Assembly (NCBI GenBank): GCA_964016885.1 | Contig: OZ024745.1 | Span: forward strand, 128,278,001-128,342,000 | DNA: 64,000 nt | Source: Eledone cirrhosa | Taxonomy: Eukaryota | Direction: 5' to 3' | Shown: positions 1-64,000 of the stretch, one piece after another | How the letters are laid out: every line of letters begins with the position of its first letter | Position numbering within the stretch: the first letter of the stretch is position 1 | Notes under the pieces: generated by a model | Told to the model about the DNA's origin: nothing | The model's database searches: none | Seen by the model: only the letters and a program-made list of their open reading frames with translations | Translations under genes and position numbers: made by a program

Positions 1-17
1 GTGTGTGAATGTATATG

Positions 18-48
<31 letters not shown>

Positions 49-307
49 TTCTGTGTGTGTGCGTGTATGTATATATGTGTATGTATATATGCATGTATGT
101 ATGTATATGTGTGTATGTATGTATGCATGTATGTAAGTATGTATGTATGTGTATGTATATACATGTTTAGTTCTAAATTTCTTTTGTTACTTGCTTCCGT
201 TCTTTGGTTTATATGATCAGCCAATGTTTGTTTACATCTTCTACTAAATTATCCTCTTACCCCCCCCCCTCTCTCTCACTCTATATATTTCTATTATATA
301 TATATAC

Positions 308-338
<31 letters not shown>

Positions 339-345
339 AGTGAGT

Positions 346-454
346 TAGAAGAAGAAGAAGAAGAAGAAGAAGAAGAAGAAGAAGAAGAAGAAGAAGAAGA
401 AGAAGAAGAAGAAGAAGAAGAAGAAGAAGAAGAAGAAGAAGAAGAAGAAGAAGA
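346..454. repeat. (GAA)n microsatellite
   Basis: Uninterrupted GAA run; source of the poly-E/S/F ORFs. Confidence 0.98.
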
Positions 455-795
455 TTGAGTGTATGTGACTCGCAATAGTTTGAGAAGACAAAGAGAGGGA
501 GGGAGAGGGGCGGAGAATCAATGATGGAGAGAGAGGTGAAGAATGTGAGTTAGGGAGGGAGAAAGATATATATGGGGAGACATAGAGATACAAACAGAGA
601 GATAAAGAGAGATTAAAGAAAAATATGGAAAAGAGATTAACGCGAGGAGGGTGAAAGAGAGAAGTGAGTACACGGACAGTTCTGGATGTCACACACATCT
701 ATACTTTATCTGATTGTAATATAGGAGACGAAAGAAATAGCCTGAATATAAATACTTTCTCACTTGGGTATACTTGTCATTCGAAATCACTAATG

Positions 796-1450
796 ACCAT
801 TCTCTCAGTCATTTGTGCACACTTTAACACACACACACATGCACACACACACATTCACACATGCACAGACATACACACACATACACACACATTCACACAC
901 CATTCTCTCAGTCATTTGTGCACACTTCAACACACATACACACATGCACACACACACATTCACACATGCACACACATACACACACATACACACACATTCA
1001 CACACCATTCTCTCAGTCATTTGTGCACACTTCAACACACATACACACATGCACACACATACACACACATACACACACATTCACACACCATTCTCTCAGT
1101 CATTTGTGCACACTTCAACACACATACACACATGCACACACACACACATTCACACATGCACACACATACACACACATACACACACATTCACACACCATTC
1201 TCTCAGTCATTTGTGCACACTTCAACACACATACACACATGCACACACATACACACACATTCACACACCATTCTCTCAGTCATTTGAGCACACTTTACCA
1301 CACATACACACAGGCACACACATACACACACATTCACACACCATTCTCTCAGTCATTTGTGCACAATTTAACACACATACACACACACATATATACACAC
1401 ACACACACACTCACACACCATTTTCTCAGTCATTTGTGCACACTTTAACA
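796..1450. repeat. Minisatellite with core CCATTCTCTCAGTCATTTGTGCACACTT plus variable CA-rich spacer
   Basis: Core recurs at about 797, 900, 1006, 1088, 1195, 1268, 1341 and 1418. Confidence 0.93.
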
Positions 1451-2177
1451 CAAATGCACATACACACATACACATACGCACACACATACACACATACGCA
1501 CTCTCACACACCTACACACGCATACACAATTATAAATAGCCGGATTTGCATGTCACTACTGAATCAAGCATTATACTATTATATCTTCATTGTACTGTAT
1601 AGTTTCCCTGTGCTGCTGATCCGTTTACTTTTCGCATATATCATCATCATCATCATCATCATCATCATTTAATGTCCGCTTTGCCTGCTAGCAATGATTC
1701 TAAAAAGAACATTTCACAGGCATCTTTCCCTAGGGATATAGACTTAGATAAGCGATCTAAAGCTAGAAGGCTCCACTAGGTTCCCTTACTGCAGTTTCCA
1801 AGATCAAGGACAATACCACCCTAATAGATTGAGACAGTCGTTCCTGTCAGAATATCTGCTCGTCAGAGGGTTTCTTTAAGGTATAATATTATTATTTTTC
1901 CTTGCGCCATGCTGGATCGATGAGAATGAACTTCTTTCACGTAACTGGTTTATATATATTTTGTCTTATACCTTACAGAAACCTTAATCTATAAGGATGG
2001 TCAGTATTGTTCTTGACTTGGAAGCTGCAGTGAAGGAAGTTAGTGAAGTCTTCTAGCTTTAGGTTCCTTAACTAAGAATATATCCCAAGGGAAAGAGGTT
2101 TGTGGTGTACTCTTTTTAGATTATTTTATTGGGATCTACCCCTCAGTGATTTTTTTATAAGATGTTATATATGTACG

Positions 2178-2748
<571 letters not shown>

Positions 2749-3127
2749 TATATATATATATATATATATTAAGATAGGGGGGAAGAAAAAATGGCTTCAC
2801 TTGTGCTTTCAACAAATGTATTTTCTTCACAAAATCCAAAAAGAATTTTTCTTAAAAAAAATTATTTTATAAATTAAGTTGTTGGTTGTTGGTTAGGTCT
2901 TAGGAGTTCTTGGTTAACGTAGGAGGTATTGTTTCGTTTTTAGAAAGACCTTTCACGCTGAGGTGCGCTTGTCAAACTGATGTGTATGTGGTGTGTCGTT
3001 CTATATATAGGGATTTAACATGTCTGTGGTGTGGTGGGGGTTTCTTTTCTCCCTCTTTAATAAGTGCATGGGTGTATAAGCAAAAGGGATATTTAAGATA
3101 TGTCAATATTTATAAAACAAAGTTTTG

Positions 3128-3188
3128 TATTTTATCTGATGAGAGCGTACCAAAGTTTTGGTACGCTTGAAATATATATTATAGAATA
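3128..3188 (+). ncRNA. Minimal type I hammerhead ribozyme motif, family A
   Basis: TATTTTAT-CTGATGA-GAGCGTACC(AAAGTTTT)GGTACGCTT-GAA-ATATATAT-T-ATAGAATA: conserved core, paired stems I and II, palindromic stem III. Confidence 0.8.
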
Positions 3189-3347
3189 AATACGGTTTTA
3201 TAAATATAGTTTCCATTTATTAATATCATTGATATATATATATATATATATATATCTCAATGTAAAATATTACAGAGCCGAAATACATCCTAGGATGAAA
3301 CGATTGTAAGTGATTAAATGTTTTAAACACTCTTTGATTGTTATTTA

Positions 3348-3399
<52 letters not shown>

Positions 3400-3742
3400 T
3401 CCCTTTCTTTCAGGCCATATGCCAATGTTTGCATGTGTCTAAGCCTTCAGAAGGAAACTTAGATAATATTGTTAGAAAAGAAATGTAAGTTAGATATTGA
3501 CCGAAATATGGCCATGGAGAGCTGCGAGAATGATGGTTAGCTAATCTACTTATATGTCTAAGAGGAATAGAAATGGCGACCTATTGAGAGGATAAAGAAT
3601 TCTAATGTCTTGGATGTGTCCTTCAGAATCTCACAACCCATTTATTATTTTTTCTCATTCTCTCTCTCATTCACTCTCTCGTTCAATATTACTATTTCTC
3701 TCTTTCATTTTCTCCTGTTCACACATCTGCCTGTCAATTTGA

Positions 3743-3833
<91 letters not shown>

Positions 3834-3864
3834 TATTGACAGAGAGAGAGAGATTGATACATAT

Positions 3865-3961
<97 letters not shown>

Positions 3962-3996
3962 GAGATAGATAGATAGATAGAGAGAGAGAGATTGAT

Positions 3997-4098
<102 letters not shown>

Positions 4099-4151
4099 TG
4101 AGAGAGAGAAAGGGAGAGTGGGAGAGAGAAAGGGAGAGAGAGAGAGAGATG

Positions 4152-4205
<54 letters not shown>

Positions 4206-4223
4206 CAGATAGAGAGAGAGATT

Positions 4224-4304
<81 letters not shown>

Positions 4305-6299
4305 GTATGTATGTATGTATGCATGTATATATATATGTATATTCTATCTATACCTATCTATATATCTCTCCATATATATATAAAGAGATGGGAGGAGATA
4401 GATAGATAGAATTCCGAGAAATAGGTAAATAGTGATAGAAGAAGAAGAAGAAAGAAAGAAAAACAAAAAGCAAAAAAAGCAAAGGGAAGAAAAAAGAAAA
4501 GAAAGAAAAAACAAAGGGCAGTAAGAAAGAAAAAAGCGAAGGAAAATAGTGAAATGAGAGTAAAAGAAGGCGAGGTGATAGTTATTTTATAGGTAAGACA
4601 GAAGTTAACATTAAAAGCAATGTAATCCAAGAAGAGTTGTAGCTTTTCAAGAATCACTTTAACTTACTGTTATGGTTTCCAGAGAGTAAAGCAGATGTTA
4701 CGAATCCTTCTATGAAATAAGGCAATAACAATAACAATAAAAGCATAATAGCTATTTATATCTGTTAATGTACGCATATATGTTTATATATTTATATATA
4801 TGTATATATATATATGTATGTGTTAGTTTAGCGAGGTTTTTTATATGAAATCGTGTGTCGAAACAGATATTGTTATACTTGGGGAGGGTCATATTTGCGG
4901 AATATTGCCAGAATTAATAACAGAACACACTCACTGTTTGGTTGGTTTTCGCTTCTCGCTGTCTTTTATATCTGCGATCTAACTTACTCGGTCCTCAATG
5001 TTGCCATTGACTGACCGACGGTCAAAAATAATACAGATACAATATAGACACAAACACATATATATAGTTTACATAATTTACATAAATCTTTCGTTGCACA
5101 TCTGCAACATCGTCAGTGGTGTTATATTCTTTGTTCCTCCTGTTGTGTTGTATGTTTACGCCATTTTTTATTCAGTCTGTCTATATATTTATTTATTTAT
5201 TTGCTTGTTTGTTTATTTTATTTTATTTTGTCTTCTTTGCGCATGCGTTTGCGTGTGTGTATAGTGTTATGTGTGCTGTGTGACTAGTGTGTTTAGTGTT
5301 GTGTCTGCTGGGTGACTAGTGTGTGTTTATGTGCTTGTTGTTATTGTGCTTGTGTATGTATTTATTTATCTTATTTTATTTTATTTTATTTACTTATTTA
5401 TACTTCTCTTAGGTCAGTGTTGTTTGTTTGGGTGTTGTTGTTGTTCCACTCATTCTTTCTGTTTAGCTTTGGTCTTCTAATTTCTATTTCACTGGCCTCT
5501 CTGATTTGCCTATCTGCTGGGTCATTCCTATGTTTAGATATTATTCTAATTTCTATGTTGTCTATGTTATCTATCTAACTTTCTATGAATTCCTGTATCA
5601 AAATATTCATACCTTTATATTTATATGTATCGTTTGCCGACGTATGATTTTGTCGTCTCTCAATTTGTCGAATTCTCGTGACAAGTAAATTGACTCTAGC
5701 GAAAGTCACTGTTTTCGATGATGGAATAATTATTACTATGCATACAACCCAGATGTGTTATGCTGCTTTGAAGTTGAATTGATCAACAAGTCAAACATTT
5801 TGTTGTTAATTTCTGAACGGTTAATGTGATTCTCCGCTGAAACTGAGTGAATAGTAAACCATCACAAGGTTAACGAAACTACAAGCCCGTTAAGCCTGGT
5901 TTAACGATTTCAGAAGCAGAAATATATTTAAATATACTCAATTCATAATCTGCGATTATTCTCATTCTAGTACCCTAGTGGTGAGGGTGATGGCCTTATG
6001 ATCATAATATCGTGGATTCAAATCCTCGGCTGGAGGAGAAATAGAGAGGAATAACAGGATCAACATAACACCCCAAAAGGAATTGTTAGCTATCAATTTA
6101 AAGACTTTTAATGGTTTCTGATTTAGGCAAAAGGTCAACAATTTTGGGGGAATGGGAAACTCGATTAAATCGACTCCAGTACATTACTGGTACTTTATTT
6201 TATCGACCCCGTAAGGAAGAAAGACAAAGTTAAGACAAAATTAATTAATAACACTATTTACTGTAGGTTCATATCTAATATTAAAATACTAATAAAAAG

Positions 6300-6800
6300 A
6301 ATTTGCTACAATGTACCCAAATTCATCAATGTAGAAGATTAAAAAAGTAGCTAGTTGCATTAAATTAGAGCAAAGAAAGTATTATCCACAATCCATCTTA
6401 GAGACGAAGGAGCCAAAAAGAGCGAGCTAAATGTCTTAACTAAGTTTACGTTTAGAATTAAACACAGAACCAATTTATCAGTATTGAATAAGAGCACTTC
6501 TATAATTAATTGGTTGAATGACGTTAGCTATAGAGATAACCCATTTCTAGATAATTGAATTTTATTAATCAATAACGAAATTTTTACTTAAAAGAGCATC
6601 AGTATTTGCTATAAATTATATTTCAATCAGCGATTCGGATATCAAAATAATTATGCATGTACAAAGGCCATTTCTTTATAGGCAAAGAAAAATGGTGTTA
6701 ATTCGTTTGACGGTACAATAAGTAGTCTATAATTTACGGAAATATATCCAATCAACGGAGAATCTATTATATGGACTATAAAGATAGAACAGGATGTTTA
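6300..6800 (+). pseudogene. Heavily decayed Penelope-like reverse transcriptase relic
   Basis: Manual translation gives AKKSELN, KSTSIINWLN, LLKRASVFA...ISDSDIKIIMH, FDGTISSL*FTEI and YGL*R*. These resemble PLE RT motifs (PAKSEIG, NTSSVINWF, FDVTMGSYDGAE, GLYRDD). Many stops and frameshifts. Confidence 0.55.
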
Positions 6801-6917
6801 TCACAAATGTTTCTTGAATGATAAATAAATATTATAAAGGTTATATGAATTCAAATACACACTCGCTTTTCTCGATCAGAGATAACAATATTTATTTATA
6901 TATTACTCTGCATATAA

Positions 6918-6985
6918 GGCCGGGGGATTGGCAGTGCCGGGGAAGCGTCGGACAACATGCTTTATAGCATAGAGTCACGGCCTTT
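6918..6985 (+). mobile_element. SINE family 1, 5' fragment
   Basis: GGATTGGCAG...GCGTCGGACAACATGC...AGAGTCACGGCC matches the head of full copies such as 40658-40890. Confidence 0.8.
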
Positions 6986-7082
6986 GTTTCGGATTTGTTT
7001 CGTCGATCTCGTTATAAAGAATTTTTCGTTACAACGAATTTTTTTTACACCTCGTGAATTTCGTGATACCGGAATTTTACTG
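6986..7082 (-). mobile_element. Tigger/pogo-like MITE fragment
   Basis: Reverse complement CAGTAAAATTCCGGTATCACGAAATT... is homologous to 7725-7899 and 44239-44403; TA flank. Confidence 0.7.
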
Positions 7083-7231
7083 TATATGCAAAGCTGTCAA
7101 CCTTCAATTCAAATCAATTAACCAAAGGCACCTAATTCGTAGTATCAATCGATATGATTAATGCAAGAGAAGTTTGTGTGATCAGGCAAGAACAAATAAA
7201 GAAGTGAACCTGTATTATGAATTACAAATTA

Positions 7232-7524
7232 TCGTATTTCCCGGCGTCGAAGACGCTACGTTTTTCCCTAAAATAAGTCTAAAAAATCTACCAATGCGTC
7301 CTGGATGCCGAAGGTTTATTATTATTATCTGAGTTCAAATCCCGCCGAGGTTGACTTTGCCTTTCATCCTTACGGGGTCAATAAAATAAAGTACCAGTAA
7401 TGCACTGGGTAATTGCTGGCCTTGTGCCTAACGTAGAGACAATTATTATTATTTTATTTTTTTTCGTTGTCAAAATTAGGGTGCGTCTTCGAGGACGAAG
7501 CGTCTTCGGCGCCGGGAAATAAGT
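7232..7524 (-). mobile_element. TcMar (Tc2/pogo-like) MITE interrupted by a SINE 3' half
   Basis: TIRs CGTATTTCCCGGCG and CGCCGGGAAATAAG. Uninterrupted copy at 55805-55972 in the opposite orientation. SINE insert at about 7328-7450. Confidence 0.75.
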
Positions 7525-7724
7525 TATTTATTTTTCGCCAATAAATTTATCGATTTTATCCTATCGATCTGGATAGATTTTCCCCCCCTATAAGGACATG
7601 TATTTCGGCGGGTAGTCTAACAATTCCGACAATCCAACAATCTGGACTCTATTATCGATTGTGGAGCGAAGAAAGACAATCCCAACAGGATGAGGATTCA
7701 ACATGAAAACAACACAATTATATA

Positions 7725-7899
7725 CAATTAAATTCCGTTATAACGAAATTGATGGAGTATGAAAAAATTTCGTTGTAACGAAATATTCTTTATATCGAGA
7801 TCGACCTAACACATCGAGCGTGTGGCCGGGGATTGAAAAAAATTTCGTCATACTGAAAAATTCGTTATAATGGTATTCGTTATAACGGAATTTTACCTG
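7725..7899 (+). mobile_element. Tigger/pogo-like MITE
   Basis: TA|CAATTAAATTCCGTTATAACGAA ... TTCGTTATAACGGAATTTTACCTG|TA: TIRs with TA target duplication. Confidence 0.8.
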
Positions 7900-8471
7900 T
7901 ATGTAATTTCTCTGTTGCTCTACCAGTACTACAATCTCGCTAATTATTATATGTGTGTGTGTGTGTGTGTGTGTGTTTGCGTGTATGTGTGTGTATGTGT
8001 GTGTATGCGTTTGTATGTGTGCATGTGTGTGTGTATATATACATATATGTGTGCATATGTGTGTGTATGTGGGTGGATGTGTGTATGGGGCTTATGTGCG
8101 TTTGAGTACGTGTGTGTGTATGTGTGTGCTTGTGAGTATATGTGTGTGCCTGTGAGTGTATGTGTGTATATTTGTGTATGTGTTTGTTTGTGAATGTATG
8201 TGTGTATGTTTGTGTGTTTCTGTGTGTTTGCGTGTGTTTCTGTGTGTTTGCGTGTGTTTCTGTGTGCGTGTATGTGTGTGCGTGTGTGTGTGTAGCGATG
8301 GGTATATATATATATATATATATATATATAACCAAAGGTAAATAAGTTCATTGATTACTCAATGAATATAGTTTTACAATAGATTAAAAGCACTCTACAA
8401 TTAAGTTTTCTGGAGTTATTAATATTATTTGAAATATTAATAAATGAAGGCGCTCACATAATCAAAATATA

Positions 8472-8537
8472 TATTTTATTATATATATTTCGAAGGTACT
8501 GTGTTGTTTTTTCAGTACGTCCTCGTCAGATAAAATA
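8472..8537 (-). ncRNA. Minimal type I hammerhead ribozyme motif, family A
   Basis: Reverse complement: TATTTTAT-CTGACGA-GGACGTACTG(loop)CAGTACCTTC-GAA-ATATATAT-A-ATAAAATA. Confidence 0.82.
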
Positions 8538-8787
8538 CATGAATTGATGTATGACATACCTCAACGGTCTTGATAGTTCAATTCCAGTATTGGCATATAT
8601 GTATATATGTATATATGTATGTTTGTATGTGTATGTGTGAGTATATATACGTATGTATGTGTAAGTATGCATATGTATGTAAATGTATGTATGCATATAT
8701 GTATATATATGTATATAAGTATGTATGTACATACGTATGTATGTATGTGTGCATGTATGTACGTATGTATGAATGCATGTATATATG

Positions 8788-8820
<33 letters not shown>

Positions 8821-8986
8821 GTATGTATGAGTATGTATGTATGTGTATCTATGTATGTATGTATGTATGTATGTATGTATGTATGTATGTATGTATGTAT
8901 GTATGTATGTATGTATGTATGTATGTATGTATGTATGTATGTATGTATGTGTATCTATGTATATATGTATGTATGTATGTGTGTAT

Positions 8987-9362
8987 GAAGAACTCATAAG
9001 AGTCAACGGCCATCCGAAATTGTGTAAATATGTATATAGACATGCACTGCGCGGTTAAACCACTGGGAGTGAGGGACCCCTAGCCTTTGTCAGGGCAATC
9101 TTCTGGGAGAAGGCAACTCAGGAAACTGGGGTAACTCTGATATAAAACCTGCGGCTCAGTAGTTACCGATGATGTTGATCTTTTCTTCTTTTCGGGTTAT
9201 AGCTACTGTCACTCAGAGAGTGGGATTGGCTCAGTGCACAGTCTTTCCTCACTTTAAAAAATATCTTCACGCACAGGCATTGCACGATAGAATTAATTAA
9301 TAATTATTAATAGTGGTATATCGTGCAATGGCCATACTCGATAATGACGGGGCAGCCATCAT
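8987..9362 (+). mobile_element. Non-autonomous ~470-bp repeat resembling an RTE-clade 5' region (partial)
   Basis: Shares GAGTCAACGGCCATCC, GAGAAGG...AACTCTGATATAAAACCTGC, CGATGATGTTGA and the GCAGCCATC end with the copies at 20450, 23326 and 47082. Confidence 0.65.
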
Positions 9363-9587
9363 ATCGTGTGTCTCTATGTATGTATATGATCTTCTGGTTT
9401 TAGAATTTCACAAAGTTTTACCAATAGAGAGAGAGTCGGTTTCTAACATAGACACAAGACTCTCTCATTGGAATTTACACAACATCAACTAGGTAGATAT
9501 GTATGTATGCATGTGTAGATATGGATGTTATTGTATGTGTGAATGTGTATGTTTTGAGTTGTATGTGTGCATGTGTATATGCAGTTA

Positions 9588-10765
9588 TTAGATGCAAAAT
9601 ATTTGGAATGTTTTACATATTTTTACTGTTCCATTAATGGATTGTACTTGTAATTTCCTAACTAGTTGTGTTCTTTCTGTTCCTGTGAAGCCTAGCTTCT
9701 CAAGATTTGTATTGAGGCAGTTACTAACATACCCCAGTGCCCCAATAATCATAGGCATAAATCTGAAGGTGTAATCAGGGTGGAGTATCTGCAGATTTCT
9801 CATCAGTTCTGCATAAATATTCTCCTTTTCACTAATCTTTGATATTATATTGGTATCTTCTGGGCAGCTAATTTCCACTACTGTGCATGCTTTCTTCTCC
9901 CTGTCCCATATCATATCTCGTCTGTTATTCCTGCATTTTATTGGGGTTTTTATTGGAACATTCCACCAGTACTTTTTCATATCATGTACAAGGATGTCTT
10001 CCACATTGCTGTAGCTTTTAATGTGTTTATTATCGGGGCTATCTTTTTTACGAACTGCATTGTACAGTGTTTTGGCCACTACAACATGCCTCATAGGTAG
10101 ATAGTACCGCGATGACATCTTTGGACAGCTGCTGATGACATGGGTGATATCCTCGATGTTAGTTCTGCAGAGTCTGCACTTGTTATCACATCTAGGTGTT
10201 TTGCCTGCATCCCTATCTCTTTTGTGAATCAGGTATTTCGTATTAACTCCTGTTCCTGGATTGCAAAAGCGTATCTTTCAAAGTGGGAGCCAATATAGCG
10301 GTTGTTGGTCAGATATTGGTGAAGCAGTTAGGTCATTCGTGACAATGTTGCTAGATTGGGTTGATTTTCCCCGCTTTACAGTCATGTATGAGCATTTATC
10401 TTGGACAAACTCCATTCCTATATCCTTTGAGAACGTTGTAACCAGGTCCTCCTAAGTTGTCGTACCTCCGACATCGCAGTTTTGTTGATTAGGAGTTGTT
10501 CAGCACATCCCCAAACCCCTTTCTTTCCAGCTGCTTGTTATTATTTTCACGGTGATCTTGGAGGAATAGGTTCAGGCCTATATATGCATCAGGTTCTGGC
10601 ATGCAATGGGTCGGTAGTTTTTTGCCAAGTGAGTGTCTTTGTTCTTGGGGACCAGTAATGTTTGTGCTAATGTCAACCATTCTGGTATAAGTGTATCTCC
10701 CTCAAGAACTTGTTGGTAGAGGTGTGTAAGATACCTCCGATAGAATATCAGTTTTTGTACCATGT
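9588..10765 (-). mobile_element. R4/Dong-like non-LTR retrotransposon relic (RT N-terminal piece, CCHC finger, RLE endonuclease)
   Basis: PEWLTLAQTLLVPKNKDTHLAKNYRPIACQN (start of RT); FAIQEQE; CRLCRTNIEDITHVISSC (C-X2-C-X8-H-X4-C); RH...NRRDMIWD...VEISCP...K..EK..Y (PD-(D/E)xK RLE). Most of the RT core is missing. Confidence 0.88.
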
Positions 10766-11430
10766 TTGTATGTATGTATGTATGTATGTATGTATGTATG
10801 TATGTATGTATGTATGTATGTATGTATGTATGTATGTATGTATGTATGTATCTGTATCTACGTATGTACATAAGTATCTATGTATGTATTTATGTATATA
10901 TGTATGTATGTGTATCTATGTATGTATGTATATCTATGTATGTATGTGAATTTATGTATGTATGTATTATGGATGTATGTATGTTTGTATGTATGTGTGT
11001 ATGTATATATATGTATGTATGTATATATGTATGTATATATATATATATGTATGTATGTGTGTGTATATGTGTGTTATAATTCATTCCTAAACAATATTCC
11101 TTTGTAGTATTATATCCCAGGTGTCTAAGTTCTCAGATATAATCTGTTCATTGTTAAAAATGACCATTTACATTTATTTTTCAAGTAACCAGTAGCAACC
11201 TGTTCATTATTCTAGTAGATCTTCATTTGTTGTTGTTGTTGTTGTTGTTATTGTATTACTAGTATTGTTCTTGTTGTGAGTGTTGTCAATGGTGTTGTTG
11301 TTATTGTTGTTGTTGTTATTGTATTACTAGTATCGTTCTTGTTGTGAGTGTTGTTATTGTTGTTGTTGCTATTGTAGCTGTTTATTCGTTTGGTTTCTTT
11401 TGATTATAATTATTATTATCTCCCCGTCTC

Positions 11431-12190
11431 AGGGCAGTGGATTGGCAGAATCGGTAGAGCGTCGGACATCATGCTTTGCTACATAGAGTTACGACTCTTT
11501 ACCTTCTGAGTTTTTATCCCACCGAGGTTAGCTAGCTTTGTGCCTAAATCAGAAACCATTTTTGGCAGTATCGGTAGAGCGTCGGAGATCATGCTTAGCG
11601 GCATAGAGTTACGGCCTTTTACATTCTGAGATCAAATCCCGCCGAGGTTAACTTTGCCTTTCATCCTTACGGGGTCGACAAAATAAAGTACCAGTAATAC
11701 ACTGGATAATTGCTGGCCTTGTGCCAAAAGTCTAAACAATTATTACTATTATTATTGGCAGAATCGGTAGGGCGTCGGACATCATGCTTAGCGGCATCGA
11801 GTTACGGCCTTTTACGTTCTGACTTCTTATCCTGCCGAGGTTACTTTACCTTTGATCCTTACGGAGTCGATAAAATAAAGTACCAGTAATGCACTGGGAT
11901 CGATTTAATCGACTTTCCCTGACTCCAAAAATTGCTGGTCTTGTGCCTAAATCAGAAAGCATTATTATTACTATTATTATTGGCAGAATCGGTAGAGCAT
12001 CAGACAACATGCTTTTCTGCTTGAGTTACGGCCTTTTACGTTCTGAGTTCAAATCCCGCTGAGGTTAGCTTTGCCTTTCATCCTTATGGAGTCGATAAGA
12101 TGAAGTACCAGTAAATTACTGGGATCGATTTAATCGACTTTCCCCTTTACCAAAAATTGCTGGCCTTGTGCCTATATCAGAAACCATTGG
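11431..12190 (+). mobile_element. Four head-to-tail copies of tRNA-derived SINE family 1
   Basis: A-box-like TGGCAGAATCGGTAGAG, B-box GAGTTCAAATCC, central GCCTTTCATCCTTACGGGGTCGATAAAATAAAGTACCAG and (ATT)n tail. Copies start near 11431, 11562, 11754 and 11980. Confidence 0.9.
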
Positions 12191-12324
12191 TTTCCAGTCC
12201 TCTTTACTGAAACAGTTGTCAATATGCTTTTTCCCTCGATTTTTAGGGAAAACATTTGACTGATAATGTTAACAGATCAACGTAAATGCTACCACGCTGG
12301 CTCATTCTAGTTATTAAGTCATAA

Positions 12325-12712
12325 TCATTGTTTCTACTTTTGGCACAAGGCCAGCAATTATCCCAGGCATTACTGGTACTTGATTTTGTCGACCTCGAAA
12401 GGATGAAATGCAAAGTTGACCTCGGCGGGATTTGAATTCAGATCATAAAGGAACGAATACTGTAAAGCATTCTATCCGACCCTCTACCGATTCTGCCAAT
12501 CCACCGCCATATAGTTATAAATAATGATTTCTAGTATAGGCACAAGGCTAGTAATTTTTTTTTTTTTTTGTGGTGCTTTATTTTATCGACCCCGTAAGGA
12601 TGAAAGGCAAAGTTAACCTCGGCGGGATTTGTACTCAGACTGTAAAGGACCGTAGCTCTATGCTGCAAAGCATGGTCTCCGACGCTCTACCGATACTGCC
12701 AATACACCGCCT
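12325..12712 (-). mobile_element. Two SINE family 1 copies, minus strand
   Basis: Reverse-complement matches at about 12325-12510 and 12524-12712. Confidence 0.9.
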
Positions 12713-13150
12713 TTATTGAGTAATAATAATGACATTGATATGTATTGATTGTTGTTTAAAAAGGGACACTTTAGATTTAAAAAATCGCGATACGAAGAAG
12801 AAAAAGAATGTAAAAATATACCTTGGAGAAAGGTATTTGTCTTCAGATTAAAAAAAAAAAAACTAGTGAAACACGTCGAGATATTATCTTCTGTCTATTC
12901 TATGTACGAAGAGAATAACATAATTGTTCAACATTTCTTTATGTATTTTCACGTATGTATTCACACTATAAATATATCTATATGACATTTATATTAGATA
13001 TTCTAATATATGCTGTGTTGTGCATAAATATTTATTATTTAGTTCACTATGTTACCAGTGAATGTACATCATGAAAATTATAATAGCTAACTTCTTGTTT
13101 GTGTTTGAAATATATAACGTTTGACTATAAAGTATTTTCATGAGCTAAAT

Positions 13151-13642
13151 CAGAGGTTGTCAAACTTTTGGACCACCGCCCCCCACGACCACGTAATACC
13201 CTCAGCCACCCTCAGCGCCCACACCCTTATTCCCATGGAAATAAGGGTGGGGCGCATCCAAGCAACAAATATACATATACTACAAATATATATATATATA
13301 TATATTTCTACAAATATATATATATATATATATATATATTAGGTTAACGCTTGATATAGCAGGAAGAGGGTCTTAAGTTTCAGACGCTAGTCCTTCATCA
13401 AAAGAAAGAATGAGAAATAAAATAGATTAAGAGGACGAGCGGGGGGGGGGGGGATTGGAAAAAATGCCTTTAGATAAAAATAATAGGTCCATTCATGTTG
13501 ACATCTCTTGCAATATATATATATGTCATTTGATATTTAATATTCTATTATATCATCTCTACTGCCTCACCCCTTAGGCCGCAGAGTCCCCTGGACCGTC
13601 TCAGCGCCCCTGGGGGGCGTTAGCGCCTACTTTGAGAACTAG
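13151..13642 (+). mobile_element. Degenerate hAT-Charlie-like MITE containing nested (TA)n-associated inserts
   Basis: Ends CAGAGGTTGTCAAACT and ACTTTGAGAACTAG; GC-rich subterminal CGCCCC motifs. Confidence 0.5.
13371..13405 (-). ncRNA. Degenerate minimal hammerhead-like motif, family C
   Basis: Reverse complement TCTT-TTGATGA-AGGACTAGCGTCT-GAAACTT-AAGA. Homologous to 25893-25926, with a shared flank CTTAATCTATTTTATTTCTCATTC. Confidence 0.4.
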
Positions 13643-14027
13643 ATGATACAACTACTGATCTACTGATATACAGTCAATTTGTGAAAACACGTAAAGTGAT
13701 ATTTTATGTTGTTTTGAGTGCGAAGAAAATAAAATGTTTTTTGCGTTTTCACGTTTGATTACGTTTTTAAGTAATCTATTTTTATTACCTAGGTTTCAGG
13801 AATATATCAGATGAAAGAATGGTATTTAACTAATGTATTGGTACACGATGGGGCCCACCCACAGCCCCGCCGGCGGACAGAATGGAGAAGGCGTTTTTAA
13901 GTTGTAGTTGTGTCTACTTTAGATTTATCTTATATCTTCTAATAAACACAGTGTTCTGCAGAGATACTTCTTCTCCTCCTTCTTCTTCTTCTTCTCCTGT
14001 TCCTTCTTCTTCTTCTTCTTCTTCTGT

Positions 14028-14206
14028 TTGGCAGTATTGGTAGAGCATCAGACACCATGCTTTTTAGCATATAATTATGGCCCTTTACGTTCTGAATTCA
14101 AAATGCGCCGAGGTTAACTTTGCTTTTCATCCTTCCGCGGTCGATAAAATAAAGCACCCCTCCCCCCAAATTGCTGGCCTTGTGCCTATATAAGAAACCA
14201 TTATTA
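14028..14206 (+). mobile_element. SINE family 1
   Basis: Match to family consensus. Confidence 0.85.
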
Positions 14207-14352
14207 TATTGCGCACATTTACTCGAGCTTATTGTAGCCCCCCCCCCCCACAGTCCGTGTCTGTGTATAGTCCCCTACATGTCGGCCCTTGTGGCCAATA
14301 AATGTAATTATTATTATTATTGTTGTTGTTATTTTATGTGCGAGTGTGACCT

Positions 14353-14399
<47 letters not shown>

Positions 14400-14450
14400 T
14401 ATATATATATACACACACACATATATATATATACACACACATACACACAC

Positions 14451-14481
<31 letters not shown>

Positions 14482-14508
14482 TATATATACACACACACAC
14501 ATATATAT

Positions 14509-14539
<31 letters not shown>

Positions 14540-14618
14540 CACACATATATATATATACATACACTCACACATATATATATATACACACACACATATATAT
14601 ATATATACACACACACAC

Positions 14619-14666
<48 letters not shown>

Positions 14667-14829
14667 TATATACATTTACATATATATACATATATATATA
14701 AATATATATACATATATACATATATATATATATATACATACATAAGATGTTATTAATTAAGAACGGTGAAACCACTATTCAACTTACTACTCTATGATTA
14801 AAGAAAGTAGTGTGTAGATAATAAACCTA

Positions 14830-15012
14830 TAATTGTTTCTACGTTTGGCACAAGGCCAGCAATTAACCAGTGCATTACTGGTACTTTATGTTATCGACCC
14901 CGTAAGGAAGAAAGGCAAAGTTAACCTCGGCGGGATTTGAACTCAGAATGGCAAGGGGCGTAACTCCATGCGTCAAAGCATGGCGTCCGACCGATACTGC
15001 CAATCCACCACC
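14830..15012 (-). mobile_element. SINE family 1
   Basis: Reverse-complement match to family consensus. Confidence 0.88.
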
Positions 15013-15476
15013 CATATACATATAATATATATAATATATACATATATCTAATGTTTCCACCTTGTCCTATTCCACTTCATTTATCTGACGTTATATATAT
15101 CACTTACAACTAATCTATTTACTGTTGTTCACTAAGAACCACTTTAGCATCACCGTTAATTCCCCCACATCACCATCTGATATTTTCTTATCATTGTCAT
15201 TATTATTTCTTTTGATCTTCTTCTTATTGTCGTTCTTACTTCTTATTTCGTCTTATGTTTTTCTTTTTCTCATTACGTAATTCCCTTCTTAAAAGCAACA
15301 TTATCAAACAACCATACCATCAAATAACCGAAGATGGTTATTTTTCTAATTCATAACACATTAAACAGGAGTTGTTTGTCCCCTCGATAATTTGAAACGA
15401 ATACAAAACTTTGAAATGTCGTCAAACACGATTTCTTTTTTGTACATAGAAGCAGATTTCCCAATAAATTGTATGC

Positions 15477-15538
<62 letters not shown>

Positions 15539-15572
15539 ATATATAGAAAGAGGATTTGCTTCGAAATCACTA

Positions 15573-15667
15573 GACGTATCTGAGGAACTTGCGAATCCAG
15601 ATTCAGGTTCGATCCACAAACAGATCGCACCTCGAGCTGTTCGCCGGAGAAACAATTGCAATATGTT
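15573..15667 (+). ncRNA. Hammerhead-like motif with long stem II insertion, family B (degenerate)
   Basis: GACGTAT-CTGAGGA-..GCGAA[~45 nt]TTCGC..-GAA-ACAATTGC-A-ATATGTT. The homologue at about 63183 retains ACAATTGT-A-ATATGTC. Confidence 0.5.
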
Positions 15668-15787
15668 ATAAATTGTGTTCCGTTGCATCACTGATTCTTC
15701 CTTTTCCATATTATTATACTCTGCTCCGAAGGAGCATAGAGTGCTCAACCGGTATACCGCCTATGGACGCATCCAATCAACCTTATT

Positions 15788-15845
<58 letters not shown>

Positions 15846-16004
15846 TTGATATATCTCATATGAAATGATACAGCCAATTTTCCAGACAATACAATTAGTT
15901 AGCACCCCGAACGTTTAATTAGGAATTTACTCAGGTATTTCCTAATGTTTGTTGAGTGAGCTGGAATTTGGCCAGAGTATCGCTTTTAGCTTTCTCCGAT
16001 TATG

Positions 16005-16040
<36 letters not shown>

Positions 16041-16168
16041 TATAAACCAGTAGAGCAAATATCTATTATTAGATTAAAAGTTTAAGGAACGAACTTCACA
16101 TATGAGATGATCTCGCTTAGAGTGTAAGCAGAAATTCATTGCTAGAACATTTAATCTGTACTAATAAT

Positions 16169-16210
<42 letters not shown>

Positions 16211-16882
16211 TAATAAAAAATCGGAGGCCATATTCAGTTGATTCAGTTTTATTTAAAACTCCGTCATACATATTTCACTGAGGACAATTAATTATGATAG
16301 CCTGACCTCTTAAAACGGCAAAACCTAAAATAAGCATTGAAAGTTGCTAAGAAACCTTTAAATTTGCAAAAATCCAATAATTTCCCCGAAAAAAATTTCT
16401 TTTCAGCCGAACGCGTGGTGTTGTTTCTTTGATGGCCAGCGCCTGTATGACCCTCAGAATTTTGGCGGAAGTGTTGGTCAGTTTAGGAAGTAACAAAAAC
16501 GGCTGGTAAACCTTGTCTCACCCCTCTCTATCAGTAACTGTTGTAGTAGTAGTGATAGTGACATCCATCTCCTCCCAGCCCCATATTGTCCACAGGTCTG
16601 CAACAACTGTGAATATTATAACCGATACCCAAAATTTAACTATATAAGAAAAAGATTGAAATAAATAAATAACCTAATTAATTAATTAATTAAGAACAAA
16701 AGGAAAGGTTATATTAAAGGGGAGAGATATATGGGAAAGAGATGACTATAATGAAAAAATGTTTTAATGTAGAAAATTAAAAAGTAAAGAAATAGCTGTC
16801 TATAAACCAGAGTGTAAACGTAGATGTTATATAGTTATAGCTTAACTGGTTCTAAATCATAGGCGTACTCCTCCCTAGTTCC

Positions 16883-16983
16883 TCGTTTGATGAAGCTCTA
16901 CGGATTACATCCAGCTGTCCGATTCCCCACCTTCCCGAGACTCAAGCACTCGATGAGTGGAACATCAGAGTGAAATCTTACGA
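16883..16983 (+). ncRNA. Degenerate hammerhead-like motif with long stem II
   Basis: TCGT-TTGATGA-A-GCTCT[~67 nt]AGAGT-GAA-ATCT-T-ACGA; C3 is mutated. Confidence 0.35.
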
Positions 16984-17396
16984 TATATAAAGGGAATGTC
17001 CGGGAGGGGTTGGGCCGTAGGACTGTTTCCCGCAGCTTGGGGCAAATATCCGTGAAATCTATCAAGGTCTCTGGACCAACATGCCTGACCGGAACAGAGC
17101 TATTAGGTTATTCCTTTACCAATTAGGTAGTGCAGGCCAACCTAAGGTAACACAAAGAGATTATCAAAATAAGACACGCGAAGAAGGTTTAGAGATAAAT
17201 TAAAATACAGTAAATTAGATGTAGGCTGATTTAAGGTAACTTGAAGTAAATAACAGAGTGAGACTCATGAGGATGAATAAGAGATAAATTAAAGTTGAAG
17301 ATTGTCTTAATTAGGGTTGGCGCACAGTCGTACACTAGAAGAGAGAGAAGAACATAGTGTGCAACAATATACGAGGTAAACATATATGGTGTAGAG

Positions 17397-17779
17397 CAGG
17401 TATGTCAAACATGTGGCTCGCGGGTTGTATGTGGCCCTTTACAAGCACACCTCCAGCCCGCACAAAGACTTTTACAGCGCGAGCATGTTTTATCTTTGTA
17501 ATATAAAATGAAAATATATAGTTGCAATGTGTGCAATTATTTGTCGTGTATGGCCCTCAGACAACACGTATGTGACCCATGTGAGGCCCTCAGACATCAC
17601 GTATGTGATCCATGTGAGGCCCTCAGACATCACATATGTGACCCATGTGAGGCCCTCAGACATCACGTATGTGACCCATGTGAGGCCTTCAGACATCACG
17701 TATGTGACCCATGTGAGGCCCTCAGACAACACGTATGTGACCCATGTGACTCTCGGGGACCCTCACTTTGACATGTCTG
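17397..17779 (+). mobile_element. hAT-Charlie-like MITE with 8-bp TSD, carrying a 33-bp minisatellite
   Basis: TIRs CAGGTATGTCAAA and TTTGACATGTCTG; flanks GTGTAGAG and GTGTAGAC. Confidence 0.85.
17551..17749. repeat. 33-bp tandem repeat, about 6 copies (GAGGCCCTCAGACATCACGTATGTGACCCATGT)
   Basis: Direct reading; 11-aa periodicity in the ORF track. Confidence 0.95.
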
Positions 17780-18923
17780 GTGTAGACAAAGAAAATGATA
17801 AGTACATATAATAATATAATAAAGGCAAGGACATATACGGGATCCGTACAAGGTTGTCCAAAACAGGTACAAATGTGTCCAACTTTCAAATGAGTGTTGG
17901 GAGGATGGATAGAGCAAAATATAGAGAATAACGTTAAGATAGGGGCTGGGATAGAGTTTAAAGTGTTCGTATAGAGATTTCCGCTGGTCTGCTAGCGTGT
18001 GTGTATCAGGTGAGAGGGGAGAGGATCTGTTCATAGATGTTCTTATTCCCTGGATAGCCGTTGGTTAAATTCCATAAAGTGTTGTCCGTGGTCAGGGGAA
18101 GTTGTTATCCTGAGTGTTCCGTTCGACTATAGAGATGAGCTGGGTCCTCTGGTCATCTCTGGTATTCAAAATAAAGTGGATTTTTAAGTCCAGTCCGTTG
18201 CTACGTGCCGTATAATTTAGGCAATGCATATGAATCCATCACCTGTTTATTGCTTCAAGAAAGCGCTCAACTTAATCGGATCATTTAATTAGAGTATGGG
18301 GAATACCAACCATTTAGTCAAATGCTGAAGCAATTAATCAACTTGTGTTTAAGGTATTGTGGAATGTGTGTTCATGTTTGTGAAGGTGGTCGTATGGAAA
18401 GTTATGATTATGGCCGTAATATTAGTAGTGATGAGGGATCATAAATGTGTTCATATCGCTGGACATAGTCGTGAACTTGTGTCCAGTATATTGAGATAGA
18501 GTTATTCGTAATGGTGGCTGTAGCAGTTGTAGCAGTCATAATGATTCCAGCTGGCTTTCATAATGATGGATGTGAAGATGATTATAGTAGTGGTGATAAG
18601 ACTATGTTCACTGTGTAGTGCGGAGGGCTATGTTTGTAGTTGTTGTAGTTATAATTCATGTTGTACCACTAGTATTGGGAATTGTAGTTGTCCTGTTTCA
18701 TTTTTGTTCAACTGGTTTAATGGTTTGTCGTGGAAATGTTTCTAGAATTATAGTAATAACTGTTATTATTGCTAGATTTGCCAGTAGATAACCCCCTTTT
18801 TTAGTAATAATAGGTGTAGTGATTTTATAAGTACACATTTAATGTTAGTAACAAGATTTTCACCGACTGTAAAGAGAACATTTTCGCGGTATCTGCTCCT
18901 GTATTCGTGGATATATCAGCCAA

Positions 18924-18982
<59 letters not shown>

Positions 18983-19021
18983 ACTCACGCTCTCACTCTC
19001 TCTCTCACTCACACACACACA

Positions 19022-19090
<69 letters not shown>

Positions 19091-19327
19091 GATACCCTAC
19101 TATCTCAGAAAATGAATGATATATCAAATAATGTGATCATAGATACATCATTTCTCAAAAAGAAAAGTTATAATATTACGATGGCTATACTTTAAACGTC
19201 TTTGATCAGACGTTTTCTCCATCAGAGCTAAAGAAAGAAATCACGAAAACTCATAAACGAATGATGACATTTTTAATATAAGGAACTGTTTCTTTGTTTT
19301 TATTCATTGTTTTTATTAATTTATATA

Positions 19328-19377
<50 letters not shown>

Positions 19378-19875
19378 TTATATTTCCCTATTTAGTCTTA
19401 ATAAAATGAATATTAAACTCTACTTCGGTATTGAGTACTCTTTTCTCTCAGCCGTCAAACACATATATATGTGTAGACAGTGGAGTGTCGTGGAAAGATA
19501 TACTCAGGTTAGAAAATTGTTTGCTACGTATTTCTGGCATAGTATTATTTACGGATTACGATACTGTTGTCAGTGGGAGGCCGTCCGGTCTTTACGTGGC
19601 CCAGATCTCTAGCATAAGAATTATTTTCAATGGTGACAATACCTTGTCGGCTGGGATCCAGAGTCGGGCGTCACTTTCTCTCTATTTATTTAAGGCATAT
19701 TTATTAAAGGAGCATTCTAACATAAGAATGCCTACCACGGCTTATTGTAATGATCTGAACCTTATTTACATGGCATCGGGAAATAATATTTATAGTGTAA
19801 AGAAATGCTAAGTTTTCTTCTTAGAAATACGCAACATTTTAAGCAGACTCTATATTTATTACTTATAGTAATGTA

Positions 19876-19965
<90 letters not shown>

Positions 19966-19966
<1 letters not shown>

Positions 19967-20440
19967 AGAGGTTATATTTAATTTGTTGGGATTCAACAAG
20001 CTTAAAAAAATGTTATAACTGATATAAAGCACTCAACAGAATAGCGGAGTAAATACACAATATATAAATGGAAACTATATTTATAAAACCCTATTTATTT
20101 TATTATACATATTTCAAGGGCAACCAAGGCAAATTATGGTGCGCTTTCATCAGATAAAATACAGATTTGTTTTATAAATAAATATTGACATACCCGGGAA
20201 AAAAAGACAACCTTAACGGTTGGAGCTTCCTGGATAGTGGAGATATTACATTTATTGAGGGTGATACAAAATTATGAGTGAGTATGCAAATGAGTGTCCG
20301 AAAGGTTGAAAAGATAACGGTTTATTTAAATTAAACTGTTGGAAGAAGGTGATATGTAAGGGAGAGAGAAATAAAAAATAAAAAAAATAAATAAATATTG
20401 TTTTATAAATATAGTTTCCATTTATTAATATATTGTATAT
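19966..20440 (-). mobile_element. Family A hammerhead element with partial inverted 3' arm
   Basis: 19966-20228 is near-identical (reverse complement) to 62418-62682. 20370-20440 is an inverted copy of the post-cleavage segment. Flanked by (TA)n. Confidence 0.75.
20096..20161 (-). ncRNA. Minimal type I hammerhead ribozyme motif, family A
   Basis: Reverse complement: TATTTTAT-CTGATGA-AAGCGCACCA(loop)TGGTTGCCCTT-GAA-ATATGTAT-A-ATAAAATA. Confidence 0.75.
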
Positions 20441-20449
20441 ATATATACA

Positions 20450-20922
20450 TGTTACCCAGTGCAACCTGTCTCATGGTCGAGTAGTCGGCGACTAAACCGG
20501 CAACCGGAGGGTGGTATTTGGACACCCTGCGGGTTGAAATACAAGACCCAGAGAAGGGCGGAGGAACTCAGCAGAGTCAACGGCCATCCAAATAGTACTT
20601 TTTTTTTTTTACCTGGAAGTGAAAGGCCCCCAGTTGTTGTCACAAGACCTTTCTAAGGGAGGGAAACTCTGAAAAAAAAACCCTGCGGCTTCGGAAGCAT
20701 CCGATGATGTTGACCAGTTCTCCTTTTCGGGTAGTATTTTCGATGGTCAGAGAGTGATTGGTCGAGTGCAAGGCCGTTCCCCACTTAAAAACCTTCAAAG
20801 CACAGGCATTGGTTGTTCAGGATATGTTACAGGTTTGTGTGACTGGCCGTAACCGTAAAAGTGCACCAAACTCTATGGTCTCACATGCGATTGCAGTACT
20901 CTTAGCAGAGTTTGCAGCCATC

Positions 20923-20923
<1 letters not shown>
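20450..20923 (+). mobile_element. Non-autonomous ~470-bp repeat resembling an RTE-clade 5' region
   Basis: Apparently full-length relative to the inverted copy at 47082-47530; microsatellite at both ends. Confidence 0.7.
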
Positions 20924-20960
<37 letters not shown>

Positions 20961-21649
20961 GGGGGGGGGGGGGTATGTATATAATACATAAAACACGAAA
21001 ACATCACTGTTTGTCTATGTACGTCTATATACAAACGTGCTTCTGTTTATGTGTGCGTGAGTACCCCATAAATGTTTGAATTTATTGGAATGGTTGAGTG
21101 GTCCTTTGTGCTTTTGTGTACTATCGATGGTGGGGTTGGTTGGGGCGGAAGGTTTGAACACTTCATTCAGTTGTGGATCATCTTTTAGTTGTCTACGTAA
21201 CACTACTTAACTCGCCAAATCACTTCAAATGACTCTGCGCTCAGTTCAAGCCTTACTCTTTATTAACACTACTGTCCTCAGTCACCTTACAGTTTAAATG
21301 TGTACATATAGGGGTGAGTTGAGTGGGGCTAGGGTGTTTAGAAATAAAATGTTGCTTTGGTTTTTTTGTGTGTTTTGTGTATGTGTGTGTCTGTACACGT
21401 ATATATGTATGTGTATATGTGTATATCTGTGTGTGAGTGTATGTGTGTGTGTGTATGTGTGTGTGTATCTGTGTGTGTATGTGTGTGTGTGTGTGTGGTT
21501 GTTTCATCGACTGGGCTGAGTTTAAGGGTCTGTTTGTTGTGAAAAGACGGGAGTCCCACATTGCCTCAGTAGCAGCCGCAAATAAAATATTTACTCGGGC
21601 CGCTGTTTTATTTGTCTCCGTCTTGTCTGGATAAATAAACACACACACA

Positions 21650-21686
<37 letters not shown>

Positions 21687-21820
21687 ACACATACAGATAC
21701 ACATACATACTTACATATATATATATATATATATACATACATCCATACATACACATACACACATACATACGTACACACACATACACATACATATATACAT
21801 ACATACACATACATACATAA

Positions 21821-21853
<33 letters not shown>

Positions 21854-21926
21854 CACTCGTGTGTGTATTTGGAAATGAAAGGATAATAAGCGGACCACAC
21901 ACCTACGCGTGTGCACACATTACATA

Positions 21927-21981
<55 letters not shown>

Positions 21982-22055
21982 ATATATATATATATGTATG
22001 TATGTATATATATATATGTATGTATATATATATATATATATATTTATATATGTAT

Positions 22056-22116
<61 letters not shown>

Positions 22117-22125
22117 TATATGTAT

Positions 22126-22176
<51 letters not shown>

Positions 22177-22269
22177 AGTAAGTACATACACAGTATATAT
22201 GTTTTCTGTTTGCGAATTCATGGTGGTGCTGGTGGTGGCGAGAGAAGAGAGAGGAAGGGACGCGTAATG

Positions 22270-22366
<97 letters not shown>

Positions 22367-22524
22367 GTGAAGGCATACGAGTAATGTTGGGAGAGAGTTT
22401 GAGAAAGAATGCCAATGTCCACAGGTGAAAGTCAATATGTATGTATAAGAGGGGGAAGAGGGAAGGGTGAGTAATTATTATACTTGCGTATGGTGTGTGG
22501 TGGTATGTTGTATATATTTATACA

Positions 22525-23290
22525 AGAGAGAGTGAGAGAGAGAGTGAGAGTGAGAGTGAGAGAGCGAGAGCGAGAGAGAGTGAGAGAGAGTGAGTGAGGG
22601 TGAGTGAGAAAGAGTGAGTGAGAGAAAGTGAGTGAGAGTGTGAGAGGGTGAGAGAGAGTGAGAGAGGGAGAGAGAGAGTGAGTGAGAGTGAGAGAGAGAA
22701 AGTGTGAGAGAGTGAGAGAGTGAGTGAGAGTTAGAGAGAGAGTGTGTGAGAGGGTGAGAGAGAGTGAGAGAGAGAGCGAGAGAGAGAGTGAGAGAGAGTG
22801 AGTGAGAGTGTGACAGGGTGAGAGAGAGAGTGAGAGTGAGTGAATAGGAGTGAGAGAGATAGTGAGTGAGAGAGAGAGAGAGAGAGAGTGAGAGAGTGAG
22901 TGAGAGTGAGTGAGAGAGAGTGAGTGAGACAAAGTGAGTGAGAGTGTGAGAGGGTGAGAGAGAGTGAGAGAGAGAGTGAGAGAGTGAGTGAGAGTGAGAG
23001 AGAGAGAGTGTGAGAGGGTGAGAGAGAGTGAGAGGGAGAGCGAGAGAGAGAGCGAGATAGATAGTGAGAGAGAGAGAGAGTGAGTGAGAGTGAGTGAGAG
23101 AGAGTGAGTGAGAGTGTGAGAGGGTGAGAGAGAGTGAGAGTGAGTGAATGAGAGTGAGAGAGATAGTGAGAGAGAGTGAGAGAGAGTGAGTGAGAGTGAG
23201 TGAGAGTGAGTGAGAGAGAGTGAGAGTGAGTGAGAGTGAGAGAGAGTGAGAAAGAGTGAGTGAGAGTGAGATAGAGTGATTGAGAGAGAC
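22525..23290. repeat. Compound (GA)/(GAGT) purine-rich repeat
   Basis: Direct reading; produces the S/L/H/T low-complexity ORFs. Confidence 0.95.
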
Positions 23291-23325
23291 ATATATATAT
23301 ATGTGTATGTATGTATATATATATG

Positions 23326-23775
23326 TCAGGTCACCAGTTGGTGCTACTGGTAACATGTATCCTAGTACAACCTGTCTCATGGTCGGGTCGTTGGCGACTA
23401 AACTCTCAACCCCACCAAGGTTTCTTGGTGGGGTTGAGACTTTGGACATCCTGCAGGACTAAAAACAAAACCTGCCAAAGACAAAGGAGCTCTTAAGAGT
23501 CAATGGCCATCCAAAATCACCGGGAGAGGTGACCCCTTAGCCTTTGTTAAGGCAGAATTCTAGGAGAAGGAAAACTCTGATATAACACCTGCAACCCTGA
23601 TGGTATCCAATGATGTTGACTTGTTCCTCTTTTTGGTAAATATCATCTTGGTTAAGAGAGTGGGACTGGCTTTGTGCAGTGCCTTTGCTCACTATAAAAC
23701 CTTCACGGCACAGGCATGGCTTTATATCTGGAGATCTCTCTGCACTTGCCGTCACATGGTACCATGGGCCCAGCA
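23326..23775 (+). mobile_element. Non-autonomous repeat resembling an RTE-clade 5' region
   Basis: CAACCTGTCTCATGGTCG..GGCGACTAAAC and TCTAGGAGAAGGAAAACTCTGATAT are shared with the other copies. Confidence 0.7.
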
Positions 23776-23907
23776 CTATGTGTCAATAATTGTCACAGGT
23801 GTAGTGTTTGTACCAGAGTATTCAATACCTCAGAGGTGGCTCTGTTCACCTTTTTCCGTCGCCAGGGATACTTACCTGATTTTCTCAACAATCATTTATA
23901 GTTTTAA

Positions 23908-24102
23908 GGGCGATGGACTGGCAATATCTGTAGAGACTCGGACATGATTTGTAGCATATAGTTACGACCCCCCGAGGTTAGCTTTCTCTTTCATCCTTAC
24001 AGGATCTATACGTAAAGTACCTGTAATTCACTGGGGTCGAATTAATCAACATACCCCTCCCCAAAAATGTTGACTATGTTCCTAAATCAGAAATCATTAT
24101 TT
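23908..24102 (+). mobile_element. SINE family 1 (diverged)
   Basis: Match to family consensus. Confidence 0.8.
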
Positions 24103-24239
24103 ATAGTAATCGAATATTACTATGGTAGTTTGCGATACGATGCACGTATTTAAATTTCAAATTTTCCCAATACTTCTTTGTTCAACTTGTTTAAAAAGTA
24201 AAATAACTTTTTATATTCCATGTTATGAAATAAAATTAC

Positions 24240-24815
24240 AGACAATAAAGCATTTCACAGTTATATAAATTTAATAGAAAAAGAAAAAGAATTGATTGAG
24301 AAGAAAGAATGGAATGTAAAATAAGAATATATTTAGAAAAAAACGGAAAAGCAAGGATTCTAGAGTCACAGAAGCATGAAGAGGGGAGGTGGGAGTTTGA
24401 TTGGTCTCCAGGCCTAGGGCACGGCAGTAATAGGGCTGCACCCCGCGGACAAATGTTGATGGAAATATGAGAAAAAAAAGAAAAAAGAAAAAAGGATAAA
24501 AACGAAACCAAGCAACGAACAGAGGGAGAAGTGGTAAAGAAGGGCAGACCTGACCGTATAGAAAAGTAAGAGAAAGGGCTATAATTGCCTTAAATGAGAG
24601 GAAAGGAAGGGAAAAAGCAGGGACTATGAGGCCACGGAAGATTGCGGAGACGGAGAGAGGGTGATAGGCTCTATGCCTGGGGCGGGGAGGTTTTGGGCTA
24701 CACCCCGCGGACAAACCTGCAAATGCATTTCCGCGGACAATGGCCAGCGACACCCGCAGCAACAGCTTCCCTACCTCGCGGGGTTCCTTTCTCAAGCTAC
24801 AAAAAGACTGAATTA
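24240..24815 (-). mobile_element. 3' end of a CRE-like (RLE) non-LTR retrotransposon
   Basis: KEPREVGKLLLRVSLAIVRGNAFAGLS resembles the QRISVAIQRGNA C-terminal motif of CRE-clade proteins, followed by a pyrimidine-rich putative 3' UTR. Confidence 0.6.
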
Positions 24816-24931
24816 GTGACCAGTAGCTCAATAGCGTATTGTTTAAGGTACTCACCCGACATCCGTGTGATGCACGGTTCGATAATTGTAGGTGCCTCTG
24901 TGCACCTTTTCCGTTTCCAGTCGTACTTTAC

Positions 24932-25027
24932 CTGATTTTGTCAACTATCATGTATAGTTCTTGACCAGTGTGATGGTCATTTCCGTTGGGAAGAACCCAC
25001 TTGAAATATACATTCAAGTAACGTCTT
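24932..25027 (-). CDS. Candidate isolated 96-nt symmetric exon (possibly Ig-like, possibly pseudogenic)
   Basis: CAG acceptor and AG|GTAAAG donor; reads RRYLNVYFKWVLPNGNDHHTGQELYMIVDKI. Paralogous junction with AG|GTAAGT at 23876. No polypyrimidine tract, since (TA)n lies upstream. Confidence 0.3.
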
Positions 25028-25044
25028 CTGATATATATATGTAT

Positions 25045-25220
25045 ATAGGAAAAGAGTCAAGACCCCGACGGCTGAACTCCGGCCGTTTCGACAGCTAGAT
25101 CTGAACGGAGCTCAGCCGTCGGGGCCCTGATTCTTTTCCTATTACCCACTCTACTACCCTAAGTATCGAGTACTCTGGTACGCTATGGTCCACCTGGTTC
25201 CTTACCACATTTCCTTCGTT
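25045..25220. mobile_element. (TA)n-embedded fold-back element, family D
   Basis: Inverted repeat 25045-25142 plus tail GAGTACTCTGGT..CCTTACCACATTTCCTTCGTTATA. Relatives at 42407-42587 (inverted), 44068-44172 and 51838-51942. Confidence 0.75.
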
Positions 25221-25251
25221 ATATATATATATACACCCACACACACACACA

Positions 25252-25286
<35 letters not shown>

Positions 25287-25287
<1 letters not shown>

Positions 25288-25390
25288 TCGTTATAGCATT
25301 TATGCGCTTGAGAACTTTCTTTATTCTTATATATATATTCTCAGCGCTTCAAAAGCCAAAAATTCGGCTTCATACATTGTTTATATATAT

Positions 25391-25421
<31 letters not shown>

Positions 25422-25423
25422 AT

Positions 25424-25520
<97 letters not shown>

Positions 25521-25612
25521 AATGTATGAAGCCGAATTTTCGGCTTTTGAAGCGCTGAGAATATATATAGAAGAATAAAGAAAGTTCTCAAGCGCATAAA
25601 TGCTATAACGAT
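25287..25612. repeat. ~95-bp inverted repeat arms enclosing a (TA)n tract
   Basis: ATCGTTATAGCATTTATGCGCTTGAGAAC...CATTGTT-(TA)n-AACAATG...GCTATAACGAT, with few mismatches. Confidence 0.92.
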
Positions 25613-25614
25613 AC

Positions 25615-25759
25615 CTTATAAAATAGGGTGGAGACTGTTAAAAGACGGAAAGAAAGCTGCCATCGGCTGCTAAGAGTAGATAAACCCCATGTCTTCCAGA
25701 TAACGGCCGATGGCAACTTCTTTTTCCATCTTTTAAGGGTCATCTCCCTATTTTATAAG
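25615..25759. repeat. Imperfect inverted repeat
   Basis: CTTATAAAATAGGG...GCCATCGGC pairs with GCCGATGGC...CCCTATTTTATAAG. Confidence 0.8.
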
Positions 25760-25892
25760 CATTTCTGCGCTTGAACACTTTGTCCATACTTATATGTATA
25801 CATACATTTATACACATATATATATATGTATACATATATTTTTCCAAATTCCATCCCGCCCGTCCCCTTAATCTATTTTATTTCTCATTCTT

Positions 25893-25926
25893 TCTTCTGA
25901 CGAAGGACTAGCGACCGAAACGTTAA
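25893..25926 (+). ncRNA. Minimal hammerhead-like motif, family C (stem I 3' side lost)
   Basis: TCTT-CTGACGA-AGGACTAGCGACC-GAAACGTTAA; palindromic AACGTT stem III. Confidence 0.45.
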
Positions 25927-26060
25927 CCTAATATAAACCTTCAAGCGTTAACCTAATATATACCTTCCATATACTGTACCGATTGCGTTTTTATTTCTGT
26001 TTACCTTTTACACACACACCATATTACTTGGACAGTCGGCTTCCTGATGATTTATATATA

Positions 26061-26143
<83 letters not shown>

Positions 26144-27503
26144 CTATGTTATGCTGTATCCATGTAGTTCCCATCGAAATCGCCAGGTGTCAGCTAAGAT
26201 AAGATTACAATACTGTAACAGCAGACAAACTCAAAAGTGTATTGGTGCAAATAGTGAGTAAGGTGAGTAACAGTCAGTAACATTCTCCGGAATGAACTAC
26301 AATTAAACAAGAGAACTATGACAAGGTCAAGTTAGAAGGGGGGAAAGAGAGCAGGTAAGGTCTGGATGGACTTTCGTTGATTTAGGAAGAGAAGTAGAGA
26401 ATGTAAGGGTAGAGTAGATTTAAGTGCGGTAGTAAACAGAAAACATACAAAATCGAGGATGATAGCATATTATGCGAATATATATGTATCTGTGTGCGCG
26501 TATGTGTGAACGTCCGTGCGTGTATACGTTTGTGTGTGTACGTTTGTGTACGTGTGTCTATATATGGAGGTGAGATACTGTGAAATTGTGTATTGAACTT
26601 TCTTGCCTTCACACATTTGTGAACTGTCTGGGTTGGAACTTTCAGTTCAGTAACAAAATCCTCTTTTACATATCTACGCCATCTTTTATTTTGAGTATTG
26701 TTGTTTTTATTGTTGTTGTTGTTGTTATATGTTAGACTCATATTGTCCCTGATCGACCATCGTAGCATTTTCTGAGGGATTTAGCGATTATTTCTTGTAG
26801 GTCGATGGTCCACATAGAGGTCCCATCGTTGGCTCTTGTAGACTGTCAGTGAATGTAGTTTATTTTCAGTTTGTAGTGACATCAAGCTAGTTATTTTGTG
26901 CTCCTTGTAGTTTTCTGAGACTTCCTGTGGAGAAATCTGTCTCCAAGTTCGGAATTGCATGTATGATGGATCAGTTTTCGTTATGTCAGAGTGTTAATCA
27001 ATTAGTGTAGCTGTGATGTACTTTTAAGATGCTTGTGCATCGAATTGTTTTGATTTTATTTTTCATGTTTTCTATATGTACTGTGAATGTTTTGGAAGAG
27101 TTATAATTAATTCTTAGTTTTGTTTTCCTCCTTCCGTAATCTATTGTATAAAGCGACGAATTATGTTTAGAGCATTGGAATAAAAAATATCTCAGCATTT
27201 GTTCAAGCTTACTGCGTTCTTAATTCAAATCTCGTCGAGATTTAATTTGCCTTTCGTTATTTCAAGATCGATAAATAAAATACGGGTTTAATAATAGGAT
27301 CAGGATCGACGCTCTCACTATCTCTCGCTGTGTCTCTCTTTCTTTCTTTCTCATGAAGAAATCAGTTGGAGAGAGTGATGGTCTCCGGTGAGTTTTAAAT
27401 GCTCATGATGAGATGCTGTCTTAAAGAGATTTTTGATCAATCATATCGACCCGATACATATTTTATCGACCTCTTTTTATCGATCTGATAAGTTACAGAC
27501 CTT

Positions 27504-27953
<450 letters not shown>

Positions 27954-29619
27954 AATAGATATTTATATAACCCGAAATTATAAATAGAAAACACTTGCTC
28001 AATGGGTGTCGGAACAAAGAAAGATCTGGTTACGAAGAGCATTACATAACTATACAGCTGTACCTTACCTATCTAGAAATTCCTTTTTATTGTAGGATTT
28101 GGCTGCTATTTCTAGCTGTTAGAGCCAGCATATAGATGCTATATCATTCGCACTGCACTAAGTTACGCAACTCGATGTTTATTCTGCAATTTTGTGCTAT
28201 ACGTAATTAACAAAATAAAACACAAATAAAAAGTTACCCTGGATTCTTCAAATTGATTCAATTGTCAACACGATCAAAGCGTTAAAAATATGAAATTTTC
28301 ACAAGGTTGAACGTACGACTGAATTAATTGTTTGATGTATCAATACTAACTAAGTATCTTATCTATTGGGCAATGTTTTGAACTGAAAGTTGTTTTGAAA
28401 TCACAAACATATAAACTAACAGCAACAATTTTCAGTTTACAAATTTTTTTTTTCATTTTCTTCTGAAGTCGTTGACACAAAACAAGAGAACCAGTTCCAT
28501 AATGAATAAAATATTTTAGATATGTTTATATATGTATACTGACAAAAGGGTTGTCAAGTGCCCTGTATTGTGAAAAATGTTCAATTGTTTTTGTTGTTGT
28601 TGATGATGATGATAATGATGATGATGTTGTTGTTTTTGAAGTTGACAAACTGAATGCCAATTGCACCAAATTAAATAAACATATACACACTTGTGTATAC
28701 ACAATGTGTATATATATATAGAGAGAGAAGGTTGCGCATATTAAATCATCTACATGTTTTCATTGTTCAGTAAAAACTGTAGATTGACTTTTTCTTTTAT
28801 AGTTCTAAGAATTTATTGAAGGGAGAAAATTGGAAGTTTGTGATAGTGTGAGGAATTAAGGTATTAGTTGGTGAAAGAGATGATAGAGTAACCGGGGTGA
28901 TGGTTATGAGTGACATAGTGTGAAGAAACATGAAGGTACCACACTCATCTTTTCCCCTATCTCTCTCACTCTTGCTTCTATACTTTCTACACCTTTTCTT
29001 TTCTCTGCCTCTTTTCATTGTCTTCTTAACCCATCTAATATTCTACCACATTCTCCAAACCCCTCTCCCCCTTGCTGTTCTCCGTTTCTCATTAAAGACA
29101 ACAATATACATTTTGAATCCGTTCTATTCTGCCTACACAGACATCCTCACCTCAGCACTGTTAAGATTACTTCAGTTAAAGTTGTTGATTTTTATTTGTT
29201 ATGATGTTTGTTACCTTGTTCCTGCTGCTTTTGTTTGTTTGTTTGTTTTTGCTTTTGGCTGTTTGTTGTTATTTTTTTTTTTTTTTTTTTTTGTCATTAC
29301 TCTAATAGAATCAATACTGAGAAATATGCCAGGGCAGCATAAACAATATTTGCGATCACGTTAAGTCAGCATAAATATATATCATTCACATGCTTATTCT
29401 TGCTAATTTTGTTGCTGGTGCCGTTGCTTCTATGGAGTACTGATTAATTTTTCCTGTCATTCTTGTTGTTATAAAAACATTTCTGGCGCAGAATAGTGGT
29501 TAGAATAAAGGAAACGCAACAGTCAAAGGTAATTGAAAACTACTGTCTTTACTTTTGTGAAACAAGAAAATAAATGTGTTAGTCATCATATTAAAATTCA
29601 AGGGGTGTCATTTTCTGCA

Positions 29620-31000
29620 TTATAATCCACGGCATTTTCGCAATCACTTCCATGCAGATAAAACTGTTGAAAAGAAATTGTGTTTCCTCTATGAATACGT
29701 CTGGGTTGCAGCATGTACTTTCCACTGACATATTACTGCCGCTACAATAGTTTGTGGTATGTCTAGAACCTTCATGCTGCTAGATCGTGTGAAGATATGA
29801 TTGATTATTCTGATAATAACCACGTTTGAGGGGGTCACACAGCCGTTTCCACATCTCGATCGTTTTGTACCACACCCTCTCTGTATGCACACATGTTCAA
29901 TGTGCTGTTTGAGTACATCACAGTAGGAAATATTTTGCTGCTTTCAAACAGATGTCTGCAAAACAGAAGCGACCATAAATCAGAAATATTTCTTGTATGG
30001 GTGTCCTTTGTGCAATATATTAAGCATAAAAGCAGACCGATGCATCCTTCACCTCCTGAGTTAGGTTGCCTCCTTCTTTGAATTTCATCCGTGCTGAAAT
30101 GATTTTCCTGTCAACTTTCATGAATTCTTGAACCACTTAGTTTTGCTTACACCAGTGAATCTTCCAGCATTATCTGCCTTAAGTACGCATAAAATATGGC
30201 TGTTTCTGGCAAAATTCAGATTAGTTCCATCACTAAAGAAGCTGATACTAGACATTTCTTAGTGTAGAGCAGCCGAGTCGGAACCAAGACATCGGTATCT
30301 GGACTGAAGGATATTATCTGTACTTCTGGACAACGCTGAAATTCAGGTTGTTAGACATAACATAGTTTGTAGCAGCCGGAACCAAGACATTGAAAAAAAA
30401 AAAAAAAAAAAAGTTATCTTGACTGAAGGATATAATCTTTACTTCTGGACAGCGCTGTAATGCAGGTTGTTAGACATATCATAGTGTGTAACAACCTGGA
30501 CCAAGACATCGGTATCTCGACTACAGGACATTATCTGTACTTCAGAACTGCGCTGCAATGTAGCAGCCTTTTTATAGTTATTTTCAAACTGCATACCATG
30601 GATCCTTCCTAGTCAGACTGATGCTGTTATGATGATGTTGTGATGACTAACTTTAAGGAGTTTACTGAATACCCTGCACTTGCAGAATACTGCTTGTGCA
30701 GAGTATTCAGTTGAACCAGTTTTCATCTTTCCGTGAAATATGAAATATTCCATTGATATGTGATTCCTGTTTGTGTCGTCAAACATATGTTATGATAAGA
30801 GATCTGCTTGTTGCTTCCTTTTACTCTGCTGCTTCAATGAATCAGCTTTTGGGGTTTCAAATACCAGAATCTGCTGTCAACGCAAAAAGTATGTCTTTGA
30901 ATTGTTGCCCAATATCCCTAAACATAATTTCATGATTCTCAGGGGTTATGAAACATGTTTCATTGTTTTTTTCCCGCTTTGTACAAATTATATATGAGCT
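29620..31000 (-). mobile_element. Academ (AcademX) DNA transposon relic: XPG/PIN-like nuclease and Cys-rich C terminus
   Basis: Manual translation gives ordered motifs NNYKKAATL (~NHEEADT), FSPDTDVLV, ADNAGRFTGVSKTKWFK (~GCD..G.F.G.GK), ESSKIFPT/DVLKQHIEHVHTERVW (~LPPT..AL..H..RA...W) and VICQWK..TQTYS*RKHN..HGSDCEN (decayed Cys finger). The 5' boundary is uncertain. Confidence 0.72.
30255..30565. repeat. Three tandem ~100-bp units covering the SPDTDV motif
   Basis: ACCAAGACATCGGTATCT..GACT..AGGA.ATTATCTGTACTTC recurs at about 30284, 30380 (with a poly-A insert) and 30500. Confidence 0.85.
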
Positions 31001-31828
31001 TCGGCTAGTTAATACACAAATGATTGGATCCCTTTGAGAAAAACATGAGCTTAAAGTTCTTGACTTCAATCCCCTAATCGATGAAATGGTTTGTTCTGGT
31101 TAGAACCATTAACCAACCATAGAGATATTTCGTTTCCTTCATATCCAGCAAATAGTCTTGGACATTGAAACCTTGAGTCATGTTTCTTCGTTTGCCGAAT
31201 TATTCTGGGAAGAAATACCTGAGGTGCAGCTAATACCACACGTGCAACAGCTAGGCCTTCTGGCTGGGCATCAGGTTTCCTCAACAATGCACTACTCAAG
31301 TGTAGTTCTGTGATCTGTGGGTTTCTATTAAAAGTACACGTAACCAAATGTAGTCCCTGATCATACTGTGTCATTGTTTACATTCTGCTGTGACACTAAA
31401 TGTTATATTTTTCCTTCTGTTTAAACTCCGTAATCATGTGTTTGTTTCGTTTAAATATTTGAGGGCATGCCCGCCTGCTCTAGTAATAATGATAAATAGA
31501 AGAGCAATAAAAAATACATGAAACATGTTTGGAGTTGTCTCCCGTAATTGGCGAAAAGATTAAAATAATATTAGGCATTGACCTAGTGTTGTCTTTTGTT
31601 CACCACATAATTATTAATTGGATATATGAAGCTACCTACGTTAAATATGTCACAACTAACTGAACTATTGTCTTTCATTGGGGTGACGTATCTCAGTGAT
31701 TTAATATTTAAATTAAACAGAAGCTGTGAGAGGAGTTGTGTGAGGTAATGAGGAGTGAGAAAGTACCAAGATTAGATGAAATACATTGAGAGAGAGAGTG
31801 GGGGGGGAGAAAGAGTGTATGTGTGTGT

Positions 31829-31867
<39 letters not shown>

Positions 31868-31910
31868 GAATGGAGTGGGAGAGAGAAAGAGAGAAAGAGA
31901 GAAAGAGAGA

Positions 31911-31944
<34 letters not shown>

Positions 31945-32548
31945 GAGTGGAAGAGAGAAAGAGAGAAAGTGAGAAAGAAAGATTATGTGTTGCTATGAGA
32001 AGGGTTGTATTTAAACCAGAGTTGGCGGGTAAAGAGGTAAATTTAAAAGAGTCTGTCAGAGATACAGTGAAAGGAATAACAAGGAAGTAGAAGCTGTGAG
32101 AACCGCAATAGTGTGAGGTAAGGCAACGGAGAAATAGATGCTGGGAAGGAAATGATGATAGTGTGAAGAAACAAGGTGGTTGTTGAGATTGGGGTAATAC
32201 GAAGGAGGATGGAGGCAGCCAAGTGAAAGAAGCAGTGAAAATACACCAAGCCACTCATGGATACCGTTTCTGGGTGTGTCGTTAGTCTTTTGGTGTCTCT
32301 TGGTCTCAATAATTTCTTTATTTATATTTTTTCATTTTTATTTCTATCTAAACTAAATAGACCCCAGGCGCCGAAATGACCCGATTATAAAATATGATCA
32401 AATAAAAATAAATATTGATATAAAATATCTCTGTAGTGTGTTATGAAAATGGTGATAGAGATGGTGAGGGTGACGCCGATGGTAGGGGTGTAAGTGATGA
32501 TGACGAGAAGGAGGATGGAGGTGATAATGATGATGATGGTGATGATGT

Positions 32549-32604
<56 letters not shown>

Positions 32605-32771
32605 TTATTATTATTATTATTATTATTTCGTTATTTGCCACAAGGGAAACAGCAATACAAACAAATCCTTTAAATATACTTAGGTAAATAAAAATATATA
32701 TATATATATATATATATATTTATGTGATTGTATATATATTATATATATAAAAATATGTATATATGTGATTG

Positions 32772-32803
<32 letters not shown>

Positions 32804-33919
32804 TATATAGATAGATACATACGCACATACACATACATACATACATACATACATACATACATACATACATACATACATACTTTGAATGTAATATTCGTTT
32901 AACGTTCACAGTTTCAACGCAGGTTTTGACTGAAAAAAATATAGTCTAAGAAGTTATGCATATCAGCCCCTAGAGACGAAACAAGCTGCACAGCATCACC
33001 TGAGAGACACGAAATAACATATGCCGTATACCGAACGACCCTGCCACCGATTACACCAAAGTGGAGGAGACGAATTTGTTTCCATTATTTAAGCTGTAAC
33101 TTTCGGCCAGCTTTATATAAACAATTGAATTTCCAGAACCGTTGAGGGAATTATGATTTTTGAATATATGTTTGCTTAAAATTAATGGCTTCAACGTAGG
33201 TTTTTGACTACGACAAATAGTCCATTCTGATGGGTATATAGGCCCCTACAAACGACCGAAACTTGACAAGGTAAACTGAGGAAATTGAACTCACACCGGC
33301 AGTATACCATTATAAACATTTAGCTCATTCAATAATGGAGTCATAGACCATAGTAACACACTATTTTTCTGCCCGCTGTTATGAAATAAAGCGTTAGCTT
33401 GTTTGTTGTTTTTTCTATACTTGAATTTATTAAATAACAACTGTTATGTACATTTTAGAAGCATTAGATGATAGTAAACAATAAATAGAAATTTCACTAT
33501 TCTCATCTTTCTTTGTCTTATCAAGTGCGTGTGTGCTTAAATGTTCTCTCTATAAGTGGGTAGCAGTGCACGCGGTGCAGCAAGTTATAATATGAACTGG
33601 AAGGGTGGTAGAATAATGGGAGTGTTTAGATTGGGGAACAAAGTCATACGTCATTATACTAGTATACGTTCTTTTCGTTATTTGCTTTTACATAACTCTC
33701 TAAGAAATATAACCGTTCTTTCTAGCGTTTCATACGCACCACTAATTATCCCCTTATTTCGCATATTATTATTTTTAATTCACCTTTCTCAATAGTTCAT
33801 TCCATTTACAATCTGTTACTTTTGTATTTGCTTTCACATTTGATCTATAAACACTACGTATTCGTGATGATAATTTGTATGTATAAATTGGATGAGAACG
33901 TATTACTCTCGTGTCTAGG

Positions 33920-34215
33920 GGAAGGCGCGTGTCTTTGCGGTTAGGATATTCGGCTCACAATCGTAAGGTCGTGGGTTCGTTTCTCAGCGGCGCGTTGTGT
34001 CTTTGAGCAAAAACTTTATTTCAAATTGCTCCAGTCTACTTAGCTGGAAAAATGCAGTTGTACCTCTAATTTGAAGGGCCAGCCATGTCACATTTACGTT
34101 AAGAGTACGCGTGTCTGTGGAATGCTCAGCCAACTGCATGTTCCATTTACGAGCAGGCTGTTCCGTTGAATGAATCAACTGGAACACTCGTCGTCATAAC
34201 CGACGTGGTGCCAGT
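33920..34215 (+). mobile_element. tRNA-derived CORE-like SINE, family 2
   Basis: GGCGCGTG..GGTTAGG..CAATCGTAAGGTCGTGGGTTCG head followed by TGTGTCTTTGAGCAA..CTTTATTTC. Second copy at 59194. Confidence 0.75.
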
Positions 34216-35537
34216 TATAGCTACTTTTGAGTCTCGAATAATCGTAACCCCACCCACCCCCACGCACACACAGACACGCTAATTAATTTTTTAGATTTTT
34301 TCCGGCCCCACGCAACCCATTCTTTCCCCACCCACCCACCACTTACCTCGTCCCTTAACCCCATCGCGTATTAGATTTTGCTAATCTATCTCCGTCGAAA
34401 TTTTATTTTAAATGGTAACATCCTGTGACGATTAAAATTAATTTTCTTTAGACATCAAAAAACATTATACATGACATAAAACATGTATATTATTAGAAAT
34501 CGCACACGTTATAAAATAAATAGGATTAGTTGGGGTCTCAATATGTAAACTAAACGACTAATTCTGGCTTTTAAAAAAATCAAGAGAGGCAACCTAGAAA
34601 AATTACACCCCCCACCCCCACCCCAATTATTCGGGACCTTAGAGTTACTGAAACTGACTTTCTTTATAATAATTCTGTTTTTTTTGCAGTATCATTATAT
34701 AATCCTTTTAATTTTAATGATAGACACCGAGAACCTAAAATTATGTCAGATCAGATTAGTCTAAGAAAATGCTGAAATGATTTTCACCATGAACTCAGAC
34801 ATCAGCTTCCGTGCGATAGACATAATGTCACAAGTCAACAATCTGTGAACACAGAATAAGGACCTAATATAGAACATTTTTGTCTGTTTCCCTGCATTTA
34901 GCGAAGGACCGGCTGGCGTTATTAACGTGACTATAGACCTTATTCCAAATAAACCTGCCCCCACATACTGTTTTCCACTAATAAATAACGGATTTGTACG
35001 ATTCTTTAATGACTGATATGAAAGTCTTCCGGGAAAAGCTGTTGATAATAACCTCATTGAGCCTACAGTGCCCTCAAAAATACCATTGCTCATAGTACTC
35101 AGTCAACGCCCATAGTACCGCTGTGGAATTATTATTCGGAACGTTCTACAAATCATTCTACAACTACTGTCCCCAAAATATTAATACTAACAATAATATT
35201 CTGAGGGGGGTATAGTTAGTTATATCGATTATAACTTTTAGCTAGTATTTATGAGCCTCAAAAGGATGATAGACAAAGTTTACCTCAGCAGGAAATGTGT
35301 CTATCATAAGTTAGTAATGGGATGTAAATAGGTACCGCAAGGCACTCTGTGTAAATTATTCTACCATCCACCGTTCTTGATGATAATTGCTATTTCTAAG
35401 ATAGGGAAACATCACAAATTTTAGTCGACTTCTACAAGGAAATTATTAGAAATTAGAATTTGTTTCCGTATGCTGAGGCGTATGTGTATATGTGAATGCG
35501 TGTTTGTATATGCATATGCATACATTTATATGGGAAG

Positions 35538-35756
35538 AGAGAGAAGTAGTATGAGGTAGTCATAACAACAGTGGTAGCAGCACCCTGTTTTTGTTGCAAA
35601 GAGACAGGAGTAGTATGAGGTAGTCAACAACAGTTGTAGCAGCACTCTGTTCAGCAGACGTAAAGAGAGAGGAGTAGTATGAGGTGGTCATAACAACAGT
35701 GGTAGCAGCACCCTGTTTGGCAGACGTAAAGAGAGAGGAGTAGCATGAGGTGGTCA
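35538..35756. repeat. ~66-bp tandem repeat, about 3.3 copies
   Basis: GAGTAGTATGAGGT(A/G)GTCATAACAACAGTGGTAGCAGCAC recurs; GCAGACGTAAA at 35654 and 35720. Confidence 0.9.
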
Positions 35757-36761
35757 AACTTGTCCTCTTTCTTTAAGTGTTGTGACAGAATCGCAAAAAT
35801 GTATATATAGATTCTCCGTGTGTAGACAATTTAAGGAGACAACTGATATGTATACCATTAGAAAACAGTGAGAATAGAACATAAACACCGCAAGACTCAC
35901 TTAAACCTCGTATTAGAGTGCACACCTCCTAAAACGAACGCTAAAACGAGATAACTTCCCGCTTTTATGATAGTCGAGGCGGTCAAAAGATCAGAGAGAG
36001 CAGGAAATAAAACATGCTAAAGCTAGCATATTGCAGTAAACATTCCACACATTATTAACCAGTGCATGTTGGGTTGCACAGTGTGATTCTCAAGCATTCA
36101 GGGGAATGGAATATCCAGAGTGCTAAATATGTGTGTCAAACCCAGACGTTTGAACTGCTACCAACATGCCATTACTCTGTTCGATCAGAGCTGACACAGA
36201 CATAACAATGAGAACAATAACAAAAATATAAAAAAAAGCAATAACATATTCTAAATGGGAAACACGCTCTTCAGGTACTCTTTCCATTTCCTAAAGTAAA
36301 TAAACTGCATTCTTGAGTCGCGGGTAAATAGCCATTGACGTAGTTTGGCTCTTCAAACTGAAATTCTACAAACTTGAAATTTGCTTACACATTAGCAAAA
36401 CTTAAACGTTTGCACGTTTGATTTTCCTCTTTTGTTGCCTTTTCAAACACAAATATTGTTTTAGTTTTGCCAAAGCTACTTTTGAACACCAATATCCTTT
36501 CCATTAAACTTCTTTTAAGGCTCAAACAAACGTTAACAATAATTCTTTTTTCTTTTCTCCTTTTTTTTTATCAAAACTTTGAAAAGCTTCCAAATTCCCG
36601 ACATCGACAATTCAACCTTCATTTCTTCTTACATATTTTTGTTTTCTCTACTTTTTAAGAAATTATAGGCATTAAGAAATTTCGACATTTTCAATGTTAC
36701 GACTCAAACTGGTGAATGATTTATTTATATATTTGTTTATTTGCGTGCTTAGTATTATTAT

Positions 36762-36998
36762 TGGTGAATTGGCAGTATCGGTTGAGGGTTGGACGCCATG
36801 CTTTCTAGCATAGTTATCTCTCTTTACGGTCTGAGTTCAAATCCCGTCGAGGTTAACTTTGCCTTTCATCTTTACGGGGTCGATGCATTACTGGTACTTT
36901 ATTCTATTCATCCTTACGGGGGTCGATAGAATAAAGTACCAGTAATGCACTTGGTAATTGCTGGCCTTGTGCCTAAAGTAGAAACAATTATTATTATT
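36762..36998 (+). mobile_element. SINE family 1 with short internal rearrangement
   Basis: Central block duplicated, with an inverted TGCATTACTGGTACTTTATTCTAT segment. Confidence 0.85.
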
Positions 36999-37611
36999 AT
37001 AAGCGTCGGGTGATTCGGGATTGGTGGGATACCTGAGTCGCCCCTGGGTCGTCGACCCCCTCCCCCTATTGGGATTTTAATTTGTTATGTTTATGCATAG
37101 TTTATTTTATATTTTCATTGTTAAATTGATCTTGCCATTACTCTTTTACCTGTTTCAGCCATCCGGCTGAGGCCATGCTGGGGCACCGCCCTTTGTGCAC
37201 TTTTATTCGAGCTTATTGCAAACCCCCACAGTCCGTGTCTTTGTATTGTCCCCTACATATCGGCCCTTGTGACCAATAAATTAAATCATTATTTTATTTA
37301 TTTATTATTATTAATTTTTTTTTTTGTAACGGCTTTAAAAGCGGTAGTCAAAATATTAAGGTATGAAAATGTGTGCCCATATTTGCTACTACACAAATTT
37401 ATAGACAACATAATAAAGACTGACGTGTCAAAGATTCACTGAACACTCCCCAGCGTCACTGGCCCAAAGATATACTGTTTTTGTTTCCCTCACTACCACC
37501 TTTGAAATGGTTTCTGTTATTCATAATATCTGTGCTACCTCCACTCAGGTCTTCTTAATGCACCCACCTTTCGTTCATTCATCAGACCTACTGGTTCCAT
37601 TTCCTTTGCAA

Positions 37612-37820
37612 TGGCAGTATCGGTAGAGCGTGGGACAACATGCTTTGCAGCAGAGAGTTACGGCCCTTTGAGTTCTGAGTTCAAACCCCACCGACCTTAG
37701 CTTTGCCTTTCATCCTTGCGGGGTAGATAAAATAAAGTACCAGTAATGTACTGGGGTTGCTTTAATCGACTCTCCCCTCCCTAAAATGTGTTGTCCTTGC
37801 GCCTCAATCAGAAACCAATT
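37612..37820 (+). mobile_element. SINE family 1
   Basis: Match to family consensus. Confidence 0.88.
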
Positions 37821-38404
37821 TTAAACAATCTAAGGGATTACAATATTTTCACCCCTCCTCCCACTAATTTTGAGTTACTCCCATTCAGATATAATCGAGT
37901 CAACCGACGATGGGCATGCGCCTTTCAGCTGAAAGCATCAACATATTTCAGACATAGTGTATCTAGGATATATTATTTAATGTGTCTTTCGTTTAGTTTT
38001 CTTATTTTTTAGGACGGTTGACAATGATTTGGAGGATATTTAGCTGCTAACTCTAGCAGATCAAGTGACTACATAACATTTTCAGGATTAGCTTGATTGT
38101 ATTATAGTTATATAAAAGTTTCTCAGGAAAATGGGAAGCTGTATGGAGGCTGTTAGAACAGCAAGATACCGTCGAAGTGGCGTTGGGTAAAGTATTACCC
38201 CGAACGACGGAAGTGAAGATAGACCACAAACATTAAAATATGCTCTTCAGACCTCAACCCCCTGCAGTTTCGTTGAATTAATTCGCGTCACAGTTAATTT
38301 GTTTATATAAAAGTGTTTCACCTCAACACATACACTTGCCTTTTCTTTCTATATTCACCTTCTGTATCATTCTTATTTTAAGCTATTTATTAAACTCGAT
38401 GAAA

Positions 38405-38623
38405 TAATGATTTCTTATATAGGCACAAGGCCAGTAATTTGGGGGAGGGGGAAGTCGATTAAATCGACCTCTGTATGTCACTGGTACTTTATTTTATCGA
38501 CCCCGTGAGGATGAAAGGCAAAGTTAACCTCGGCGGGATTTGAACTCATACCGTAAAGGACCGTAACTCTATGCTGCAAAGCATGGTGTCCGACTCTCTA
38601 CCGATACTGCTAATCTACAGCCC
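38405..38623 (-). mobile_element. SINE family 1
   Basis: Reverse-complement match to family consensus. Confidence 0.9.
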
Positions 38624-39399
38624 TTGACTCGATGAAATAATAACAAAGAAAACTAAGAAATAGCAAAATTATTGAAGGATAGTAATGTTGTATGTAATGC
38701 ATTAATTTATTTTCTAATTCTCATTGTTCTTTGCTTAAAATAAGTTTGAGTTGCTAATATTTGTGCTAATCTCTGACTAAGCTTCTACATGTAAACACAC
38801 TAATGTGTGATGAAATAAATGAACAGGAGACAAATTTATCATACTAAACATAACAAAGAATACAAACAAAAACATTAACTTAAGATATATAGTTCCGGTC
38901 TGAATGACAGAAAGTTAGCCTCTGGCTGATTATCAAAATATAGCTCAGGGCTAAATGACACCGAGCATGATGAAATATTGTGCTTTGGAACAAAAAGACA
39001 TTGCCGAATTCAAGGTAAAAATAAACAAAGCCTGTAGAGATCATGTTCAGAACCACAAGTACTTATTTTATGTTTCTTTTGTTGTTATACAGAAGTTATA
39101 CTGTTTTATATCAATTAACGATGTAAGATGACAAAGCATAAGAGCGTAAACGAAACAACACGAATGAAATTCTGAAAGAAACTAATGCTATACAAAACAT
39201 CAATCATTGCCAACAATAGAAAGAAATAAAAAGATTATCCACCAGTCTAGGATTTAAGAGTAAGGCCAGTATGTAACGCTGATGTCAGAATTGTAGTTAA
39301 ATCGTTTCAATATATGTATAATGACATCTGGAGGGTCAAATTTATGGCAACCTATCAGAACAGTATTGGAAGACAGGCCAGGTCCGTCATGGGTGTTCT

Positions 39400-40170
39400 T
39401 TCTCATTTCTCTTCTAAATTCAGGTTCGTCAACCATTGCTGCATAATCTAGAGATGTTTAGTGGTGGCATCTTCAAACTGAGGCACCAGAGAGGTGGTTG
39501 AACCTATGCAGATGACGTCCCTGTTATTTTGTTACGGCTACAACGGAAAACTAGGTAGTCAGCACCATTTTGAATGAGTATGTGGTGGTAATAAGGAAAC
39601 ACATTAACCAGTGCAATTTGGTTTCGTTCCAGCAACGTCTGACGTACGTTGTCTAGCGTCATTTGATGACTTGACCGAGAGTCTTGTTATGATGCTTTGA
39701 TATCTGTTTCAGTTTTAGGTGGAAAGGAACCGAGATGTTACGAACAGTGTGGTCAATCTCACCAAGAAATTAGCTGAGGAGAAGCTATGTATGAAAGGTC
39801 GGCTAGATTAAGCCAATGTATAAATCGTCTCTGTTTTATTCAGCGGAGATCAGCAAGTTTTGAACTGCCTTAATTTTACTTTGATTAGACGATAACGTGT
39901 TGGGCACGTCAGAAATTGAAGTTGTCCCCATATTGGAAAATTGTTGGAGGTTAAATAGCACACGTTGGTAGCTTGCAACTTGGAAGCTGGGAAGGGAATT
40001 TCAAGTCAGACGACGGTTTCTATGGCTGGGTATAGGGTCGGGTTATATTGCTTGAATTCTGGTTTAAGCCAGAATCTGAAGTTGAAAACAACTAGGAAGA
40101 CGTTTTGAGCAAAGTGGTTAATCTCACCTAAAAATGGAATGAAAATACTGGTGCATGTTTTTAAAGTCTC

Positions 40171-40218
<48 letters not shown>

Positions 40219-40310
40219 TGTGTGTAGTGTACCAACGTCTGACCGTCATTCAGATTGGGTCTTCTTTTTCTTCTTATGGAAGATGCAGGTTCCGTTCACT
40301 AACTTTGAGT
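39400..40310 (+). pseudogene. Decayed Tx1/L1-clade reverse transcriptase relic
   Basis: TYADDV (about 39503-39520), EYVVVIRKHINQ (~YE..TGAKIN), KLCMKGRLD*ANV*IVSV (~LSLKGRA..N) and FFFLWK..VP, in the expected order. Confidence 0.6.
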
Positions 40311-40435
40311 TCACAACTGGAAAAAAGCATTTGACGGGATAATACGTTTGTGTTGGTATTTTGCCGTTTTATATTGGTATTGCAACTTGTTATCTATTAA
40401 TGTCAGTTTTTGTCTTTTATTTTTTCCGTTACTGA

Positions 40436-40890
40436 GGGCGGTGGATTGGCAGTTTCGGTAGAAAGCCGGCATAGAGTTGCGGCACTCTATAATCTGAGTT
40501 CAAATCCCACCGAGGTTAACTTTGCCTTTCATCCTCACGGGGGTCGATAAAATATAGTACCACTCGCGCACGGGGGTCGATTTAATCGACTTTCCCCTTC
40601 TTCTAACTCGCTGGCCTTGTGCCTATATAAGAAACCATTGTTATTATATATATATGAGGGCGGTGGATTGGCAGTAACGGTAGAGTGTCGGACACCATGC
40701 TTTGCAGCATAGAGTTACGGCCCTTTACAGTCTGAGTTCAAATCCCGCCGAGGTTAACTTTGTCTTTTATCCTTACGGGGTCGATAAAATAAAGTACCAG
40801 TAATGCACTAGGGTCCATTTATTCGACTTTCCTCTCTCCCCCAAAATTACTGGCCTTGTGCCTATACTAGAAATCATTATTATTATTATT
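40436..40890 (+). mobile_element. Two tandem SINE family 1 copies (40658-40890 is the best full-length example)
   Basis: GGCGGTGGATTGGCAG start, GAGTTCAAATCC B box and (ATT)n tail. Confidence 0.92.
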
Positions 40891-41554
40891 ATCTTGCTTT
40901 ATGTTCATAGGAGTTATCACCAAGTCACAACCAGTGACCTCAAGAGACAACAAGGTCCGCCATGTTCAAGAAAGAACATACATACACACACATGCATCTT
41001 TAGGTGTTTAGACTTGTGATGTACTTATATTGACAGAATCTTCCTTAGTATATGGGCAGTTCCCATTAGTACTATCTTTTGTATTTCTCCTATACGCGGG
41101 TTTCCTGGGATTATTATTATTATTATTATTATTATATTATTATTATTATTATATCCCTGTCAAAGAATCATAAAATTGGAAAAGATGAGAAACCAATACA
41201 TATTTTTTCGAATAAATATATTTGACCATGTTTACTCTTAATTGGGAGAAAGAAATGATAGTTTATTATTTTGTCAGTTTGCTCAGCGTTTTCTCCATAT
41301 ATAGTTGTCTTATTTCATTCCCGAATGACAGTCGCAATATTAGAATGTCACGAATATAATTTACGTTTCGCGTGACGTCATGAGAGCTGTCGGAAGTAAG
41401 ATCAACCTAATAATTTTCGTATCTATAAATTAATAATAATATATGACATTGAAAATAGAAAGAGGAATGAAACCTATGTCTGAGTAACAGGACTGTAACA
41501 AACTAAGAGCGGCAACACCGGCAGCAAAGTTAATATTAAGAAAATAAAAGAAAC

Positions 41555-41722
41555 AATAATTGTTTCTACGTTAGGCACAAGGCCAGCAATTACCCAGTAC
41601 ATTACTGGTACTTTATTTTATCAACCCCTGTTAGGATGAAAGGCAAAGTTAACCTCGGCGGGATTTGAACTCAGAATGGAAAGTGGCGTAACTCTATGCG
41701 TCAAAGCATGGCGTCCGACCCT
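41555..41722 (-). mobile_element. SINE family 1
   Basis: Reverse-complement match; a partial plus-strand copy follows at 41773-41868. Confidence 0.88.
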
Positions 41723-42318
41723 CTACTGATACTGCCAATCCGAAACAATAATGAAACAACAACAATAACATTGTGTCGGACTTCGCCTTTTGCCGCATAG
41801 AGTTATGTCCCTTTACGTTCTAAGTTTAAATGCCGCCGAGGTTGGCCTTGCCTTTCATCCTTACGGGCAGTCGCGGACTGGCCAGGTCGTCGTCGTCGTT
41901 GTAAGAAGAATAAGAACAAGAAGAACAAGAAGAAGAATGTTGTCTACTAGAAGAAGATAGAACGTAGAAGTTTCAGTTGTCTTCATTAAGATATCTTTCT
42001 AAGAGAAGGTCATCTGATATAAAACCTGCGACTTCACTTGCATGCAATGATGCAGACCACTTCTACTTTTGGGGTAAATGCATTCGATGTTCACAGATTG
42101 GGATTGGCTCAATGCAAAGCCTTTCCTCAGGCATCGCTTGATATGTGACATTTTTTGGCGATATATGGCATTGCTGGTCATAGGCAACTACATAGCAGGA
42201 CTAAAAGTAACGTCCCTGATACTGGTGCTTAAGTATCAAGCGATGGCATTGCTCTAAATAGAGTTGCAACAATCATCAGCATCATGTATTTATATATATA
42301 TAGGCACACACACGCGAT

Positions 42319-42378
<60 letters not shown>

Positions 42379-42406
42379 CGCGCGCGCACACACACATATA
42401 TATATA

Positions 42407-42587
42407 TAACAAACGGGGTGTGGTAAGATACCAGGTGGGCTATAACGCACCAGAGTATTCGATAATTGGGGTAGTAAAGTGGGAAATATGAACAGATTCA
42501 GGACCCCGACGGCTAAGCTCCGACCTTTCGGATCTTGCTGTCGAAATGGCCGGAGCTCAGCCGTCGGGGTCCTGAATCTTTTCATAT
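42407..42587. mobile_element. (TA)n-embedded fold-back element, family D
   Basis: Inverted repeat 42486-42587; tail is the reverse complement of 25165-25220. Confidence 0.75.
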
Positions 42588-42611
42588 ATATATATATATA
42601 TACATATATAT

Positions 42612-42786
<175 letters not shown>

Positions 42787-42813
42787 TATATACATATATA
42801 CATATATATATAT

Positions 42814-42965
42814 ATCAACTAGAAATAGATTGACATATATATAAAATAAACATATGAAACAATCAGAGGGAATCATTTTTAAAGTGTGTAATCACACATA
42901 GCTAGGTAGGTAACTAATTGAAGTTTAACTAGAACTTCAAATATAGATACCTTTTAAAATGATAA
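42814..42965 (+). mobile_element. (TA)n-adjacent repeat, family F
   Basis: TCAACTAGAAAT..ATTGACATAT...GTGTGTAATCACACATAGCTAGGTA is near-identical to 63645-63800. Confidence 0.7.
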
Positions 42966-44169
42966 CCCCTTTTGTACAGCCGACCATGTTATTCTTCACT
43001 CTTTCACTACTATTACTCCAAGAATAACCTGTATGAGAATTCTCGTAAACTCGCTACCTAACTAAGGAAACCTCTTGCAGAGTCAAACAATGCCGTACGT
43101 TAAAACTATCCACAGTACAGAGTACTCACAACTTCTAACCGGATTACCTAAAACGATAACTTGTTATCCCATATATATTGAGTGTGAAAGACCGAAGCTC
43201 ATTGCTGCTATTTTATGGATGTCACAAGATCTTTTTTCTTGGTGAAGGTAAGACATTATTGATATATTCTATAATACATATTTTTACTCATAATTTTACA
43301 GCCAGAAAAAGAAAGTATACACAGAAAAAGAAAGTATTTTTTTTTAATTTTATCAATTATATGATAGTATTGTAGTTGTGGGTGGGACCCTTTGTCACCT
43401 CCTAGCAACCAATATTTTGAGACACAATCAGCCAATGCTTTCGGGGCTCAATAAAATAAAGTACCAGTAAGACACTGGAAACTATTTAATCGTGCCCCCC
43501 CCCCCTCCCCGAAAATTGTTGGCATTGTGCCTAAATGAAAAACTAGTATTAATGATTTGTAATTTAGCACAATATCAACATTTTAGGGGACAGGAAGGTC
43601 AATTAAATAGATCCAGTATTTAACTGGTATATTATTTTATCAAGACAAAGTTGACCTCGGCAAGATTTGAATTCGGAAGAAGCTGGAATAAATACTGTAA
43701 TACGGTTTGCTCTGAATGAATACTGGTTGTCCAGTCCTTGCAAAGTCAATGCATGTATATCTACACACACACACACAATTATCAACAGCTATAGTTATTG
43801 GACAGAGTGTCAACTCTTAGACAGGATAACATATAAGTGGTTTAAATATCTACCAAACATAATTGCTTCAATCGTATGGTACATAAATATCTAAATATGA
43901 TTGTCAAGAACTGGAAATTAAAATTTTACATCTTAACATATTTTATACGGTTTTGTGGCACCGGTTGTTACATACACTATTGTATTCTTATGCAACGTTT
44001 GTCTTTGGGGGCAGAACATATATATATATATATATATATAGTAATAATAATAAAATATATATATATATAGGAAAATTTAAAACCCCGACGGCAGAGTTCA
44101 AGCCGTTTCGACGGTATTGAGTACTCTGGTGCGTTATGGTCCATCTGGTTCCTTACCACACTTCCTTCG

Positions 44170-44238
<69 letters not shown>

Positions 44239-44241
<3 letters not shown>

Positions 44242-44403
44242 TGAAATTCCGTTATAACGAAATTCATGGGGTATTAAAAAATGTAACGAAAAATTCTTTA
44301 TAACGAGATCGATGAAACAAATGGAGCGTTTGTTTGTTATTGCCTTGGTGATTGAAAAAGATTTCATTATACTGAAAAATTCGTTATAACGAAATTTTAC
44401 CTA
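44239..44403 (+). mobile_element. Tigger/pogo-like MITE
   Basis: TA|CAGTGAAATTCCGTTATAACGAA...TTCGTTATAACGAAATTTTACCTA; homologous to 7725-7899. Confidence 0.8.
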
Positions 44404-44753
44404 TATACATATTTATCTGTTTCACACTCTCAGGAGTGCATAAATACAATGGAACATATTTTTACTCTAATGCACACACTGTCGTCATTCTCTGACTCCT
44501 AATTCTTTATTCGGTAATATGCATTGATCCTTCTCTCGCTCTCTCTCTCTATCTCTCCATCTCTCTCTCTTTCTTTCTCTCTTTCTTTCTTTCTCTCTCT
44601 CTATCTATCTATCTATCCACATCTCTCTCTACCACTATCTCTCTCTATCTATCTATCTCTCTATTTATCTATCTCTCTCTATCTATCTATCTCCCTATCT
44701 ATCCCTATCTATCAATCTCTCTCTCACTCTCTCTCTCTATCTTTCTCTCCCGC

Positions 44754-44791
<38 letters not shown>

Positions 44792-45249
44792 CCTCTCTTC
44801 ATCTCTTTCACGTTTCCTCAGTCGCACCCCTTTCAAATGCTGTCTACAGCAGAACTTCTTTCTCACAAACGTCGAAACAGAAACATTTACCCACTTCTAA
44901 CACACATTCTCCTCCCCACTTCTAACACACATTCTCCTCCCCCTCCTCCGCCTCATCTCTCCCACTTCTCACACACATCCTCCTCCGCCGCACCTCCCTC
45001 ATCTTATTGACCTCCTGTGTCACATTATGTATCAAAGGTTGCTTCCTTTCAATAAATAGCACACATGCTTCATGTTCTTCTATTGTAACGAGACACCTGA
45101 TCTCCGAGTCGGACTATAATGTTGTCGGGACACGCTTGGTTGACACCGAATATCATCGGGACCGGGGCCCCACTCGAGCATAGCGAAGATAATTGTTTCG
45201 GTCACCGATTTCATTTGATGTTGTCGTAATTGTTCTTCATGCTCTCATT

Positions 45250-45502
45250 GTCATCAATACCATCATCACCATCGTCATCACCATCGTCATCATCATCATC
45301 GTCGTCACCATCATCATCGTCGTCATCGTCGTTGTTGTTGTTGTCGTCGTTGTTGTTGTTGGCGTCGATGTCATCTTAATCATCATCAGCAGCAGCAGCA
45401 TCTTCATCAATGATGATGGCGACGACGACGGCGGCGGCGGCGATGATGATGATGATGATGATGGTGGTGATGGTAATGATAATGAGGATGATGATGGTGG
45501 TG

Positions 45503-45534
<32 letters not shown>

Positions 45535-45715
45535 GATGATGGTGATGATGGTGATGACGATGGTGATGATGATGGTGATGGCGATGGTGATGATGGTGAT
45601 GACGATGACGATGACGATGATGATGGTGATGATGATGGTGATGATGGTGATGGTGACGACGACAACGATGTTGTTGATGATGGTGAAGATGGTGGTGGTG
45701 GTGTGACGATGACGT
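45250..45715. repeat. Compound trinucleotide repeat, (CAT/CGT)n then (GAT/GGT)n
   Basis: Direct reading. Confidence 0.93.
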
Positions 45716-46098
45716 TATTGATACGCTACCCCTGTCATTGTCTTAACATTTATTTTGTTTAAACTTGACAGGACCACCTGAACGTTTCATTGTCTTACAT
45801 TGAGTATTTCCAGTCCTCCACACCGTAAGTTCAAATCCCAGCAGAACCAATTCTAATGACTATCCCTCTAATGTCAACCGAATATCTCTTCGACTCCTCC
45901 CTCTTTATTCCCACAGTAAAAAGACGCCATACCCTAAACTAGATTTCGAAATGATTGTTAATATTCATATTTTATTGCTAGTTTTCATCGTTTCTCCTCC
46001 AACTTAAGATGGTAAGACACCCTGTATTGATTTAACACCCTGTATTGATTTAACAGAAAATATCTAAAACTGGGGGGGGGGGGGTCTTGTGCTTTGAC

Positions 46099-46428
46099 CA
46101 GTGGTTCCCAGCCTTTTGTGCCTCATACCCCACCTCAACATCTCAAACATTTGTATGTCCCACTTTGATATAAAAGCAGCGATGATCAAATACAAAGTGT
46201 AAAAATTAGGCGTATGGGTGATGCCAGATACACAACATGTATGGCGGCGGGGGGGAGACAGGAGTTTCTGGCAGTAATTTGTCCCAAAGATGCCTTGGTG
46301 TAAAAGTTAAATTTGAAATTTTCTCTCATTAACATCATTTTCAAATCCCCCCCCCCCCCCCACACACACACATTTGAATATTTAAATTGCTCCTCTGTGG
46401 GGCGTGTGCCCCACGTTGGGAATCACTA
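46099..46428 (+). mobile_element. hAT-Charlie-like MITE
   Basis: TIRs CAGTGGTTCCCA and TGGGAATCACTA. Confidence 0.65.
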
Positions 46429-46958
46429 GATTATATAGTGATACAAGAGACAAGTGCTTCTTGTAGTGATAGAATAGACAGAGGGAGAAGATTACTCTAA
46501 TGTCGAGTAGGTAAAAGAAGGTGTATTTCATAGCTGAGTCTATTTTAGTCATTAATCAACATGTCTCGTTCGCGAACCTCACACAGGCTCAGTTCCCAAT
46601 AAATGTTATTTCTCTCGACCTAACAGCATCGGTTATGTTCTTGTGCATAGTTACATTCAACAACGTTGTGTTACTACCATTGTGGATTGGCAGTATCGGT
46701 AGAGAGTCGGACGCCATGCTTTGCAGCATAGAGTCACGGCCCTTTACGCTTTAAGTTCAATATATATATACAAGGTGCGTTTTCTTTTATTATCTTTTTC
46801 ACTGTATATATATATATATAGAGAGAGAGAGAGATACACGGCGGGGGAAAAGAAAACTATATATATGAGAAACGATAAAGTTTCGTTTATATACAGTCTG
46901 CTGTGTTTCGAATGCTCATATTGGTACCACCACCAGTAATTCACTGAATCACATACAC

Positions 46959-47530
<572 letters not shown>

Positions 47531-47545
47531 CATATATATATATAC

Positions 47546-47581
<36 letters not shown>

Positions 47582-47715
47582 CTGTGTGTGTCTCTGCAGG
47601 ACATACGTAGATGAAATATCAAAGAAGACTATGATCAATCTATTGCAAGAGATCTTTTTTAGTTTAAATAAAGTTTCATACACTTAACATGTTCAGTATG
47701 GAACTTTATTCATAC

Positions 47716-47793
<78 letters not shown>

Positions 47794-47902
47794 TGTGCGT
47801 GTGTGTGCGTGTGTGTATGTGGGTGGATGGGTGGGTATGTGTGAGTGGTAGGGTATATATACATATATGCCTATACACTCAGAGATATGTATACATACAT
47901 GT

Positions 47903-47953
<51 letters not shown>

Positions 47954-48719
47954 AGTGACCAAGGAACAAAGCCACAATAGAAGAGGCAGAAACAAAAACG
48001 ATTACAATAGAAAAGAGAGAGAGATAAAGAAGAAGAAAAGGATTGGAGACAAGAGAGTGGGTGGGGGAGAAGACAAGGGAGTGTGGTGGGGGAGAAGACA
48101 AGGGAGTGGGTGGGGGAGAAGACAAGGTAGTGGGGTGGGGGAGAAGACAAAGATAACAGAAGTGACACACAGTAAGAAGCAGAAGAAGAAGAAGAAGAAG
48201 AAGAAGAAGAAGAAGAAGAATCAAATCGAAGTACTTTGAAAGATCTATCGAATTCTTTGTAAATATATGAGAGGTCGGGAAAACAGAGAGAGACGAGAGG
48301 GATAGAGAGGAGAGAGAGGGTGGATAGAGGGGGATAGAGTGTAGTAGAGAAGGGGAGAGGGGGAAGAGAGAGAGAAATAGATAGATAAGTAGAGAGAGAG
48401 GGGGTGAAAGATATATATATATATAGAGAGAGAGAGAGTAAGGGGGTAAAAGGAAGAGCAAGAACAATGAAGAAATACGTGTACATGTAGAATCAGGAAG
48501 AGAGGAGATGGTGGTAGGGGGTGATGCGGGTGGAGGTGGGGTGTTGGTGGGGGTGTTGGTGGTGGTGGTGGTGGTAGTCTTGGTGGTGGAGGTGGTGGAG
48601 GTGGTGGTGGTGGTGGAGAGAGGAAAGGTAGAATTTAGGAATGAAGAGACATTGGCAGGGTGTATAACATAGAAAGGATTATTAATAAAGCTTGTGTTCA
48701 CAATGTCTAACACTGTTTT

Positions 48720-51255
48720 GATGGTGGTGGCGGAGGTGGTGTTGTGGTGGTGGGGGTGGTGTTGTGGTGGTGGAGGTTGTGGTGGTGGTGCTGGTTGTGT
48801 TGTGGTGGTGGAGGTTGTGTTGTGGTGGTGGAGGTTATGTTGTGGTGGTGGAGGTTGTGTTGTGGTGGTGGAGGTGGTGTTGTGGTGGTGGAGGTTGTGG
48901 TGGTGGTGATGGTTGTGTTGTGGTGGTGGAGGTTGTGTTGTGGTGGTGGAGGTTGTGTTGTGGTGGTGGAGGTTATGTTGTGGTTGTGGAGGTTATGTTG
49001 TGGTGGTCGAGGTGGTGTTGTGGTGTTGTGGTGGTGGAGGTTGTGGTGGTGGTGATGGTTGTGTTGTGGTGGTGGAGGTTGTGGTGGTGGTGGTGATGGT
49101 TGTGTTGTGGTGGTGGAGGTTGTGTTGTGGTGGTGGAGGTTGTGTTGTTGTGGTGGTGGTTGTGTTGTGGTGGTGGAGGTTGTGTTGTGGTGGTGGAGGT
49201 GGTGTTGTGGTGGTGGAGGTTGTGGTGGTGGTGATGGTTGTGTTGTGGTGGTGAAGGTTGTGTCGTGGTGGTGGAGGTTGTGTTGTTGTGGTGGTGGTTG
49301 TGTTGTGGTGGTGGAGGTTGTGTTGTGGTGGTGATGGTTGTGTTGTGGTGGTGGAGGTTATGTTGTGGTGGTGGAGGTTGTGTTGTGGTGGTGGAGGTTG
49401 TGTTGTTGTGGTGGTGGTTGTGTTGTGGTGGTGGAGGTTGTGTTGTGGTGGTGGAGGTGGTGTTGTGGTGGTGATGGTTGTGTTGTGGTGGTGAATGTTG
49501 TGTTGTGGTGGTGGAGGTGGTGTTGTGGTGGTGGAGGTTGTGGTGGTGGTGGAGGTTGTGTTGTGGTGGTGGAGGTGGTGTTGTGGTGGTGGAGGTTATG
49601 TTGTGGTGGTGGTGTTGTGGTGGTGGAGGTTGTGGTGGTGGTGGAGGTTGTGTTGTGGTGGTGGAGGTTGTGTTGTGGTGGTGGAGGTTATGTTGTGGTG
49701 GTGGAGGTGGTATTGTGGTGGTGGAGGTGGTGTTGTGGTGGTGGAGGTTGTGGTGGTGGTGGAGGTTGTGTTGTGGTGGTGGAGGTTGTGTTGTGGTGGT
49801 GGAGGTTATGTTGTGGTGGTGGAGGTGGTGTTGTGGTGGTGGAGATAATGGTGGTGGTGGAGGTTGTGTTGTGGTGGTGGAGGTTATGTTGTGGTGGTGG
49901 AGGTGGTGTTGTGGTGGTGGAGGTTGTGTTGTGGTGGTGGAGGTTGTGTTGTGGTGGTGGAGGTTGTGTTGTGGTGGTGGAGCTGGTGTTGTGGTGGTGG
50001 AGGTTGTGTTGTGGTGGTGGAGCTGGTGTTGTGGTGGTGGAGGTTGTGTTGTGGTGGTGGAGGTTGTGGTGGTGGTGATGGTTGTGTTGTGGTGGTGGAG
50101 GTTGTGTTGTGGTGGTGGAGGTTATGTTGTGGTGGTGGAGGTTATGTTGTGGTGGTGGAGGTGGTGTTGTGGTGGTGGAGGTTGTGGTGGTGGTGATGGT
50201 TGTGTTGTGGTGGTGGAGGTTGTGTTGTGGTGGTGGAGGTTGTGTTGTGGTGGTGGAGGTTGTGGTGGTGTTGATGGTTGTGTTGTGGTGGTGGAGGTTG
50301 TGTTGTGGTGGTGGAGGTTATGTTGTGGTTGTGGAGGTTATGTTGTGGTGGTCGAGGTGGTGTTGTGGTGTTGTGGTGGTGGAGGTTGTGGTGGTGGTGA
50401 TGGTTGTGTTGTGGTGGTGGAGGTTGTGGTGGTGGTGATGGTTGTGTTGTGGTGGTGGAGGTTGTGTTGTGGTGGTGGAGGTTGTGTTGTTGTGGTGGTG
50501 GTTGTGTTGTGGTGGTGGAGGTTGTGTTGTGGTGGTGGAGGTGGTGTTGTAGTGGTGGAGGTTGTGTTGTGGTGGTGGAGGTTGTGTTGTGGTGGTGGAG
50601 GTTGTGTTGTGGTGGTGGAGGTTATTTTGTGGTGGTGGAGGTGGTGTTGTGGTGGTGATGGTTGTGTTGTGGTGGTGGAGGTTGTGTTGTGGAGGTGTAG
50701 GTTGTGTTATGGTGGTGGAGGTTGTGTTGTGGTGGTGGAGGTCGTGTTGTGGTTGTGGAGGTTATGTTGTGGTGGTGGAGGTTATGTTGTGGTGATGGAG
50801 GTTATGTTGTGGTGGTGGAGGTTATGTTGTGGTGGTGGACGTTATGTTGTGGTGGTGATGGTTGTGTTGTGGTGCTGGAGGTTGTGTTGTGGTGGTGGAG
50901 GTTATGTTGTGGTGATGGAGGTTATGTTGTGGTGGTGGAGGTTATGTTGTGGTGGTGGAGGTTATGTTGTGGTGGTGGAGGTTGTGTTGTGGTGGATGAG
51001 GTTGTGTTGTGGTGGATGAGGTTGTGTTGTGGTGGTGTAGGTTGTGTTGTGGTGGTGGAGGTTGTGTTGTGGTGGTGGCGGTTATGTTGTGGTGGTGGAG
51101 GTTGTGTTGTGGTGGTGGAGGTTGTGTTGTGGTGGTGGAGGTTGTGTTGTGGTGGTGGAGGTTGTGTTGTAGTGGTGGAGGTTGTGTTGTGGTGGTGGAG
51201 GTTGTGTTGTGGTGGAGCTTGTGTTGTGGTGGTGGAGGTTGTGTTGTGGTGGTGA
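48720..51255. repeat. ~2.5-kb G/T-rich minisatellite, 20-bp unit GGTTGTGTTGTGGTGGTGGA
   Basis: Direct reading; produces all of the C/G/V/W ORFs. Confidence 0.97.
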
Positions 51256-51938
51256 AGGGGTTGACAAGTAATTGTATATAGCAAGACTGTTTAACACTAT
51301 TATGATTATGGCGGTGGAGGATGTGTCTGTGGTGGTGGAGTGGTTGACAAGTCATTGTATATGCCAAGACAGGACATGGCCTTCTTAATCCCATCAAATA
51401 GCCAGGGATTTTTGAAGACCAAATATTGTAACAACGGGAATTGCACAAGAGCTAAAACTAATAATAAAAACAAAGAAAAAAGGACAATTATTAAATGACA
51501 TGAACAAAAATCAATAAGTTGAACTAAGTGAGAATTATGTGTCCAGTATGACACATGATGAGGTGACCTGCTTTATAATGGAAGAGTAAAGCATGGGTGT
51601 ATGTCACTGTATGTCTGTGTGTGTGTTGTTTTCTTATACCCATACATGTTATATATATATATATATAAGTGTGTGTGTATGTGTATGAATGTGTGTATGT
51701 GTGTGTGCATGTGTGTATATGTGTATGTTCTGTTCTTGTACAAATATGTTATATATCTATGCATGTGTGCGTGTGTGTGTGTGTATATGTGCGTGTATGT
51801 TCTGTACTTGTACACTTATTTGCTATATATATATATAACATTGGGGTCTTACTGGTTCCTATTACCCACTCTACTACCCTAAGTATTGAGTACTTTGGTG
51901 CGTTATGGTCCACCTGGTTCCTTACCACATTTCCTTCG

Positions 51939-51990
<52 letters not shown>

Positions 51991-52276
51991 ATTGAAGTTT
52001 GCTTGAAGCATTGTGGAATAATAAAAAAAAATTGGGGTGGGTCCTTTTGGAAGCCTCAACAATGCAGATGGGTAAATCTCCGGGTAACAGAATCCGGTGA
52101 AGAGAGAGATGTAAGGGAGTGTAGAATGAGATGTGTAGTATGTAGAGGAACGTAGGAAAGAGTGTAAAAAATAAAAATAACACGAGATAGAGTTACTTTG
52201 GGAGAAATTTAATTGTCCCTATATTTCGGATTCGCATCCATCAATTGGGGGGGTTTTACGTGGGGCGGTGTTATTT

Positions 52277-52347
52277 GTCGGAGAGGAATGGTACGTGGCC
52301 TCTGTTGTAGAGATGACAACAGCGGCCACGTACCGTTCCTCTCCGAC
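52277..52347. other. 71-nt near-perfect hairpin
   Basis: 32-bp stem (one G-U, one mismatch) with loop AGAGATG. Confidence 0.85.
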
Positions 52348-52444
52348 TGATAAATTTGTCAGCATTTTCTTTTCCTTTTTACTAATATATATATATATAT
52401 ATATTCATTTCACATTATATACATGTCTGTGAATATTTTAATTA

Positions 52445-52526
52445 TTTAAAAATTATTTTTAAGTGAACATAATTTTTTTTTTATATTTTGAAATGAACAT
52501 GACTCAACGGGTCACGGGTGGTCTAG
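52445..52526 (+). mobile_element. Helitron-like 3' end (degenerate hairpin, CTAG|T)
   Basis: Homologous to 53398-53476. Confidence 0.55.
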
Positions 52527-52569
52527 TATATTACTAAAAATCTGTGGTTGCTTGCTTGCTTATAATACA

Positions 52570-52752
52570 ATAATTGTTTCTGCTTTTGGCACAAGGCCAG
52601 CAATTACCTAGTAAATTACTGGTACTTTATTTTATCGACCCCGTAAAGATGAAAGGCAAAGTTAACCCCGGCGGGATTTGAACTCAGACCGTAAAAGGAC
52701 GTAACTATGATGGAAAGCATGGCGTCCGACTCTCTACTGATACTGCCAATCC
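52570..52752 (-). mobile_element. SINE family 1
   Basis: Reverse-complement match to family consensus. Confidence 0.9.
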
Positions 52753-53236
52753 AAATACAATAATATAATACAACCAGAAGGGCGCATAATAGAAAAAATA
52801 CTTTGAAAGGAAGGTGCCCCTGAAATAGGAATACAAATGGAATAAAACAAGTTTCGCGTAAATCTAAGTACGGGTTCCCGAGAGAAAGAGATAGTGGTTG
52901 TGAGAGAGTAGATTGAAAGAGAGCCATAGAGAGAGGGAGAGGAGACAGAGAAGGAGATTGGAAGGGAAAGAGAGAGCTGGTGGTGAATGTGCGTGTATAT
53001 ATATGTGTGTGTGTGTCTATGACCAGTGTATATAGATCACAGACAACCATATATATATATATATACACACATACATATATATATGTGTGTGTGTACACAC
53101 ACATTTATATATATATACACATTTATATATATATACATACACACACGTATATATATATATATATATATATTAAAGAGTTAAACACTTCCTTGATTAAATC
53201 TTAACCATTTAACATCTCAGGGTATGTCATGTATCA

Positions 53237-53297
53237 TTATATTTTGTCTGATGAGGACGTACTGTTGTACATCCGAAATATGTATAATAAAATGTAA
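53237..53297 (+). ncRNA. Minimal type I hammerhead ribozyme motif, family A
   Basis: TTATATTTTGT-CTGATGA-GGACGTAC(TGTT)GTACATCC-GAA-ATATGTAT-A-ATAAAATGTAA; 11-bp stem I. Confidence 0.85.
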
Positions 53298-53333
53298 TTG
53301 ATCAAAAGAGCATCTATTTTATTAATATTTGTA

Positions 53334-53384
<51 letters not shown>

Positions 53385-53397
53385 GGGGGGCTTCCAG

Positions 53398-53476
53398 TTT
53401 TAAAAATGATTTTTAAGTGAACATAATTTTTAAAAAATATAAGTGAACGTGACCTAACGGGTCACGAGTGGTCTAG
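53398..53476 (+). mobile_element. Helitron-like 3' end
   Basis: Hairpin CGTGACC-TAACG-GGTCACG, then 6 nt, then CTAG followed by T. Confidence 0.62.
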
Positions 53477-54162
53477 TTTAAAATATGAATAAAAATTAAG
53501 TTTAATATTGTCGGAGTCCTGTAAACTTGTGTTATCGTTTTCGCTTTTATTTCCTTGTAGATGGCATGACAAAACAGAAGTCTCTACTGACTGAAACAAA
53601 ACGAATAAAGAGAAAATGGTTCTACCAAGAATCGAAACCACATCGAAAACATTGCTTTCCGGGAACTCACCAAGATTCAAAAATTCAGCTACGCACGAGA
53701 TTTCTGAACGGTATAATCTAATATTAAAAGATGAATAGGATGCTAATTAACTAAACATTTTTTTTTTCTTACCATTATCGCTTGATCATATACCACACCA
53801 CACTGTATCACATCTTACCACACCAAACCACACTACTCTAAACCCAGCCACCACACTACTCTAAACCCAGCCACCACACACACAACACCGCAAGATATCA
53901 TAACATTAAAGTTATAAAGCAAACAAATAAACCATGTATCAGGTCTCATGATAAACAGTTGTCTGTCAGAGGGAAATATGTACGCTGCAAGCATATTTTT
54001 ATGAGAAATTAACACATTAAACAATTTTGGCTTTTGAATAAAGACTTGTTTTGATGTGCCTTCCGTGATTTCGGTTTCTTTTAAGACTGCATAGCATATG
54101 AAATGAATGTTGAATATTGTCTATATATATATATATACATATATACACATATATATATACAC

Positions 54163-54213
<51 letters not shown>

Positions 54214-54333
54214 TATATATATTTGTGTGTGTGTATAGATATATATATACACACACACATATAAACATACATCTGTAAATATATATATATATATATACAC
54301 ACACACATGTAAACATACATATATATAATATTG

Positions 54334-54411
<78 letters not shown>

Positions 54412-54610
54412 GTCGTATATATATATATATATATATATACAGACATTTGTTGCAGATATGTTTATAATACATAATGTGTTTTGGTGTGGGTGTTGTCTGC
54501 CAGAACTGATAGAATAGATAGAGATATGAACAGCTACTTGCTTATATCTATGCATGTGTGTTATGTGTGTGTGTGTGTGTTTGAGTGGTCTGTGTGTGTA
54601 AGTGAACACA

Positions 54611-54770
54611 GCATGCCAGAATGTTTAAGAAGCTCGTTTCGCAATCCTAACTTTCCGAGTTCGATCTTGGAACATGGAATCTTGATTAAATGTCAATTAT
54701 TATAGCCTCGCCTCGACCTAAAATTTATGGGTGAAGTTGGGTTAACGGAAACTGAATGGAAAACCGTCGG
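54611..54770 (+). mobile_element. Old tRNA-derived SINE, family 3
   Basis: AAGAAGCTCGTTTCGCAA..GAGTTCGATC..TATAGCCTCG..ACGGAAACTGAA..CCGTCG; resembles a common octopus SINE as I recall it. Confidence 0.55.
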
Positions 54771-54875
54771 ATAGACTGAAAATTACGTCATGGGTAAACG
54801 AGTCTATAGAATGCTAGGGCACTTGCCATTTAATTTCAAGAGCAGGCAGTTTCGTTGAGTTAACTACTATATATG

Positions 54876-54926
<51 letters not shown>

Positions 54927-54930
<4 letters not shown>

Positions 54931-54992
54931 GTATAAGTCAACATTTCCTAATTTACTTAGAAGTAAATTATGAAATGTTGACTTTTACCTCT
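54927..54992. repeat. 66-bp palindrome adjacent to (TA)n
   Basis: AGAGGTATAAGTCAACATTTCCTAATTTACTT-AG-AAGTAAATTATGAAATGTTGACTTTTACCTCT. Confidence 0.9.
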
Positions 54993-55804
54993 TGTTTATA
55001 AATTTACTCCGGAGTTAACAGACCTTCTTGTGGGCTTTGTTGAGTACTTTATCTTGCATACTGAAGTGTTGGTGTTAAAATAATACATAATCTGATTAAT
55101 TACACACACACACGCACACACAATATATATATAATCACTATGACGAAAGACCAAGGTTGATGACTTAAATTCATCCTTAATTTCCACGTCTATTTCAGTA
55201 GTACATGCATATAAAAAACATTAATTTTTCTATGACTTATTCTCCGGTTTTAAACTCCTGATAAGCTGAGTGTTTTAGAGTGTTTAGAGCTTCTCTCACC
55301 TTACCAAAAATAATAGTGAAATACACAATTATAATCACCTATATAATATATATACCTGGATTGGTGGTTGGTTGCACATGTATACGCGTATATTATTCTG
55401 GGTTTATTATTTAAATTTCGCTTCGATACAGGAAGGGTAGATTTCCAACCCAAAATCAAAGTCATTTCATTAAAATGTAGACATTATAATGGTGCTCCTG
55501 GTTGTATATATTTGCACAAGTGAGCTTGTACGCATATCCTTACATGTGGAATGATATCTATACTTTAACTTCAGCATGGTATAGCAAGCCGCATCGGACA
55601 CTGGAATAGTTCCTTTATTTTCTTCGGAAGAAGAGATATTAATCTTGAAATATCAGGACATGAATAAATTAAGGTAAAAAAAACAAGCCCTGTTTCGTAC
55701 GATTTAATTATTCTCCGTCTAAACCCGCATTGTCGTGGCTTTCAAACTTCGAATTACTTATAGATATTTTAGTACGTGTATATGTCCATTCGTGTATATA
55801 CGTA

Positions 55805-55972
55805 CCGTATTTCCCGGTGCCAAAGACGCCTCGTCCTCGAGGAGGCACCCTAATTTTGACATCCAAAAATTTGGAAAAAAAGTAATAGACAACCTTGTGC
55901 CTCCAGGACGCATGGTAGATTTTTAGGCTTGTTTCAGGAAAAAAGTAGCTTCTTCGACGCCGGGAAATATGG
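55805..55972 (+). mobile_element. TcMar (Tc2/pogo-like) MITE
   Basis: TA|CCGTATTTCCCGG...CCGGGAAATATGG|TA. Confidence 0.85.
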
Positions 55973-56139
55973 TATATATTGCAGGCTATATTTATGGAAT
56001 GTTGTACATATTTTCAATGTTTCATAAATTAAACTCACTATAATTTCATAATTAGCTTTGACTTTTTAATGAGTTGGGAGAGGGGTTATGGAACTCCTCA
56101 CCTAAAGATTGATATTGAGAAGTAAGATTTAGTTACATA

Positions 56140-56740
56140 ACAAAATCGCTTAAGAATCTAAATCTATATTTTTGGGGTAGTATCTGCAAATTTCTGATTA
56201 CTTCAACATAGATATATTGCTTATTATCTGCAGATTTCTCCTTAGTTCCACATAAATGTATTACTTTTATCTTTTGTCTGTAAATTTAACGACCATGAAA
56301 CCTTAACACCTCAAGCAAGGCTCTGTGCGCAACACTGGATGGGTGTGGTGTAGAGACTCAAGCTCTCTGTACAACAGTGGATGGGTGTGGTGTAGCGACT
56401 CGATAAGAAGAAGAATCTTTCATCTTTATTATGTTAACATCTGCTATATTACGGATTTCTATTACTATGCACTTTCCTTTTTAAATCTTAGGCTATAATG
56501 CCACGTATGTTATGTGTATATCTGTGATGGATTTTGACAGGAATTGTTCATCAGTGATCATTCATATAATAGGTGGGAGGTTCTCTACATCACTGTAACT
56601 TCATATATTGAGAGATTTAGGATTACCCTTTTTATGGACATTGCTGGACATCTGTGTATAATGTGGATCACATTTTATTGGTTAATTTCACATCCCTGTT
56701 ATTTTTAGCATGAGTAGTTTTCTGGCTTTTTTCTTATCCT
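56140..56740 (-). mobile_element. Second, more decayed R4/Dong-like RLE relic
   Basis: HIIHRCPAMS, SYSDVE, DH**TIPVK, YVELRRNLQII and IYVEVIRNLQILPQKYRFRF align with the 9588-10118 ORF and its upstream finger. Confidence 0.7.
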
Positions 56741-56766
56741 GGATTGAAAAAGTATACACTTCTAGA

Positions 56767-56831
<65 letters not shown>

Positions 56832-56979
56832 TAATAAATGTGAAGACTGAAATCCGAAAAGGGCTCGATAAGGATTATATATAACACCCCCTCCGCACAC
56901 ACACACACACTCAAGCATGAACCTAATACCTACACAGTTCGTAATTGCACTCCTTGTTATGGTTTTTGTTTTTTACTTT

Positions 56980-57020
<41 letters not shown>

Positions 57021-57290
57021 GGTAAATCTACCAAAATATATCCTAGAAACGATCGTAAAATTATGAATTTTTTAATATAAGGAACTTGTTCTTTGTTTTT
57101 ATTCATTGTTTTTATTAATTTATATATATATGTCCTGCGTCTCCAACAGACCAGTGTCTGTCCTTAGGGCAGCAACATACGTTAGCCTTGGTCTTCCTCT
57201 TCCAGTGTGTCCATGTAGGGGCTCCCACAGGAGCACTGAGTGCATTGTCAACTCTGGATGTCGGTGAGCATGTCCAGCAAACCTCAGTCT

Positions 57291-57703
57291 GATATTAATA
57301 AATGGAAACTATATTTATAAAAACATATTTATTCTATTATATATATTTTAAGGGCACCAAAACTTTGGTACGCCCTCATCAGATAAAATACAGAATGTTT
57401 TATAAATATTGATATACCCAGGAATCAGACCGGAACGGTTCAAGTTCCGTTTGGATAGTTCCAAACGGAACTTGAACCGTTAAAGTCTGATTCCTATTTA
57501 TAAAACAAACTTTGTATTTTATCTGATGAGAGCGTACCAAAGTTTTTGTGCCCTTGAAATATATATAATAGAATAAATATATTTTTATAAATATAGTTTC
57601 CATTTATTAATATCATTGATATTATACTCCAGAAATCTGTCGGGTGCTTCGAATCCGTTATAAATATATTTGTTGAATTACCAACAAATTGAATATCCCT
57701 TTG

Positions 57704-57706
<3 letters not shown>
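57291..57706. mobile_element. Family A fold-back element with hammerheads on both strands
   Basis: Imperfect arms 57291-57455 and 57460-57614 around loop TAGT. Motifs at 57330-57390 (minus, GAAA mutated) and 57515-57575 (plus). Confidence 0.82.
57515..57575 (+). ncRNA. Minimal type I hammerhead ribozyme motif, family A
   Basis: TATTTTAT-CTGATGA-stem II (mismatched)-GAA-ATATATAT-A-ATAGAATA. Confidence 0.68.
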
Positions 57707-57758
<52 letters not shown>

Positions 57759-57760
<2 letters not shown>

Positions 57761-57916
57761 GTAGAGCAAATATTTATTATGAGAACAGATTAAAGTTTAA
57801 GCAAGAATCGCTGCTTTCACCCTTAACAGGATCTTCTGAAACACCCGTTAAGGATGAAAGCAGCGATTCTTTGCTTAAACTTTAATCTGTTATTTTAATA
57901 AATATTTGCTCTACGG
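57759..57916. repeat. ~70-bp-arm inverted repeat adjacent to (TA)n
   Basis: CCGTAGAGCAAATATTTATTA...CCTTAAC pairs with GTTAAGG...AATATTTGCTCTACGG; diverged relative at 16045-16170. Confidence 0.88.
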
Positions 57917-57975
57917 TTCTTATATATTTGATATATTTTATCCTTATCGAGCCCTCTTTGGATTTTAGTCTTCAA

Positions 57976-58004
<29 letters not shown>

Positions 58005-58009
<5 letters not shown>

Positions 58010-58105
58010 CGAGGTTAATAATGCCTTTCATCCTTACGGGGTCGATAAAATAAAGTACCAGTAATGCACTGGTTAATTGCTGGCATTGTGCCAAAAGTAG
58101 AAACA

Positions 58106-58145
<40 letters not shown>
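58005..58145 (+). mobile_element. SINE family 1, 3' half
   Basis: Central block plus (ATT)n tail. Confidence 0.85.
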
Positions 58146-58198
<53 letters not shown>

Positions 58199-58315
58199 AG
58201 TTGAAGCTTAGTAAAATCGAAGTCTGGCTGTGGGCAAGCAAAATCGACCATATATATATATATATATATATATACGATATTAAACAAATGGAAACTATAT
58301 TTATAAAACCATATT

Positions 58316-58381
58316 TATTTCATTATACATATTTCGGGGATACCATATTAAAAATATGGCATGCCTTCGTCAGATAAAATA
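58316..58381 (-). ncRNA. Minimal type I hammerhead ribozyme motif, family A
   Basis: Exact mirror of 58516-58581. Confidence 0.78.
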
Positions 58382-58515
58382 CAATATATAAACAGTTTTA
58401 TAAATAATTTTGACGTACCATAAATATGAGCGACCATTATGTGGGAAGCTTCCCACATAATGGTCGCTCATATTTATGGTACGTCAAAATTATTTATAAA
58501 ACTGTTTATATATTG

Positions 58516-58581
58516 TATTTTATCTGACGAAGGCATGCCATATTTTTAATATGGTATCCCCGAAATATGTATAATGAAATA
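58516..58581 (+). ncRNA. Minimal type I hammerhead ribozyme motif, family A
   Basis: TATTTTAT-CTGACGA-AGGCATGCCATATT(TTT)AATATGGTATCCCC-GAA-ATATGTAT-A-ATGAAATA. Confidence 0.78.
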
Positions 58582-58709
58582 AATATGGTTTTATAAATAT
58601 AGTTTCCATTTGTTTAATATCGTATATCTACTCCAAAAACTTGTCGAATGCTTTATATCAGTTATAAAATATTTACTTGTTGTAACCCAACAATTTTAAA
58701 TAAAACTTT

Positions 58710-58758
<49 letters not shown>

Positions 58759-58962
58759 AAATAAAACAAGGACGATTGGTTACTCCTTCATTACGTTTAT
58801 TGATTGGTGACGAGCGTTTCCCCACTGATCAGCTCAAGGTTCGATCTGTATCGATCTAGCCCGACTCTGTAATCCGCGGCGCGTCAGACCTCTTACAATG
58901 ATAATGAAACATCGAGTACTCACCCGGGTGAACCTACAGTAACTCCAAGTTACACTCCCTGG

Positions 58963-59169
<207 letters not shown>

Positions 59170-59193
59170 TATATATACACATACATATATATA

Positions 59194-59408
59194 AGGCGTG
59201 TGGCTGAATGGTTAGAGAATTGGATTCGCAATCGTAAGGTTGTGAGTTCGATTCCTGGACCATGTGATGCGTTATGTCCTTGAGCAAGACACTTTATTTC
59301 ACGTTACTCCTTCTACCTGGAGTTGCGACCGATAGATAGTATTAGCAATTGGAAAGACCAACGGAAACATTGTTCCCTCGGTCCGATTTGACGAAAGTCG
59401 ATCGTTCC
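59194..59408 (+). mobile_element. tRNA-derived CORE-like SINE, family 2
   Basis: TGGCTGAATGGTTAGAG A box, GAGTTCGATTCC B box and TGTCCTTGAGCAAGACACTT CORE-like block. Confidence 0.8.
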
Positions 59409-59538
<130 letters not shown>

Positions 59539-60233
59539 CATACATAGAACAAATCCTTAGCTTATCTTTCTCACGAAGAATAATTGTTAAATGGATACTT
59601 ATCGCATAACTGACTTTTTCGGGAAATGAGATTTTCCAGCATTTTACATAATTTATCGATACCTCAGGAATTAAAAGTGATACGATTCTGATCCAGAAGA
59701 GATTGGGATTCTGATGAATTTGACTGAAGCTAAATAATATGATACATTCATTCCAAATATATCTTTAATGTAGTATAGGAATTAATGATTTATTGACTGG
59801 TCAGTTAACGCTAAAGTTTCCAAACTCAATACTGATCAGACTTAAGTAATGTCTCCGAGGAATGTGAACATTTTCAATACAGTATAAACTAGTCCATTAA
59901 GACATTATGGGGAACCAACAATAACAAGATATATCACATTTTATGAACTAGACATAAATATTTCAATCATTAAATTTAACCAAAACGTTACACAGCTGTT
60001 TATGTATAATTATGTAACTTCTTCTTCTTTTTCTTCTTCTTCTTCTTCTTCTTCTTCTTCTTCTTCTTCTTCTTCTTCTTCTTCTTCTCTCTCCTCCTCC
60101 TCCAGCTATTCTTCTTTTTTCTTCTTCTTCTTTTTCTTCTTCTTCTTCTTCTTGTCCTTGTTCTTCTTCTTCTTCTCCTCCTCCTCCACCTATTCTTCTT
60201 CTTTTTCTTCTTTTTCTTCTTTTTCTTCTTTTT

Positions 60234-60433
60234 NNNNNNNNNNNNNNNNNNNNNNNNNNNNNNNNNNNNNNNNNNNNNNNNNNNNNNNNNNNNNNNNNNN
60301 NNNNNNNNNNNNNNNNNNNNNNNNNNNNNNNNNNNNNNNNNNNNNNNNNNNNNNNNNNNNNNNNNNNNNNNNNNNNNNNNNNNNNNNNNNNNNNNNNNNN
60401 NNNNNNNNNNNNNNNNNNNNNNNNNNNNNNNNN
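60234..60433. other. Assembly gap (200 N)
   Basis: Run of N. Confidence 0.99.
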
Positions 60434-61590
60434 GAGAGAGACAGAGTGTTAGGTTGTGTGTGAAGAGAGAGAGGGAGAAAGAGAGAGGGAGAGAACGAAG
60501 GGGATGGATAGAGAAAGAGATCGAAAGAGATGGGTATATTGAGCGAATGGGAGGAAAGAGAGAGAGAAGAAGGGAGGATAGAGAGAGAAAGAGGGAGATA
60601 GAAAAAGAGTTAAGGAGATATGGATTGAGAAAAGAGGAGGGGTGAGAAGAGGATAGAGAGAAGAGAAGGGAAAACGAAAGAGGAAGAAAGAGAGAGGGAT
60701 AGAGAGAGAGAAAGACAGGAGGATAGAGAGAAGAGAAAGGAAAACAAAAGAGAGAGAAAGAGAGGGATAGAGAGAGGAGAAGTGAAAGAGAGAGGAATAG
60801 ATAGATTGGACTAGTGTTAGGTTGAAGGGTTCATTTTAAGAGAAAGATTAAATAAAGAAAGAGGGTGACGAGAGAGAAAGAGAGAGAAAGAGAGAGACAG
60901 ACAGGCAGACAGGCAGGCAGGTAGACAGACAGACAGACAGACAGACGGGCAGTCAGACAGACAGACAGAGAGAGAAAGGGGGGACTTTGAAACATTAAAA
61001 AGAAGATGAAAAAGAAGAAAACCAAAATCACAATGCGTCATACACTTTTCTTTTTTCACTAAGGTAACAGAGGAATCTCCACATGGGTAGAATAAACAAC
61101 AGATACACACATGCACACACACGCAAATAGACACACACACACGCACACATGCACTCATACAAATAGACACACACACACATGCACACACATGCACTCATAC
61201 AAATAGACACACACACACACATGCACACACATGCACACACACACACAAATAGACACACACACACACACACATGCACTCATACAAATAGACACACACACAC
61301 ATGCACACACACAAATAGACACACACACACACACACACATGCACTCATACAAATAGACACACACACACATGGACACACAGACACACACTGACACACACGT
61401 ATACACTCGGTCAAACACACACTTACAAACACATACGCCACATACACACACATGTATGTATATGCATATATATATACAGTATATATATATATGTATATGT
61501 GTGTATATATATATATGTATGTATGTATGTATATATATATGTGTGTATATATGTGTGTGTGTATATACATATATATATACATATATATAC

Positions 61591-61628
<38 letters not shown>

Positions 61629-61662
61629 AGAGAGAAACATATATATATACATATACATATAC

Positions 61663-61713
<51 letters not shown>

Positions 61714-61718
61714 TATAC

Positions 61719-61830
<112 letters not shown>

Positions 61831-62340
61831 ACATATATATATATATATATACATATATATAGAGAGAGAGAGGGGGGGCTGAAACAGGCAGGCAGATAGA
61901 CAGACAAACAGGCGGACTGTAGAGGGAGAGAGAAAAAGATTGTGGGCATGTATGTGAATGCGCCCACAAACCTGTATATGTGTAAGTGTAGGGTAAAGTG
62001 ATAGAAAGAATAAGTGAGAACATGTATGTGAGTGAAATCCGAATTTTTCCAATACCCGATCACGATGGTTAGGTTTCGATCCTATTGCCTGGCTCCTTGA
62101 AGATGTTGTTTTCTTCCATATATTTGGAAGACATAGGCCTTCGGTTGTATTAGGGATAATATTTACAACATATATATATATATATTGAGAAAAACCACAG
62201 ACCCTCCACCTCAACTCTACGTTTGAAAAACAGAAGAACTGCGAAACCGGTAAAGGAACCAAATAAATATATATATTTTTTTTTAAATAAGACTCCAGTT
62301 GCATTTTCGATTTCATCCTTTTTCTTTATATATATATATA

Positions 62341-62678
62341 TGCAGAGGTTATATTTAATTTGTTGGGATTCAACAAGCTTAAACATTTTTATAACTGATA
62401 TAAAGCACTCAACAATTAGCTCCAACCGTTAAGGTTGTCTTTTTTCCGGGTATGTCAATATTTATTTATAAAACAAATCTGTATTTTATCTGATGAAAGC
62501 GCACCATAACTTGATTTGGTTGCCCTTGAAATATATATAATAAAATAAATATGGTTTTATAAATATATTTTCCATTTATTAATATATTGTGTATTTACTC
62601 CACTAACTTGTTGAGTGCTTTATATCAGTTATAAAAATGTTTAAGCTTGTTGAATCCCAACAAATTAAATATAACCTC

Positions 62679-62682
<4 letters not shown>
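62341..62682 (+). mobile_element. Family A hammerhead element with ~78-bp terminal inverted repeats in (TA)n
   Basis: 62341-62419 is the reverse complement of 62603-62682; the interior carries the ribozyme. Confidence 0.85.
62482..62547 (+). ncRNA. Minimal type I hammerhead ribozyme motif, family A
   Basis: TATTTTAT-CTGATGA-AAGCGCACCA(loop)TGGTTGCCCTT-GAA-ATATATAT-A-ATAAAATA. Confidence 0.75.
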
Positions 62683-62749
<67 letters not shown>

Positions 62750-63556
62750 AGGAGTTGACGGACCCAGCATATTTAACAATGCCAGGACCGGTTGTATTTC
62801 AGCGGACTCAATAGATAATGTACAACACATTCCAGAGTATACACATATTTATTCGCTTCAATACAACACACGTAAACGGGTGCCTATATTAGTTCACGGA
62901 CTCGAGTTTCGGCCACACTTAATGCAGTAGCAGGGTGCACTGTACCCACTGTCTGCATATATATATATATACCCTATTTCTTTAGAATACGAAATTCTAA
63001 TACATATCTGTATATAGCGATGCATGAAGCTAAATCCTAATTCTATTCTGTTATAAGTTGTGCCAACTTTATGTAGCTTCGTATACAAATGAGATTAATC
63101 ACCTCATTTACAGAGACGAGAAAACCATATATTCTCGCCTGTTTTCAAGTCCAGCAGTCGCAAGAGTGGGAGAGATCGTCCTAAAACAATTGTAATATGT
63201 CCAATAAATTCCTTTCGTTGCAATACTGATTCTCTTTTTTCTGTGATATCATACTCTGCTCTACGAGGGCATCGAGTGCTCATACGGCCTACCGCATACG
63301 GACGCTTTAAGCATCCAACACCAATTATATATATATATATATATATATATACCATTTCCTGTCAGCATGACTTGGCAAGCTAATTAGAATACTGGATTAA
63401 CCTCTTTACTTCCCTCCGAAGAAGAGATATTATCTCGAAAATTAAGGATATTCAAATAAATTTAAGGTAAAAGACTAATTGTCAATAATATATTTTGCAT
63501 TTGTATGTATATTCTATATCCATACCTACATTGTTTTGGCCTTCCAACTCCAAACG

Positions 63557-63644
<88 letters not shown>

Positions 63645-63647
<3 letters not shown>

Positions 63648-64000
63648 ACTAGAAATTGATTGACATATATATATATTTAAAATAAACACATGAAACAATC
63701 ACAGGGGATAATTTGTAAAGTGTGTAATCACACATAGCTAGGTATGTAACTAATTAAAGTTTAACTACAGCTTCAAATATTACCTTTTAAAAAGTGATTA
63801 ATCTTCTTTGTATATATTGCAACACGTGCGATGGGTCACTCGCAGATTTGCATTTGATGTGTAAACACAGATAGTTAAATCTACTCCCTTGCTGAAGATT
63901 CGTTTGGCTGCTGTGACTATACGGATTAATGGTGAAATATATTTCTTTAACGAAATATATACAAGGAAGATTAATCACTTTTTAAAAGGTAATATTTGAA
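63645..64000. mobile_element. Family F element with inverted repeat running off the window end
   Basis: 63772-63817 is the reverse complement of 63955-64000. Confidence 0.72.

Follow-up and report, generated by a model that had tools for sequence, protein, structure and literature searches.

Insertions of Penelope-like elements (PLEs) in Adineta vaga carry inverted pLTRs, a 31-bp tail and palindromes of 18 and 38 bp at the pLTR 5' end, and in the accessible portion of the paper these junction palindromes are already read as self-priming (PMC3846280). Minimal hammerhead ribozymes lie in the pLTRs of metazoan PLEs, with opposite-strand pairs 100-700 bp apart, according to the part of PMC4209133 used here. 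The Hydra clade of PLEs is set by the protein motifs RWK, DKT and CxCX5C and the lack of CCHH, and both Hydra and Naiad elements have been linked to (TA)n (PMC8557442, in part). For Poseidon_Ac, the available sections of PMC11167929 describe two internal RT starts in vitro and the cutting and extension of both target strands; the process did not depend on ribozyme cleavage, and reads ending at the cut were absent. The same portions of PMC8557442 and PMC11167929 call the formation of PLE inverted repeats an open problem. Twin priming and dual priming of L1 were defined in PMC2837659, where the accessible passages treat dual priming as speculative, and retrozymes are treated in PMC7229834 and 10.64898/2026.07.22.740005 (both in part). 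No map of preferred PLE junction sites was found in the main texts of the openly accessible literature.

The window analysed here, 64,000 nt of Eledone cirrhosa DNA (contig OZ024745.1, positions 128,278,001 to 128,342,000; coordinates below are window positions), holds seven copies of a stub family, labelled A to G. The stubs are a known kind of insertion and are real; they were likely left by a Penelope-type jumping gene. A head-to-head inverted, 5'-truncated copy is present in five of the seven (A, B, C, D, and G), and A, B, and D pair a short end with a long end. Copy B is a perfect palindrome centred at 58448/58449: its left, short-end arm (58270-58448, minus strand, hammerhead 58316-58381) is identical over 179 bp to the right, long-end arm (58449-58713, plus strand, hammerhead 58516-58581, predicted cut 58573/58574), which carries a donor-like GGTACGT at 58478 and continues as an 86-nt tail into (TA)n. 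Copy A turns on a 4-nt TAGT loop (57456-57459) with 22 perfect pairs around it. Its left, short-end arm (57291-57455, minus strand) adjoins a LINE-like fragment and has a hammerhead at 57330-57390 (minus strand) in which GAAA is changed to AAAA; its right, long-end arm (57460-57704, plus strand, hammerhead 57515-57575) ends in a tail of ~83 nt into (TA)n. Beyond the perfect pairs the arms of A are several substitutions and a 12-nt deletion apart, the deletion taking the GT donor-like motif out of the right arm. In copy D the long-end arm (19965-20345, minus strand) contains a hammerhead at 20096-20161 (minus strand, predicted cut 20104/20103), and the inverted short-end arm (20360-20445, plus strand) starts at about the predicted hammerhead cut, an A-rich run blurring the exact start.

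The remaining copies are built less evenly. Copy C joins two long ends unequally, an inverted 80-bp piece (62341-62419, minus strand) that is 98.75% identical to 62603-62682 preceding a forward arm (62418-62682, plus strand, hammerhead 62482-62547). In copy G ~20 nt of inverted long end (3078-3097, minus strand) are joined to a short-end arm (3097-3233, plus strand) that starts at the donor-like motif (D ~20194-20195), with nothing shared between the two pieces. Copy E is a single divergent long-end arm (8330-8594, minus strand) and copy F a single divergent short-end arm (53171-53335, plus strand) between (TA)n runs. The subfamilies among these copies are 70-83% alike.

Across the family the outer ends of the arms fall at two points, separated by 83-92 nt, and these ends are far sharper than the inner junctions. 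The one-sided tail measures 83, 86, or 92 nt and carries a TTGTTG…CAACAA hairpin close to the long end (62590-62682 and equivalents). Except at the left ends of A and G, the outer ends lie in (TA)n, and a target-site duplication is unreadable because they lie in such runs. Among the loose ends listed in same-species data, those in (TA)n at the short end (20064-20066) are represented by 55 contigs and by 8,298 and 9,475 reads, read counts that library bias inflates. In A, B, and C the sequence ACTC begins 3-7 nt past the short end; an ACTC…GAGT stem just behind that end folds in three of five copies (C, D, and E, not A and B). A tail-to-tail joint, 20066|20066, was also seen at the short end, as were short-end tandem repeats leading from 20085 and 20110 back to 20066; together these suggest repeated priming at one start.

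A hammerhead core was found in seven of eight arms and fits a type I fold. Pairing is kept in 96.5% of 144 cells across the eight arms and 5 of 18 pairs are changed on both sides, figures favoured by the structure having been drawn from the same eight arms on which it was scored; the covariation score was reached by 0 of 500 shuffles, and slid controls were 39-59% paired. Variation in stem I is of the G-U kind only. Helix I has 8 bp, the long helix II carries an additional base behind A9, and helix III, palindromic, has two pairs and a 4-nt loop. The type I fold, the long helix II, the extra base after A9, and the palindromic helix III with its loop are as in PLE minimal hammerheads, whereas helix I has 4-5 bp in those described in the part of PMC4209133 used here; the two pairs and 4-nt loop of helix III are a further difference from them. 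An Rfam search detected no hammerhead, its 99 matches being repeat-driven, and a repeat search of the window was dominated by microsatellites. A 21-nt core pattern found no match in viral contigs; in metagenomes it hit seven loci with little match past the pattern, which were dropped as chance. Further motifs resembling the hammerhead core lie at 25897 and 27639-27717, including an opposite-strand pair separated by 36 nt.

With EN+ PLE insertions, as far as these are covered in the accessible parts of PMC3846280 and PMC8557442, the stubs share the head-to-head arrangement, the shorter inverted arm, the one-sided tail, and the junction palindrome. They differ in having no ORF between the repeats, in the several reused junction sites mapped here, and in a tail two to three times longer (83-92 nt vs. 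30-40 bp). The inverted-repeat, tail, and junction-palindrome layout is already published for PLEs, so that what is gained is a clue to mechanism rather than a new system. As for Poseidon_Ac, two RT starts would account for the tail, both target strands would be cut and extended, and the target is AT-rich; the stubs are known here from sequence alone, and PMC11167929, in the sections available, leaves the head-to-head junction aside. The likeness to the Hydra clade consists of the hammerhead and insertion into (TA)n only (PMC8557442, in part), the clade-defining motifs being in protein, of which none was recovered here. No RT or GIY-YIG gene could be linked to the stubs; Pfam returned nothing relevant for four open stretches, three in D and one in E, at low power with 42-49 residues. 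A GIY-YIG C-terminus was suspected in the 115 nt upstream in D, and Pfam gave no match for it. This region (D 20231-20345) is multi-copy element sequence, since 33 contigs share one variant at 20271.

An earlier note on this DNA had proposed that the turn is fixed at one conserved GGA-(A)GCT-TCC mini-hairpin, at a constant distance upstream of the ribozyme. Its four motifs lie where it put them: B is centred on GGAAGCTTCC at 58444-58453 (GGAAG|CTTCC) and A on GGATAGTTCC at 57453-57462, GGAGCTTCC occurs at 20222-20230, and copy C, with the hammerhead at 62482, starts exactly at AGCTCC (62418-62423). In D, GGA-AGC-TCC is truly there but had been assigned to the strand opposite to the D ribozyme. 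The constant distance holds only roughly, five of the seven boundaries lying 65-77 nt upstream of the CTGA core. From boundary to core there are 75.5 nt in B, 75.5 nt in the left arm of A (CTGA at 57382) and 65.5 nt in its right arm with the 12-nt deletion, 72 nt in C, ~65 nt in E, and ~77 nt in F, but ~39 nt in G and >190 nt in D. Clustering of at least five of seven within 19 nt has a chance of 0.008 with uniform boundaries and of 0.04-0.18 when short, exponentially distributed truncation lengths are assumed.

A single conserved motif is contradicted by the alignment, as the centres of A and B are not homologous. The A centre corresponds to D 20236/7 (its loop to 20235-20238), the B centre to 20225/6 (its AG|CT to 20227-20224), and the start of C to 20227; the 8-mer that anchors the A loop in D was seen in 0.12% of shuffles. 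B and C both use AG|CT, and by homology A turns ~11 nt upstream of that site; it does not turn at the AGCT position itself, where it reads GGAACTTGA and D reads GGAAGCTCC. Copy D is neither inverted nor cut at the motif: it passes 20222-20230 and runs on for ~115 nt of element sequence, its motif being 73 nt and its boundary >190 nt from the core. Stems of 3 bp with loops of 3-4 nt are common, with nine in the 185 nt upstream of the D core, and since an inversion itself mirrors the left half from the right, the GGA…TCC of A and B says nothing independent about a prior hairpin. A TTGA-TAGT-TCAA in E resembles the A centre; it aligns downstream of that centre and was not counted.

Public same-species runs were mapped on D (5,082 contigs from X1 and 45 from X5; 30,509 reads from X8 and 32,891 from X9) and on the B centre (164 contigs and 1,197 reads; run X6 gave 0 records and X7 one). 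The raw reads come from reduced-representation libraries, which under-sample perfect hairpins and whose counts reflect few loci, and B-type folds may be undercounted because such libraries disfavour perfect hairpins; hairpin chimeras can also form in libraries. Plotted in this way on D and B, the listed breakpoints fall at several sites. Recurrent junction sites, mostly asymmetric, lie at D ~20195, 20202, 20214, 20226, and 20236. Fifteen of the 28 joints on D are listed; 11 of these 15 change strand and 9 of the 11 are unequal, and none of the 15 falls at 20222-20230. Position 20195 is used by five of the listed joints, with differing partners, and by copy G; the symmetric one of the five, 20195|20195, is carried by 5 and 14 reads. 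The joint at 20236, the A centre, recurs in three of four runs; further strand-changing joints lie at 20274, 20286, and 20179, and two at the short end (20064-20068), all among the joints listed. Two weak joints are near the predicted ribozyme cut: 20008|20103 (2 reads) and 20100|20179 (with 5 letters of slack). Read-end piles at 19980, 20132, 20332, and 58491 (at AATT) and loose ends stopping at CATG were rejected as element ends, being inferred library cut sites.

Five joints were found at B, with counts that the inferred AATT and CATG cut sites also inflate: 58470|58470 (18 reads, 3 starts), 58470|58499 (13 reads, 2 starts), 58458|58458 (5 reads, 2 starts), 58458|58460 (3 reads, 2 starts), and 58447|58482 (3 reads, 2 starts). 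The symmetric turns 20195|20195, 58470|58470, and 58458|58458 outnumber the B centre in reads. At that centre, contig depth crossing into the mirror is 28-34 vs. 519-672 just to the right (~5-7%), and 1 of ~100 reads crosses; most molecules start at 58447, the A of AGCT, being cut there or running into other sequence. In addition, 108 reads of a variant subfamily run on upstream, their mixed consensus resembling D. The AG|CT site is used symmetrically by B, asymmetrically by C, by the joint 58447|58482, and by other contigs crossing the B centre; it is reused, as one of ~5 sites between D 20195 and 20236. Summed contig depth on D falls from 650k to 143k across 20176-20214 and from 146k to 87k to 19k across 20215-20253, steps that subfamily divergence and read length also give, depth not being copy number. 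Self-complementary words are already present in the un-inverted D (CCGG at 20196/5, AGCT at 20226/5, TTAA at 20215/4), and the joints at 20220, 20236, 20274, and 58470 are off any even palindrome of the reference. The earlier view is right in that the junctions are not random and AG|CT is reused; a preferred junction zone is real, and a single hairpin signal is unsupported. A hairpin that fixes the turn would have counted as a novel signal, and the data argue against it.

We consider it slightly better than an even bet that the stubs in (TA)n were made by extending both ends of one DNA cut, the cDNAs being joined head to head. The layout, the two fixed outer ends, and the several recurrent junction sites are observed. 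A Penelope-type enzyme would extend both ends of a single cut in (TA)n, priming at two fixed RNA points that lie 83-92 nt from each other. Synthesis of each cDNA would continue to the end of its template: in most cases this would be an RNA 5' end situated 65-77 nt upstream of the core of the ribozyme, and in fewer cases a point close to the GT donor-like motif or to the ribozyme cut. Annealing of the two cDNA 3' ends at whichever self-complementary word is nearest (AG|CT, CCC|GGG, or TT|AA) may then yield a perfect palindrome; an unequal join may instead yield copies such as C, D, and G. The zone would exist most simply because the template RNA begins there. The joins of C and G point to two cDNAs primed from both cut ends, since a one-cDNA fold-back would need further steps, and symmetric turns at words pre-existing in D are what annealing between two like cDNA ends would produce; unequal joints could also come from one-sided loss after insertion. 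In A, the right arm has a family-recurrent variant (a G put in behind 20165, in 17 contigs and in 324 and 424 reads) absent from the left arm, a single case of the discordance expected of two templates. Counting against the scheme, the arms of B share a rare variant (C at 58454 vs. T in 104 of 106 reads), for which a fold-back accounts equally well. The failure to link an RT or GIY-YIG gene and the Poseidon_Ac results on ribozyme cleavage (PMC11167929) weigh on the same side. The scheme resembles L1 twin and dual priming in that both cut ends prime cDNA and an internally joined inverted insertion results; in the accessible part of PMC2837659, the segments copied in twin priming come from a single RNA and do not overlap, whereas the stub arms overlap, and therefore two RNAs (dual priming) or a tandem template would be needed. 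A more specific version, tentative and distinctly below even odds, is that the inner junctions record three RNA 5' ends (the start 65-77 nt upstream of the core, the donor-like site, and the ribozyme cut) and that two cDNAs primed from both cut ends run off these RNA ends and anneal to each other at self-complementary words. If this is true, PLE inversions would come from dual priming and the ribozyme would cut in vivo.

The snap-back of the earlier note, in which one cDNA stops at the mini-hairpin, folds on itself and serves as primer for second-strand synthesis before integration opens the hairpin, appears unlikely. A and B are symmetric and both turn 75.5 nt from the core, the rare variant is common to both arms of B, D holds a pre-existing GGA-AGC-TCC, and when a cDNA stops at 20220-20222 its 3' end is paired in the predicted fold (-0.8 to -3.7 kcal/mol), a joint being present at 20220. 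Nevertheless, A and B turn at non-homologous sites, the last base is unpaired in every 30-nt cDNA end fold at 20223-20261, and the B centre is crossed by only 28-34 of 519-672 depth units and 1 of ~100 reads. Most joints are asymmetric, C, D, and G are not fold-back products (the pieces of C and G are not mirror images), and with two fixed arm ends the short end requires a second rule. We give similarly little credence to the amplification of a few short or already inverted masters, whose unstable palindromes lost part of one arm and whose boundaries were inherited. Discrete reused sites are expected of masters, 20195 is common to five joints with different partners, and C retains one arm exactly up to the B centre; against this, the boundaries cluster across subfamilies just 70-83% alike, a single subfamily shows several sites, and the inverted arm of C is a long end where A, B, and D have short ends.

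That a small circular retrozyme RNA was copied from both DNA ends, with the stubs as the shortest products and the zone as an RT stall, is quite improbable. The type I hammerhead with palindromic loop III would suit it, but the tandem ~300-nt monomers, each with a hammerhead, of non-LTR retrozymes are absent from the window, there is no internal repeat in the 380 nt of D, and the long helix II with an extra base after A9 is as in the minimal hammerheads of PLEs (PMC4209133, in part). DNA-repair fold-backs or assembly artefacts at (TA)n are largely refuted already and retain a very small probability: A and B do sit in a microsatellite-rich region and B is perfect, yet the flanks are unmirrored, the inverted arm ends at the family-wide short end, the arms of A have diverged, and one contig, which may come from the assembled sample, crosses the B centre without differences. 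Between two-sided priming and self-priming, a short zone with several reused sites favours the former, and exact positions are gained for AG|CT, CCC|GGG, the A loop, and the ribozyme cut.

Several features of the surrounding sequence are worth recording. All subfamilies retain GG|GTAYGT upstream of the ribozyme (58478-58485, 57411-57419, 20188-20195, and 62448-62456), and junctions cluster just before it: G and five of the joints listed sit 1-2 nt upstream of the conserved GTAYGT, which we take to resemble a splice donor. An AATAAA lies at 20252-20257 (minus strand) in D, 15-30 nt upstream of the boundary zone, and another is found in the loose-end consensus of a B-type subfamily; the RNA end may be set by it, as a poly(A) signal or as a box of TATA type. 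The fragment adjoining the left arm of A (57140-57290, minus strand) may be the C-terminus of an RTE-type LINE, which it resembles, and a 229-residue open stretch at 9588-10277 (minus strand) with a weak zf-RVT match (E 0.019) is likely a LINE fragment. Between A and B lies a second, unrelated head-to-head element (57757-57980) with arms of ~80 bp that are 87% alike, an unequal turn near 57826-57846, a short end in (TA)n, and a long-arm tail of ~55 nt; partial copies of it occur at 16031-16169 and 56825-56875.
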